Positions 1-64,000 of a stretch of 64,000 nt of DNA are shown here, piece after piece; the stretch's first letter is position 1; each line of letters begins with the position of its first letter. Source of the stretch: a virus (lineage: Duplodnaviria > Caudoviricetes). The translations under genes and the position numbers were made by a program. Where the stretch lies: the IMG/VR virus record IMGVR_UViG_3300042569_002957, positions 7,173 through 71,172 of that record; one strand, written 5' to 3'. Under the pieces are notes generated by a model. The model saw nothing but the letters and a program-made list of their open reading frames with translations, was not told the origin of the DNA and searched no databases.

Positions 1-837
1 GATAGCGGATCAATCTTAGTCCCTGTAGAAAACAGAGAAGATTTAAATATTAAAAAAATTGATAAAATTATTGATATTCTTTCTAAAAAAGAAGAAAAAA
101 ACATACCTTGGAGATCAGAAAAAATGAATGTACTTATACCTATGGCTGGAGCAGGAAGCAGATTCGAAGCTGCTGGATATACATTTCCTAAGCCTTTAAT
201 AGAGGTAAACGGAAAGCCCATGATCCAGGTTGTTGTAGAGAACTTAAATATTGAAGCGAATTATATTTTTATAGTTCAAAAAGAACATTATGAAAAATAC
301 AATTTACAATATTTACTTAGTCTAATAGCACCAAACTGTAAAATAGTCCAAGTTGAATCCTTAACGCAGGGCGCAGCGTGCACGACGCTCTTGGCTAAAG
401 AGTTTATTGATAATGACAGTCCTTTAGTCATGGCCAATTCAGATCAATTTGTGGAATGGAATAGTAACGAAGCACTTTACGCCTTCAGCGCGGATGGAAT
501 TGATGGTGGAATATTGACTTTTGAAGCTACTCATCCAAAATGGTCGTATGCAAAACTAGGAGATGATGGATTTGTATCAGAAGTTGCAGAGAAAAAACCA
601 ATTAGCAATTTAGCTACTGTTGGTATCTACTTTTGGAACAAGGGGTCGGATTATGTAAAATACGCAGAACAAATGATAGATAAAGACATTAGGACAAACG
701 GAGAATTCTACGTATGTCCAGTATTTAATGAAGCTATATCTGATGGAAAAAAAATTAGAGTAAAAAATATAGAAAAGATGTGGGGTATTGGAACTCCTGA
801 AGATCTAAATTATTTCTTGGAGAACTACAAAAAATGA
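1..837 (+). CDS. Sugar-phosphate nucleotidyltransferase (GT-A/NTP_transferase), 5'-partial; probably the C-terminal half of a fusion protein
   Basis: Frame is open from base 1 through the listed ATG at 124 with no stop. N-terminal motif LIPMAGAGSRF..GYTFPKPLI, plus ANSDQ and EKKPIS are typical of NTP transferases. Confidence 0.85.
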   Translation, partial: DSGSILVPVENREDLNIKKIDKIIDILSKKEEKNIPWRSEKMNVLIPMAGAGSRFEAAGYTFPKPLIEVNGKPMIQVVVENLNIEANYIFIVQKEHYEKYNLQYLLSLIAPNCKIVQVESLTQGAACTTLLAKEFIDNDSPLVMANSDQFVEWNSNEALYAFSADGIDGGILTFEATHPKWSYAKLGDDGFVSEVAEKKPISNLATVGIYFWNKGSDYVKYAEQMIDKDIRTNGEFYVCPVFNEAISDGKKIRVKNIEKMWGIGTPEDLNYFLENYKK

Positions 838-1274
838 AATTAATTGCACATAGAGGAAATTATGTTGGCATCAATAGACATTTGGAGAATAACCCCGAAT
901 ACATTAGGGAGGCTATAGGAAATGGCTACGATGTAGAGATAGATATTAGATTAGTTAATGAAACTTGGTACCTAGGTCATGATGAACCGCAATACGAGAT
1001 TGATATAACCGATTATTTAGACGAAAGATACTGGCTCCACTGCAAAAATTCCGAAGCTTTTGAATCTTTATTCAACAAATATAACGTTGGTAATTTTTTT
1101 TGGCATCAGGAAGATAATTACACGATGACATCGTCAGGTTTAATATGGGCTTATCCTGGCGTTAAAAGATTGGATAACAGCGTTGTCTTATTCCCCAAAT
1201 CTGCAGAAGATGTAATAAATGTATATGGCGTATGCGACAACGACTTTTCAAAGATAAAAACATGGATCTTGTAA
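834..1274 (+). CDS. Glycerophosphodiester phosphodiesterase/PI-PLC-like small TIM-barrel protein
   Basis: IAHRG...N...GYDVEID(I) and LGHD motifs; ATGA overlap with the upstream gene. Confidence 0.7.
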   Translation: MKLIAHRGNYVGINRHLENNPEYIREAIGNGYDVEIDIRLVNETWYLGHDEPQYEIDITDYLDERYWLHCKNSEAFESLFNKYNVGNFFWHQEDNYTMTSSGLIWAYPGVKRLDNSVVLFPKSAEDVINVYGVCDNDFSKIKTWIL

Positions 1275-1897
1275 TTATTGGAGCTGGTGGACATTCTAAA
1301 GATTTAGAATACTTAGCTTATTCTGATAAGTATAATGATTGGAATATCATAGGATATTTAGATGACAATCTATCCTTAAATAATAGCAATATAATCGGCA
1401 ATATATCTATTGTTAATTCCTTATTAGAAAAATATCCTAACTTAAAATATACTATAGCAATTAATTCTTCTAAGATAAGAAAAAATGTAGAATCAAATAT
1501 ACAAAGAATAGATCGAGCAGCAAACCTTATCCATGAAACAGCTGTAATCGGAACCCATTGTCAGTATGGTAACGGGCTAACCATGGGTCCATATTCAGTA
1601 CTGACAACCAAAGTTACGCTTGGTATACACGTGCACATAAATACAGCAGCATCTATAAATCAATCTAGTTCGATAGGAGATTTCTGTACCGTCAGTCCTG
1701 GAGCTAGAATATGTGGAGACGTTAATGTTGGCGCACAAACTTCCATAGGAGCTGGTAGTGTTATTATCAACTTCAAAAATGTAGGTAGCAACTGTACGCT
1801 TGGAGCAGGGACTGTTGTGATAGAAAATGTAAGTGATGGTGCTACTGTAGTCGGAGTTCCAGGAAGAGAAATAAAAAAGTTTGGCGAATATATTTAG
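1262..1897 (+). CDS. Sugar O/N-acetyltransferase, NeuD/PglD family (hexapeptide repeat)
   Basis: LVIIGAGGHSK Rossmann-like start followed by left-handed beta-helix repeats (IG..T.IGAGSVI, LGAGTVV, VVGVP). Start moved to ATG 1262. Confidence 0.85.
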   Translation: MDLVIIGAGGHSKDLEYLAYSDKYNDWNIIGYLDDNLSLNNSNIIGNISIVNSLLEKYPNLKYTIAINSSKIRKNVESNIQRIDRAANLIHETAVIGTHCQYGNGLTMGPYSVLTTKVTLGIHVHINTAASINQSSSIGDFCTVSPGARICGDVNVGAQTSIGAGSVIINFKNVGSNCTLGAGTVVIENVSDGATVVGVPGREIKKFGEYI

Positions 1898-1948
1898 ATT
1901 AAACCCATTACTATACTCCCAGATGTATTGATTATTTAAGGAGTCAAA

Positions 1949-2152
1949 ATGGCCGGTAAAAAGCCCGCAAAGAAAAATGTTTCGAATTCACCTGTAGCTA
2001 CTCTCAAAGTAGAACAACCAGGTAAGCCAATCCTATATGTAGGATTAAAAGGTAAGTCTTTTATTTGCCCCAAGTGCAGTCGAGAACTGCAACGTGGCAT
2101 AGTTTATGAGCATAATAATGAAAAGTTCTGCTCAAGAAACTGCATAGGCTGA
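1949..2152 (+). CDS. Small basic protein with CxxC...CxxxC zinc-binding motif
   Basis: CPKC...FCSRNC; AAGGAG RBS upstream. Confidence 0.65.
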   Translation: MAGKKPAKKNVSNSPVATLKVEQPGKPILYVGLKGKSFICPKCSRELQRGIVYEHNNEKFCSRNCIG

Positions 2153-3550
2153 CTAAAATCTTTTTCTTAGGATTGATAGAGCTGCACCTGCAGTTCTTAG
2201 CATTCTAGATCCTCCAGTACCAGACGCTACATGGGATGAAGCTTCAGTAGAAGCTGCCAATAAACCCCGCGTCGCACCCGAACGCCTGGTAGCTACCCCT
2301 ACTGCTTCTTCTATAGTTTTGGGCATTTCTTTAGAAGCAATCCTTGCTGATATTTTTTCAGGCTCACTGCCAATAGAGAAAGAAGAAACATTTTCAGGGT
2401 CAAATGCAGCCGCTGCAGCCGCTGCCCGGGCTGCCTCTTTTCTAGCTGTTTCGGCAGCTACCTCTGACACAATTTTTGCATCAGAGCTCAAACCTAATCG
2501 TCCATGTTTTCCATATTTTTGTAAAGCTTCATCATATTCAAGAGCATATTTTTCCCCATGTTTTTCTAATATACTTGCCCTAACATCCGCCGTGTGTTTT
2601 TCAAGAAAAGGGAGTTGGGTTTCGTCACCCTTTCCAAAACTAACAGTTGATAAAAGCGCTGCATTAGCATGAATCTCGCCTTTTATTATTGTGTCCATTT
2701 CATCAAAAAACTCTCCTGGTTTGAGGGAGCCTTTGATACTCTCTATTTGTTTCTGCCCATACACGAAATGAAAAGGATTTTCTAGGCCATCAGGACCGCC
2801 GGTTCCAAATGGTTTATAATATCCAGTATTTTTAAAAATAGCTTCAGTTTCCCCTATCTTTGAAATTTCATCTGATTGAAAAATTTTATGATATGAATAA
2901 GTTTCAGCTCTTGATTCTTCCAGGGAATGATTAACCATTTTTGAAATATACCGATCCTGATCTGTCATTGCGCTATTAGATGGATTTACGTATCGTAATT
3001 CCTCATGCATTGGAGCATTGCCTAAGTATAATCCAGAAGTCTTGGAAGCTGTGTGGCCACGTTCATGAAACACGACTTGAGACGATTTATACATTTTGTC
3101 TTCGTTCATAACTGAGGCATTAATCCCAATAAAATCTTGAATTTCTCCGAATCTTAAACTTGTAGGATTTTCTCCCAACAAAGAGGCTGCTCCTTCAAGA
3201 TTTTTATTAGCCCTTATACCAGACATGCTCATGTTACTACCCCTACCTCGTCCTCTAGTAAAGTCTGATCCAACCTTTTCTAGGAACTCTGCTGCAGAGC
3301 TAACGGTAGTGGCACTACGTCTAGATATTACATTTTCATCTACTACCTTACCAATTCCTAATCCACCTAATGTAAAGACTTTTGGTGCAGTATCCTGCAT
3401 TGCCGTTGACATAGTTCTTGATAAAAAATCAAGCTTAGTAGGATCTACAACTGCCCTAGCTTGATCTGTAATATTAAAAATAAAGTCATCAATACTCCTG
3501 GTGATTGGAGTCGTCCCAGGTGAAATGGTTTTTAATATAGGTCTATTCAT
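2153..3550 (-). CDS. Hypothetical protein with zincin-like HExxH motif
   Basis: 465-aa ORF; VVFHERGH followed about 45 aa later by EESRAE. Confidence 0.55.
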   Translation of the reverse strand: MNRPILKTISPGTTPITRSIDDFIFNITDQARAVVDPTKLDFLSRTMSTAMQDTAPKVFTLGGLGIGKVVDENVISRRSATTVSSAAEFLEKVGSDFTRGRGRGSNMSMSGIRANKNLEGAASLLGENPTSLRFGEIQDFIGINASVMNEDKMYKSSQVVFHERGHTASKTSGLYLGNAPMHEELRYVNPSNSAMTDQDRYISKMVNHSLEESRAETYSYHKIFQSDEISKIGETEAIFKNTGYYKPFGTGGPDGLENPFHFVYGQKQIESIKGSLKPGEFFDEMDTIIKGEIHANAALLSTVSFGKGDETQLPFLEKHTADVRASILEKHGEKYALEYDEALQKYGKHGRLGLSSDAKIVSEVAAETARKEAARAAAAAAAFDPENVSSFSIGSEPEKISARIASKEMPKTIEEAVGVATRRSGATRGLLAASTEASSHVASGTGGSRMLRTAGAALSILRKRF

Positions 3551-3614
3551 TGTGCCTCATAAGTTATCAAAACATGCTACTATATATACATAGTAACTAT
3601 CTTTTAGGAGAAAA

Positions 3615-3947
3615 ATGTCAATTTATTGGTTAGCTGAATTTTTAAAAGAAATGGAAAATAAACTTCCTCCGGCAGAACAAGAATATGCCAACGCCCTAAT
3701 AGGTATAGTGGGTAAGTATGGGAAGCTTTCCAACGGTGATGGCAATGGTATCTGGGTAGGATATGTGCCCGGAATCGAAAACGATAATCTATCTATTGGG
3801 GTTAAGTGTGCTAACTGTGCCCTGTATGAAGGTAACGGTGTTTGCAAGATCGTAGCTCAGACAGTAGAAGATAATGGCTATTGTAGATTAGCTGCGATTT
3901 GGGATGGCGCAGTAAAAGATACCATGAAAGATGAAGACAGTGAATAA
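3615..3947 (+). CDS. HiPIP-like 4-Cys (putative 4Fe-4S) protein, copy 1
   Basis: CANC-x8-C-x12-C (NGYC) spacing like small HiPIP/Iro proteins; AGGAG RBS. Confidence 0.6.
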   Translation: MSIYWLAEFLKEMENKLPPAEQEYANALIGIVGKYGKLSNGDGNGIWVGYVPGIENDNLSIGVKCANCALYEGNGVCKIVAQTVEDNGYCRLAAIWDGAVKDTMKDEDSE

Positions 3948-4305
3948 CTATTGGCTATCAGAATATAGTTCTCCAGACGATGAAGAGATGCCTGAAGATG
4001 AAATGCCCGAAGAAGAACCGGAAGACATGGATGATCCGGAAGAAAAACTTAACCCCAGACAAAAGCTAATGTATAGTCATTATGAACATTTGGTTGAGAT
4101 GTTTGGCAAGTTCGATCAGACATCAAAAGCTAACGGAGCACATTATGCTCCGGCAAAGGCTAACCCTTTCATAAAGCAGGGTATGATTTGTTCTAACTGT
4201 GTTTTCTTTATGGGTGGTCAGGGATGTGGAATAGTAGCTGGAAAGATAGAACCCAATGCTGTGTGTAAGTTATGGATTATCCCTGAAGATCTTATCTTAG
4301 GATAA
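3940..4305 (+). CDS. HiPIP-like 4-Cys protein, copy 2, with acidic N-terminal segment
   Basis: CSNCVFF..GQGCGIVAGKIEPNAVCKLW. A GTG start at 3940 gives NNYWLSEY, matching SIYWLAEF of copy 1. Confidence 0.62.
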   Translation: MNNYWLSEYSSPDDEEMPEDEMPEEEPEDMDDPEEKLNPRQKLMYSHYEHLVEMFGKFDQTSKANGAHYAPAKANPFIKQGMICSNCVFFMGGQGCGIVAGKIEPNAVCKLWIIPEDLILG

Positions 4306-4307
4306 GA

Positions 4308-4496
4308 TTAATCAGACTCATCCATTTCCTTTTTGATTACAGCACCAAATAATACTATCACTAAAGTGGCAATGCTGATCTTAATTCCCCATGATTGTAT
4401 ATCGCCAGACAAAGTAATAAGAACTAATATAGTTCCAGCTATTGTCCAAGCCTGCTCATAAAGTGCAGCTATTAATTTAGTTATAAATTTTTTCAT
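4308..4496 (-). CDS. Small two-TM membrane protein
   Basis: Two hydrophobic stretches; GGAG RBS. Confidence 0.6.
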   Translation of the reverse strand: MKKFITKLIAALYEQAWTIAGTILVLITLSGDIQSWGIKISIATLVIVLFGAVIKKEMDESD

Positions 4497-4511
4497 TATA
4501 TCTCCCTGTTG

Positions 4512-7307
4512 TTATCTTCTTCTTGAGGCTCCAGCTACTGGAGCAACAGCAATAACTGCACCAGCAGCTATAACTGCTCTTCTTTGTCCCACATTTATAT
4601 TGGAACCTAATGGCACGTAAGTATTTAAGCTTCCGGAACCAAATATATTTATTTCTTCTTCGAATGAAGAACGGACTTCTGTTGGAGCGTCTTGTACCGC
4701 ACCAATAATCTCCAACGCTTGTTCATCTGTTATATCATCAATGGGAATTTCGGCAAAGATCTCAGCTGCCTGTTCTCCATCGATAGATGATAGTACCTCT
4801 GCACTTGTTGCAATCTCAGTTGCTTGTTCTTCCGTGATTCCATTTTCTATAATTGCATCGACAGCTTCCTGTACTTGCTCATCAGTAACTGTTTCACTAC
4901 TCAACACGTCAACTAGATTTTCAAATTGCTCATCACTCAATGGCTGATCTAAGACGGCATCAATGACTGCAGTAAACTCTTCGTCACTCAGTGGTTCTTC
5001 AAACACGGTATCAAGCACTTCAGCAAACGCTTCATCGCTTAATTCTTCCGCAAACACTTGATCAATAACCTCTGTGAATTGTTCTTCTGATAAATCACCA
5101 GATAATAATTCTGTAGCTGCAGCAACTAACTCTTCTTCGTTATCAGCTGAAGTTAAAATTTCATCTACAGCATTAGCGAATTCTTCTTCAGTTAAATCTC
5201 CAGATAAAATCTCATCCACTTGATCAGATATTTCTTCCGGAACAGTAGTCTCAGGCTCCGGCTCTATAACTTCTGGTTCAGGAATAGTTGTTTCTGGTTC
5301 GGGAACTGTAGTTTCTGGTTCCGGATCAACTGTAGGGGGATCTGTATCTGGAGGAATAACTACAGGAGGAATTGTTTCTGGCTCAGTTGTAGTAGTTATT
5401 TCTGGTTCCGGCTCAGTTGTAGTAGTTGTTTCTGGCTCTGGCTCAGTTGTGGTGGTGTTTTCTGCCTCTGGCTCGGTGGTAGTTGTTGTTTCTGGTTCGG
5501 GCTCGGTGGTAGTTGTTGTGGCGGGGGTTGGATCAAGAACAGTTGCATCAACAGTGACTTCGGGTCCATACACGCATGGACCTACGCCTGCGCTGGAAAA
5601 GCAGCTCTGATTTCCTGCTTTAATGCCAAAGCGAACTGGTCCGTATCCAGTCGTGAGAGGATTGCTACCAGAGAACATCCCAGTGCTTAACAAATAAGTA
5701 GTTCCTTGATTAGTCGATAAACCCCAACCGCCTGAGGTGGTTCCACCAATTTCGTCAAGGTCGTAAAAACTAACTGCATAAGCGTAGATGTCAACATTGC
5801 TTGATGTTGGCGCATCCCAGTCAAGGTTCACGCTTCCATCTGCGTTGGCAACAGCCGTCAGGTTTGTGACGGCATTGAAGTACGGAGGAGGAGTGACAGA
5901 CAGACTCTCCCATGATTGACCATCCGCAGAAGTCATAACTCTGTTGTCTGTTCCAGAGTTTGCTACAGCAACATACTTTCCAGCCCCATAAGCAACCCCT
6001 TGCCACGAGTTATTTGGAACTCCAGAACCTAGCGTCCAGTTCGCACCATCGGTTGAATAAGCGGAGCGGGAATTTAATCCACCTTCCGCTACCGCAATAA
6101 ATTTATCTTCGCCGTAGGTGATGTATTTCCACTGGTTAGATGGAACAAGTCCAGCAGACCAGTTCAATCCATTTATGGAGTAACCGCCGTATCTATTTCC
6201 CGAGTTTGTGCTGTACTCAAGCCACGAGAAACGACCATTACCAAACGCAACTGTTCGGATATCTACAATTGCACCAGGGTTTTGAGTAGACCAGCCAGTA
6301 GTTCCATTGGCGGAAGACCATGCTCTACCAAACTGAGACACAGATACAAACCGTGGAATTGTTGCACTACAGGCAACAGCGTCATGTGACCATCCATAAG
6401 ATGGAGTGCGTAATGTCCATTCAACACCATCTGTGGAAGACATTACATAACTGCTACCCCAAGTTGCGGTAGCAACAAAAAGACCGCCACAGTTCGTGAT
6501 TGCTTGCCACTCGCCAACTGGCGCAGTTCTTGATGTCCAAGTAACTCCATCAGGCGAGGTCATTACAGCATTTGAACCAACCGCAACAAACTGATTGTCG
6601 GCGTAGGTGATCCCCTGCCAGTTACTATCAGAAGCAGACGTTCTTGAGGTCCAATAATTGCCATTTGTTGAAGTCATGACACGGTTGCCATCTCCGGACG
6701 AAGCAACGGCCACAAATTTTCCATCACCGTAAGTCACTGCTTCCCACTGCTGGTCTGCTGGATACCCTGTCGGGACGAAAGCCGCTGGGGTCACTCCTAT
6801 GGAGACATTATCAATACTTGGACCGTAGTGCCCACTCCAAAAACCTTTGTCCATACCACTAAAGGTTATTGTAGCGGTCGTTGCACCTTGCGGAATGGTA
6901 ATGGACAGGCTGAAGTTTTCAAGATCATGAGCAACAGATCTAGTGACTGTGGCTGAGGCGGGAGAAGGCGAATCCGAGGATATCGTTGCTGTCCAGGTGT
7001 CCGATACAACACCTTGGCCTACGCTATTTGTTAGGCTATTGTCAACAGCAAATGAAAGAGTTACAGTATCCCCTGGTGTAACAGTGATAGCTTGGAATAC
7101 TTCGCCGGTCTGATAGGAAAATTGCAAAGCGCCATTGAATAAAACTCCAGAGCCTCCATTTTGGGACACAGTCCATCCAGAGGATCCATTAAAATCCCCG
7201 TTGACTAATAAGTTGCTTGCGTGCGCACTTGATAGCGGCGCAAAAAAGCCAACAATAGCTAGTGATATAGTAGAAAACCTAAATAAGTTACCAATAAAAT
7301 TCCGCAT
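4512..7307 (-). CDS. Large exported/surface protein: signal peptide, jelly-roll (CBM-like) domain, beta-propeller repeats, FN3-like domain, PT/PE linker, acidic helical repeats, C-terminal hydrophobic tail
   Basis: Signal peptide ending in AHA; NLLVNGDF start; repeated W..(V/I).YG.G.FVAV blades; LTAVANADGSVNLDWDAP; TTTTEPEP repeats; ends AGAVIAVAPVAGASRRR. Start moved to ATG 7307 (GGGAG RBS). Confidence 0.7.
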   Translation of the reverse strand: MRNFIGNLFRFSTISLAIVGFFAPLSSAHASNLLVNGDFNGSSGWTVSQNGGSGVLFNGALQFSYQTGEVFQAITVTPGDTVTLSFAVDNSLTNSVGQGVVSDTWTATISSDSPSPASATVTRSVAHDLENFSLSITIPQGATTATITFSGMDKGFWSGHYGPSIDNVSIGVTPAAFVPTGYPADQQWEAVTYGDGKFVAVASSGDGNRVMTSTNGNYWTSRTSASDSNWQGITYADNQFVAVGSNAVMTSPDGVTWTSRTAPVGEWQAITNCGGLFVATATWGSSYVMSSTDGVEWTLRTPSYGWSHDAVACSATIPRFVSVSQFGRAWSSANGTTGWSTQNPGAIVDIRTVAFGNGRFSWLEYSTNSGNRYGGYSINGLNWSAGLVPSNQWKYITYGEDKFIAVAEGGLNSRSAYSTDGANWTLGSGVPNNSWQGVAYGAGKYVAVANSGTDNRVMTSADGQSWESLSVTPPPYFNAVTNLTAVANADGSVNLDWDAPTSSNVDIYAYAVSFYDLDEIGGTTSGGWGLSTNQGTTYLLSTGMFSGSNPLTTGYGPVRFGIKAGNQSCFSSAGVGPCVYGPEVTVDATVLDPTPATTTTTEPEPETTTTTEPEAENTTTTEPEPETTTTTEPEPEITTTTEPETIPPVVIPPDTDPPTVDPEPETTVPEPETTIPEPEVIEPEPETTVPEEISDQVDEILSGDLTEEEFANAVDEILTSADNEEELVAAATELLSGDLSEEQFTEVIDQVFAEELSDEAFAEVLDTVFEEPLSDEEFTAVIDAVLDQPLSDEQFENLVDVLSSETVTDEQVQEAVDAIIENGITEEQATEIATSAEVLSSIDGEQAAEIFAEIPIDDITDEQALEIIGAVQDAPTEVRSSFEEEINIFGSGSLNTYVPLGSNINVGQRRAVIAAGAVIAVAPVAGASRRR

Positions 7308-7370
7308 GATAAAGACTCCCATCCTCGATAAAATAGTAAGACTAAAGTCCTTAAATAAGAGTAAGGATTA

Positions 7371-7398
7371 TTGACACATTGCAAATTAATGTGATAAT
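7371..7398 (+). promoter_or_regulatory. Sigma70/SigA-type promoter upstream of GT2
   Basis: TTGACA-16 nt-GATAAT with an extended -10 TG. Confidence 0.6.
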
Positions 7399-7431
7399 AT
7401 ATACATATATTTTATTGATACTGAGGCTTAA

Positions 7432-8229
7432 ATGATTTCTATTTGTACACCAACTTATAATACTGATCCAAGTATTCTAGCTAGAACTTGGGCAAGTCTT
7501 AAATCTCAGACCTATACCAATTGGGAGTGGGTCGTTTGGGACGACTCTACCAATAATGATACATGGAGTCAAATTTATGGTTTAGCATCTGATGAAAGAT
7601 TCAGACTGATGGCGCATAAATCACACGTCCATTCCGGAAGTATTGGCAGAGTTAAACGTCAGTGCATGATGGCAGCCGAAGGGGATATTTTATTAGAGTT
7701 AGACCACGATGATGAACTAATGCCCGACGCACTGCAATTAATTGCAGATGCGTTCTCTGATCCTGAAGTTGGATTTGTTTATTCTGATTGGTGTGAAATT
7801 TTACCTGATGGTCAATCCGGAAGATATCCAGACGGTTGGGCTTTTGGTTACGGTTCAGATTACTGGGACGAAGAGCATCAAGTCTGGACAATGCGTGCTC
7901 CAGAAGTCAATCCCACTACTATTAGACATATCGTTTCGGCACCTAATCATGTACGCGCATGGCGAGCTAGTGTCTATAGGGAATTAAATGGGCATGATCC
8001 TCGTTTTACTGTAGCAGATGATTTTGATTTAGTTGTTAGAACTTTTTTAATTACTAAATTTAATTATATTCCCAAGATGATTTACAAGCAACACATTGGT
8101 CCTTCTACAGCACAGCGTACACGCAACGCCTTGATCCAACACAACGTTGCAGAAATCGCAGCTAAATATGATAATTTGATTACTAAACGTTTTGAAGATT
8201 TGGAATCTTGTTCTGGCACAACAGAATAA
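7432..8229 (+). CDS. Glycosyltransferase family 2
   Basis: ISICTPTYN, WEWVVWDDST, LLELDHDD (DxD), VYSD, ADDFDL motifs. Confidence 0.9.
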   Translation: MISICTPTYNTDPSILARTWASLKSQTYTNWEWVVWDDSTNNDTWSQIYGLASDERFRLMAHKSHVHSGSIGRVKRQCMMAAEGDILLELDHDDELMPDALQLIADAFSDPEVGFVYSDWCEILPDGQSGRYPDGWAFGYGSDYWDEEHQVWTMRAPEVNPTTIRHIVSAPNHVRAWRASVYRELNGHDPRFTVADDFDLVVRTFLITKFNYIPKMIYKQHIGPSTAQRTRNALIQHNVAEIAAKYDNLITKRFEDLESCSGTTE

Positions 8230-8283
8230 AAAATGTTACTATTAACATAAGCGCTTATTTTATATTCCTATAGAGGTTTTTAC

Positions 8284-11040
8284 ATGGCTAATACTATTTT
8301 AGTTAAGAATTCGGGTACAACTACGTCTGTACCTGCTTCTATGACTCATGGGGAACTGGCGTTAAACTATGCAGATGGCAAGTTATTCTATAAGAACGCA
8401 TCTAATACTATTGTTGGCGCTAAATTAATTACTGGAATCTCTGGCACTACAGATCAAATTACTGTAACTGAAACCTCTGGCTCTTTTGTTGTAAGCTTAC
8501 CATCCGCCGTCTCAGTTTCTGGCAATATAGCTGCTGGAGGCAACCTCATCTCCAATAACTCATCTGGTGATGAGGGTGGTGAAATTTTCCTAAAGAAAGC
8601 AGTTACCAACACCACCCTTACTGGTGGAGTCACTATTGACGTTTGGCAAAACAGACTTCGCTTTTTTGAGCAAGGCGGAAATGCAAGAGGTTTTTATCTT
8701 GACATAACTACTGGAGGCGATGGTGTTGGTACCAGTCTTCTTGCTGGCGTACAAGGTTCACAAGGCCCTCAAGGAGCCACAGGCTCCCAAGGAGCTACGG
8801 GTTCTCAAGGAGCCACAGGTTCTCAGGGGGCTACCGGTCCCCAAGGCACCACAGGTTCCACTGGCGCTCAAGGAGACATAGGACCACAAGGCTCCACTGG
8901 TCCCCAAGGGGAAACAGGGGCCACTGGATCTCAAGGACCACAGGGTTCAGCTGGCCCCCAAGGTGCAACAGGAGTACAAGGTGCTACTGGTCCCCAAGGC
9001 GTCACAGGCCCACAAGGTCCTCAGGGTGATATTGGATCTCAAGGTTCTACGGGTCCTCAAGGTGCCACAGGAGCTACTGGATCTCAGGGTCCTCAAGGTT
9101 CCGCTGGTACTCAAGGTGCGACGGGCCCTCAGGGAGCAACTGGAGCTCAAGGTAGCGAAGGACCAGTTGGTGGAGATGGCCCACAGGGTGACGTTGGTCC
9201 GCAAGGAGCTACAGGTTCTCAAGGTGCAACTGGAGCACAAGGATCAACGGGTCCGCAAGGCCCACAGGGGGACGTCGGTTCTCAAGGTGCAACCGGTGCT
9301 CAGGGAGCGACAGGAGCTCAAGGAGCAACAGGCTCCCAAGGTGCAACAGGATCACAAGGCGCAACAGGACCTCAGGGTTCAACAGGCGCCCAAGGGGATA
9401 CGGGACCTCAGGGTTCAGTTGGTCCACAGGGTGACGTCGGACCTCAAGGTGCAGTTGGCTCGCAAGGAGCGCAAGGTGCAACAGGCCCCCAAGGCTCAAC
9501 AGGATCTCAGGGATCTACAGGTCCCCAAGGTGCAACTGGGCCACAGGGAGATGTGGGAGCTCAGGGATCTGTTGGCCCACAGGGAGTTCAAGGGGCCACA
9601 GGATCTCAGGGAGCAACTGGGGCACAGGGAGCAACGGGCTCTTTTGGCGGAGCAACTTTTTCATATAATTACTTAACAAGTACAGCAGATAGTGATCCTG
9701 GTACAACAAACTTAAAGTTTGACAATACTCTTGTGACTGCAACTTTCTTATATATAGACCCAGTTGACAGTAACTCTGTAGATGTATCTGCATATCTTGA
9801 GACAATTGATGATTCAAGTTCCGCAATTAAGGGACACTTTAGGGTAGAAGAAGTTGGGAATTCAGCGGCCTTTGCTTATTACGCAATAAGTGGAGCACAC
9901 ACTTATGTATCCTCATATTATAAAGTTCCAGTTACTTATCTGACTGGCTCTTCTCCATCATGGGCAAATGGTCAAGATATAGTTATTACATTTGTTCGTA
10001 CTGGAGACAAAGGTGATACTGGTGATACAGGCGCACAAGGTGCAACTGGTTCGCAGGGTGCAACTGGTTCGCAGGGAGCAACTGGAGCTCAAGGAGCCAC
10101 TGGCGCTCAGGGAGCTACTGGCACCACAGGAGACACGGGACCGCAAGGTTCCACGGGCCCTCAGGGATCAGTAGGACCACAAGGTGATACTGGCCCTCAA
10201 GGTCCGCAGGGAGCCACAGGAGCTCAAGGAGCAACAGGTGCCCAGGGAGCCACAGGTCCCCAAGGCGCAACTGGCCCCCAAGGAGATGTCGGATCCCAAG
10301 GCGCTACTGGCTCCCAAGGTGCAACTGGACCACAAGGACCACAAGGGGACACTGGCTCACAAGGCGCAACTGGCTCACAAGGTGCTGCTGGCCCCCAAGG
10401 AGACATGGGTCCTCAAGGTTCTACTGGCCCGCAAGGACCACAAGGCTCCATTGGTCCTCAGGGTGAAACGGGATCCCAGGGTTCGACAGGACCACAGGGA
10501 GCAACTGGAGCACAGGGTTCTGCTGGCCCACAAGGAGACATGGGTCCTCAGGGTTCAACTGGAGCCCAAGGTCCGCAAGGAGCAACTGGACCACAAGGCG
10601 CAACAGGCGCTCAAGGTGCTACTGGCGCTCAAGGAGATGTTGGTCCACAGGGTTCCGTGGGTCCACAGGGACCACAAGGTTCTGTTGGACCTCAAGGTGA
10701 AACGGGGTCACAAGGATCTGCTGGACCACAGGGTGCAACTGGCCCACAGGGTTCTACTGGCCCACAAGGAGACATAGGTCCGCAGGGTTCAACCGGACCA
10801 CAAGGACCACAAGGTGCCACAGGTTCTCAAGGCGCTACAGGTCCGCAAGGAACACAAGGAGCAACGGGCCCAGTTGCTGGTTCTGCAAATCAGGTCGTAT
10901 ATAAAGACGGTTCTAACGATGCTGCTGGCAGTGCAAACCTTACATTTGACGGCACAACATTGTCGGTGAGTTCCGTGAGTGTAGCAACTGTAAACAATGT
11001 GAGAGACAATATGATGAAATTTATAATGGAGGTTATGTAA
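8284..11040 (+). CDS. Collagen-like tail fibre/virion fibre protein with Mtd_N-like N-terminus
   Basis: N-terminal [17 protein letters not shown]; two long Gly-X-Y tracts separated by a globular insert of about 120 aa. Confidence 0.85.
8746..9645 (+). repeat. Collagen (Gly-X-Y)n tract 1, hexapeptide period G-x-T-G-x-Q
   Basis: Continuous [12 protein letters not shown] triplets. Confidence 0.95.
10003..10875 (+). repeat. Collagen (Gly-X-Y)n tract 2
   Basis: Continuous triplets from GDK to GPV. Confidence 0.95.
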
Positions 11041-11408
11041 TGCCCTTAACACAGAAAAGACTTGTCGGACCAGCAGCATTTGCTACGTCTGCAGGAGATA
11101 TATACACCGTCCCATATAATGTTGGATACGTAACGACGGTTGTAATTAAAGAAATTATTTTATGCAACACGTCTGCTTCCGCACAAACAGTAACGCTATA
11201 CCTAAAGCCATACGGAGTAACTGTAGCAAGTTCGCACATTTTTATTAACTCGCTAACACTTGCAGCTAACGAAACAGTGACATTGTCAACTTCAATGGTA
11301 TTAACAAATAATAATAATACTGCTGGAGATACATATTCAGATAAAATACGAGGACTAGCAAGCGCAGTAACGGTCAACTATATTTTGAATGGATACGAGG
11401 AATACTAA
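11040..11408 (+). CDS. Small beta-rich putative virion protein
   Basis: Overlaps the stop of the fibre gene; Thr/Val-rich beta-strand pattern. Confidence 0.65.
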   Translation: MPLTQKRLVGPAAFATSAGDIYTVPYNVGYVTTVVIKEIILCNTSASAQTVTLYLKPYGVTVASSHIFINSLTLAANETVTLSTSMVLTNNNNTAGDTYSDKIRGLASAVTVNYILNGYEEY

Positions 11409-11409
11409 A

Positions 11410-12228
11410 ATGGGAAAGTTCATTTTTACGAATGGAGGTGGTCTGAGCGTCGCCTCTGGACCATCAACAACGTCAAAAGCGAACTCCAACCTCACTGGTT
11501 TCCTTGATGCGCCAGACTCAGTTTACGGTTCTGCTGCGCACGGAACGGCAACGCTAAACACAACAACTGGTGCAGCGGGGACGTATTCGTCATCTACAAC
11601 TTCGCTAGGACTAACGTACGTCGCTGGTCCGCCGATTGTGTTTACAATGACGCAGGACATATATACACTTAACTTGATAATTGACGACAACGTTAGATTA
11701 AATCCCGCAGGGTATAGAATTTTTGTTCAAAATATCCTGACACTTGGTAATGGTTCAATCATTGGCCACACCGCAGGATTTTCAACTATTGGTTCAGTTC
11801 AACAGGGCGGAGCTGCAAATAGCGGGGCATTGACTCATAGTCTTGGTGGCTCGAGTGAAACGGCAGGAGTTACTGCACCAACTGCAGGAACAGGCGGGAC
11901 CGACTACTATAAACAGCCTTTCCAAGCAATTAAAGGGTATTCCATTACGGGAACATCGACTACTGTAACTCCCTTACGTGGTGGCGCTGGCGGCACTGTT
12001 GGAGTGGGCGGTGGAGTAGTTATTCTTGCAGCAAGATACATCGGTCTTTCTAGCGGTACGGCAACAGCAACTATCAAGGCACCAGGAACTGCTGGTGCAG
12101 GTGGCGGTGGCGGTGGAGTGGTGATTATTATTTCTTCCGCTGGAGTTCTGACTTCTGGCGTATCAACCGATGTCACTGGTGGAACTAGCTGTAGCGCGGG
12201 TACTGTTATTTATTCGCAGGTAGTATAA
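11410..12228 (+). CDS. Gly/Thr-rich putative virion (fibre-associated) protein
   Basis: GGGGG...VII.A motifs; shares a YT-L-I-------L---G-RIFV segment with the next gene. Start moved to ATG 11410. Confidence 0.65.
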   Translation: MGKFIFTNGGGLSVASGPSTTSKANSNLTGFLDAPDSVYGSAAHGTATLNTTTGAAGTYSSSTTSLGLTYVAGPPIVFTMTQDIYTLNLIIDDNVRLNPAGYRIFVQNILTLGNGSIIGHTAGFSTIGSVQQGGAANSGALTHSLGGSSETAGVTAPTAGTGGTDYYKQPFQAIKGYSITGTSTTVTPLRGGAGGTVGVGGGVVILAARYIGLSSGTATATIKAPGTAGAGGGGGGVVIIISSAGVLTSGVSTDVTGGTSCSAGTVIYSQVV

Positions 12229-12229
12229 A

Positions 12230-13858
12230 ATGGTAATTAGAAGAGTAAATAAACCCATTGCCCAAAGAGAAGGTGGAGACGCCATCTTTGGAGAAGGTAC
12301 AGACGGCCCAGTAACCATATCGAGTGGAACTACATTTTTAACCAAAGACATGTATTACACTAACTTAACAGTTGATTCTGGCGCAACACTATTTACAAAT
12401 GGATTCCGCGTATTTGTCAATGGAACTTTTACAAATAACGGAACAGTCGGAATGCCTACCGCAACTGAACACTCTGTGGCAGATGGAAGTGGCACCATTG
12501 CCGGAAGACAAACTGCCCTCAATCCATCTAAAGCTTGGGGTACGAGTACAGATCCAATATCCGTAACAGAGATCTATGACTTAGATGACGCGGTATCTGG
12601 ATTTTTTATTACCGGCGCAGGAGTTGTCACAAAGATCGCTGGAGGCTCATTAGGGGTAGTTGGTTCCAACGGTACAACCACTGCAGCTACTGGCCCATTT
12701 GCTGGAAACGCTGGAAACTTTCCTGGAGCCAATACGGGGCAGGCTGGCGGTGCAGGAAATGCAGGAACCGCTGGCGGCGCAGCAACTGCGGGAACTGGCG
12801 GTGCAGGTGGTCTTGGCGGTGGATTAGTTATTATCTTTGCCAAGACAATTGCTGGTTCTGGAACATTAGTAAGCTATGGATTTGCTGGATCCGCAGGGAA
12901 CCCAGCTACACAAGGAGCTGCTGGCACTGCAGGAAACCCTGCACCTAACATAACTGGATATCATACGTCGGGGACCTTTCATCACCCTGCTGGATCAACC
13001 GGACCAAACCCAGGAGCAGGCACCCCACACCCTGCTGGACATAATCCTGCAACCCCACACCCAGCTGGTTCTACTCCAGGTAACCCCCATCCAGCTAGTC
13101 ATAATGCAGGGACACATCATCATCCCGCTAACTCTATAACTGCGGTTGTTCCATTTAGTGCGAACCCTCACCCAGCTGGGCATAACCCTCATGTCGCAGG
13201 CAATCCTCACGGGGCTAGTCATAACGCAGGGCACGGCACCCACCATCATCCATCCGGGCACAATCCCGCAGGGCCCTATAACCCCCATAATAAAGGTCCC
13301 AATCCAGGCAACCCTCACCCAGCTGGCAACCACACTGGGCACCACGGTGCTGGTGGTCATCGCGGGTTTACTTTTCATTCAGGCAATCCTCACCCAGCTG
13401 GGCATAACCCTCATGTCGCAGGCAATCCTCACCCAGCTGGGCATACTTCAGGAAATCACCATCACCCTGCTGGATCACACGGTCCGCACGCTGCCCTTAC
13501 AGCGGGCAACCCGCACCCTGCTGGACATAATCCCGCAACCCCACACCCAGCTGGCTCCACTCCAGGTAACCCTCACCCAGCTAGCCATAACGCAGGGACG
13601 CATCCACATACTGTGGCAACGGTGAACTTGACAACAGGTACAGTAACAAGCAACAGGGGCGCTGCCCCATCACACACGGCTACTAATGCTAATTACACGG
13701 GAGGCGCTGGAGGTGCCGCTGGAGTAGGTGGAGCAGCAAATGCGGGAGGAACTGGAGTCACGGGTTCCACTGGTGGTATAATTATTGTTACGAGAAATGC
13801 TGGAAATGCCGCAGGTCAAATTGGACATTCAAACTATAGTAAGATAATTGATATTTAA
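12230..13858 (+). CDS. Gly-rich putative virion protein carrying a His/Pro-rich repeat insert
   Basis: GAGG/GGGLVII motifs flank about 220 aa of NPHPAGH-type repeats. Confidence 0.7.
   Translation: MVIRRVNKPIAQREGGDAIFGEGTDGPVTISSGTTFLTKDMYYTNLTVDSGATLFTNGFRVFVNGTFTNNGTVGMPTATEHSVADGSGTIAGRQTALNPSKAWGTSTDPISVTEIYDLDDAVSGFFITGAGVVTKIAGGSLGVVGSNGTTTAATGPFAGNAGNFPGANTGQAGGAGNAGTAGGAATAGTGGAGGLGGGLVIIFAKTIAGSGTLVSYGFAGSAGNPATQGAAGTAGNPAPNITGYHTSGTFHHPAGSTGPNPGAGTPHPAGHNPATPHPAGSTPGNPHPASHNAGTHHHPANSITAVVPFSANPHPAGHNPHVAGNPHGASHNAGHGTHHHPSGHNPAGPYNPHNKGPNPGNPHPAGNHTGHHGAGGHRGFTFHSGNPHPAGHNPHVAGNPHPAGHTSGNHHHPAGSHGPHAALTAGNPHPAGHNPATPHPAGSTPGNPHPASHNAGTHPHTVATVNLTTGTVTSNRGAAPSHTATNANYTGGAGGAAGVGGAANAGGTGVTGSTGGIIIVTRNAGNAAGQIGHSNYSKIIDI
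12962..13609 (+). repeat. His-Pro repeat insert (NPHPAGH)n, with DNA-level duplications
   Basis: Block PHPAGHNPATPHPAGSTPGNPHPASHNAGTH and block NPHPAGHNPHVAGNPH each occur twice. Confidence 0.9.
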
Positions 13859-13867
13859 AAAAAGAAA

Positions 13868-13896
13868 TTGACAAAAAAATACTTCCATAGTATAAT
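13868..13896 (+). promoter_or_regulatory. Perfect consensus sigma70/SigA promoter for the oxygenase/halogenase operon
   Basis: TTGACA-17 nt-TATAAT, followed by an AGGAAAGG RBS. Confidence 0.85.
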
Positions 13897-13922
13897 GGAA
13901 GCTTAACAGGAAAGGTATTATA

Positions 13923-14171
13923 ATGAGCTTTTTTAACACTATTACTAATGAGCAAAAAATACAAAACATAGATGCTAGACTGCTTGGCATAAAGCAACAG
14001 CTTTATGGGGTATTGATGATGGCTGGAGTAAATCCAGAAACATTTGATATTGCTACTTTTGATCCACTAACAGAAATCGACGCACTATTTGCTGGTTACA
14101 CTACCGAGATCGAAAGACTTATTCAATCTTGCAATCTAATGGATGAAATACGTCAACAGGTTTTGGGCTAA
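13923..14171 (+). CDS. Small helical protein (paralogue of 18170-18406)
   Basis: QK...L....L...GVNPE motif shared with 18170-18406. Confidence 0.7.
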   Translation: MSFFNTITNEQKIQNIDARLLGIKQQLYGVLMMAGVNPETFDIATFDPLTEIDALFAGYTTEIERLIQSCNLMDEIRQQVLG

Positions 14172-14173
14172 AA

Positions 14174-14764
14174 ATGAAAATGCTAGAGCACGCCCCCTGT
14201 ATTGTGCAATACGATAACGTATTTGATACAAAAAATTTCATTAGTCAGATAGAAGAAGAGTGTAGCCAACCATGGGGCTATCTTCACTGGGAGCGTTCTA
14301 CCGTAGGTAGTGGAGTGGTAGATCCGATTAGAACATCAATGAGTTGCGAACTTGCACCACTAGGCAGTAATGATATTGGAATAGAAAGAGTAATCCCTAT
14401 AGCCAAGGAATGGCAAAGAATATGGGGATTAATAGACAAGTACGTGTGGGAATATAGAAATCATTTTGAACTTGATTTACAGTCAGACGAAGGGTGTCGA
14501 ATACTCAAATATGGTGGTGGAGCGTCATATCACGTTCATCATGATCATCACCCCGATAACTCAAGAGTGCTGAGCATGGTTGCATTTCTAAATGATGGGT
14601 ACAGTGGTGGCAATTTGGTATTCCCACGTTTTGACACTAAAATTATACCAAAAGCTGGAAGTGTAGTTTTTTTTCCAGCTAACTATCCCTACATTCATAT
14701 AGCTGAACCGGTAGGGCAAAAAGATGAGACTATTAAGTATTCCTTGGTAACGTGGTTTAGATGA
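14174..14764 (+). CDS. 2OG-Fe(II) oxygenase (prolyl-hydroxylase-like)
   Basis: LKYGGGASYHVHHD (HxD), FLNDGYSGGNLVF, YPYIH (distal His), KYSLVTWF. Confidence 0.9.
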   Translation: MKMLEHAPCIVQYDNVFDTKNFISQIEEECSQPWGYLHWERSTVGSGVVDPIRTSMSCELAPLGSNDIGIERVIPIAKEWQRIWGLIDKYVWEYRNHFELDLQSDEGCRILKYGGGASYHVHHDHHPDNSRVLSMVAFLNDGYSGGNLVFPRFDTKIIPKAGSVVFFPANYPYIHIAEPVGQKDETIKYSLVTWFR

Positions 14765-14931
14765 ATCCAGAGCAGCCGCCGCAAGCTCCGATTTTAGATG
14801 AAGAACTTGATAAAATAATTTTTGATGTAACCACTGGAAGGTGGAAGCATTTGGGGGAGACTACAAAATGCAGCTACATTGATAGCCCGATGCCCAATGA
14901 AATGAAAGATAAAAAATTATATGACCTATAA
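14761..14931 (+). CDS. Small hypothetical protein (56 aa, not in ORF track)
   Basis: ATG overlaps the upstream TGA; fills the operon gap. Confidence 0.5.
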   Translation: MNPEQPPQAPILDEELDKIIFDVTTGRWKHLGETTKCSYIDSPMPNEMKDKKLYDL

Positions 14932-15190
14932 TCTCCAGAAAGACTTTTTATATATTCAGAATAATCTATTTGCTACCTTAGAATTGATCGGCTTAGATTC
15001 CAGTATGGTTGATTCTTACACCCTGGAAGAAATAATCCAGCAATGTTCTGTTATATATGGGGAACCACACCATGATATTGATTCTCCCGCAGATTGCGAT
15101 AGACAAGCTTCGCTGCGCCGAGCACATATGAATGTTCGTAGATTCTGGTATTACTACACACTATTGAAATGGAAGATGCAAAATGCTTAG
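14921..15190 (+). CDS. Small helical hypothetical protein
   Basis: Operon packing; weak similarity to 13923 and 18170 (LFATLELIGLD). Confidence 0.6.
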   Translation: MTYNLQKDFLYIQNNLFATLELIGLDSSMVDSYTLEEIIQQCSVIYGEPHHDIDSPADCDRQASLRRAHMNVRRFWYYYTLLKWKMQNA

Positions 15191-15905
15191 AGAGAATCCT
15201 ACCATATACGATATAAGTCTACTAGCTAGACAACTAAGCAACAGTCCTGGCGCAGATTATGACGCTGAACAAATATCAGACTTTTGTCAACGTTCTTTGT
15301 CTGAAGAACTAGAATCCGGCGTAGATAGAAGTCGCCAAGCTATTGGCTTCTTAACCACTTTAAATTATTTAGAATTTTTATCTCCACCAACTAGTCCCTC
15401 GCATGACATAGCTTCAGTGCATTTCCTTGTCGTGGAGATGTTAGTTGCTTTGCAAAAGCCCTCAAAAATATTATTTGCACCTTTTGCGTACAAGGGTCTT
15501 GATGTAAATTATCCGCTTTTTGTAGAAAATAATGTTTCAGAAATTCATGTCATGAATTTACCACTTCTTGATTATGTAGAGCGTTTTTGGGGCATCAACA
15601 TTGCCGACGAACATACCATCGACATGCAGGATATTCAAGACGGAAATTATGACAATGATTACAATTTAATTGTGGCGTATTTAGAAAACTTCTGCCATGA
15701 TGACGAAATGCTAGTTGGAATGGTAGATCATTTATCCAGTGGTGGTACACTATTATTGATGGCCACCAATGATCTTGGGGGCTTATACATAAATCAAGAG
15801 TCTCACCCCTATCATCACCCACACCAAATGCTTTCCGACAGAGAAGATGTCGTAACATTTCACTTGCCGTTTGCTCTTGGGTACACTTTGGTCATTAAAA
15901 AATGA
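15183..15905 (+). CDS. Class I SAM-methyltransferase-like protein (divergent)
   Basis: DYNLIV...VDHLSSGGTLLL resembles MTase motifs; the glycine-rich motif I is poor. Confidence 0.45.
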   Translation: MLRENPTIYDISLLARQLSNSPGADYDAEQISDFCQRSLSEELESGVDRSRQAIGFLTTLNYLEFLSPPTSPSHDIASVHFLVVEMLVALQKPSKILFAPFAYKGLDVNYPLFVENNVSEIHVMNLPLLDYVERFWGINIADEHTIDMQDIQDGNYDNDYNLIVAYLENFCHDDEMLVGMVDHLSSGGTLLLMATNDLGGLYINQESHPYHHPHQMLSDREDVVTFHLPFALGYTLVIKK

Positions 15906-17377
15906 ATGAAAAAAAAATAGTTATTATTGGATCTGGAACAGCAGGATTGGTGACGGCGCTTATCATCAAATCATTATTCCAAAAATATGAAGTCATTGTA
16001 GTGTCTTCTAGTAAAAAGCCAATAATAGGGGTAGGTGAAGGGTCGACTGAGCACTGGAGACTTTTCCAGAATCTAGTTGGCATAGATGTTCGTGACATGG
16101 TGAAGTATGCGGACATAACACATAAGTATGGTATACGCTATGAAAATTGGACAAATCATACTCCAGACTACTTTCATAGCGTTGGAGATACTGGTTTGCA
16201 TGTAGAAAGTTTTTGGGGCAGTTACGCCTATGCGCTAGAAAATAATTTACTATTAACTAATACCTTTTCATGGAAGGGGTTAGTGGAAAATAAAATTATA
16301 GACTCTGGAGATCAAGTACACTTTGGCACCAATCAATATCATTTTGATACATTCAAGTTAAATACGTTCCTTAGCAATACCGCTAAGTCCAAAGGGGTGC
16401 TGTTTTTAGACGACGAAGTTTCCAATATAGATACGGATGAAGATGGCTACATTGGCAGTATACACCTGCGCAACGCTAATAAAAATCTTATGGGAGACTT
16501 TTTTGTAGACGCAACTGGATTTCATCGCGAAATCTTAAGCAAAATTTCTGATTCAACGTTCATACCGTATAAAAAATATTTACCATGTGACAAGGCCATT
16601 GCCTTTCCGACTGAGTCAGATCCGTCTGGCGAAATAAGACCATACACTCGAGCTCGTGCGCTTAATAATGGTTGGATGTGGGAAATCCCTACGCAAACAA
16701 GAAGGGGCAATGGATACGTATTCTCTTCTGATTTTTGCACAGTAGATCAAGCTGTTGATGAAGCTTCTCAGGTACACGGCTTTCAGATAGAGCCCGCAAA
16801 AATACTTGACTTCAAATCAGGTTACTTTAAGACAACTTGGAAAAATAATTGCATAGCCGTTGGACTAGCTGCTGGATTCGTAGAGCCCCTAGAGGCTACG
16901 TCTATATCTACGACAATTCAACAAGCGCGATTGCTATGCTCATATTTGCCGACCTTTTCAAAAGAAAAAACTTATGGGATAAAAGAATATCATCGTGTTA
17001 TGGATTCAATTATGGAAAATATTTTATGTATGATTGCTCTTCACTATATGTCAGATAGGTCTGATACGGAAATGTGGAAAGCTCAACAGTCCGCAGAAAA
17101 GCCAGCTCTTTTAAAGCACTTAATCGAATTATGGGACACGCGTTGTCCAGAAAGCCATGATGTTCCTTCTACTGGCTATGAACTTTTCGGAGCTGCTCAC
17201 CTATGGCACGTTGCTCAAGGGCAAGGCGTGCTCGATAGGAACGCTGCATCTATGCAGTTAGATGCGTATGGGTCTCGTAACAATGTAAGAAAAAACATAT
17301 CGCAAATATCACAACATCTTTTACAACAGAAATTGGTATGCCATGCTGAAGCGCTCGCAAAAACTAAAAATAGTTAG
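15902..17377 (+). CDS. Flavin-dependent tryptophan-halogenase-like protein (PrnA family)
   Basis: IVIIGSGTAG FAD motif, IGVGEGS, YHFD, FFVDATGF, GWMWEIP (WxWxIP), GFVEPLEATSI. Confidence 0.9.
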   Translation: MNEKKIVIIGSGTAGLVTALIIKSLFQKYEVIVVSSSKKPIIGVGEGSTEHWRLFQNLVGIDVRDMVKYADITHKYGIRYENWTNHTPDYFHSVGDTGLHVESFWGSYAYALENNLLLTNTFSWKGLVENKIIDSGDQVHFGTNQYHFDTFKLNTFLSNTAKSKGVLFLDDEVSNIDTDEDGYIGSIHLRNANKNLMGDFFVDATGFHREILSKISDSTFIPYKKYLPCDKAIAFPTESDPSGEIRPYTRARALNNGWMWEIPTQTRRGNGYVFSSDFCTVDQAVDEASQVHGFQIEPAKILDFKSGYFKTTWKNNCIAVGLAAGFVEPLEATSISTTIQQARLLCSYLPTFSKEKTYGIKEYHRVMDSIMENILCMIALHYMSDRSDTEMWKAQQSAEKPALLKHLIELWDTRCPESHDVPSTGYELFGAAHLWHVAQGQGVLDRNAASMQLDAYGSRNNVRKNISQISQHLLQQKLVCHAEALAKTKNS

Positions 17378-18170
17378 TCCTCGTATATTTAACGATATGC
17401 CAAAACTTAAAGAAGGGCAAGTTCTGCTAAGTGCCCAATCTAATTTTTTGATGGATGATTCTTGTCGCCCCTATGCAAACGAAGGTAACTGGCCGGATTG
17501 GTGGAAGGCTTTAAGTGCTCAAGAAGGTAGTCTTAAAAGATGCTCAGGGACGTCAGATTATTTATCTACTGGATTTACTATACCCATTTGGGCTAACTTA
17601 CTGTTTAGACCTTCTTTAAACGGCAAGTCGTGGGATGTTAAATTCGATCTGACTAATGGTATGGGGGATTTTGGCATAGAAGGGTTTGACTATAAGCAGA
17701 CCGGGGAATGCCCAGTGAGTAGATCTAGGAAAATGCCAGAAGCTAATTATGTAAAAATTATTAACCCATGGCTAGTCAAAACTGCACCGGGTTGGTCATG
17801 CCTGTTCTTGCCGACGTTATGGGATCCAAATCCTAATTATACAATGCTACCAGCAGTAGTACATACGGACTACTATCATAACGCACACATGGTAATGAAT
17901 ATACTCACAGATGAACCTTTCGATTTAGATATTGGCAAGGCAATCTGGCACGTAATCCCGTTTAAACGAGCAAAAAAATGTGATATAATATGGGGCGACG
18001 TAGCGTCTTACGACCTGCTAAGATGGCGTGGATTTGGCGGACCTTTTATGCCCAAAAGACAAAAGAGTAAGTACAAAAAAATGCAACGCGATGCCGATAA
18101 TAATATTCAACTTGAAAAAAGATCCTTTCTTAAAAAGATCTTTAGATTCAAAAAACTAGGAGAAATCTAA
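17343..18170 (+). CDS. Hypothetical beta-rich protein
   Basis: Long ORF in operon; KIINPWLVKTAPGWSCLFLP segment. True start uncertain. Confidence 0.65.
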   Translation: MLKRSQKLKIVSPRIFNDMPKLKEGQVLLSAQSNFLMDDSCRPYANEGNWPDWWKALSAQEGSLKRCSGTSDYLSTGFTIPIWANLLFRPSLNGKSWDVKFDLTNGMGDFGIEGFDYKQTGECPVSRSRKMPEANYVKIINPWLVKTAPGWSCLFLPTLWDPNPNYTMLPAVVHTDYYHNAHMVMNILTDEPFDLDIGKAIWHVIPFKRAKKCDIIWGDVASYDLLRWRGFGGPFMPKRQKSKYKKMQRDADNNIQLEKRSFLKKIFRFKKLGEI

Positions 18171-18406
18171 TGGAATTTATACTATCTGAAAATCAAAAAC
18201 AGTTAGCAATTCGAACAGCACGTAGACGTTTAGAATCGGAGTTATTCGCATGTGCGCTGCTATGTGGAGTTAATCCAGAACAATTAGAATTTGTTGACGG
18301 TCTTTTTACCTGGCAGCCTACGGGCGCAGATGAATACTCAACACTTTCTAATGAAGCAAGACTAAGAAGTATTCTCAATGTCTATGAATCATTACTGGCG
18401 CGCTAG
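18170..18406 (+). CDS. Small helical protein (paralogue of 13923-14171)
   Basis: QKQLAI...ELFACALLCGVNPEQ. Confidence 0.7.
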   Translation: MEFILSENQKQLAIRTARRRLESELFACALLCGVNPEQLEFVDGLFTWQPTGADEYSTLSNEARLRSILNVYESLLAR

Positions 18407-18421
18407 CAGAAATAGAATTAC

Positions 18422-19099
18422 ATGAACAGTAACGCAAAATTTACTTGGCCATCCGGAAAATCTTCAGCAATTATGTTAGCTGAATCCATAATAGATCCAG
18501 CAATATGTGATGGTCTTATCGGGGAATGTAAAAAATATTATGATTCCCTGTTTTCTCCTGGTCCAGTTTTTTCTGGCCTAATGCCATCAATTAAATTTTG
18601 TATGGACATGGATTTTATAAAAGATGAAATAGAATCGCATGGCGTCCCATCTGCTCTATTTTCTTATTACGAAGAGAATATTGTAAAATCTCTTTTTTCT
18701 GCCATAGGATACTATAGAGAGTCTTTTAGATGGTTGTGGGATTGGCCAGGTTTGTCTGACAGTTCTTTTAGGCTACAGCACTACGAAAAAAATCAAGGCT
18801 ATTATCGGGAGCATATAGATGGTGGGCCTGGACCAATCAAAGCCAAGGGCAGAATGCTCGGTGCAGTGATTTATTTAAATACAGTTGATTTAGGGGGAGA
18901 AACTTTTTTCCCTGAACATGATTTGCGAATCCCTGCGCGTCAGGGTTCGATTGCCCTATTCCCAGCGTACTGGACACATCCCCATCAAGGATGCGTTCCA
19001 GTATCTGATGACAAATGGATCATAAGCACTTTTATTCATAGGGAAGTAGAAGAAGATTACATATCGGTTACGCAAATGCCACAGGTAGTCAATGAATAA
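18422..19099 (+). CDS. 2OG-Fe(II) oxygenase (prolyl-hydroxylase-like)
   Basis: YREHID (HxD), IYLNTVDLGGETFF, WTHPH, KWIISTF. Confidence 0.9.
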   Translation: MNSNAKFTWPSGKSSAIMLAESIIDPAICDGLIGECKKYYDSLFSPGPVFSGLMPSIKFCMDMDFIKDEIESHGVPSALFSYYEENIVKSLFSAIGYYRESFRWLWDWPGLSDSSFRLQHYEKNQGYYREHIDGGPGPIKAKGRMLGAVIYLNTVDLGGETFFPEHDLRIPARQGSIALFPAYWTHPHQGCVPVSDDKWIISTFIHREVEEDYISVTQMPQVVNE

Positions 19100-19721
19100 G
19101 TTTTATGATCAATTGTCTGGTAGGACGTTAACATCACGTTCAGAACCATTCATTGTTGAAAATGTTTTTGAATCAGAATATTTTACATATTTAATTGAAG
19201 AGTTTGAAAAAATAAAACAAGAAAATATACTAACATACTCTGACTTCTTAGGTCGGTACGGGATTAGTACTATTGATCACACTAACTTAATAGAAAATCC
19301 CTTAAACGATTGTTTCGATAAAATTATCGATCTTGCAAAAGAAGTCTTCAAGAAAGATGTAAAACCAACATATGCTATGTGGGGGCTGTATCGTGGTTTT
19401 AGGGCTAATCTACCTAGGCATATAGACGACAACGCTTGTACTTATACTATAGATTTATGCTTGTCGCAAAAATACCAATGGCCGCTCTGGGTCGAAGGAA
19501 AAGAATATCACTTAGACTCGAATCAAGCTTTGTGCTATTATGGTGAAGATCAATATCATTGGAGAAATGAATTTCCTAATCCAGCCTTTAATGAAGTGCA
19601 GATGATTTTTTTTCATTTTGCGGAACCAGACCACTGGTTTTTTACTAAAGGACAAGATTACTTTGAGGAGTTAATAAGGCTGCGCCTGCAGCATGAGCAA
19701 AAGAATGGAATTAAAAGATGA
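19092..19721 (+). CDS. 2OG-Fe(II) oxygenase-like protein
   Basis: LPRHIDD..CTYTIDLCL...WPL...YYGEDQYHWR: HxD...H triad. Confidence 0.75.
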   Translation: MNKFYDQLSGRTLTSRSEPFIVENVFESEYFTYLIEEFEKIKQENILTYSDFLGRYGISTIDHTNLIENPLNDCFDKIIDLAKEVFKKDVKPTYAMWGLYRGFRANLPRHIDDNACTYTIDLCLSQKYQWPLWVEGKEYHLDSNQALCYYGEDQYHWRNEFPNPAFNEVQMIFFHFAEPDHWFFTKGQDYFEELIRLRLQHEQKNGIKR

Positions 19722-20005
19722 AATCATTTGCTAAAAAAATTATTAATGCCATTAAGACGATGAGCTCTAAGGCCTATTGGAGTAAAGTAAATGTCGTAGA
19801 GGCGTGGGGATTCGCAACAAAGATTGGAATTATATTTCCGGGACTCTTGTTTGGCTATCAGTGGTGGTGGCTGTATATATTCGCCATCATATCAAGTCTA
19901 TCTTTAATCTGGACATCAACGGAGAAGACTCTACCCACTATTATAATATTCAATGTACTGTGGGTTGTACTCGCTAGTCTATCAATAGCTAAGCATTTTA
20001 TTTAA
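19718..20005 (+). CDS. Small membrane protein
   Basis: Three hydrophobic segments. Confidence 0.65.
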   Translation: MKSFAKKIINAIKTMSSKAYWSKVNVVEAWGFATKIGIIFPGLLFGYQWWWLYIFAIISSLSLIWTSTEKTLPTIIIFNVLWVVLASLSIAKHFI

Positions 20006-20065
20006 TTCCAGATTTGCAACTTTTTGCCAAAACGAATTTGGCCCTCAAAATTTTTTTTCAAATTC

Positions 20066-20084
20066 ACCCTATATAGGGTTTTTT
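20066..20084 (+). terminator. Palindrome plus T-tract at the convergent strand switch
   Basis: ACCCTATATAGGGT, a perfect 14-nt palindrome, followed by TTTTT. Confidence 0.4.
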
Positions 20085-20089
20085 AATTA

Positions 20090-20359
20090 TTACCCAATAT
20101 TGAATTGATAATCACCGTCGGGAGGGAATATCTTGCTTAAGTCTATTTTTCTCCACATAGATGGAGAATGTGACTCTTCTATAGCCTCAGCGTGTTCGGG
20201 GCTCTCATAGAGGCGTATAATGTGGATACAGGGGTCATCTCCACCCCATATCATCTCTGACTCATCCTCTGTAAGGGGTAGGCTATCGTGGGTGTCACAA
20301 ATCGCCGGACCACACCATCTATTATTGATACCTATTTGCAGCCATTCATTAAATGTCAT
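20090..20359 (-). CDS. Hypothetical protein
   Basis: ATGA overlap with upstream gene; CGPAICDTHD..P motif. Confidence 0.6.
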   Translation of the reverse strand: MTFNEWLQIGINNRWCGPAICDTHDSLPLTEDESEMIWGGDDPCIHIIRLYESPEHAEAIEESHSPSMWRKIDLSKIFPPDGDYQFNIG

Positions 20360-20709
20360 TTGTTTAAATCCTCTACTTTGTATTTGATATCCACTATTAT
20401 ACCATCTGTAAACTTCGCAAAGTAATTAATAAAGTATCTATTTCCACTAGCTAAGACAGCTGAAGAATAGAAGTGTAAGATTCCATGAAATTCAGTATCC
20501 TTGTATGCGGACAATTCAAGATCGCGCTTGCCAGACCAAGTACCTTCTCGGTACAATAGTTTACCTACACTAGATATCAAATAGCTATCCAGCATGCAGT
20601 GCATATCTTTAGTTTGGAACTCATGTCCCGGGAAGAACAAGACTTCCTGGTCTTCCAATAAGATCTCTGGAAGATCATATTCAACATATACTGAATCAAA
20701 CATTCCCAT
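20356..20709 (-). CDS. Hypothetical protein (MGMFD...FQTKD type)
   Basis: Typical phage ORF; operon packing. Confidence 0.65.
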   Translation of the reverse strand: MGMFDSVYVEYDLPEILLEDQEVLFFPGHEFQTKDMHCMLDSYLISSVGKLLYREGTWSGKRDLELSAYKDTEFHGILHFYSSAVLASGNRYFINYFAKFTDGIIVDIKYKVEDLNK

Positions 20710-20865
20710 TGGGGCCCCGATCTAAGGTCTATATTAAAAAAACTCTTTTTTGTATGAACGATAAAAAAATTAATCTCTACCAAAAAATATCCAAGGAATA
20801 AAGATTACCATTGTTGCCAAGAATACGCCAAATATAAAATCACCCATTATTTATCCTCACTTTTA

Positions 20866-21369
20866 TTATCTGTTGTACGGAGTCGATTTCCAAGTCTCAG
20901 GTCCACCAGCATTTGATGCCGCCAAACTTTCCCAACGGGCGTGATTCTCAGGGCATTCTTTTCTTGTTTGGTCTGGGCAATTGCCATTTATGTCATAGGC
21001 TAAGAAAAAACCTTGACCGTCCATAGGATTTTGTCCATCTTGTCTGCTTCCATCATCATTAAGAAGATGTCCCCATCCGTCTGTGTGGCACCCTGCTATC
21101 AAATTCACTTTTAACTGAAATTCTTCGGCACTTAACGGAGGAATGCCAAGAAGGCCATCATGAAATTGAATTAACCAAGTCAAGTCTTCTGACTTAAAAT
21201 TCCAATCGTATTTGTGGATGATATCTATTTGCCAGTCTGCTAATGCCCATTTGCCGCATGCGGTTCCATCCATATCACCACCACCACCGTATAGTCGTAC
21301 GTATCCAGAACCGCAATCTGAGCGGTGGTAGACAAGTCCATCACCATGTTTTTCTGATGTAATTTTCAT
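20866..21369 (-). CDS. Hypothetical protein
   Basis: 167-aa ORF with GGAGG RBS. Confidence 0.65.
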   Translation of the reverse strand: MKITSEKHGDGLVYHRSDCGSGYVRLYGGGGDMDGTACGKWALADWQIDIIHKYDWNFKSEDLTWLIQFHDGLLGIPPLSAEEFQLKVNLIAGCHTDGWGHLLNDDGSRQDGQNPMDGQGFFLAYDINGNCPDQTRKECPENHARWESLAASNAGGPETWKSTPYNR

Positions 21370-21485
21370 AATTTATCCTCCGGGTCATTAGGGAAAAATT
21401 TAGATATAAATTTAATGACAAGCCAGCTGGCTAGCATTATTTCCATACCTGTAAATAGTCCTCTAAAAAATTCTGAATGCATGAA

Positions 21486-21812
21486 TTATATTATATCATT
21501 ATTTTGTTTAAGTTGACGAGCTTTGCGGGAACGAGCTACATACTTTGGGGGTAATGCATATCCAAGTTTTTCTCTGTCCATTTCAGATTCTCCACCCCAG
21601 ACTCCATACTCTCCATTGCTTCGAGCATAGTCTCTGCACTCTATCTTAACTGGACACTGTGCACAAATGAGCTTTGCCTCAGTCTCTCTTTTTTTGCGGG
21701 CCTGAGGTCTTTCTGACAATGGAGGGAAAAACAAAGAGCTTTTATTTTTACATATCGCTTTGTCCATCCAAGTCAAAATAACTGGATGAATGGTGGAATC
21801 TGTAGTTGACAT
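21486..21812 (-). CDS. whiB: WhiB-family (Wbl) Fe-S transcriptional regulator
   Basis: W...AIC...LFFP...AKLICAQCPVKIECRDYA...YGVWGG.SE.DR: four Cys plus the GVWGG turn. Confidence 0.92.
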   Translation of the reverse strand: MSTTDSTIHPVILTWMDKAICKNKSSLFFPPLSERPQARKKRETEAKLICAQCPVKIECRDYARSNGEYGVWGGESEMDREKLGYALPPKYVARSRKARQLKQNNDII

Positions 21813-21933
21813 AATGAACACCTTCTAAGTCGTCAGGATATTGAGTGGCGTAGAGCGCAATTGTATCTGCTTCTTCTGCACTTTGCGCTTCTACGCACAC
21901 CATTCTTGTTACTTCTATGTAATATTTTTCCAA
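21748..21933 (-). CDS. Small hypothetical protein overlapping whiB start
   Basis: TTG start with AAGGAAGG RBS; YYIEVTRMVCVEAQSAEEA pattern. Confidence 0.5.
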   Translation of the reverse strand: MEKYYIEVTRMVCVEAQSAEEADTIALYATQYPDDLEGVHYVNYRFHHSSSYFDLDGQSDM

Positions 21934-21989
21934 GGTACACCTTCCTTAATTTAAGGATTCAATGAAGATAGTAACCCTGAGAAATGATA

Positions 21990-22331
21990 TTAGATAAGGG
22001 TAACCCAAAGATCAAACATCTTTGTTGCTTCATTGAAGAGTGAAGATGTTGAAAGGGTCAAATTGTCTTTCAATGCCCGGCTGCACAAGGATGAACGAAG
22101 TGAAGCGAGCTGCTGCTTCGATGTTATCGGAATATTAACATGGAACCATTCATTACGGTTGGTGATGAGCTCATTGTAAATATTGGTAATAACAGGGTTA
22201 CGACGGCGACCTTTACCACTATTCATGGGAGGTTCACCCTTAATGCGAGTGAGAAGCTTTGTTGGCTCTGCAAGAGCATACTTCCTCGGATTGGACTGGA
22301 TCAAGGTCTCAACGCTGGGTTGAATGGCCAT
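21990..22331 (-). CDS. Hypothetical protein
   Basis: AGGAG RBS; 113 aa. Confidence 0.65.
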   Translation of the reverse strand: MAIQPSVETLIQSNPRKYALAEPTKLLTRIKGEPPMNSGKGRRRNPVITNIYNELITNRNEWFHVNIPITSKQQLASLRSSLCSRALKDNLTLSTSSLFNEATKMFDLWVTLI

Positions 22332-22388
22332 AGTAATTTCTCCTTATAGGTGGATTTTATCTATATATTTGTTTGTACAATAAAGTAA

Positions 22389-22568
22389 TTACATATTTTT
22401 AATATGATTAATTAATTCATTTAAAAGAACTTTAATGTCTGAAATATCTGCACATATTTGTGCAAGACTTGCAGTCTGGGAAGAAGATTTTATAGCTTCG
22501 CTTTTAAGGCGCATTTCTTCATTTGCAATTTTGGCATTTTGAATACCAATGTCATTCCATGTACTCAT
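22389..22568 (-). CDS. Small hypothetical protein (59 aa, not in ORF track)
   Basis: AGGAG RBS; MSTWNDIG...; fills the gap. Confidence 0.5.
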   Translation of the reverse strand: MSTWNDIGIQNAKIANEEMRLKSEAIKSSSQTASLAQICADISDIKVLLNELINHIKNM

Positions 22569-22577
22569 GATATGCTC

Positions 22578-22778
22578 CTAAGTTTTTTTGATAGCTTCAG
22601 CGTATAACTCATTATACTGCTTAGCAAGTTTGTTTATTTCATTTTGAGGCGCATTGCCTTCAACGGCCATAGCTAAACGAGAACCGAGTACGGCAATATT
22701 TTGCCATTTCATAATTAAATAATCTGCAGTGACAATTCTTGGCTTTTCATATTTAGTAGAATATTTGCCATAAGCCAT
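22578..22778 (-). CDS. Hypothetical protein
   Basis: Operon packing. Confidence 0.6.
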   Translation of the reverse strand: MAYGKYSTKYEKPRIVTADYLIMKWQNIAVLGSRLAMAVEGNAPQNEINKLAKQYNELYAEAIKKT

Positions 22779-22997
22779 TTAGTTGTCCTTAAATTTTTCT
22801 TTATAGAACATAAACATTTCATGTTCAACTTGTTCAGGAGCAACCATAGTGCCACTAAGATCGTTGTACCACATTCTGAAATATTCTTCAGCTACAATTC
22901 TCCAACGCTTAGCTTCTCTTTCCCAATATTTTACATCTTCTTGGGCGCGGGAAACTGAAACTTGTAAATCTTGAATGATAGAATAAGACTCATTCAT
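22779..22997 (-). CDS. Hypothetical coiled-coil protein
   Basis: Operon packing, RBS. Confidence 0.6.
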   Translation of the reverse strand: MNESYSIIQDLQVSVSRAQEDVKYWEREAKRWRIVAEEYFRMWYNDLSGTMVAPEQVEHEMFMFYKEKFKDN

Positions 22998-23094
22998 TAC
23001 CTATCCTTGCCTAAAAAATGTTTAATAACAAGAACATTAGCGAGTATTATAGTTGTTGCAAAAAAGAATCCTGTAAAAAAGTTCATGTTAACTC

Positions 23095-23277
23095 CTAGTC
23101 TGAATAATAAGTGCGATATTTTGCGTCTTCCCGAACAGTACATGGGCGACACCAAGGCTTATAATCTTGGCCAAACTTTTCTTTACATCTCTCGTATTCA
23201 ACAATAGATATTTGCAGGACTGTTTTGCAATTACTAAAACGCTTACATTCGAGTTCTATAAATTCATCATGTTCCAT
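23095..23277 (-). CDS. Small Cys-containing hypothetical protein
   Basis: CKRFSNC...CRPC. Confidence 0.55.
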   Translation of the reverse strand: MEHDEFIELECKRFSNCKTVLQISIVEYERCKEKFGQDYKPWCRPCTVREDAKYRTYYSD

Positions 23278-23506
23278 TAAAAGCCTCCAGATAAGAATTC
23301 ATAGCAGGGATGCATTTTTCTCGATACTGGCGGGGCATGTCTATTCTGGCCATAGCCATATAAAGATCATGAGCTACTTTTTTAAATAAATCACGTTCTT
23401 TAATTAACGCATCACGTTCATCGAGAAGAGTGTAAACGACATCTTCTACGGAAGAAATTGAATCTTCTTGGTCAGGTTCTTCGAATGGCTCACGAAACAT
23501 AATCAC
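23267..23506 (-). CDS. Hypothetical protein
   Basis: AGGAG RBS. Confidence 0.6.
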   Translation of the reverse strand: MIMFREPFEEPDQEDSISSVEDVVYTLLDERDALIKERDLFKKVAHDLYMAMARIDMPRQYREKCIPAMNSYLEAFNGT

Positions 23507-23525
23507 TCCTTAAAATAGTCTTGCG

Positions 23526-23864
23526 TCAGTCTAGACAAGGTATTGCTAATCCTTCTTTGACGAGAGCATCATTTAATGAGTCACCACTAGAGCTAATCGC
23601 TATAATCAAAGGGTAACGATACTTAGGTTTATAATGAATTTGTATAGTATATTCCAAATTGTGAGAATACCAATCTTCAATAAATTTACGGGCGGCTTGA
23701 CCAATAGCTTTTTCTTCTAAGTTCATGCCATAGGCAGAAAGTATCATTATACCATAATACTTAACGTAATAAGTATGGTTACTACCTCTTCTACCATCGT
23801 AATAAGGTAGGGGTTGTGGCGAATCATTTTTGCTAAAGTCTCTTGGACGAGGTAACATAATCAC
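23526..23864 (-). CDS. Staphylococcal nuclease (SNase)-like protein, degenerate
   Basis: G..ARKFI...KYRYPL...SLNDALVKEGLA matches the SNase C-terminal pattern; catalytic residues are not evident. Confidence 0.45.
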   Translation of the reverse strand: MIMLPRPRDFSKNDSPQPLPYYDGRRGSNHTYYVKYYGIMILSAYGMNLEEKAIGQAARKFIEDWYSHNLEYTIQIHYKPKYRYPLIIAISSSGDSLNDALVKEGLAIPCLD

Positions 23865-23873
23865 TCCTATGTA

Positions 23874-24152
23874 TTATACTGGAGATGATTCTACCAGGCG
23901 TATGGACACCGTGCAATCATATCTCTTGGATTGATCATAGGGAGCTCTCCATTTAGCTTCCCAGACTTCACCTGGACGAATGCCAGCAATATCTAATGAT
24001 TCTGGTCTTTTATGCGCACAGCGGATATCTGAGGCTAATTGACGAGCAGTACGCATGCTATAAGTTCTGGATATGGTAATCCAGCCTCCAGCATTCCTAG
24101 CTTCACTTAAAGTGCGAGACCAGAACGAACCAGTTTTGGGACGATTTCTCAT
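23874..24152 (-). CDS. Hypothetical protein
   Basis: GAGG RBS. Confidence 0.6.
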   Translation of the reverse strand: MRNRPKTGSFWSRTLSEARNAGGWITISRTYSMRTARQLASDIRCAHKRPESLDIAGIRPGEVWEAKWRAPYDQSKRYDCTVSIRLVESSPV

Positions 24153-24153
24153 T

Positions 24154-24438
24154 TTAAATCCTCATATACTTATAGATAGTTACTCTAGTTATGGGCAATA
24201 CTCTAGCGACCGTATTAACAGAATCTCTTAAAAGAAAAAGATTATGGGAATCTAAAATCTTAACTATTTCTGCACATTCAGTATTGGATAACATGTGAGA
24301 AGGAGAATTATAAAGTTTACATATTTGAATGGCAATTCTTTCAAGAGCACCATCTAAGCCCAATAAAAGATTAGAATCTACAATATCTTTAATTGCATGT
24401 TCATTTACAATCTTCGCAGTTACCTGCATAATGATCAT
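24154..24438 (-). CDS. HTH protein resembling the YheO/DauR C-terminal HTH
   Basis: LFLLRDSVNTVARVLPITRVTIYKYM. Confidence 0.55.
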   Translation of the reverse strand: MIIMQVTAKIVNEHAIKDIVDSNLLLGLDGALERIAIQICKLYNSPSHMLSNTECAEIVKILDSHNLFLLRDSVNTVARVLPITRVTIYKYMRI

Positions 24439-24646
24439 TCCAAATCTGTAAAACTTCCTGAGCGTATTCTAAATCATCACTAGTATGTTTTCCGGACATG
24501 ATAATTTTGAGAGATTCCACTAGGCAATTGCCAACTAAAACTGTATCGTCATTAAGATCAGACAAATATTTAATATTATTTTCAAGTGTTATAACTTGCT
24601 GTTGAAGAGCGTTAATCATCGCTTGCTTCATAGCAAGGTAATCCAT
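24401..24646 (-). CDS. Hypothetical coiled-coil protein
   Basis: Operon packing. Confidence 0.55.
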   Translation of the reverse strand: MDYLAMKQAMINALQQQVITLENNIKYLSDLNDDTVLVGNCLVESLKIIMSGKHTSDDLEYAQEVLQIWNDHYAGNCEDCK

Positions 24647-24756
24647 CAGTAATCTTTAACTTTACGATAGATAGCTCTGGCGACAGTAGCTACAGCCACA
24701 CAGGCAAGTGATATATATATGATTACCGGCATGTCCTTAAAAGACTTTCTCTTCAT
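24646..24756 (-). CDS. Small membrane peptide (36 aa)
   Basis: GGAGG RBS before MKRKSFK; one TM segment. Confidence 0.5.
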   Translation of the reverse strand: MKRKSFKDMPVIIYISLACVAVATVARAIYRKVKDY

Positions 24757-25015
24757 TTTGTTCCTCCAAATGGATTCTTTCGAGCCAGCGAAAGCGGGCA
24801 TCTGATGTATACTTATGATCATAACGACTAATGGGCCATTGATCCTTGGCAATAAGGGCTACAACAGCTTCTTCTGTTCCACAGTCTGAGCAAATCTCTT
24901 CGTCAACTATACGGGACATTGCACCCATGTATCTTCCGGGAGTAGTATTATTAGGAATATATCCAAAACATCTTGGACAAACAGGTTGATTTAACATATT
25001 TGAAAACCTCCGCAA
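24737..25015 (-). CDS. Zinc-finger-like hypothetical protein
   Basis: CPRC...ALSR-like AMSR...ICSDCG. Confidence 0.6.
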   Translation of the reverse strand: MRRFSNMLNQPVCPRCFGYIPNNTTPGRYMGAMSRIVDEEICSDCGTEEAVVALIAKDQWPISRYDHKYTSDARFRWLERIHLEEQNEEKVF

Positions 25016-25518
25016 TCAATTAAAAACTCCGCAAAGTTTTGTATGTTCTCTAAATTAATATGATAACTTTTATTCCAATTAGGTTGAATGCCAGATCCCT
25101 TACACGTATGACAATCAGGGTTGGGATCTACCTTTTCAGTGTCAGGTAGTTGCATTACTTTAGTTGAAGTAATTTGAAAAGAATCCAAAAGATCTTGAAG
25201 TACTGCTATATTACTCTGAGGAGTCTTAGTGCAGAAACATGGTGGATCATCGAGTGCATTTATTTCACAATAATATTCAGTAATATATATTTCAGCTGAA
25301 CCATCCTGAACTGAATCCCGAACGGCGAAACCAAGCTTACGAGAATCTACTGCATCTAATCCATCACCAGAATTATCGTGACCGCTTTCCACTTTACTAG
25401 TTAGTTCCGGGGAAAGCTGACAACAGTAATCCCATAAAGGATGCCAGTACCAAACATTATTGCGGAAATAGGCGCCTTTTTCTGTCTTAGGCTTTAAGCC
25501 ATAAACATCCATTCCCAT
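24991..25518 (-). CDS. Hypothetical protein with CxxCxGxG motif
   Basis: MGMDVYG...YFRNNVWYWHPLW; CHTCKGSG; GGAGG RBS. Confidence 0.7.
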   Translation of the reverse strand: MGMDVYGLKPKTEKGAYFRNNVWYWHPLWDYCCQLSPELTSKVESGHDNSGDGLDAVDSRKLGFAVRDSVQDGSAEIYITEYYCEINALDDPPCFCTKTPQSNIAVLQDLLDSFQITSTKVMQLPDTEKVDPNPDCHTCKGSGIQPNWNKSYHINLENIQNFAEFLIDCGGFQIC

Positions 25519-25539
25519 GGTAACCTCCTAAGTTATGTG

Positions 25540-25612
25540 CTCCGAGAGCAGGGCTCGAACCTGCGACCCGCTGATTAACAGTCAGCTGCTCTGCCAGCTG
25601 AGCTATCTCGGA
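25540..25612 (-). tRNA. tRNA-Asn(GTT)
   Basis: TCCGAGA acceptor, CTGAC-TGTTAA-TCAG anticodon arm, GGTTCGAG T-loop; no encoded CCA. Confidence 0.95.
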
Positions 25613-25769
25613 ATGAATTTATGGAAAAGTAATTCTCTTCCTAGTTGCGTAAAAGATTATAAGAGAAATAATCATTTCACAAAGCTTCAATAACTGTTGA
25701 AACTCTTTAATGCCCTTCATCATTTTTTTTAAGAATAATTTAAAGTTTGATGAAAAAGCGTTTTTCATT

Positions 25770-26066
25770 TTAATCCTTTGATTCTAAATAATTTGGCGTT
25801 CTATTAGAGATGTCATAGAATACAGCGATTCCTTTGGAAGTGATTTCCCAAGAGTTATCGTCATAGCACTCTATAAGATTATGAAGTTTTAAGGATAAAA
25901 TTGATCTTTGAATAGATCTTTCAGTTTTATATTTAGAAGGATTCATGTGTTGAAGATCAATAAATTTAATTTTTCTAGCATAAAATTTTGAAAATTCTAA
26001 TATACAATAAGTGGTAGAGTTTTTTTTAATTTTGATTTGTGGATATCTGGTTACGTATTGTGTCAT
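25770..26066 (-). CDS. Winged-helix-like hypothetical protein
   Basis: SIQRSILSLKLHNLI...WEITSKG. Confidence 0.5.
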   Translation of the reverse strand: MTQYVTRYPQIKIKKNSTTYCILEFSKFYARKIKFIDLQHMNPSKYKTERSIQRSILSLKLHNLIECYDDNSWEITSKGIAVFYDISNRTPNYLESKD

Positions 26067-26464
26067 TTTATTCTCTCATATAATTTTACGCTAACCATGT
26101 TTGGAGTACAGCGATGAGTGGGAATATCAGAAATAGGTATTTCTAATTTTAATACATGACCACAGTTAGAGCACTTCCATGTAGACCCATTCTTGGTCTG
26201 ATCAAGAAGATCTTTGTAATTAGATGGCTTAGGGTGAAGTGCAGTATATACTTTGGCAGGAGTTAATGTAAAATCAGAAAAAGCAATTGAATCATTCTTA
26301 ATATCTGATTGAACTAAAGGAGCAGGTAAGGAAGCAGGTACACTCTTAGGTAAGGGGAGGTCTTGCGCTTTTAGACACTTAGGACACAAGAGCGGCTTAC
26401 GACCACGAACTCTTTCTCTTTTCCATTCTTTAGAACAAACCGTACAAGTTAGAGTTTCGTTCAT
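26063..26464 (-). CDS. Double zinc-ribbon protein
   Basis: CTVC..GRKPLLCPKC and WKCSNCG...HRC. Start moved to MNETLTC. Confidence 0.65.
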   Translation of the reverse strand: MNETLTCTVCSKEWKRERVRGRKPLLCPKCLKAQDLPLPKSVPASLPAPLVQSDIKNDSIAFSDFTLTPAKVYTALHPKPSNYKDLLDQTKNGSTWKCSNCGHVLKLEIPISDIPTHRCTPNMVSVKLYERIK

Positions 26465-26477
26465 AAAAGTTCTTTCG

Positions 26478-26810
26478 TTAAATAGTAATATTAATTCTCT
26501 GCTTGGATATAACCATAGCTTTAGGTATGTTAATAACGCAACAGAAAAATCCATCTGCAGTAATAGTAGAAGCTATAGTATAATATTGCTTCTTACCATT
26601 ATTTGCAATTAGATAACCAATGGTCTCACAAAGATAATCTTCCCTATCGACAGTCGAAGTATCATGCCACTCATCCATTTCTGAAAAAGCATCGCGCCAA
26701 ACAATCTTGTAGACCTTATGCTTGTGAGGCACAGGTGCCTTAACAGCAGGCTTTTTGGGTATTACTTGAAGTTCTTGGGAAACTATTTCACTAGGCTTTT
26801 GTTCAGACAT
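26478..26810 (-). CDS. Hypothetical phage protein (W.DA...W...C.TIGYL type)
   Basis: AGGAG RBS. Confidence 0.65.
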   Translation of the reverse strand: MSEQKPSEIVSQELQVIPKKPAVKAPVPHKHKVYKIVWRDAFSEMDEWHDTSTVDREDYLCETIGYLIANNGKKQYYTIASTITADGFFCCVINIPKAMVISKQRINITI

Positions 26811-27045
26811 TATATCTCCTGGTATTTATAGTATTGTATAAGTATACCATAAGATTCAGAGATTTGTCAGAATATCATGACTAATATAATAAGAAGTTCC
26901 AAAGACTTCAGAGGCAATGGAATGAATCTGCTGAGAGGTAGTAGCTGTATAGACGTAAGAATTATTGGAAGAGTAACGCTTATTGAGCGGAAAATTTTTA
27001 ACTTTACTATTGTTTTGATATTTTTTCTTCATAAGAATAAAGATT

Positions 27046-27303
27046 CTACAAAGAAAAGTGTTCAATAGGAAGAAAACTTTCAATATTAAACTTATCAGAA
27101 GAGTAAACATCTCTGATATTTTTATTAAAGTATTGCCCTACAGAAGGGGCAGCAATGAGTTTAGAGTAATCCTTTTTAGGGACATTATAATATATCCAAA
27201 AAGAACCACTCTTAAAGTGTACCATAAGATTTTTATTAATGGAATTCCAACCTATAGTTTTAATGAAGGAACTATCAAAGTCGCTAGAAGCGTAAATAGT
27301 CAT
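27046..27303 (-). CDS. KTSC-domain protein
   Basis: DSSFIKTIGW...LMVHFKSG...YYNVP...L..APSVGQYFNKNIR. Confidence 0.85.
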   Translation of the reverse strand: MTIYASSDFDSSFIKTIGWNSINKNLMVHFKSGSFWIYYNVPKKDYSKLIAAPSVGQYFNKNIRDVYSSDKFNIESFLPIEHFSL

Positions 27304-27312
27304 GTAATAATC

Positions 27313-27759
27313 CTAGGGAAACTGGTAAAGGTTCTTAGTTAAACTATCAATAAAAAGAACTCTTTGATGGATAGTAAAGTCTTCAGATTGATCTTCTCGA
27401 ACCTGATAACACATACCATTGGACCAGTACATGCCTTCTACTACATATCCGGCTTTGCGTTTAATAGTGTAATAATTTGAATAAGATCCGTCTTCAAGTA
27501 AAATGAATCTAAATCTATTGATAGATATCGGACTAGAAAAGGCATTACCAGATGAGTCTTTGACTTTGCCGTAAAACATGCAAAAGTTATTGCACATTAT
27601 ATCGAACTCATCTAACGAATAAATATCAGGAGCAGAATACCTATACTGTAAATAATTTTCTATATAGTATTCTTGTAAAAAAAAGTATGAATCACTCTCA
27701 TCTAATGTTGAATCTAAATAATGAATATTACTTAGAATATGAAAAAGAGATGTGTTCAT
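27313..27759 (-). CDS. Hypothetical protein
   Basis: 148-aa ORF in operon. Confidence 0.6.
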   Translation of the reverse strand: MNTSLFHILSNIHYLDSTLDESDSYFFLQEYYIENYLQYRYSAPDIYSLDEFDIMCNNFCMFYGKVKDSSGNAFSSPISINRFRFILLEDGSYSNYYTIKRKAGYVVEGMYWSNGMCYQVREDQSEDFTIHQRVLFIDSLTKNLYQFP

Positions 27760-27760
27760 G

Positions 27761-37434: not shown

Positions 37435-38196
37435 CTATATTGTGATTGGTTGATTGAGAGCTGATGTGGTTCTATTATAAGGTTCGGACTTGCCGAGACC
37501 AAGATCAAAGAAAATCTCTGTTTCTTCAGGACTTTGATTGGACACGATTGTTTTCTGAACTCGTCCTAGAATATAGGCTGAAACAGCCATATTAGTAGCG
37601 AGCAACTGAGTTCCTCCTGATATCTCAGAACGCTCTTGGCAAGATAGCTCACCAGGATTTTTATCGGGAGGATTATGATACTCTGGATGAAATTCAGCTG
37701 GATGAACAGTTACTTCATGGCCATCTCTTTTTTGATAATGATAAATGGAACCAAATAAATCATCATCATTTCCGCCGGTAAAAACATCAATATTATTGAG
37801 TTTAGACGCGGCATCAAAAAGAATCTTTCGTGCAGCAAAGTTGTCAACGACAGCAAAGACTACATCATCTTCACGTATAAGTTGAGAAGCTGTAATCTTA
37901 GGACTTTCATCGTCAGTAACGCCGGAGTAGTCATCGGCTACTACCCATTTTGCTACAGGTATAATTGTAGTTTTGGGAAATTGGGGAACAAGTTCAGTAG
38001 CCTTTACTACGGCTTTGTTGCCAAGCTTAGTAAAGTCTTGACGTTCTTTATTCTTTTCCTCATAGGTATCACCGTCGACGATGATAAGAGCTGATCCAGG
38101 AAACTTCCATTCAAGAAGTCTAACTAGACCAGCTGCAAGCCAGGTGCCAATGCCGCCTGCTCCAACTAGTACAAAACGCTTAGGTTGTGAGTTCAT
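37435..38196 (-). CDS. ThiF/MoeB-family E1-like activating enzyme
   Basis: VLVGAGGIG, IVDGDTYEEKNKERQ, NKA, AVVDNFAAR, candidate catalytic Cys in ELSCQER, ATNMAVSA. Confidence 0.9.
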   Translation of the reverse strand: MNSQPKRFVLVGAGGIGTWLAAGLVRLLEWKFPGSALIIVDGDTYEEKNKERQDFTKLGNKAVVKATELVPQFPKTTIIPVAKWVVADDYSGVTDDESPKITASQLIREDDVVFAVVDNFAARKILFDAASKLNNIDVFTGGNDDDLFGSIYHYQKRDGHEVTVHPAEFHPEYHNPPDKNPGELSCQERSEISGGTQLLATNMAVSAYILGRVQKTIVSNQSPEETEIFFDLGLGKSEPYNRTTSALNQPITI

Positions 38197-39881
38197 GAAT
38201 TATATGTTTCCTCGTGTGTAGAAAAAGTGTATTCAGTAAATAGATTGCAATCAACTCCGTCAATGGAATCTATATATTTATCTTTGATGCCTGAAAGATC
38301 GTTACTTGACTTAAACTCTACAATAGCCTTAGCATATTGAGGGCAAGTTGTATCGTAATAAAAATTGCACATCTCACAAGCTGCATTGGGAGCATAAATA
38401 GATTCTTTGCCCAGGAAATGATCAAAATCTAAAGAATCATAAGTAAGAACCTGTTGAGGGCACATGCAATTTTCAGGATTCATGTTACAGCAAAGAGTTT
38501 GCTTAGTGTTAATATCTGCAACATGCTGATCTATATCAACTTGCTGATCCATATCAATCCAACAAGATTCAGAGTAAACATCCATTGTGTCTGGAGTAAG
38601 TCTGAGTAACATAGGATTATTATCAGTATCAGCAGTTAGTAGATAGAGAGAAACATTAGTAAGAATATTTCTATCATTACAATACTGGAACATGTCCCAG
38701 ATTATTTGGTCTGCTTGGGTGTCTTGTTCAGATAAGGGTATGTCACAAAAAGTGCAACAACTATTAGCATAGACATCATGCTTAGGAATAATGGAAAAGC
38801 AACCCGGACAATTGTAAGTCTTGTTTTCATGATTGGGAACTACTTCGCAAATTAGTATGCTATCGCCGTCTAGATCTAAAACTTCTTTTGTTATATTTTG
38901 AATATGAGAAGGATAGTCTATGCAATACTTGTTTTTATTCGCTGTACCAGCTACCGTAGACGCTTGATTCTGTTGAGTTGTACTTGGGCGTGGGGTTTGA
39001 TACGGCGCCCCAGTACTGACCGTAACCGAACCCCCCGCTTTGGGGGGGCTGACTTTTTTTACTTTATCGGTCCAAGCTACTACTTCAGGATCAGGAGCTT
39101 TATCAATAGTGTAATCTTCAAAGACATCCTCGATATCAAGCTTATAGGCTTTGCCAGCCATCTGAAGCTCTGCATAATATTGAGTGGCTCCGTTATTAAC
39201 TGATTTCTGCCAGCCAAAGGTAATGTGAATTCCATCAAAGTCTGCTTGATCAGCATGATCTGTACCAGAAGCATAAGCAGACATTCCTGGATGGCTGTGA
39301 ACAGATCCAACAATCATTACGTCATCAGGCTTAACCTGAGCAATGCTGTCAGGATCATAGTTGCAATGAACGGCAGTATTGGTCTGGTCGGGAACAAGAA
39401 TGCCCCATCCTTCTGGGCCTTCTTTAGTGGTGTCATAAGTGAGCATAACAATAGATTCAGATCCATGTTGAGCATCAACGAGTCTAAAGAATTGATCTAG
39501 CTTATCGATTAGAATATTGGGAATGGCAGGCATTGAATATGTAGCTTCTTCTTCAACGTCAGCAAATGCCTCAGGAAAAGCAGGAGCACATACAGAAACT
39601 GTTCTTCCAACAAAGTTATTAACAACGCGATAAATCTGAGAGTTTCTCACGAAGGTAGGAGGAGCGACAGCTAGTGCAGCAGAGGTGGGTTTATTGTAGG
39701 TAGTATTAGCAGGGGGAGTTGCTGGCTTAACTTCCTTGGCTTGATTAGCCAAAAGGTAGTATATATTGAATCCAAAAGATTCTACAATATCACAGATGTC
39801 AGCGCGATCAGCAATAAAGCATGGCAGGCTGTCTTCCATCCAGATAACTGGAAGGTCGTCAAAAGAAATTTGTTCAGACAT
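38193..39881 (-). CDS. JAB/JAMM metallopeptidase (deubiquitinase-like) with Cys-rich C-terminal extension
   Basis: SESIVML (Glu) and VGSVHSHPGMSAYASGTD (HxH-x7-S-x2-D), GIHITFG; several CxxC motifs downstream. Confidence 0.9.
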   Translation of the reverse strand: MSEQISFDDLPVIWMEDSLPCFIADRADICDIVESFGFNIYYLLANQAKEVKPATPPANTTYNKPTSAALAVAPPTFVRNSQIYRVVNNFVGRTVSVCAPAFPEAFADVEEEATYSMPAIPNILIDKLDQFFRLVDAQHGSESIVMLTYDTTKEGPEGWGILVPDQTNTAVHCNYDPDSIAQVKPDDVMIVGSVHSHPGMSAYASGTDHADQADFDGIHITFGWQKSVNNGATQYYAELQMAGKAYKLDIEDVFEDYTIDKAPDPEVVAWTDKVKKVSPPKAGGSVTVSTGAPYQTPRPSTTQQNQASTVAGTANKNKYCIDYPSHIQNITKEVLDLDGDSILICEVVPNHENKTYNCPGCFSIIPKHDVYANSCCTFCDIPLSEQDTQADQIIWDMFQYCNDRNILTNVSLYLLTADTDNNPMLLRLTPDTMDVYSESCWIDMDQQVDIDQHVADINTKQTLCCNMNPENCMCPQQVLTYDSLDFDHFLGKESIYAPNAACEMCNFYYDTTCPQYAKAIVEFKSSNDLSGIKDKYIDSIDGVDCNLFTEYTFSTHEETYNS

Positions 39882-39920
39882 TTTTTCTCCTATTATAATA
39901 ATTTCTAGGTCTTTGATTAA

Positions 39921-41306
39921 TCAAAAAGGTTCTTGGGAATGGTTAGCTAATGCAGTAATACATTGTTGACATATATTAGAATCGTCAGGACTGCTCAGCA
40001 TGAAGGTATAAAAATCATCATGATCAGAATACATTCCATCGCCACAACTTACACAATACTTATAATCTGCAAAATGAACTAAAGAATCGGCATATACATA
40101 TACTTCGCTGCGATTAAGCCATGTAAGACTATCATTGTCATGATAACATCCAGTATTTTTGGCTAATGAAAAATGCTCTTCTAAACAATCTTGACAAATA
40201 TAAGATGAGTTATAAGTAACATGTGGAGTTTCGTTTTGTTCAGAATAAGTTTCACTACAGCATTCGCAATACCATGAATTTTCATCATCCTCAAATGGCT
40301 GTTCGTCATCTTGGTTGACAGGAAAAGCAGGAGGTGCTAAAGAAAGATTTTCTTTAACTGATAAACTACTGGAGTATGGATCAATGGATAATTGGGATTT
40401 AGAAGATTCATTATAAGATTTGGTAAACCATTGAAAAACTAAATTAGAATCTAAAGAATAATCTGATCTAGCAATACGATTGACAGGCTTAGGTATTAGA
40501 TCATCATGGTAATAACACTTGTAATTACCTATGATAGCATCAGCAAATGTCAGAGGTTGGCCGTCAGAGTAATGCATGTCTTGATTATCTTTATCTTTGA
40601 CTAAGATAGGAATCCAAAGATCGGGATCTAATGTCCATTCAAAATTCTCTTCGTCAGATTTATCTTCCCACATTTGTGGATTAGTCAAGTATTCAGGCTT
40701 TGAATGGTCACGATATAAACGAGGACCATCAGTCTCACTCATATTCTGATCGTTATAAGCTTCTGTGCCGGAGCATCGATCTAATACTTTAATAAGTTTT
40801 TCGTTAAATGGATAGTGAGATACATCTTCGTTATGATATAAGCAAATCCATCCAACACTATTGCCTCTGTAACCTTTGCAGTTAATGTTAGGGAGATTAA
40901 CGTGATAAAGAGGAGTCTGGGGATGAGTAATAGGTGTTAAGCTGTAATAAGTTCTAGCGCCATATATATTGCCATTAAGTAGATCAGCTACAACGATTCG
41001 ATAAGGTTGAGCAACGTAATACTTTTTAGCATCTCGATCTCCCTCAAAAGAACCCCAGTTAATATAGTATTTACCTGGAGCATACTGGTAAGCAATTTGA
41101 GTATGATTGCCAGCTGTTCTAATTGACAACAGTCCAGTGCCATCTACGGGCAACAGGCCAGTATCAAAATAAGCTGATTGAGAAAATGTAGTATAGAATG
41201 ATGCAATGTCTTTATCTGTTACATGGTCTAAGCCAAAAGAATTAACACTAGAGCGAAATACAAGATTGCCTTGGTCAGTGGTAAATGCATAGTTAACATT
41301 TTTCAT
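39921..41306 (-). CDS. Prokaryotic E2 (Prok-E2_D-like) protein, paralogue 1, with C-terminal zinc-finger-like repeats
   Basis: YQYAPG...VAQPYRIVV...LYHVNLPNINCKGYRGNSVGWICL; CECC...CQDC and CVSC...CQQC. Confidence 0.75.
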   Translation of the reverse strand: MKNVNYAFTTDQGNLVFRSSVNSFGLDHVTDKDIASFYTTFSQSAYFDTGLLPVDGTGLLSIRTAGNHTQIAYQYAPGKYYINWGSFEGDRDAKKYYVAQPYRIVVADLLNGNIYGARTYYSLTPITHPQTPLYHVNLPNINCKGYRGNSVGWICLYHNEDVSHYPFNEKLIKVLDRCSGTEAYNDQNMSETDGPRLYRDHSKPEYLTNPQMWEDKSDEENFEWTLDPDLWIPILVKDKDNQDMHYSDGQPLTFADAIIGNYKCYYHDDLIPKPVNRIARSDYSLDSNLVFQWFTKSYNESSKSQLSIDPYSSSLSVKENLSLAPPAFPVNQDDEQPFEDDENSWYCECCSETYSEQNETPHVTYNSSYICQDCLEEHFSLAKNTGCYHDNDSLTWLNRSEVYVYADSLVHFADYKYCVSCGDGMYSDHDDFYTFMLSSPDDSNICQQCITALANHSQEPF

Positions 41307-41338
41307 ATTAATTAAAATCCTATTCGAATATAATAAAT

Positions 41339-41743
41339 TTAATCTTCTAAGTCTTTGAATATATCTTCAATGCTGGCATCGATTTCTTTAGAGAAATCAC
41401 CAAAGGTAGAAGTGAACCAGTGAGGCTGATTAGATAAGGTGTTAATAACACCTAGTTTGTTTTCTAGTTGGGAATGTATTTCAACTAGTTCTGATAATCG
41501 AGCAAGAGCTTTTGATAGCTTTTTGAGATCATTTTTTTTAGCACCAATCATAATAATCTGTTTAAGAACAGGATAATTATTTACGTAAAATTTTTCAGAT
41601 TCAACAATAGCCTCAATGCGTTCAGATAAAGAATCATAATCAGATTGTATATCTTCACGAGCTTTATCTACGAGCGAAAAAGAAAAATTAAAAGTATCCA
41701 TTGTAATCTTGGATGAAGGCGGAACGCTTTCAGGATAAGTCAT
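41339..41743 (-). CDS. Hypothetical helical protein
   Basis: 134-aa ORF. Confidence 0.6.
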   Translation of the reverse strand: MTYPESVPPSSKITMDTFNFSFSLVDKAREDIQSDYDSLSERIEAIVESEKFYVNNYPVLKQIIMIGAKKNDLKKLSKALARLSELVEIHSQLENKLGVINTLSNQPHWFTSTFGDFSKEIDASIEDIFKDLED

Positions 41744-42002
41744 TTTTTAATCCTTTAGATTTTTTACGAAGTACAAGAAAATCTTTAACTTCTAATATAG
41801 ACCACCAAACTGTGGCAGATCCTATCGCCATTTTTGTAAGAACTCTAGCTAGATATTGTTCGTCCATAGTTGAGCCAAGGGATCCGGGAGATAAGCCTTG
41901 GATATCAAAATAAGAATCTTCAAGAAAAGAATTAATTTTTAACTGCAACTGCTGTTTTTTCTGTTGACGTTTTATCTTTCTTGTCATTTTTGAAATCTCC
42001 AA
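41730..42002 (-). CDS. Hypothetical basic protein
   Basis: Operon packing; start uncertain. Confidence 0.5.
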   Translation of the reverse strand: MEISKMTRKIKRQQKKQQLQLKINSFLEDSYFDIQGLSPGSLGSTMDEQYLARVLTKMAIGSATVWWSILEVKDFLVLRKKSKGLKNDLS

Positions 42003-42153
42003 AATCAGTCGGTGTAATATGAGTGAACAAACTAGAGATAATAATATCTAACTGTTTTTGTGAGTTTTCTTGATGCGAGTTTTTATTTAATTTTTTATTA
42101 AATATTTTCGCAGATAAACCAGCTAGGATAAATGGCAAAATTAACAGGTGCAT
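41932..42153 (-). CDS. Small protein with N-terminal hydrophobic anchor
   Basis: MHLLILPFILAGLSA. Confidence 0.5.
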   Translation of the reverse strand: MHLLILPFILAGLSAKIFNKKLNKNSHQENSQKQLDIIISSLFTHITPTDFGDFKNDKKDKTSTEKTAVAVKN

Positions 42154-42596
42154 AACATAATGTCCTTCTTTGCGGAACGATATTTTTTACCGTCATTACC
42201 AATAAAGTTAAATAATATTTCACCTAGAGCTAGAGCAATCAAAGCTAGAGGTGAAACTACTTTAAATATAAAATTAAGAATAACAAGAAGGAAAGCTGTG
42301 ATGAAACCAGTAACAGGTCCCATCAATGCAACTTTCATTTTTGATTTATTGGATAAACCTTTAACTTTGGTAAACGCTATAGCTATAAAAGGTAAAGGAA
42401 TAAAAACAGGAAGAGTAACTTCTGCTCCTAATTTTTTAGCCATAAAGTAATGAGCTAGCTCATGCACTAGAAGAACTGCAAGAGCAATGAAGATAAACGG
42501 AGTAGGTATGAGAGTGTAATTAATTGCAGCTATGGCAGCAAGACTAGACACTGTCCAAAATAGTTTGGGTATCTTTTTAAAGAATTTATTTTTCAT
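42141..42596 (-). CDS. Minimal M50 (site-2 protease/SpoIVFB-like) intramembrane metalloprotease
   Basis: TM-embedded LLVHELAHY (HExxH), VALMGP, and FNFIGNDG as the third-ligand motif. Confidence 0.75.
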   Translation of the reverse strand: MKNKFFKKIPKLFWTVSSLAAIAAINYTLIPTPFIFIALAVLLVHELAHYFMAKKLGAEVTLPVFIPLPFIAIAFTKVKGLSNKSKMKVALMGPVTGFITAFLLVILNFIFKVVSPLALIALALGEILFNFIGNDGKKYRSAKKDIMLCTC

Positions 42597-43344
42597 TAGA
42601 ATACAAACCTATCTGCGCACCAAAAGTTTCTTTAAGAGTCTCAAGAAGACCCTCTTGTGAAATGGTGGCCAGGATTGAGCCATAAGCTTTATCTGCGTAG
42701 TCATTGATGACTGGATTATTTAAATTGGTAATGTCAATAACATATGAAGGATCAATAAGGTCTGGATTAAGATCCATTCCTAAACGGTTACCAAGTTGTT
42801 GGTAAATAGCTCTATCAATTGTCAAAGAATGATGACAGATATTAAGAGATGTGTGGTAAAATATCTTAATGTGATCGTCAACATTTTCAAACTCTAGTGC
42901 TTCAAGAAGATTCTTTATAGAAAAAGATTGGTCTTCTTTATCTGGGTTATATCCAAGAATATTATCCATAAGACTAATGAATAAAAGCCTCTGAATAATT
43001 AAAGCTTCTGTTCTATAATAAGTATTTATTAAAGAGAAATCTCCATTAGATAATTTATCTAGAACAACTGAAACTGATTTGTCAAAAGTTGGAGATTGTA
43101 TCTTAGTAAAGAAACGAGAAGTAGCTCCATGAAGACCTGTAGCTAAACGAATCTTATTTTCATCTAATAAGTTTTCAGAAGAAGTTTGTAGTACGCTTAG
43201 TAGATCTTTGTGTTGAGAAAGAAAATCATCAACAGTTGATTTTTGCTTATTGCTATGATCTTTAATTTCTTCTAAATCTGGAGAAGAAATATCTTCTTCA
43301 GGATCGTATTCAAATAGGTCGCTATCATTACTGAGGTAAGTCAT
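42586..43344 (-). CDS. Hypothetical protein
   Basis: 252-aa ORF. Confidence 0.65.
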   Translation of the reverse strand: MTYLSNDSDLFEYDPEEDISSPDLEEIKDHSNKQKSTVDDFLSQHKDLLSVLQTSSENLLDENKIRLATGLHGATSRFFTKIQSPTFDKSVSVVLDKLSNGDFSLINTYYRTEALIIQRLLFISLMDNILGYNPDKEDQSFSIKNLLEALEFENVDDHIKIFYHTSLNICHHSLTIDRAIYQQLGNRLGMDLNPDLIDPSYVIDITNLNNPVINDYADKAYGSILATISQEGLLETLKETFGAQIGLYSNEK

Positions 43345-43379
43345 AGGAATAGATTTCTTTCATAAAGATTGTCTGCAAA

Positions 43380-43652
43380 TTATTCATTAGCGTCAAAGGT
43401 AATCTTTGACTTAATGCTTTGAGTGCACTCCAAAAGTGTGCCAGACAATTGAGCTAGTGAGGATATGATATCTAAAATTTCTTTTAGCTGCTTAGAGTCT
43501 ATGTTTTTATTGTTAGATATTGATTGGAGTCTTTTTTGTATTTTCAATATTTCAGAGACATTGTCATTACACTGAATAACTATTGAAGTTACATTATTAA
43601 TAGAGGAATTGATAGAAGAGTATTCTTCATCAAAGTATTGAAGTGGATCCAT
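43380..43652 (-). CDS. Hypothetical coiled-coil protein
   Basis: ATG lies only 3 nt past the tRNA-Ile discriminator. Confidence 0.55.
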   Translation of the reverse strand: MDPLQYFDEEYSSINSSINNVTSIVIQCNDNVSEILKIQKRLQSISNNKNIDSKQLKEILDIISSLAQLSGTLLECTQSIKSKITFDANE

Positions 43653-43654
43653 AG

Positions 43655-43726
43655 TACCCCCGCGGAGAGTTGAACTCCGTTAAACACTTTATAAGAGTGT
43701 TGTCTTAACCGGTAGACGACAGGGGC
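43655..43726 (-). tRNA. tRNA-Ile(TAT)
   Basis: GCCCCTG acceptor; ACACT-CT-TAT-AA-AGTGT anticodon arm; CGGAG-TTCAACT-CTCCG T-arm; A73. Confidence 0.88.
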
Positions 43727-43735
43727 TAGAAGAGT

Positions 43736-43996
43736 TTAGATTTCTTCTAGCCCACGTATTCGATTGAATGTAATAGATTGAACATCAGAGATTTCAATTC
43801 CCATCATAGTGGGAACTGAATTTGAGTTATTAGAATACAAAAGATAAAAGGGTCCAGTATGTTCAGGCCACTCTGCGTTATCTTCTGCATAGTCGAGATT
43901 ATCAAAAAAATGAGCTAATCCTTTTTGATCAAATAAAAATCCAGATCGATTCTTATCTAAGATCATAGGATCATCATTAGCTAAATCAATAATCAT
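43736..43996 (-). CDS. Hypothetical protein
   Basis: Operon packing. Confidence 0.6.
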   Translation of the reverse strand: MIIDLANDDPMILDKNRSGFLFDQKGLAHFFDNLDYAEDNAEWPEHTGPFYLLYSNNSNSVPTMMGIEISDVQSITFNRIRGLEEI

Positions 43997-43998
43997 TA

Positions 43999-44475
43999 TT
44001 ATTCTCCGGGAAGAAAAGATCTAAGTGCGATCTCTTCAGACTTATGGGATTGGCTGGGACAAAGCTCTAGTATAGCAGCATTTACAATTGAAAAGTGCAT
44101 ACGAGCATCGTCGTTATCAATGGCGCCTTCATGGATTCTGCTAATAACATCATCGGGCTGCATGCCATCTATCAATAGATCACACCACTGCTCACCGAAT
44201 TCCATAATAACTTGATCAGAAACTGGTGGAGTTCCCTGATAAAAAAACTCAACAGTTTGAATATAAGTATTATTGACTGTTCCAGAAAATGATGGAATAA
44301 TTTGTGGATCAGTAATAACTACAGTAACATTGGTGGGGCGCATAGGTTTCAAGGTAGTAGTTGTATCACTTTGAGTAACTGCGCAGCCAGTTAAAAGTAT
44401 AATAGCTGCTATAAGAAAAAATAAAACAGCAACGGCATAAAGAATTTTATTTAAAATAGAATCAATCTTGTTCAC
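43999..44475 (-). CDS. Lipoprotein with DUF732-like domain
   Basis: Lipobox LLTGC; FGEQWCDLL..G...IVNAAILELCP. Confidence 0.65.
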   Translation of the reverse strand: MNKIDSILNKILYAVAVLFFLIAAIILLTGCAVTQSDTTTTLKPMRPTNVTVVITDPQIIPSFSGTVNNTYIQTVEFFYQGTPPVSDQVIMEFGEQWCDLLIDGMQPDDVISRIHEGAIDNDDARMHFSIVNAAILELCPSQSHKSEEIALRSFLPGE

Positions 44476-44962
44476 TGTAAACTTCCTTAGCTAAGTATTT
44501 TTTCATTTTGTGGATGGCAACAATGATGCTATCAATAATAGCACCTTCGGGTTCAGCTTCAACTTCTTCAATAGGTTTGCCCATAATCTGATATGAATTT
44601 AAAATATTTTCACCACTGAGATAAGTGAAAGAACGAACTCGCATTCTCTCAGGATGCTTAGATGGACGAGTGGGTTCTCCATATTCATCATATTCATATT
44701 CACTATAGGGAGCTGCCCATCCATGGACTACAAACATAGCTGCACCATGGTAGCCGTGGACGACGAGCGTTGGGATTAAATCATATGGGTCCTGATAAGA
44801 TTCTTCAATAGAATTCCATTGAGAAGAATCATAATCCCAGAACCAAACGGAAGCGGGACTATCCCATCCATTTGTTTTAGTATATTCTGAAGAAAAAGAA
44901 TTAAAGATATCTAAAAGTGGATTCATATAATTATCCTTTAGTTTTTTGTTTTCTTTTTGCAA
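44462..44962 (-). CDS. Hypothetical protein
   Basis: VVHGWAAP...PSKHPERMRVR. Confidence 0.65.
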   Translation of the reverse strand: MQKENKKLKDNYMNPLLDIFNSFSSEYTKTNGWDSPASVWFWDYDSSQWNSIEESYQDPYDLIPTLVVHGYHGAAMFVVHGWAAPYSEYEYDEYGEPTRPSKHPERMRVRSFTYLSGENILNSYQIMGKPIEEVEAEPEGAIIDSIIVAIHKMKKYLAKEVYSEQD

Positions 44963-45365
44963 GAAATAATTTAAATTTGTACCAAAGAATTGAATTTTCT
45001 ATTTCGTCATAATAGGCAGAAAGGTTTTTAGTGTTACCTTTATCCCAAGATTTTTCAAGGTCACGGTCTCTGAAAAATTCATAAGATTTAATGTATATAA
45101 AATAGACTACGAATAGAACTAGAGAAATATGGAGTAATGGACGTAACCAGTAATTTTCCCAAGCAGAGAAAAAAAGTTTTAAAAAAAGTGAAAAAATTAA
45201 CAAGTATGCTATAATCCATACAAAATTAACAACTTTAATGCGGAGCCATTTCCACCAATAATGTTCACCTTTTATGTCGTAGAAGGGACGAGGATATCCC
45301 GTCAATGCACCAAAATGGTCGGCTTCCTTTTCTGTATAAGTCCACCATTTTTTATGAGTACTCAT
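44931..45365 (-). CDS. Membrane protein (2 TM)
   Basis: Two hydrophobic segments. Confidence 0.6.
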   Translation of the reverse strand: MSTHKKWWTYTEKEADHFGALTGYPRPFYDIKGEHYWWKWLRIKVVNFVWIIAYLLIFSLFLKLFFSAWENYWLRPLLHISLVLFVVYFIYIKSYEFFRDRDLEKSWDKGNTKNLSAYYDEIENSILWYKFKLFLAKRKQKTKG

Positions 45366-45613
45366 AAATAATCCTTATCAATGGTTTTTTTTTCGCGACG
45401 TTTTTTGAGGGTTTCTTCTATGATACATTGAATCAAAAAACAAACAGTAAAAGTTGTTGGCGACAACCAGCCCCAGATAGGGGGTTTGGGGTGGCCTTTT
45501 CCATCCAATGTATCTATGTTTGTCAGATAAAAAAACAAGTACAATCCCACCCAAAACAACAATAAAGTTCCTATAAACTGAATAATGGGAAAGATTCTTT
45601 TAAGAGTATTCAT
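45362..45613 (-). CDS. Small membrane protein
   Basis: Two hydrophobic segments. Confidence 0.6.
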   Translation of the reverse strand: MNTLKRIFPIIQFIGTLLLFWVGLYLFFYLTNIDTLDGKGHPKPPIWGWLSPTTFTVCFLIQCIIEETLKKRREKKTIDKDYL

Positions 45614-45626
45614 AAGTAACTCTTAA

Positions 45627-45848
45627 CTATCCCGTAGGGTGTTGAGCTTTAATGTCTATATTCAAAATTGAATCATTGACGGGCATTAAATTAGAGTCAC
45701 TATTGTGGAACAAGCATTTTTCAGCATCAACCATTGCATCAATTAAGGTATTGATTTGAATGTTTATTCCAGTTACGGGCTGGTTTTGCTCTTGTTCATA
45801 AGACAAAATGTCATAAGTATCTCTAGTGGTCATTGCAAAATCTCTCAT
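45627..45848 (-). CDS. Hypothetical protein
   Basis: ATGA overlap. Confidence 0.5.
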   Translation of the reverse strand: MRDFAMTTRDTYDILSYEQEQNQPVTGINIQINTLIDAMVDAEKCLFHNSDSNLMPVNDSILNIDIKAQHPTG

Positions 45849-46273
45849 TCATTAAATTTATATTCTTGTTCGGGACAAAAGTTAATGACGGCGGATGCTG
45901 TAACATTAATAAGCAGTTCCTCTACTGCAGCATCACCTTCAGATGATGAGACAATTGCGTCAAGTGCATCGTAGCCAGTCATGCCGCTGCGCAAACCATC
46001 GCAAACCGCATATCCTGTGTCAATCAGGTCTTGGTCTTCAAGGTAGATGGGACCAGTGTTTTCATTGTAGATGTCTGCAATGAACTCGTCTTCGTCTGTC
46101 CATGTGACTGGCGGAGCATAAGTGTCCATTGGTGAGGTGGCAATTGGTGCGTCAGTTGTCTTGACAACCTTGACTGTTGTCTCAGGCGCTTCAGTGCTGG
46201 TGACGTATACAGTCTTGCTGCCGCAAGCTGTAAGTGTTAATAAAATAGATGTGGCTATAATAATTTTTTTCAT
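45845..46273 (-). CDS. Lipoprotein with DUF732-like domain
   Basis: Lipobox LTLTAC; Thr-rich linker; LIDTGYAVCDGLRSG...SAVINFCPE. Confidence 0.75.
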   Translation of the reverse strand: MKKIIIATSILLTLTACGSKTVYVTSTEAPETTVKVVKTTDAPIATSPMDTYAPPVTWTDEDEFIADIYNENTGPIYLEDQDLIDTGYAVCDGLRSGMTGYDALDAIVSSSEGDAAVEELLINVTASAVINFCPEQEYKFNE

Positions 46274-46387
46274 TTTGTATTTATCCTTTCAAGATAAAAG
46301 TAGTAGTCGTGTTGGAGATATGGGTCCACTAACATTATACACGATTTTTCGTTCCCCCAATGGTTTGGGGATATTAGCTACTACTAG

Positions 46388-46459
46388 AGCCGGATCTCAG
46401 GATTGAACTGAGGACCTACGCATTACAAGTGCGTTGCTCTACCACTGAGCTAACCCGGC
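46388..46459 (-). tRNA. tRNA-Thr(TGT)
   Basis: GCCGGGT acceptor; ACGCA-CT-TGT-AA-TGCGT; TTCAAT T-loop. Confidence 0.95.
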
Positions 46460-46579
46460 GTTAAGCCATTGAATTGTATTGTCTGCAGGTTTTTACTTCT
46501 TATAACACTCACCACAAATGGAATCTGATTATAAAAAATAATTACTTTACGACAAGCACCCAATGGCTTCAAGGATAGA

Positions 46580-46711
46580 CTACTTAGTGTATGGCGTATC
46601 TTTAGTGTCGTCTTTATTGTCCTGAGGCTTAGACTCAGTCGGCTTTGGAGGGTTAGGTTTAGTAACTTCTGCATTGCCTTTAAAGATTTTTCTAAATTTT
46701 GCGAGTGACAT
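46580..46711 (-). CDS. Small Lys/Pro-rich protein (43 aa, not in ORF track)
   Basis: AAGGAG RBS, MSLAKFRKIFKG... Confidence 0.55.
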   Translation of the reverse strand: MSLAKFRKIFKGNAEVTKPNPPKPTESKPQDNKDDTKDTPYTK

Positions 46712-46811
46712 TTTCGTCTCCTTGAAGGGTGGGCATTAACATGATACGAATGATATGTGTCCGTAGTTGATTTAACCATTCTTATTTTTAGGGTTTCATA
46801 TTAATGCCCAG

Positions 46812-46885
46812 TGGGGCGTGAGGGACTTGAACCCCCGACCCAGGCATTATGAGTGCCTTGCTCTAACCAACTGAGCTAACGCCCC
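46812..46885 (-). tRNA. tRNA with CAT anticodon (elongator Met or lysidine-Ile2)
   Basis: GGGGCGT acceptor; AGGCA-CT-CAT-AA-TGCCT; lacks initiator features. Confidence 0.93.
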
Positions 46886-47028
46886 ATATCGTCTCTCCGA
46901 TTGTCACGCCTTAATAGGGCCACTTCACTTGACGTTAGTTACTGCATGGAGGTTTATTTTATCAACCCACCCCTGCCCTAATCCTATATATTAATAGATT
47001 GATATACTAACTCTGGGTTTATCATAAA

Positions 47029-47430
47029 TTACAGCTGTCTTACCTCTAAGGCTACGAAGCCTGAAGCTTCTAATACTTCTTGAGCGATTAGTGAAGGAAG
47101 TCCGGCCATAGTATTGACGGAATTATTCTTATCGAATTTTGGATATAGCATGCATAGCTCAGCTATAGTTTCTTCATTCCAAAGATTAGCTTCGGCTGTG
47201 GTCAATTGTCCAGCTTGGACTAGCTGTTCCATCTTCTTGACAATTTGCTTATACTCTGATCTATTGAGAACTCGCCAGACAACATGCTTATCATATGTAA
47301 TCGAAGTTACATAGATATCCCCATATTGCACTTTCCAGGCCTTTACAACGCCTGCTAGCGGTCCGCCATCCCAGATTGGTTCTTCATCTGGAACATCTTC
47401 TATATCCTGGTAGTCAGCATCGTTCTGCAT
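47029..47430 (-). CDS. Putative tail assembly chaperone-like protein
   Basis: KAWKVQYGDIY...WRVLNRSEYK...GLPSLIAQEVLEASGF recalls contractile-tail chaperones. Confidence 0.45.
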   Translation of the reverse strand: MQNDADYQDIEDVPDEEPIWDGGPLAGVVKAWKVQYGDIYVTSITYDKHVVWRVLNRSEYKQIVKKMEQLVQAGQLTTAEANLWNEETIAELCMLYPKFDKNNSVNTMAGLPSLIAQEVLEASGFVALEVRQL

Positions 47431-47517
47431 TGGCAGCTCTTTATCTTCTAAGTCTGGAGATTGGATTTCATATCTCTGTATGGAATTAATCCTAAAAATT
47501 ATTATTAAATTTTATAG

Positions 47518-47682
47518 TTATAAATAACTTGGAGTAGTTAATTCTTGGTCGAGCATAATGTGTAATCTAATATCAAGTAATAGATCAGTCATTTCTGCGG
47601 TAGAGACAATCTCTCTACCAGAAATTTCATTAAGAGCTTTATCAACTAAATCTGTAACTACTTTAATAGTTTCTTTATTCAT
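47518..47682 (-). CDS. Small hypothetical protein (54 aa, not in ORF track)
   Basis: MNKETIKVV...; overlaps the upstream stop. Confidence 0.5.
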   Translation of the reverse strand: MNKETIKVVTDLVDKALNEISGREIVSTAEMTDLLLDIRLHIMLDQELTTPSYL

Positions 47683-47857
47683 TTTCATACCAATCAGTAG
47701 CTAGTTCAATTGCGGGAAGGTATTCGTCCCAGCAACCATCGTCGCCAGTTTGAATACCATAGGGTACAGAGTTATCTTCACACAAATAGAGAAAAGCTTT
47801 TTCGATAAGAACTAATCGTTCGTCTTCTGATAGATCATCAAATTGTTTTTTGTTCAT
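47675..47857 (-). CDS. Hypothetical protein
   Basis: ATGA overlap. Confidence 0.55.
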   Translation of the reverse strand: MNKKQFDDLSEDERLVLIEKAFLYLCEDNSVPYGIQTGDDGCWDEYLPAIELATDWYENE

Positions 47858-48249
47858 CGGGCATACAAGTTATGTGAAAGTATTGCATTTTTGTATTGTA
47901 AAGATTCTGATAAAAGAATTTCAGGTAAATTTTCTTGTTCTTTACCAGCGACTGTAGCAAAAAGCCAACGAAGAGTATCAATAGAATCAGCCGTGTAGGG
48001 GTCACTTACGCTGCTTGAATGTAAGTATGTTTTAACGTAGTGCCGAAAATCTGAAAGACGAAGAGTTTGCATATTTGCAACAGTATTAATCATTAGCTGA
48101 CCAAATGCAACAATATAATTTGCAAGATGCGGATGCTCATCTAGATAAGCATTTAGATCAAAAGCAGGGATATCCTTTTGATCTTGAGAGTCAGAAGAAT
48201 AATCTTCGTTAACGATTAAGGTTAGATTTGGATTATCATTATCGTTCAT
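47854..48249 (-). CDS. Hypothetical protein
   Basis: GAGG RBS. Confidence 0.65.
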   Translation of the reverse strand: MNDNDNPNLTLIVNEDYSSDSQDQKDIPAFDLNAYLDEHPHLANYIVAFGQLMINTVANMQTLRLSDFRHYVKTYLHSSSVSDPYTADSIDTLRWLFATVAGKEQENLPEILLSESLQYKNAILSHNLYAR

Positions 48250-48272
48250 AGTACCTCGTTGTTGTTGTTTTA

Positions 48273-48321
48273 AAAAGCGGATGACCCAGAGTCAGAAAGG
48301 GGTAAGAACTCTGAGCCATCC
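48273..48321 (-). terminator. Terminator-like hairpin immediately after tRNA-Leu
   Basis: GGATGGCTCAGAGT...ACTCTGGGTCATCC stem then GCTTTTT. Confidence 0.6.
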
Positions 48322-48410
48322 TGGTGCCCAAGATGGGACTTGAACCCATACTCCTTTGGTAAGGAAGGGGGGTTTAAGCCCCCCGCGTCTGCCTATTCCG
48401 CCACCTGGGC
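48322..48410 (-). tRNA. tRNA-Leu(TAA), with encoded CCA
   Basis: GCCCAGG acceptor, GGGGG-CT-TAA-AC-CCCCC, long variable arm, ends ACCA. Confidence 0.95.
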
Positions 48411-48668
48411 TTGATGCTGTTCATCATCTTCTTGATCACTCATTAAAGCTGAGGGATCAGTAAGTAGTGTATAAATTCCGGTGTACCAATCAATAATTTT
48501 TGAAAGATGTTCAGAATTAAATTCTGCTGGAGAATCATTCATGTATACGTTAGGGAGATTCAATGATCCTTCGGATACAAGAGTTTTGGTAAACTTTAGA
48601 ATACTTACAGTATCTTCGATATTTGTAATATGTTCTGGTTCTGAACCAATGACTATTGCTAATGACAT
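48393..48668 (-). CDS. Hypothetical protein whose stop lies inside tRNA-Leu
   Basis: Last codons GCC CAG GTG GCG GAA TAG are tRNA nt 1-18. Confidence 0.6.
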   Translation of the reverse strand: MSLAIVIGSEPEHITNIEDTVSILKFTKTLVSEGSLNLPNVYMNDSPAEFNSEHLSKIIDWYTGIYTLLTDPSALMSDQEDDEQHQAQVAE

Positions 48669-48767
48669 AATTTTAACCTTCTATTTTGTTGTTGTTTTGT
48701 CTCACCCCTTACGTCTTTGTATATTCTATTGTAAATAATATTTATTATATAATTTCAGATAATTTTC

Positions 48768-49235
48768 TTAAGAGTTAGATTTAGAAAAATCTATTCTTAA
48801 TACCTGTTCAACTATTTCGTAAGGGACAGAATGATCTTCTTCATCAATTAGATGAAGCTTGTAGTTATAAGAGCCGAAAATAAGAACGTCTCCATATATT
48901 GCATCGGTAGTGACAATTCCTAGGGAAGTGAGGTAACTAGCACGAAGTAATGTGGAGGCGGTATAATTAAATTTTTTTATGTTAGTCTGTTGAAGAGAAC
49001 TAAAATAAATATGGTAATAAGGATTAGGATTAAGTATCCTAACTTGCTTATCTTGAAATACTAACTGAATAATATTATCAGGAGTATCAGTAATAGCATA
49101 TGGCTCATAGCTATTATCACATGATATGTATAAAGCTTTAACTAGAGGATCATGAGTAGGTAAAGCTTTGTAATACTCTGGAGTTATTTTAGGATGAACT
49201 GAAGAGTACTTAGCGGAACTGTAAGTAATTGACAT
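48768..49235 (-). CDS. Hypothetical protein
   Basis: 155-aa ORF; IYGDVLIFG motif. Confidence 0.6.
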   Translation of the reverse strand: MSITYSSAKYSSVHPKITPEYYKALPTHDPLVKALYISCDNSYEPYAITDTPDNIIQLVFQDKQVRILNPNPYYHIYFSSLQQTNIKKFNYTASTLLRASYLTSLGIVTTDAIYGDVLIFGSYNYKLHLIDEEDHSVPYEIVEQVLRIDFSKSNS

Positions 49236-49255
49236 AAGATAAAGAGTATATCAAA

Positions 49256-50929
49256 TTACCACTTAGAACGAGTGGTTTTTATTCTTTTATCTAGCCACGC
49301 TGGCCGAGGATTAGCTTCATAGTATTTGCTAATGATTTGACTAGCAGTTCCCTTAGTCATATCGGATGTAACAGGTACACCGATACGCTTTAGAAGTTTT
49401 CTTTGAGCGTCAGTTGGTCCATCCGCGCGCCAGGCAGCGTCTGATTCAATAAGATTTGTATCAAACTTAGCGATGATCCACTTGTCACTACGGACAAATG
49501 CATCGCGCATATCTTCAGGATGTCCTAAAAGTTTTACTTGAAGTCCATCTAGGGTGCGTTGACGATGCTCGGCAACCCACCGACCAAGTGTATCTGTATA
49601 AATTCTGAATGAATTATAATTATCTACACCAAGGTGGAAGTCGTTTTCAGCAACTTCAGCCCACACAAATCTAGAATATTGTTGAACAAATTCATTTGGA
49701 GGGGGTGGCATAAAGAGATTAATTCTCTTGTAAGCTAACTCTATATCATTAGGGTCTAATACACGAACGGCTTCGCCTGGACAATAGTCCTCGAGCTCCT
49801 TGTATTTTTTAGCTACCTCAATTAGATCTTGTCCCTGTAAATCGAATTCGGGAGGAAGACCTAGAAGAGAAGGAAGGCCAATAGGCTTCTTTCCTTTTGT
49901 GGTATCTGCAAAGTCTAGGACAGTACAATGTGGCTTCCCTTCGTGAAGTCTAGTACCTCGACCAACAATCTGCGTATAGAGCAGAGTAGATCTAGTTGGT
50001 CTTGCTAGAATAATAGTTTCTACGGTCGGTTCGTCGAACCCTTCCGTAAGTACGCCAACATTGATGAGAACTCGCGTTTCACCGCTGCGGAAGCGCGCCA
50101 AAATATCTCTACGAGCATCTGAGTCAGTAGCACCTAAGATAACCTCCGTGTTTATTTGCGAGGACGCAAAGGATGTGGCCAGGTTGTTCGCGTGTTTGAT
50201 ACCCGCGCAGAATACAATTGCTTTGGATTCTGGAACCAGACTATTATAAGCAGCAACAATGTGAGCATTACGCTCAGGGGTATCAATAGCATCTTCCAGC
50301 TGAGATGCAACGTAATCGCCTTCATTTGTCGCAACTCCAGATATGTCTGTATTTGTCTTGATTCGATAACCGACTAAAGAACATAAGTAACCATCCTCGA
50401 TAAGATCTTGTATTGTTTTATAATATACTATCTCATCAAAGACATCTGTCAAACGAGTATTGTCAGACCTTTGAGGAGTAGCTGTTACGCCTAAAACAAA
50501 TGGTGCATTAAAGTAATCTAGAATGCGCCGGTATGTAGGAGCAGCAGCATGGTGGGCTTCATCAATAACTATAGATTTAAAATAATCTTTGGGATATTTT
50601 AGAATACGTTCTGATTCAGCTCGTCCCAAAGTTGGGACTGAGGCTACGACAACATCGCAGTATCCTGCTACGTTATCTGCTTGTTCTATTTGAATATCAA
50701 GCTCAGGATTAGACCAGCTAATCTTTTCTTTAGCTTGATAAAGCAGTTCTGCACGGTGTGCCAAAACAAGCATAGGAAGACTGTTTTGTTTGAACTGAGG
50801 AAGGTGAGAAAATATAACAGTTTTACCTGCACCTGTAGGGAGGACTACAAGTTGTTTATTAATTCCTTTTTCGGAAAAATCATTAATTGATTGTAATGCT
50901 TCTTGCTGATAAGGTCTTAAGGATATCAT
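49256..50929 (-). CDS. Superfamily 2 DExH-box helicase
   Basis: LRPYQ, LPTGAGKT, LAHR.EL, IDEAHH, GVTATPQR, LTEGFD, QIVGRGTR. Confidence 0.95.
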   Translation of the reverse strand: MISLRPYQQEALQSINDFSEKGINKQLVVLPTGAGKTVIFSHLPQFKQNSLPMLVLAHRAELLYQAKEKISWSNPELDIQIEQADNVAGYCDVVVASVPTLGRAESERILKYPKDYFKSIVIDEAHHAAAPTYRRILDYFNAPFVLGVTATPQRSDNTRLTDVFDEIVYYKTIQDLIEDGYLCSLVGYRIKTNTDISGVATNEGDYVASQLEDAIDTPERNAHIVAAYNSLVPESKAIVFCAGIKHANNLATSFASSQINTEVILGATDSDARRDILARFRSGETRVLINVGVLTEGFDEPTVETIILARPTRSTLLYTQIVGRGTRLHEGKPHCTVLDFADTTKGKKPIGLPSLLGLPPEFDLQGQDLIEVAKKYKELEDYCPGEAVRVLDPNDIELAYKRINLFMPPPPNEFVQQYSRFVWAEVAENDFHLGVDNYNSFRIYTDTLGRWVAEHRQRTLDGLQVKLLGHPEDMRDAFVRSDKWIIAKFDTNLIESDAAWRADGPTDAQRKLLKRIGVPVTSDMTKGTASQIISKYYEANPRPAWLDKRIKTTRSKW

Positions 50930-50950
50930 GTAGCCCTCCTTTCAAATGTA

Positions 50951-51121
50951 CTATACGTATTCTATACTAATTTCAGGATGTTCGCAAGACATAAGTTTTT
51001 CTAGTCTATCTTCAAATTGAGAATCTGAAGATATGGTAGCTTTTATGTAATGGCTTTTTTTATATTTAATAGAACCGCATTGAACAATAGCGGTATAATC
51101 TTGTTTAATTTTATTTTTCAT
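50951..51121 (-). CDS. Small hypothetical protein (56 aa, not in ORF track)
   Basis: ATGA overlap with the upstream gene. Confidence 0.45.
   Translation of the reverse strand: MKNKIKQDYTAIVQCGSIKYKKSHYIKATISSDSQFEDRLEKLMSCEHPEISIEYV
50959..50987 (-). promoter_or_regulatory. SigA-like promoter for the helicase
   Basis: TTGCGA-17 nt-TAGAAT, inside the 3' end of a small ORF. Confidence 0.4.
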
Positions 51122-51714
51122 GAGTGACTCGTAGCAAAATAGGAAACATTAAGACCAGGGAATGCATGAATGCCTGCACCATTAATTCCAAGGAAAGATA
51201 ATAATTCTTGAACAGTATATAAAGGATCTTCTAAATGGGTAAACATGTAAAACATGTTAATCATTTCTTTCGAAATACCTTCAAATTCGTGATTAGCTAC
51301 GTTAACAGAACTGAATTTTTCATATAACCAGGTTACATTTTTACCAGAGGCAGTATAGGGCATGTTAATCATGTGAGCACTATTTTCTTCGAGAAGAAAA
51401 ACGTTTATGCAGTCTGATGTTTTATTTTCATTTTCATCATAAAGTTCAGATGAAAGCGAAACAATAGCATAAGTAGAATTAAGGGCTGAATATAAATATA
51501 GTGCTTCAGCAATTCTGGCTAATGTATCTGAGAACTCAATCTGTGGAACAGGAACAACAGCACATTGTCTTTTGTCAGGGTAACCAAAAAATGTAATCAT
51601 TGGACGATAAGGATAATCGTGAGAAACATTTTCTTCCAATGTAGATCGAAGAACAAGAAGTTCTTCATCAATGATTGGGGATATATCTTTGATATCTTGC
51701 AGTATATAAGTCAT
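51118..51714 (-). CDS. Hypothetical protein
   Basis: 198-aa ORF. Confidence 0.65.
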   Translation of the reverse strand: MTYILQDIKDISPIIDEELLVLRSTLEENVSHDYPYRPMITFFGYPDKRQCAVVPVPQIEFSDTLARIAEALYLYSALNSTYAIVSLSSELYDENENKTSDCINVFLLEENSAHMINMPYTASGKNVTWLYEKFSSVNVANHEFEGISKEMINMFYMFTHLEDPLYTVQELLSFLGINGAGIHAFPGLNVSYFATSHS

Positions 51715-51718
51715 AGTG

Positions 51719-52039
51719 TTACTTTGTTAAAACATTGATAGCTGAGAATAGGGCATATGTTCCATAAAGATATAGGAATAATGCACTAGCGAAAACAATA
51801 GATGATGAAGCAGTTAACATAATGATTGAGAATAGAACTGTTTCTACGCCCCAATAGCTAAGCATAGCTGTAGCTCTAGTCTGGGGCTTACGAAAGAATC
51901 TTACAATCTTGCCTGTTAGCTTTCCAATTTTGTTAATAATAGTTTCATTTCGTGGAACTTCAGTAACTATATTGAAAATATAGGAAGAGCGCATTGGCAA
52001 GAAAGATTCGACATTGATGAGATCAATAGTGTTGGTCAT
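51719..52039 (-). CDS. Membrane protein
   Basis: C-terminal hydrophobic helices. Confidence 0.6.
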   Translation of the reverse strand: MTNTIDLINVESFLPMRSSYIFNIVTEVPRNETIINKIGKLTGKIVRFFRKPQTRATAMLSYWGVETVLFSIIMLTASSSIVFASALFLYLYGTYALFSAINVLTK

Positions 52040-52239
52040 AAGACTTCCTGTTGTTTTAATATAATAATTTCATTTTCGGGTAGCCATCCAAGCCAATTTG
52101 TTTTAAGGCTTTTTAATAGAATGGATCCCGGTCGATTTGGATTTTCAATAAACTCGAAATCAGGACCATTATCATTAATCCTGTTACGAGTACGGAGGGA
52201 AGCCGTTTGGCCATTCTTCTTTACTGTTAAAATTTTCAT
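52036..52239 (-). CDS. Hypothetical protein
   Basis: GAGGA RBS; LLKSLKTNWLGWLP. Confidence 0.6.
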   Translation of the reverse strand: MKILTVKKNGQTASLRTRNRINDNGPDFEFIENPNRPGSILLKSLKTNWLGWLPENEIIILKQQEVL

Positions 52240-52669
52240 TTACAATTTCCTCAAAGATTTCTTTATCTTGATTTTTATGTTGGAGCATTTCAGAAATTTG
52301 GTCATGAAGCTCCCGAAGATCTTCAGTAAGATCTTCAGGAATATCATAATCAGCTTCTAATTCTGAAGTAGCTTTAATAAATTCTTCTTCAGACATTTGA
52401 GACAATGTGATGTATTCATCAATCCAGAGACCAATAGATATAGATTCGCTTAATTCTTCATCAGACATACCAGTTTCTTGCTGGATGTATTGATAAGATC
52501 TAATGAATGGTTTTTTATTTTGAAGATCTTGAAGATTTGTTAAGTCACAAACTTTTAAAAGATCTACAAGAATAGCTTGTTTTCTACGATAGAGATATAG
52601 AAATTTAAAAGCGTTCATTTTATCATGATCAAAGTTAGTAGGTATATAATTTTCAAAGTTCATGGGCAT
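52184..52669 (-). CDS. Hypothetical acidic protein
   Basis: 161-aa ORF. Confidence 0.6.
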   Translation of the reverse strand: MPMNFENYIPTNFDHDKMNAFKFLYLYRRKQAILVDLLKVCDLTNLQDLQNKKPFIRSYQYIQQETGMSDEELSESISIGLWIDEYITLSQMSEEEFIKATSELEADYDIPEDLTEDLRELHDQISEMLQHKNQDKEIFEEIVNENFNSKEEWPNGFPPYS

Positions 52670-52687
52670 AAGGGCTTTCTTGAAAGT

Positions 52688-52719
52688 GTAGGGGGGCCGG
52701 ATAGGGCCGACCCCCCTAC
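52688..52719 (-). terminator. GC-rich hairpin after the RNAP-like gene
   Basis: GTAGGGGGGTCGG-CCCTAT-CCGGCCCCCCTAC (13-bp stem); weak U-tract. Confidence 0.6.
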
Positions 52720-52732
52720 GATTTTGTATGAA

Positions 52733-55279
52733 TCAGTATAACGATTGTGTAAGTTTTCTTGGAGCAGGTTTTGCACTGACGAAGATGATCGGAGAGTCCT
52801 CTGCGTGCGCTGCTTGGAAAGCAAGTGGATCAGTATACTCTACGTCTTCGCCAGAAGAATCCTGCCAGATCCAACTAGTAACACGTTCGTTAACAATACG
52901 TAAACGATTATTGTTCAATTCACGTTTGACAGATGCGGCTAATCCATAATATTGAAGAGCTTCTTCAAGATACGGAAATACGAATCTGTTCATTACGATT
53001 TGATCAGTAATCTTTCCAGATGAAGTGGGATTCTTAATTGATTCGGAATAGAGAGCAATAACAAAATCATATGAATCAAGGATGCGTTCATATGAAGTAA
53101 TTTTGTCTGCAATTCCTACGTATAAGTTTTCCCAAGAGTTACGCTGGATAGCTCCAGAACTCTTTGTTACTTCAGTGGAGTTGGTATTGTATAGGTCCAT
53201 GCGGAATTGACGCAGAACTGGATAAGCTTGATGACGTAAACGAGCACCAAGTTGGTGAACGATATCGTCAGGTCGAGCATTCTGCTGTGACCATTGACGA
53301 ATGCTGTTTACGTAACGATTAAAGTAGTCATTACATAATGTATATAATTGACTAATTTTACCATCGTAAAGTTCAACAGTTTCGCCACGCTTAAGAAAAC
53401 GTTTCATTCCGCGGGAATACCAGAAGTCTTGATCAATGGGTTTGCCTGAACTAATAACTTCACGCATCATTAATCTAGCTTCTTCATCGATAGCCATAAC
53501 ATCAGCTGTGTCATCAGGGTTGATGCACTTGTCAATTGCGGTTTCCAATGTACATAGTTGTTCTGGACGGTGCTTAGAAATCACCATACTATGAGCCATT
53601 GCTGCATTAACAAATCCACCAACGTTTCCACCTGTCATAGCAATCTTGATATCACGAATGACATCAGATTGAGTATATGGACCGGAACGCTTAGGCTTGG
53701 GAAGAGACTCAGAAGGCAATCCCTTATGGATTACTTTTCCTGCGGCAATTACTTCGCTTAATCGCTTAGGCCATGATCTGCCATTTACTTCAGGAAACAT
53801 AACTGGAGTGCCATCTGCCATATGCCATGTTGGGGCCCAAGAGCCTTCAACATAGCGGAAGACGGAATACTCGCCATAGCCATTTGGAGAACGGGCGACG
53901 ATGACTACTTTCTCGGTGTCGTATTCTCCACCTTGCATTGTTCGATAGAACAATTTGAAGAAGTCGTCCTCATCCATTCCACCATGGCTTTCGTACATTT
54001 CTAGCCAGTCAATATCATTGACTACGTGGCAACCAAGTTGATTGCTACGAACAATAGTTCCTTCTTCAATGAGCAGATCATGTCCGGCCATGCGAGCAAG
54101 GCTTTCGGGAATAATCTGTTCATAGACTGAACATGGAACTATAATTGCTTTCTGTAAAGGCTTAGCGTGGCTAGTAGAAATTGTCTCAAAGAGCCAAGGA
54201 GATTGAGTGACACTAAATCCTGCTGCAGTCCAGCGATAGCCCACATATGCCATGCGTGCTCTTGCTTCATTATCTTCAGCAGTATCTGTTTCTCTCCATA
54301 GTCTTTGATAGATGTACTTCCAGTTGGTAAGAAGATTTCCAGATGTTGCCATCTCGAACATCTTCTTGTACTCTTCGCGGAGCCACATTTCCATGTCGCT
54401 CTTACGGAATAGTTTAGGAAGATTGATGACAGTCTGGTCATCGGTGATGACTCTAGACTTAGGTCCTTGAGGTTCTGCTTGAAAGCGAAATCCATTAGGA
54501 TATGTAATCTCCTGCTTGATATTAGTAGAAGATGTGATAACGTCAATACCTTCTGGCAAGTCTGCTACGAATGCATTGCCTTTAAGAAACCCATCTTTGT
54601 AGATAATGCGGGCATTAACTACGGTAGAATTAAGAAGTTCCTGAACCATGTTCTGATAAAGACGAGGATCATAATAATAATCATGATCTTCTAAGGAATT
54701 ATCAGGGACATGGAAAGGAATATTTTTGACAGATTCCTGAATAAGTCGACGACTGATGACGAAACCGCCATCAAGAAGTCTTTCGACTACTTCAGGGTTA
54801 CGATATTCTGAGGCTACGCCCCAGTCATCATTGGGATCAATGAAGTTAAATCGAGAATAATCAGTAGGATTGACAATCTTAATATTAAGATGATCAAAGT
54901 GAGCGTTCAACAAAGTTGGACGATGAAATGACTTGAGTCTCTTATTGGTCTTAGGGCCTGAATGAACTTCATAGCCCATAGAATTAATTGAACTCATCCA
55001 TCCTGGAGAATTTTCGATGACAACAAAAACAATTTTGTCTTTGTCAACAAGAGCATACTGGATGCTCGGATCATTAATCATATCACAAACTTTTTGGAAC
55101 TGTAATTCAGTATTGGGAACGGGAATGGTATAAACTTTATACCCCCCGAACCCAATACCGTCTATAGATTGACGCAGAGTACCAGCGTCATAGAAGCCGA
55201 ATTGGTAACGTTCGCCACCACGCAGAGGTCCATTGACATCTGCTTGTAAGCGGACTTTTGGTGTATAGATTTCTTCCAT
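52733..55279 (-). CDS. Putative single-subunit two-barrel (YonO/QDE-1-like) RNA polymerase
   Basis: Ordered motifs LDGGFVISRRL, NARIIYKDGFLKG.A.V, ITSSTNIK, DDQTVINL, GGMDEDD, VARSPN, VGGFVN, AIDK match cRdRP/YonO motifs DGxGxIS, R..G.KG, K, N.Q, DxDGD, G...N, D..K. GGAGG RBS. Confidence 0.62.
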   Translation of the reverse strand: MEEIYTPKVRLQADVNGPLRGGERYQFGFYDAGTLRQSIDGIGFGGYKVYTIPVPNTELQFQKVCDMINDPSIQYALVDKDKIVFVVIENSPGWMSSINSMGYEVHSGPKTNKRLKSFHRPTLLNAHFDHLNIKIVNPTDYSRFNFIDPNDDWGVASEYRNPEVVERLLDGGFVISRRLIQESVKNIPFHVPDNSLEDHDYYYDPRLYQNMVQELLNSTVVNARIIYKDGFLKGNAFVADLPEGIDVITSSTNIKQEITYPNGFRFQAEPQGPKSRVITDDQTVINLPKLFRKSDMEMWLREEYKKMFEMATSGNLLTNWKYIYQRLWRETDTAEDNEARARMAYVGYRWTAAGFSVTQSPWLFETISTSHAKPLQKAIIVPCSVYEQIIPESLARMAGHDLLIEEGTIVRSNQLGCHVVNDIDWLEMYESHGGMDEDDFFKLFYRTMQGGEYDTEKVVIVARSPNGYGEYSVFRYVEGSWAPTWHMADGTPVMFPEVNGRSWPKRLSEVIAAGKVIHKGLPSESLPKPKRSGPYTQSDVIRDIKIAMTGGNVGGFVNAAMAHSMVISKHRPEQLCTLETAIDKCINPDDTADVMAIDEEARLMMREVISSGKPIDQDFWYSRGMKRFLKRGETVELYDGKISQLYTLCNDYFNRYVNSIRQWSQQNARPDDIVHQLGARLRHQAYPVLRQFRMDLYNTNSTEVTKSSGAIQRNSWENLYVGIADKITSYERILDSYDFVIALYSESIKNPTSSGKITDQIVMNRFVFPYLEEALQYYGLAASVKRELNNNRLRIVNERVTSWIWQDSSGEDVEYTDPLAFQAAHAEDSPIIFVSAKPAPRKLTQSLY

Positions 55280-55326
55280 AAGGCCTCCTTAAGGCAATTA
55301 TCTACTTTTTTGTATGGACAATAAAT

Positions 55327-55758
55327 TTAGTTTTGTGGAGTACGTAATTTGAAATTACGATACTTATCTCGAGCAATTCGACTTCCCCAAAGTGGGAAAG
55401 TAATTACTCTAAGAATTTTATAAATAATTTTGATAGTGTCAGAGACAACTACCTTAGTTTTGTCTGAGAAATATTTCAGTTGATTACCTCCACGAGCTTG
55501 TGCTTGTGGGGAATCATATGCCCATTCAAGAAAGGCATAACCTGGAATAACAAGTACGGTAGAAATGATTGCAGCAGCCATGGTGATAAGACCAGCTGCA
55601 CCAAACATAATACCTAAGACAAATGAAAGAGCAATTGAGATTGCAAGGTTAATAGCTTTGTTGCGTTTAGCTGCTTTTCTCCAAACTGGAAATTTGGAAG
55701 CAAAGGTAAGCTCAACTACAGCAGAAGCAAAGGCTAAGATCATAACGAAAGCAAACAT
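55327..55758 (-). CDS. Membrane protein
   Basis: Three hydrophobic segments. Confidence 0.65.
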   Translation of the reverse strand: MFAFVMILAFASAVVELTFASKFPVWRKAAKRNKAINLAISIALSFVLGIMFGAAGLITMAAAIISTVLVIPGYAFLEWAYDSPQAQARGGNQLKYFSDKTKVVVSDTIKIIYKILRVITFPLWGSRIARDKYRNFKLRTPQN

Positions 55759-55797
55759 AATATTGTAGAACCCTTCTAGTTTTTTTTTGTATGAATA

Positions 55798-55837
55798 ATA
55801 AAAAGAGGAGCGGTTCCTTTCGGAACTCGCTCCCCTC
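55798..55837 (-). terminator. Rho-independent terminator after the transglycosylase pair
   Basis: GAGGGGAGCGAGTTCC-GAAA-GGAACCGCTCCTC then TTTTTATT. Confidence 0.85.
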
Positions 55838-55867
55838 TTTGTTGGGTATAATTATTTGTTAAAAATT

Positions 55868-56380
55868 TTACTTACATCTAGTTGCCCATGGTCTCCATCC
55901 GCAACGATTATGTTCCTGACTATATTGCCACATAGACCACCCTGCACGCAGGTTAGTTAGTGGATCAAATAGATCGTCACATGTGTTGAGAATGGATTTG
56001 GCTTGCAGCCAACCAGTAGGATTATATTTGTTCTTTTTGCACCAGTATCCATTGATTTGGATAAGGCCACGACTACCTCCATTAGGGTCTGACTTATTGA
56101 AGGATAGCGTATTGCAGCGGGATTCACGATACATGACTTTACTCAGTGTAGGCCACTGAGATTCTGGCCATCCTGCTTGGATAGCAAGGTCGTGATACTC
56201 GCCACATCTACCATAAATAAGTCTAGCTAATTCTGTCCAATTAACTTGAGAGAAGTCAATTGGAGGATTAGTAGTCTGAACGGCTTGGGCATTAGATGTA
56301 TTGGTGTTGGTGATTAGAATACCAGCAGATAATAATATTGCTGTTATGATTGAGACTATCTTATTGATAGTCATGATCAA
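55868..56380 (-). CDS. Secreted lytic transglycosylase (SLT domain)
   Basis: Signal peptide; VMYRESRC (catalytic Glu), SRGLIQIN, NLRAG, GWRPW. Confidence 0.85.
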   Translation of the reverse strand: MIMTINKIVSIITAILLSAGILITNTNTSNAQAVQTTNPPIDFSQVNWTELARLIYGRCGEYHDLAIQAGWPESQWPTLSKVMYRESRCNTLSFNKSDPNGGSRGLIQINGYWCKKNKYNPTGWLQAKSILNTCDDLFDPLTNLRAGWSMWQYSQEHNRCGWRPWATRCK

Positions 56381-56970
56381 TCACCAAAGGTTGATCCAGA
56401 GAATCTCCATGGCTTCCAGCCTGAGGTTTCCCATAGGCGGAAAGCAAAGGTAAGATTCTTTTCTGGGTCAAACATGTCATTTGGATGAGACCAACCCATG
56501 TCAGATAACCACTTAGTGTGGATCTGATTTATCTGGGTAAGGCCTCCATCTGCACCATTCCATGCGTCAGCCTGACATCTGCTCTCACGATAGATAACCT
56601 GTTGAAGGTGTTTCCACTCTTCTTCAGGCCAGCCAACTGAGATAGCAAGATCGTGCCATTCGCCACACTTGCCATGTTGCTCTCTTGCGAGAGCTGTCCA
56701 ATCAACGCCAGATAAATCAGGCATTGTTGTAGTTGGTGCTGAAGTAGTTTCAGGAACAGGAACCGTTGTAACAACTGGAACAGTTGTAGTGACAGTTACT
56801 GTTATTGGTGGTTGAACACTCTGCTCTTTGTTGCCACAAGATGTCAACAGAGTTACGAGTATTAAACCTAAAACGCATAAAGAAACAATAAGAGTAGTCT
56901 TATCATTCTTTAATTGCTTGATTATGTTAATGAACCTAAATTGCATTGGTTCGCTCCTTTCGGTAAGCAC
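56377..56970 (-). CDS. Lipoprotein lytic transglycosylase (SLT domain)
   Basis: Lipobox LLTSC, Thr/Pro linker; VIYRESRC, GGLTQIN, PEKNL, GWKPW. Confidence 0.85.
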   Translation of the reverse strand: MLTERSEPMQFRFINIIKQLKNDKTTLIVSLCVLGLILVTLLTSCGNKEQSVQPPITVTVTTTVPVVTTVPVPETTSAPTTTMPDLSGVDWTALAREQHGKCGEWHDLAISVGWPEEEWKHLQQVIYRESRCQADAWNGADGGLTQINQIHTKWLSDMGWSHPNDMFDPEKNLTFAFRLWETSGWKPWRFSGSTFGD

Positions 56971-57149
56971 TCCTCGGAATTTCCAAGTAGTGTATATCGC
57001 AGGTTGCGAAACAAGGACTACATGCCTAGTTATGGCAGCGGTAAGTTTTTCCTCATTTCACAAGTTGCCTTGCTACATGTGGGAATTAGTATCCCGTGCC
57101 CGTGAGGGGCATGTACTTAGTATAGCATATTTGGTGGTGTAACAATGGT

Positions 57150-57311
57150 TTATTCAGTGGTTTTCTCCTTGTTAGGATCCACTGCATTCTGCTCCCGAAG
57201 AGCACGAACTTCGTTCGTTAAGTCTTCGAGCCTGTTGGAGATTAATAATATAGATTTAAGAAGATTAGTGAAATCCTGCTTAAAACCATTTGTCATAAAA
57301 TAATCTGACAT
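57150..57311 (-). CDS. Small hypothetical protein (53 aa, not in ORF track)
   Basis: GGAGG RBS; MSDYFMTNG... Confidence 0.5.
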   Translation of the reverse strand: MSDYFMTNGFKQDFTNLLKSILLISNRLEDLTNEVRALREQNAVDPNKEKTTE

Positions 57312-57447
57312 GTTAACCTCCGTAAGAATGGATCGGTTTCAATGAGTGGCATAAGGGTTCCGCCCGCTTATGCGCAGCCACTCCTGCTTACCGTCTTATT
57401 TAGACGATAAGACATATAGTACCGTTTTTATTGACTAAGTGCTAATT

Positions 57448-57666
57448 TCAACGTAGATTTATATCTTCAGTAGTGTCAATAGACACAGCTGGAGATAGTA
57501 TTAGATAAGTACCATGTTTGACTTTTTTAAATCTATCAGAGTTATTTCTGATAAATGTTAAAAGAGTAGGAAGGGTACAACCGGTTGCTAAAGCTAGCGA
57601 CTTAGTTGTAACTGTTCCTCCTACTATGGTATCAATATATGCCTGTATGTTGTGTTGCTTTGTCAT
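57448..57666 (-). CDS. Small HTH-like hypothetical protein
   Basis: TVTTKSLALATGCTLPTLLTFI...HGTY; GAGG RBS. Confidence 0.55.
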   Translation of the reverse strand: MTKQHNIQAYIDTIVGGTVTTKSLALATGCTLPTLLTFIRNNSDRFKKVKHGTYLILSPAVSIDTTEDINLR

Positions 57667-57825
57667 GATTACCTCATTTTTTCATATATAAAGTTATATA
57701 TTTTATGAACATAAAAAAAGAATAAACGTAATAATAATGCAATAACGCAACATGTTGGTTACAAACCTATATAATATTATGTATGTAAATGGTTCAACAT
57801 GTATAAATTTGTATGTACAACATTT

Positions 57826-58074
57826 TTAAGATTTTTTCAAAGGGTTGCCATGGGCAATGCAGAGCATTTCAAATAATTTAATGGTTGATAATTGAGCTGC
57901 ATTTATGGATGACAATACTTCATAGAATTGGTTTCTAAAATTGTCTGAGTGTTCTTCTTGACTTGAAAAGTCTAAGAGGTGAACAGTGTCAGTTAAGGTT
58001 TTAGAAAAGTCCATTAATTTGTTGACAGCTTTATAGATGTCAGCTTCAGATTCCATAAGGGTTAAGTCATTCAT
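57826..58074 (-). CDS. Hypothetical helical protein
   Basis: AAGGAAA RBS. Confidence 0.6.
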   Translation of the reverse strand: MNDLTLMESEADIYKAVNKLMDFSKTLTDTVHLLDFSSQEEHSDNFRNQFYEVLSSINAAQLSTIKLFEMLCIAHGNPLKKS

Positions 58075-58116
58075 AATTTTCCTTTCAGTCCATTGTTATT
58101 TATGAACTGAATAATG

Positions 58117-58223
58117 CTAATTAGTTCCCGCTTGGAAACCAAAGCAGTGTAGTTAAAAGGAGGCTAAACTTTCACTGCGAGCTTTATATGGGGGGCAAGT
58201 AAAGCTCACGGGAAACTAACTAA
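58117..58223 (-). ncRNA. Candidate multibranch small RNA
   Basis: Closing stem (TTAGTT-TCCCG/CGGGAACTAA) encloses three hairpins; intergenic. Confidence 0.4.
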
Positions 58224-58310
58224 CTCTTTTGATGCTAATCCTAAGACTAGCATACGATTGATAATAGGGTTATTTGGTTGTGATGAAATTTGAATATTTC
58301 ATATTTTTTC

Positions 58311-58598
58311 TTATACAATAGCCTGGTCATATGCCTGGGCTAAATTGTTAAGTGGATTGACGCAATCATGAGATACAATCAGTACGTCATGATTAGCTTG
58401 TTCTGGAGGGCATTCCATACATTCCGATGGAATGATGTTATGCTGTGGTATTTCTACGTATAAAGCTAGGACACAGTCGTAGACTGGATGATCATTAGGC
58501 AAGTTAAACTTGTCTACTTCTTTCATCCATTCACGGATGTCTCCTAGTCTTACTTCTTTGCCGTTTTCAACGGCTATGTCTAGATGTATGATTGTCAT
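58311..58598 (-). CDS. Hypothetical protein
   Basis: Starts 4 nt after tRNA-Arg; CMEC...HDC. Confidence 0.6.
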   Translation of the reverse strand: MTIIHLDIAVENGKEVRLGDIREWMKEVDKFNLPNDHPVYDCVLALYVEIPQHNIIPSECMECPPEQANHDVLIVSHDCVNPLNNLAQAYDQAIV

Positions 58599-58601
58599 AA
58601 G

Positions 58602-58675
58602 CGCTCCCGGTACGATTCGAACGTACGACCTGCGGATTAGAAGTCCGATGCTCTATCCTGCTGAGCTACGGAAGC
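58602..58675 (-). tRNA. tRNA-Arg(TCT)
   Basis: GCTTCCG acceptor; CGGA-CT-TCT-AA-TCCG; GTTCGAAT T-loop. Confidence 0.95.
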
Positions 58676-58691
58676 ATTGGACTACAGTATA

Positions 58692-58982
58692 TCAGATAGG
58701 GTCGATAACCTGAAGGTCATCGGAACCAATATCTTCCATACTTTGTTCAATCCAGTTATTCAGGTCGATTACGTTGTCTTTGCGGGCACCATAGCAGGTG
58801 TCGCAAATAAGAATACGACCATAGTCGCCATCATGTTCTGAACCATATCCGGCATTAAGCTTAAAGCTAATGCCTTCTTTGACGTCTTCCCATGGGTCAT
58901 AGTGAGGTTCAGTATTTAGGCCTTCAGGCCATTGTTGTTGGAGTTGCTTGTTGCAGATAAAACATACTGTTTTATTAGGCAT
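58692..58982 (-). CDS. Zinc-binding hypothetical protein
   Basis: CFIC...GYGSEHDG...ICDTC. Confidence 0.65.
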   Translation of the reverse strand: MPNKTVCFICNKQLQQQWPEGLNTEPHYDPWEDVKEGISFKLNAGYGSEHDGDYGRILICDTCYGARKDNVIDLNNWIEQSMEDIGSDDLQVIDPI

Positions 58983-58986
58983 TATA

Positions 58987-59226
58987 TTACTCCTTTTCAG
59001 GGAACATTTCGTCCCAGCATTCAGGGTGAATGCCAGTTTGAATGAGTTCTCGTTGTTGATAATCTAAGTTAGGGAAAGCATTTTGAATGAGTTCTTTATT
59101 ACGCCAGTTGGCTAAAGCGACCGCATCCAAAATTATTTCATTAGTTTGATTACAGTGTATGCAGGTATTCCTAATGGTAACCTGGTTAACAATGGAATCA
59201 GTAGATGAGAGATTGAATGTCTTCAT
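58987..59226 (-). CDS. Hypothetical phage protein
   Basis: CIHC...LIQNAFP.L...QRELIQTGIHPECW. Confidence 0.7.
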   Translation of the reverse strand: MKTFNLSSTDSIVNQVTIRNTCIHCNQTNEIILDAVALANWRNKELIQNAFPNLDYQQRELIQTGIHPECWDEMFPEKE

Positions 59227-59471
59227 TAGTTATGTGCCGAGATTCTATCTCTTTGACTGATGAGTGCTTTTAGATTATTGATGAATTCGCTAAGCTGTTC
59301 ATCTGTACGAAGAAAGTAGTTAGATTCACCTTGAATGGTTTCAATCTTCAAGACGTGAAAATTTAAGTTTTCAGTCTCAATACCATCTTTATCTATAACG
59401 TAGTGTGTATCGATGGATATCTTTGGGATTTCCCCAGTGTTAAGATGATAGCTTGTATTGATACTAGGCAT
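59226..59471 (-). CDS. Hypothetical protein
   Basis: GGAGG RBS. Confidence 0.6.
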   Translation of the reverse strand: MPSINTSYHLNTGEIPKISIDTHYVIDKDGIETENLNFHVLKIETIQGESNYFLRTDEQLSEFINNLKALISQRDRISAHN

Positions 59472-59615
59472 GGGATGCCTCCTTAGTTTTAGGGGTTTTT
59501 AAGTATGAGCATTCTTGATTATCCCTGGTGGGAGAGTGTCTGATATCGCAGTTGACGCAGCGATAATCATCCTCGTTAAGAATGACCCATACATGGGTGT
59601 TATTTTGTGTCATAG

Positions 59616-59945
59616 TTATTCTTTGTTTTTACTGCGAAACTGCTTGAGTGAATCGAGCATAGCTGGTGTAAGATCGCGGTATCCCACGATCATAAGACCA
59701 CCATATTGTTCTTCAAGCATTTGTTCGCAGTCTTGGAGAGTTCCTTCGTATAAGACGAAGTCATCAGCAAAATCCGCGACAAAGTATTGTCTCATATTAT
59801 GCTCCTTAATTATCGTTCTAGTACGATCATATGTTAGACGATACTTCCGGGAAATATTTATAATAGATTTCCCAGAAATATAGTCTTGAAACATAGAATG
59901 GTTACGGTGTACTTTACTGACTAAAGTTGAACCAGTAATGCGCAC
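59616..59945 (-). CDS. Hypothetical protein (HTH-like N-terminus)
   Basis: GTG start; GKSIINISRKYRLTYDRTRTII. Confidence 0.55.
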   Translation of the reverse strand: MRITGSTLVSKVHRNHSMFQDYISGKSIINISRKYRLTYDRTRTIIKEHNMRQYFVADFADDFVLYEGTLQDCEQMLEEQYGGLMIVGYRDLTPAMLDSLKQFRSKNKE

Positions 59946-59947
59946 TA

Positions 59948-60166
59948 TTAGTCTCCTACGTACGACCAGAGGGAGCCATATTGCTCAGCAGCAAAGTCAT
60001 ACATTACCTTGGTAATGATTCCTGCTTGCAGAGCTAGGCCCCAGTAGGTAGCACGGGAGTTATAAAAGTACGCAACAGGTTCGTTGGTTTGGGCCCAAGT
60101 ATCAACAAGATCCTTGGTTTCCTGGAAATAAGTTTTTTGTTCAAGTGATAGTTTTTGAGTGATCAT
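59948..60166 (-). CDS. Hypothetical protein
   Basis: ATGA overlap. Confidence 0.6.
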   Translation of the reverse strand: MITQKLSLEQKTYFQETKDLVDTWAQTNEPVAYFYNSRATYWGLALQAGIITKVMYDFAAEQYGSLWSYVGD

Positions 60167-60486
60167 TCGTCTTCGTCTCCTTCAAGTAAACTTGCGATGT
60201 CTAAGCCTGAATCCATGCTTTCGAACATGTTGTAAGTTGTATTCATAACGGACTTCATCATATTCTGGATACCGTCCATTTGAAGTTTGACAACTTCTTC
60301 TGGAGTTTCCATAGAAAACATTTTGTAGCCCCAAGAAGTATAAATAGCTGTCATGGGGATTTCAACGCCTTCTTCAGGTTCGTAGGTATCCCTTCTCATC
60401 ATAGTGATGAAAGCGGGGTTGAGTTCGACCTTGTCCCCATCGGGGTCGGTCAGTGTAATAAAGTTAACCATATTGTTTTGTGACAT
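60163..60486 (-). CDS. Hypothetical protein
   Basis: AAGGAG RBS; FITLT...KVELNPAFI pattern. Confidence 0.65.
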   Translation of the reverse strand: MSQNNMVNFITLTDPDGDKVELNPAFITMMRRDTYEPEEGVEIPMTAIYTSWGYKMFSMETPEEVVKLQMDGIQNMMKSVMNTTYNMFESMDSGLDIASLLEGDEDE

Positions 60487-60495
60487 AGTTGCTCC

Positions 60496-60720
60496 TTATT
60501 CAGATAAGTAGTTGTCGGCGGGAAAAATAATATTTTCACAGGGTGTGTAGTTACATAGAACTTTATATGGAAGTTCATGATTCTCCTCAAAGTAGGAGAT
60601 ATTAACTCGGGCGTAATGAGAGTAGCGTTCTGCACATGCCCATGAGCAGAAACGCATGATGATAGGTGTCTGCCTTCCTGTCAAAGGAAGTTTGACATAC
60701 TCTATACAGAGTGTGGACAT
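60496..60720 (-). CDS. Hypothetical protein
   Basis: FCSWACA motif; GAAAGGA RBS. Confidence 0.55.
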   Translation of the reverse strand: MSTLCIEYVKLPLTGRQTPIIMRFCSWACAERYSHYARVNISYFEENHELPYKVLCNYTPCENIIFPADNYLSE

Positions 60721-61028
60721 AATCTATCCTTTCGGGATATAAAGATAAAGCCGGTCGATTTTTAGCAAATCGCCGGCAATACAATTTTTTAATCTGGTTA
60801 TATAGAGAGAGAGTATAAGATAAGTAATATCTTTTTCTTGTATAGACTATGTAAGTAGGTAATCATAATATGATTTCCTGATGTGCAGAGGGGGGTAAGT
60901 ATACCCTAATATAATGGGTTCCCCCTAGAGATGGGGTGGTATCACTTGTTTGTCCAACAATTTTACCAGGAGTTGTAGTAGGGACACCACCTGAACCCTA
61001 CCACAACTACCCAGTGAGTAGGTGAATC

Positions 61029-61244
61029 CTACACTGATAGCTCAACGTTGTACAGGCGTTTGAAGTCTCTTCTCATTGGATGGAGTGCGGATTCCGTACC
61101 ATGAGTTGTATACATAGGCCCTAGTATTGTGGAGGGAGGGTAGATACTATAGGACCCGGACTTCTTACGTTCTACTATGAAGCCTAGTCTATCGAGTTCT
61201 CTCAAGACTTTCTTCATGGAAGATGATTGATGCTGCTTAGGCAT
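61029..61244 (-). CDS. HicA-like (dsRBD fold) small protein
   Basis: KKVLRELDRLGFIVERKKSGSYSIYPP; Tyr at the usual His position; AAGGAG RBS. Confidence 0.45.
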   Translation of the reverse strand: MPKQHQSSSMKKVLRELDRLGFIVERKKSGSYSIYPPSTILGPMYTTHGTESALHPMRRDFKRLYNVELSV

Positions 61245-61574
61245 CTTGTACTCCTTTATGAGTTTCTGAGTGGGATTTCCTTGCTGGGATCTAGTATATC
61301 ATAGGTTATCCAGCGTTTACAACGTGAGATGATGATATTTTTTGGAATAAGTTTGGGAGTTTCATTGTTATATGCCGGCGAAAAACAAACGAGTATATTG
61401 ATATACTCTCTATATGATTTTCTTATAATGACATATAATATGAAATCCTGCTCACAGCCTTAGGCCTATTCGTAAAAAATAAATTTTTACTCAATAGCCC
61501 TTTATCAGGACTGCTGCGCTGGTTCTTATTCTGGTCCCCCCCCGCTTCGCGGGGCCCCCCCAGGTTCTATTTGT

Positions 61575-61627
61575 AAAAATAAAAGCAACCCAGTAGGTAC
61601 AGCCCGACGCCATACCTACTGAGTTAC
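61575..61627 (-). terminator. Long terminator hairpin
   Basis: GTAACTCAGTAGGTATGGC-GTCGG-GCTGTACCTACTGGGTTGC then TTTTATTTTT. Confidence 0.8.
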
Positions 61628-61874
61628 CGATCTTAACTGTTTTGTATGAACTAAATTTTTTTTATTAGAAAGGTGTTTGCGCCACGAGTCTTACGTGGAT
61701 ATGCGCATTCAACTCGAAATTGTTGAATACAGCTGACAAATTTGCCGATCAGCTTCCGCAAACAAGACTTTCCCGCAGGCTACTGCTGTCACAGTAGACA
61801 TTACACATGACAGTGTGCAACATCAATCCACGGTTCCACTTTAGTGTCCCTAGTTATGTGTTACCTGCAGTACT

Positions 61875-62008
61875 CGGCGGAGCTTAGAGGAATCGAACCT
61901 CTCTGAAATGGTTTTGCACGAAGACAAGATGTCCATAATATACAATGTGATCTAAAGATTAGATTTTTGCATTATGCGTTATACCAAATACTTGTAACCA
62001 TTAGCCCC
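61875..62008 (-). ncRNA. tRNA-like element (canonical T-arm plus acceptor 3' strand; no D-arm)
   Basis: 61918-61878 reads U33-GCA-AA-ACCAT-TTCAG-AGAGG-TTCGATT-CCTCT-AAGCTCC-G with exact tRNA spacing; possible 5' partner GGGGCTA-ATGGTT at 62008. Confidence 0.4.
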
Positions 62009-62253
62009 AAGGGGGTGGTATATTGGTAGCCATGTGGCTCGCATATACCAGACGAGACATAGTAAGCAGGTCGCTACCAATCCTGACGCTTCACTAAAGA
62101 CAAGCGCAGCCTATCTGATCTATTATTGCTCGGATACTTTTTCAATCAGACTTTACTAGAGTATCGTAACTTGCTCCATTCGGGATACCTTCTCTGCAAG
62201 TTAGATAGGGTAAACCTCCGTTTTGTTTAGCAGAACGGAGAAACTGCTTGTAA

Positions 62254-63276
62254 TCAGAAGGGTAGATCGTCTGATTTGGTTGAGGATGTTACTCCGACAG
62301 TGGTGTCAGAAGTGTTAGCCTTGGCTGAGTTTGACCAGAGATCAACTTCAACTTCGGAACCTTCTACTACCATTGTAAAGCGTCCACAAGGGGCATTTAC
62401 TGGATCCCAGATGTTCTGGATATCTTTCTTGCCATTAGGAAGGACAACAATACGCTGTTGAGCGCCAGCCCAGTTGCTAGCCCATTGACGGCTCATGTCC
62501 ATCAAAAGCTTGGACTGATCACGTACAGCTTGTGTCTTTTCCTGTGTCCAGTTCTTGGATTCAGCAATGGTGACATCCAGCAGTTTGCTTTCTTTGCGAA
62601 GGCGAACAACACGCTGGAAGTTGTCAATGATTGAATCGACGAGGTTCTGGAAACCTTGTTCGGTACGGCTCTTGCTACGGTCAACTGAACCGATTTCAAA
62701 AGCAGTAACAGGAACGCCAGCATCATGCTGATACGCAGCTTGAATACGACCTGGATTGTTCATCTGACCGATGACATCCTTTGCTCCAGCCAACTTGAAT
62801 GCTTCCAAAGCGTGCTTGAAGCCATCAATATTGGCTCCGAACTGCTGGAAGAAGAATGGCATGCCACCTTCAAGATCCATACCAATCTTGCGAGCAGTAT
62901 CGAGGAACTGTTCACGAGTGATTTTGGCGGAACCTGAGTTGACAACAGTGTGAAGCAAGTCAATGATGTTCATCTTTTGACCGTCAACGGTGACGAAGAT
63001 GTCCATTTTGACAGGGCGCATAATGCCAGTAACAAGATTATATGGCTTGTTAGTGTTTGGTGAAGTCTGCTCAAGAAGAGTCAAACGGGTAAGACGTGCG
63101 TCATGAAGAACAGCACTTGCTGGAACTTCAATTCCGTTGATTGTGGCCTTGAAACTGATTTCGCGTCCTTGGCGAAGAGTCGTAGTGCGACCCGTGGACT
63201 CAAACATTTCAGGTGTCTCAGCAATTGCCGAGAACAAATCCATATTGAGGCCTAAATTTTCCATATTGATAGTCAT
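62254..63276 (-). CDS. Hypothetical protein ending in an SSB-like acidic tip (DDLPF)
   Basis: Long ORF; start placed at MTINMEN (AAAGGAA RBS); C-terminus SSTKSDDLPF. Confidence 0.7.
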   Translation of the reverse strand: MTINMENLGLNMDLFSAIAETPEMFESTGRTTTLRQGREISFKATINGIEVPASAVLHDARLTRLTLLEQTSPNTNKPYNLVTGIMRPVKMDIFVTVDGQKMNIIDLLHTVVNSGSAKITREQFLDTARKIGMDLEGGMPFFFQQFGANIDGFKHALEAFKLAGAKDVIGQMNNPGRIQAAYQHDAGVPVTAFEIGSVDRSKSRTEQGFQNLVDSIIDNFQRVVRLRKESKLLDVTIAESKNWTQEKTQAVRDQSKLLMDMSRQWASNWAGAQQRIVVLPNGKKDIQNIWDPVNAPCGRFTMVVEGSEVEVDLWSNSAKANTSDTTVGVTSSTKSDDLPF

Positions 63277-63377
63277 AAGTGTAGTGATTCCTTTGTTCTT
63301 TTCAGTGATTCCATGGTTTATTAGCAAAGTTGTAGGGAAAGGGTCTGTTATAGACCCAATCCCCACTTTGTTTGGTG

Positions 63378-63530
63378 TCAACTAGGGCTGTTAGTGCCTT
63401 GGTTGAAGCCAGCTTGGAACTGCTCTTTGACAGAGACGATTCCATTCTTGGTCTTTGTAGGTGCTGCTTTGGTAGCACTGAACAATTTGCCAGTGATTTT
63501 ACCAGTTGTTTTTGCAAGGTTGATTTTCAT
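63378..63530 (-). CDS. Small basic protein (50 aa, not in ORF track)
   Basis: GGAGG RBS; MKINLAKTTGKITGK... Confidence 0.55.
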   Translation of the reverse strand: MKINLAKTTGKITGKLFSATKAAPTKTKNGIVSVKEQFQAGFNQGTNSPS

Positions 63531-63635
63531 TGTGTGTTTCCTCCGAAGATAGAGTCGATTATGTCAAATATCCAGTCAAATATAAAGTCAAACATTATTC
63601 ACCCCATTTTGTTGGAAGTAAACAATGTTTAAGCG

Positions 63636-63824
63636 TCATGCATTGACCTTTTGCCTGTTTTCATAGTGGTTGATTAGCTTTTGAAATTCTGGACTTGGCT
63701 TATAATCCAGTGTTGGTTTACTCGCAACTTCTTTTCTAAATTCACGGATGAATCCATAGATAAATCCAGCAGTCCAGATTGTTGCGTATATTGCCAAAAG
63801 TGTTTTGATTGGGTTAATTTTCAT
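63636..63824 (-). CDS. Small membrane-anchored protein
   Basis: N-terminal TM helix. Confidence 0.6.
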   Translation of the reverse strand: MKINPIKTLLAIYATIWTAGFIYGFIREFRKEVASKPTLDYKPSPEFQKLINHYENRQKVNA

Positions 63825-64000
63825 ATTTATGTTTTACCGGCTTTTCTTCCCAAAAGGAATATTTGAGTTGTTCAAGATTTTCTTTTGCAATTTTAATTTT
63901 TTCTATGTATTCATGGTATTCGTATGACCTGTGTGGATTGCCAACGCTTTTACCATCTACTCGAATTTCTTTAGTGATTGCTTTGTGAAGTAATTTTGTT

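Follow-up and report, generated by a model that had tools for sequence, protein, structure and literature searches.

A phage-encoded family of candidate single-chain RNA polymerases with a D-x-D-D loop and an R-x-P motif that follows it

The double-psi beta-barrel fold is common to cellular RNA polymerases (RNAPs), QDE-1/RDR2, YonO, P23-45 gp64, and crAss gp66, and the textbook metal-binding loop of these two-barrel enzymes reads DxDGD. Eight residues are invariant in all two-barrel RNAPs: four Asp, two Lys, one Arg, and one Pro. Across enzymes ranging from bacterial to RNAi ones, they include the DxDxD loop and an R-x-P loop that precedes it (PMC2919709). In QDE-1, R962 of this gate contacts the 2'-OH of the NTP, P964 contacts the minor groove, and D1007 follows 43 residues after the loop (PMC9508822). 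Among phage enzymes, YonO is a single-chain DNA-dependent RNAP (PMC5467207), and P23-45 gp64 and gp96 are likewise DNA-dependent (PMC10770324). The DxDxD signature has been used explicitly in motif searches for viral RNAPs, and it is how the Thermus phage enzymes were found (PMC10770324).

The gene analyzed here is an intact ATG-to-stop reading frame encoding 848 residues, located in the window (the whole 64,000-nucleotide stretch of DNA that we analyzed) and carried without annotation by an uncultured phage of ~200 kb. Pfam returned no family at E<=10, and PHROGs no match beyond two weak ones at E about 0.16; nothing in the PDB matched the sequence by phmmer or by profile, and a tblastn search of 50,697 phage records was empty. 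PF05183 was assigned to none of 44 distant family members searched against Pfam. This class of candidate phage RNAPs would thus be invisible to current annotation. We found no paper on the DxDD family, which may figure among the 23 RNAP families aligned for PMC10770324. Metagenomic phage members form 238 clusters at 50% identity, are mostly 800-1000 aa long, and lie on phage contigs of 79-203 kb amid small early-type genes. When every six-frame ORF of the window was searched with the profile, only this gene was recovered, and one copy was detected in each of two relatives (G001 and G002).

Structure prediction pointed to a specific group of enzymes. Foldseek matched the full-length AlphaFold2 model (Table 1) to QDE-1 (E 4.2e-10), RDR2 (E 6e-9), P74 gp62 (E 1.3e-4), and crAss gp66 (E 8e-3). 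VIA-align placed RDR2 at Z 11.7 (542 residues aligned), QDE-1 at Z 10.3 (584 aligned), and gp62 at Z 9.1 (402 aligned), with a colinear path along QDE-1 (model 13-800 against chain 485-1346). A search independent of Foldseek left these top three unchanged and aligned 313 residues of gp96 and 472 of crAss gp66, with no other listed chain above 100. Every listed match that spans more than 300 residues is a single-chain two-barrel RNAP (QDE-1, RDR2, P74 gp62/P32 gp64, P23-45 gp96, and crAss gp66), and the architecture predicted for the phage protein is that of a two-barrel RNAP. As a lead only, the nearest ESM Atlas clusters bear PF05183 (score 0.78). The right-hand fold of T7-type RNAPs (PF00940) had no Pfam match, and the structural matches have the other fold. 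An earlier note, made from the DNA letters, had proposed a small single-chain phage RNAP of a poorly known lineage, and the predicted fold and its matches agree with that proposal.

In the AlphaFold and Foldseek check suggested in the same note, the full model gave the matches above. Barrel 2 in isolation gave no PDB match below E 1 in Foldseek and Z<=4.0 in VIA-align, matches too weak to support either a canonical or a permuted double-psi barrel. Folded alone, this barrel is predicted to contain strands at 384-387/389-391, 408-412, 417-420, 441-447, 457-463, and 472-476 plus two helices. Nine beta-prime-type chains fell within its 50 best matches at Z 3.0-3.4, the noise level of that list. 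Each pairs model residues 4-82 (protein 379-457) with its segment containing NADFDGD, and all nine alignments end just short of the R-S-P strand, as would be expected, on weak evidence, from a changed strand order.

Conservation was counted across 124 aligned family members whose identity to the query (P0001) is about 20-74%. Six residues (K113, D436, D438, D439, R463, and P465) are present in every member, and about ten are near-invariant, including K233, G171, D170, K255, D583, G554, and Q282 (116-122 of 124; Table 1). As judged from this alignment, conservation of the motifs is far beyond chance, and the conserved residues appear to match the invariant set of two-barrel RNAPs in kind and number (PMC2919709). 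Each motif listed in the earlier note was present, in the order it gave (DGGFVIS with D170-G171, NAR..GFLKG at N222-G234, SSTNIK with K255, DQTVINL with Q282, GGMDEDD with D436/D438/D439, VARSPN with R463-P465, GGFVN at G554-N558, and AIDK with D583).

The two Lys and one Asp expected from the other barrel are present. By motif order and spacing (PMC9508822, PMC2919709), D170 is a candidate counterpart of QDE-1 D709 and Rpb2 D837; from motif order rather than superposition, K233 and K255, spaced 19-37 residues apart across the family, may be equivalent to Rpb2 K979 and K987. N222-x-R224 resembles QDE-1 Q736-x-R738, which contacts the product strand (PMC9508822), and D280-x-Q282 is the likely counterpart of QDE-1 N795-x-Q797, with 58 residues from R224 to Q282 and 59 from R738 to Q797. 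The G554-N558 motif was aligned by hhalign to IGE(I/Y)SN of YonO, below significance. For the basic motif K110-R114, we suggest, with a question mark, a role in nucleic-acid binding.

Table 1. Features of the polymerase gene and its surroundings (window coordinates; counts are members of the 124-sequence alignment).
Feature	Position	Strand	Evidence
Single-chain two-barrel polymerase gene (P0001), predicted	52733..55279	(-)	ORF; AlphaFold2 pLDDT 92.2, pTM 0.91; RDR2, QDE-1, gp62 matches
K110-T-N-K113-R114, basic motif	54938..54952	(-)	N-terminal to barrel 1; K113 124/124, R114 119/124, K110 102/124
D170-G171, candidate fourth catalytic Asp, barrel 1	54767..54772	(-)	D 120/124, G 122/124
N222-x-R224 ... 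K233-G234, barrel 1, candidate first catalytic Lys	54578..54616	(-)	R224 103/124, K233 122/124, G234 112/124
K255, candidate second catalytic Lys, barrel 1	54515..54517	(-)	120/124
D280-x-Q282 (N/D-x-Q)	54434..54442	(-)	Q282 116/124; column 280 N 48, D 45
Catalytic barrel 2 (predicted), residues 376-480	53840..54154	(-)	Folded alone: pLDDT 95.2, pTM 0.86
H432-G-G-M-D436-E-D438-D439, candidate metal-binding loop	53963..53986	(-)	Three Asp 124/124; G433 120, G434 110
Beta-hairpin after Asp loop (predicted)	53870..53962	(-)	Strand 441-447, turn, strand 457-463; DSSP of both models
R463-S464-P465, candidate 'Pro-gate' loop	53885..53893	(-)	R and P 124/124; non-canonical chain position
G554-G-F-V-N558	53606..53620	(-)	Opens helical C-terminal part; G554 118/124, N558 106/124
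E579-T-A-I-D583	53531..53545	(-)	E579 104/124, D583 119/124
Candidate promoter/operator TYCATACAAAA	55308..55318	(-)	29 nt upstream of polymerase start codon
Upstream neighbor, 143-aa hydrophobic (membrane-like) protein	55327..55758	(-)	Adjoins polymerase gene in 9/9 related viral contigs, to 45% identity
Downstream SF2 helicase (ResIII + Helicase_C)	49256..50929	(-)	Pfam E 3.7e-31; phrog_16 DNA helicase E 1e-93

The metal-binding loop was said in the earlier note to read D-E-D-D rather than DxDGD, and D-x-D-D is indeed its form in all 124 members, in spellings such as GGWDLDD, GGCDLDD, and GGCDQDD; the E is variable, with L or Q commonest at that position. In every member the D-x-D-x-D signature is absent, the third Asp being displaced by one position in a loop one residue shorter. 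Variation of the Asp residues among homologues, which the note had named as evidence against its reading, was not seen. Its second observation, that R-x-P follows the loop, also extends to the whole family, in which the motif lies 14-41 residues C-terminal to the loop (median 18; exactly 18 in 67/124). Its spelling in the query, R-S-P, is identical to that of the QDE-1 Pro-gate (962-964), and the end of the hairpin reads R463-S464-P465-N-x-x-G469-E470, with G469 in 111 and E470 in 106 of the 124. The D-x-D-D loop and the R-x-P that follows it appear to be departures from known two-barrel RNAPs, whereas the predicted fold is itself a known one.

An N-terminal R-x-P in the canonical order was not seen. 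We considered upstream SPxL (360-363) and RxPIPC (378-383) as the true motif and rejected both because Arg is rare at column 378 (14/124) and the model makes residues 361-376 helical. The earlier note had taken the reversed order as a hint of a circularly permuted second barrel. Here our reading differs: the R-x-P lies only about 18 residues past the Asp loop, on the return strand of the predicted hairpin, suggesting that the half-barrels are not swapped and making permutation of a whole half-barrel unlikely. Relocation of one strand would be the better reading. In a column-permutation test, we shifted columns 454-478 of the family alignment to 22 alternative positions (the canonical one among them) and scored each arrangement against the YonO profile with hhalign; scores were 19-25 at every position, a sequence signal too weak to settle strand order.

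We hold it to be most likely, with reasonable confidence given the predicted fold, that this protein is the phage's own DNA-dependent RNAP, a single-chain two-barrel polymerase. Barrel 1 would give D170, K233, and K255, along with R224 and Q282 for product and template, and barrel 2 would give D436, D438, and D439 to hold the catalytic Mg2+. The return strand of the tight hairpin that begins right after the Asp would supply R463-S-P465; we infer from the hairpin register that this motif sits beside the Asp loop in three dimensions, where it would read the 2'-OH of the incoming NTP and the minor groove, as in relatives. The polymerase would be made after infection and would transcribe phage genes.

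The genomic setting supplies a candidate promoter for such an enzyme. The 11-nt sequence TYCATACAAAA occurs in seven exact copies in the window (0.2 expected) and recurs upstream of genes, including the polymerase gene, where it is kept in relatives (L004-L009) while its flanks diverge. Among the sites carrying it are 55308, 55785, 52722, 20748, and 61640. A sigma-70 promoter scan of 48-60 kb showed no excess (42, versus 39.5 in shuffles). The conserved upstream neighbor matched nothing in Pfam or PHROG, and the SF2 helicase keeps its place downstream of the polymerase gene, about 2-5 kb away, in 9/9 related contigs. A 92%-complete, 194-kb relative, whose polymerase is 75% identical, encodes DnaE (E 2e-94) and a DnaB-like helicase; profiles for T7-type RNAP, Rpb1 domain 2, and sigma-70 region 2 had no match in it.

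The protein might instead be a replication primase, a two-barrel RNAP that makes RNA primers, or transcribes to open the origin, for a DnaE/DnaB replisome. The DnaE and DnaB-like proteins of the relative, in which Toprim_2, DNAG_N, and Prim-Pol profiles had no match, are consistent with this, as is the SF2 DNA helicase that always follows the polymerase gene. A distant family member of 1533 aa (P0252) carries a fused PIF1/RecD-type SF1 helicase at its C-terminus, and polymerase-helicase fusion is an architecture typical of primase-helicases. However, the absence covers three primase families in a relative, host DnaG could do the job, the model keeps slab, neck, and head complete, as in the processive QDE-1/RDR2 enzymes, and the profiles run on the relative turned up no further phage RNAP or sigma that could transcribe instead. 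We therefore consider a primase unlikely as the main role, although the two roles are compatible with each other.

Production of double-stranded RNA from phage or host transcripts, for instance in regulation or counter-defense, would make the protein an RNA-dependent RNA polymerase. Its best structural matches, RDR2 and QDE-1, are cellular enzymes of this kind, and QDE-1 accepts RNA as well as DNA templates (PMC9508822). Yet the phage relatives of known activity in the structural clade are DNA-dependent (YonO, PMC5467207; P23-45 gp64 and gp96, PMC10770324), bacterial RNAi-type partner genes were not found nearby, and a double-stranded DNA phage without another RNAP or sigma plainly needs a DNA-dependent enzyme; we regard RNA templates as distinctly improbable. 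That the protein is a PolD-like two-barrel DNA polymerase, or a catalytically dead structural relic, seems to us very improbable indeed. PolD is a precedent for DNA synthesis by this fold, family A and B DNA polymerases were not found in the 92%-complete relative, and the loop deviates from DxDxD. Against this, the relative already encodes a DnaE-type replicase, PolD (DP2) is absent among the structural matches listed, and the R-x-P Arg, in QDE-1 the residue that reads the 2'-OH of the ribose (PMC9508822), is invariant. Three Asp, one Arg, one Pro, and one Lys that never vary across the 124 sequences argue against a dead enzyme.

Returning to the DNA-dependent RNAP, we tentatively propose a fuller reading whose chances we place slightly short of even. 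Barrel 2 may have a connectivity unlike that of every described two-barrel polymerase: the R-x-P strand, once ahead of the Asp loop, would now stand in a hairpin behind it, the loop would have lost one residue, and the same active-site geometry would be recreated. This would be a natural, non-circular strand permutation within the most conserved active site known in any enzyme. It would occur in a phage lineage of deep origin that has split into three or more old paralogous branches, among them DxDD, one that still spells DxDGD, and a tail-gene copy; the enzyme may be the sole RNAP of ~200-kb phages and possibly also their primase. A large, widespread phage family breaks the rules of DxDxD and R-x-P order with its predicted fold kept. 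This would mean that the ancient two-barrel active site allows more than one wiring, which bears on models deriving the barrel pair from duplicated beta-beta-alpha-beta units. At about 97 kDa, this compact protein, a candidate single-chain RNAP that comes with a candidate promoter motif of its own, lends itself directly to testing in vitro.

Among known polymerases, the beta-prime barrels of multisubunit RNAPs (bacterial, archaeal, eukaryotic, phiKZ, vaccinia, and ASFV) score only Z 3.0-3.4 against isolated barrel 2. The virion RNAP gp66 (6VR4) of phi14:2, a crAss-like phage, is also a single-chain two-barrel phage enzyme (Z 6.4-6.7 over 470-500 residues), but it is a 2,180-residue virion protein and a weak Foldseek match, whereas the 848-residue DxDD polymerase shows no sign of packaging. 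The Thermus phage RNAPs (P23-45 gp64; P74 gp62, 8F5M; P32 gp64, 8F72; gp96, 8H2M/N) share the phage origin and single-chain two-barrel plan and likewise show hardly any resemblance to others in sequence; their structural matches to the model score Z 9.1 (402 aligned) and Z 6.7 (313 aligned). Their non-virion members are encoded among early genes, as is the DxDD polymerase, and gp96 is fused to a tape measure; they are smaller (about 590 aa) and lack the C-terminal helical region that the DxDD polymerase shares with QDE-1/RDR2.

YonO, from the Bacillus prophage SPbeta, is similar in size (839 versus 848 aa), likewise phage-encoded and single-chain, with an identical order of barrel-1 motifs (DG, R..KG, K, Q) in its translation. 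Unlike the phage polymerase, it has LRSPH and then, about 43 residues on, DNDGD, in the canonical order, and its family matches PF05183 whereas the DxDD family does not. The sequence match to PF05183 or YonO that the earlier note had suggested looking for did not emerge: hhalign of the DxDD family against YonO alone or a 30-sequence YonO-family profile gave probabilities of 0.8-1.8%. The best path, suggestive but below significance, set R-S-P on R-S-P and GGFVN on IGEISN and skipped the Asp loops. The best structural matches, over about 540-600 residues, are the PF05183 enzymes QDE-1 (2J7N, 7Y7P-T) and RDR2 (7W82, 7W84, 7EU0/1, 7ROZ), colinear with the modeled phage polymerase from the slab domain via both barrels to the neck and head, at about 10-12% identity. 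They share its types of catalytic residue and nearly equal N-x-R and N-x-Q spacing, and they have a long N-terminal extension that it lacks. They also carry DxDGD where the phage polymerase has DxDD and no conserved Arg at the canonical place, and the R-S-P that stands 43 residues before the loop in QDE-1 stands about 18-24 residues after it in the phage enzyme.

The polymerase, P0001, is encoded by an 848-aa open reading frame that runs without interruption from ATG to stop, preceded by a ribosome-binding site, AAGGAGG. All the motifs that the earlier note had listed for it were found, in the order claimed, and back-translation confirmed their coordinates in the window. The setting of the gene is phage-like: a minus-strand block of mostly small genes of no known kind, with six tRNAs, and downstream of the polymerase an SF2 helicase gene that is conserved as a neighbor. 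Just upstream lie two genes for SLT-type lysozyme-domain proteins, the second of which combines a linker rich in Thr, Pro and Val with an LLTSC signal like that of a lipoprotein, and weakly matches an Rz-like spanin PHROG. Elsewhere the window carries genes for a JAB peptidase, an AAA+ ATPase, collagen-like fibers and a tryptophan halogenase; GC content is 48–51% at the collagen-repeat and N-P-H-P-A-G-H genes versus about 37% in the remaining window.

Coordinates of the polymerase gene, its paralogues and other features (window positions unless a locus is named)
Feature	Position	Strand	Remark
Polymerase gene	52733-55279	-	848 aa
TYCATACAAAA	20748-20758	-	
TYCATACAAAA	52722-52732	-	
TYCATACAAAA	55308-55318	-	
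TYCATACAAAA	55785-55795	-	
TYCATACAAAA	61640-61650	-	
TYCATACAAAA	18596	-	
TYCATACAAAA	45215	+	
GC-rich hairpin	about 52690-52722	-	no T tract
SLT-type lysozyme-domain protein	55868-56380	-	adjoins and overlaps next
SLT-type lysozyme-domain protein	56377-56970	-	adjoins and overlaps previous
Collagen-repeat protein	8284-11040	+	918 aa; Pfam Collagen, E 5e-89
Protein with repeated N-P-H-P-A-G-H units	12230-13858	+	adjoins collagen-repeat gene
Extra paralogue, IMGVR_UViG_3300027974_000020	L019:1255-3852	+	
Extra paralogue, IMGVR_UViG_3300027974_000020	L020:1390-3672	-	
P0252, distant family member	L014:3863-8464		NCBI assembly GCA_034680565.1; 1533 aa

The polymerase had no match in Pfam (even at E 10), among PDB sequences or in 50,697 deposited phage genomes (tblastn), and nothing meaningful in PHROGs. 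Among metagenomic candidates scored in a word-based search, 209 proteins, nearly all of 825–865 aa, were related at E≤0.001, and an exhaustive HMMER scan returned 238 clusters at 50% identity (146 at E≤1e-10). All named members are labelled 'hypothetical protein', and a 55%-identical BFVD entry from an uncultured Caudovirales phage is labelled 'uncharacterized protein'. Contigs with close relatives reach 194–204 kb; distant members are found on different phage contigs, surrounded by stretches of small ORFs and in one case adjoined by a terminase. On sequence evidence, this polymerase family is real, large and without a name. The closest viral contig, IMGVR_UViG_GVMAG-M-3300027797-21_000001 (L003; polymerase 99% identical, same gene order), carries a giant-virus MAG label in IMG/VR, yet its gene content matches the tailed-phage-like window, and the label is probably a binning artefact. 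Among family members, P0252 ends in a fused PIF1/RecD-type SF1 helicase (residues 1084–1527), and P0251 has a weak, sub-threshold C-terminal NADAR match.

None of the sequence methods tried reached QDE-1/RDR2 and related families. An AlphaFold2 model built on an 80-sequence alignment (pLDDT 92.2, pTM 0.91) was matched by Foldseek in the PDB to QDE-1 (E 4e-10), maize and Arabidopsis RDR2 (E 6e-9 to 5e-6, with one open-form entry at 2.5e-5), P74 gp62/P32 gp64 (E 1–2e-4) and crAss gp66 (E 8e-3). A Foldseek-independent search of 48,161 representative chains left the top three unchanged; apart from gp96 and gp66, its other rows were helical matches of 60–95 residues. VIA-align scored RDR2 at Z 11.7 (542 aligned), QDE-1 at 10.3 (584 aligned; model 13–800 against chain 485–1346), gp62 at 9.1 (402 aligned), and gp96 and gp66 both at 6.7 (313 and 502 aligned), with the next chain, an unrelated one, at 5.5 (72 aligned). 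These matches of the predicted fold indicate that the entire polymerase is colinear with the QDE-1/RDR2 catalytic region, and they bear out, as far as a model can, the two-barrel polymerase proposed in the earlier note.

Column counts in an alignment of 124 full-length members (about 20–74% identical to the query) show K113, D436, D438, D439, R463 and P465 in all 124, followed by K233 and G171 (122), D170, K255 and G433 (120), D583 and R114 (119), G554 (118), Q282 (116), G469 (111), E470 and N558 (106), and R224 (103). In type, the conserved residues correspond to the eight positions that are described as the same in every two-barrel RNAP, namely four Asp, two Lys, one Arg and one Pro (PMC2919709). 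The Asp loop is D-x-D-D throughout, with spellings that include GGWDLDD and GGCDQDD, and R-(S/N/T)-P-x-x-x-G-E always lies C-terminal to it, 18 residues away in 67 of the 124 members (range 14–41). No conserved Arg was found at the position that R-x-P occupies in relatives, where 14/124 members have one.

Both the full-length and the barrel-2 models give the same chain order: two short helices (422–432), the Asp loop (433–439), a strand (441–447), a turn, usually of two residues (D/N-G), a strand (457–463), R-S-P, G-E, and a strand (472–476). In this register of the hairpin R463 would face F440, so that the gate loop would be returned beside the aspartates. In the double-psi barrel reportedly described by Castillo et al. 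in 1999, beta-3, which has R-x-P at its end, and beta-6, which begins after DxDxD, are antiparallel neighbors; because of this, a hairpin after the Asp loop would restore canonical geometry via a new connection. From the models we infer that the R-x-P gate has been relocated in the chain and is returned beside the aspartates through this hairpin. The permuted second barrel suggested earlier holds as a change of motif order, found in 124/124 members, but not as a swap of a whole half-barrel, which the 18-residue gap from Asp loop to R-x-P rules out. Barrel 2 modelled alone (pLDDT 95) had no significant match in the PDB. Nine beta-prime-type chains appeared among its 50 best VIA rows at Z 3.0–3.4, within noise, and all nine alignments span model residues 4–82 and end where the R-S-P strand begins, an endpoint that would fit relocation of a single strand.

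One copy of the polymerase is present in the window and one was detected in each of the two closest large contigs. Three occur in a more distant relative, the 169-kb IMGVR_UViG_3300027974_000020 (polymerase 54% identical): an orthologue with the DxDD loop, a paralogue of 866 aa whose D-Q-D-G-D loop has the canonical length and is followed by R-S-P-N about 50 residues later, and a third open frame with D-L-D-D and R-Q-P 22 residues later. R-x-P is C-terminal to the Asp loop in all three and, because the DQDGD paralogue shares this arrangement, the sequences indicate that the order predates loss of the Gly. The two-barrel superfamily is known; the Asp-loop spelling and motif order are not known to have been described before. 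A literature search, whose scope did not extend to the 23-family alignment set of PMC10770324, found no description of this polymerase family.

In G001, a relative estimated to be 92% complete (IMGVR_UViG_3300008110_000004; 193,906 bp, polymerase 75% identical), a profile-family search identified, at loci L012 and L013, a 1113-aa frame for a Pol III alpha of the DnaE type along with a DnaB-like helicase. The same search matched no family A or B DNA polymerase; no T7-type RNAP, Rpb1 domain 2 or sigma-70 region 2; and, among primases, no Toprim_2, DNAG_N or Prim-Pol. The simplest reading is that the polymerase is the phage's own transcriptase, a prediction from gene content. It may have a priming role, as the conserved SF2 helicase neighbor and the helicase fusion of P0252 would suggest.

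Turning from this predicted transcriptase to possible control sites, there are seven copies of the 11-mer TYCATACAAAA in the window, where 0.2 would be expected. Five of these, on the coding strand, precede minus-strand gene starts by 27–53 nt; the one 29 nt before the polymerase gene is kept in relatives (73–96% protein identity) despite diverged flanks. We consider the 11-mer a candidate promoter or operator of the phage. Directly after another copy, just past the polymerase stop codon and before the next gene, is a GC-rich hairpin (GTAGGGGGG ... CCCCCCTAC), possibly a terminator or RNA-stability element.

In QDE-1 complex structures, D709 of barrel 1 binds metal B via water; the product strand is bound by Q736 and R738, and the 2'-OH of the template is contacted by N795 and Q797; the 'Pro-gate' loop R962-S963-P964 contains a cis-peptide, with R962 binding the NTP 2'-OH and P964 the minor groove; and metal A is bound by D1007, D1009 and D1011 (PMC9508822). 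From motif order and spacing we infer that their counterparts in the polymerase are, respectively, D170, N222-x-R224, (N/D)280-x-Q282, R463-S-P465 and D436/D438/D439. R738 to Q797 spans 59 residues in QDE-1, and R224 to Q282 spans 58 in the polymerase. YonO, read from the SPbeta record, has the canonical order LRSPH ... DNDGD, whereas in the polymerase the Asp loop comes first and R-S-P follows.
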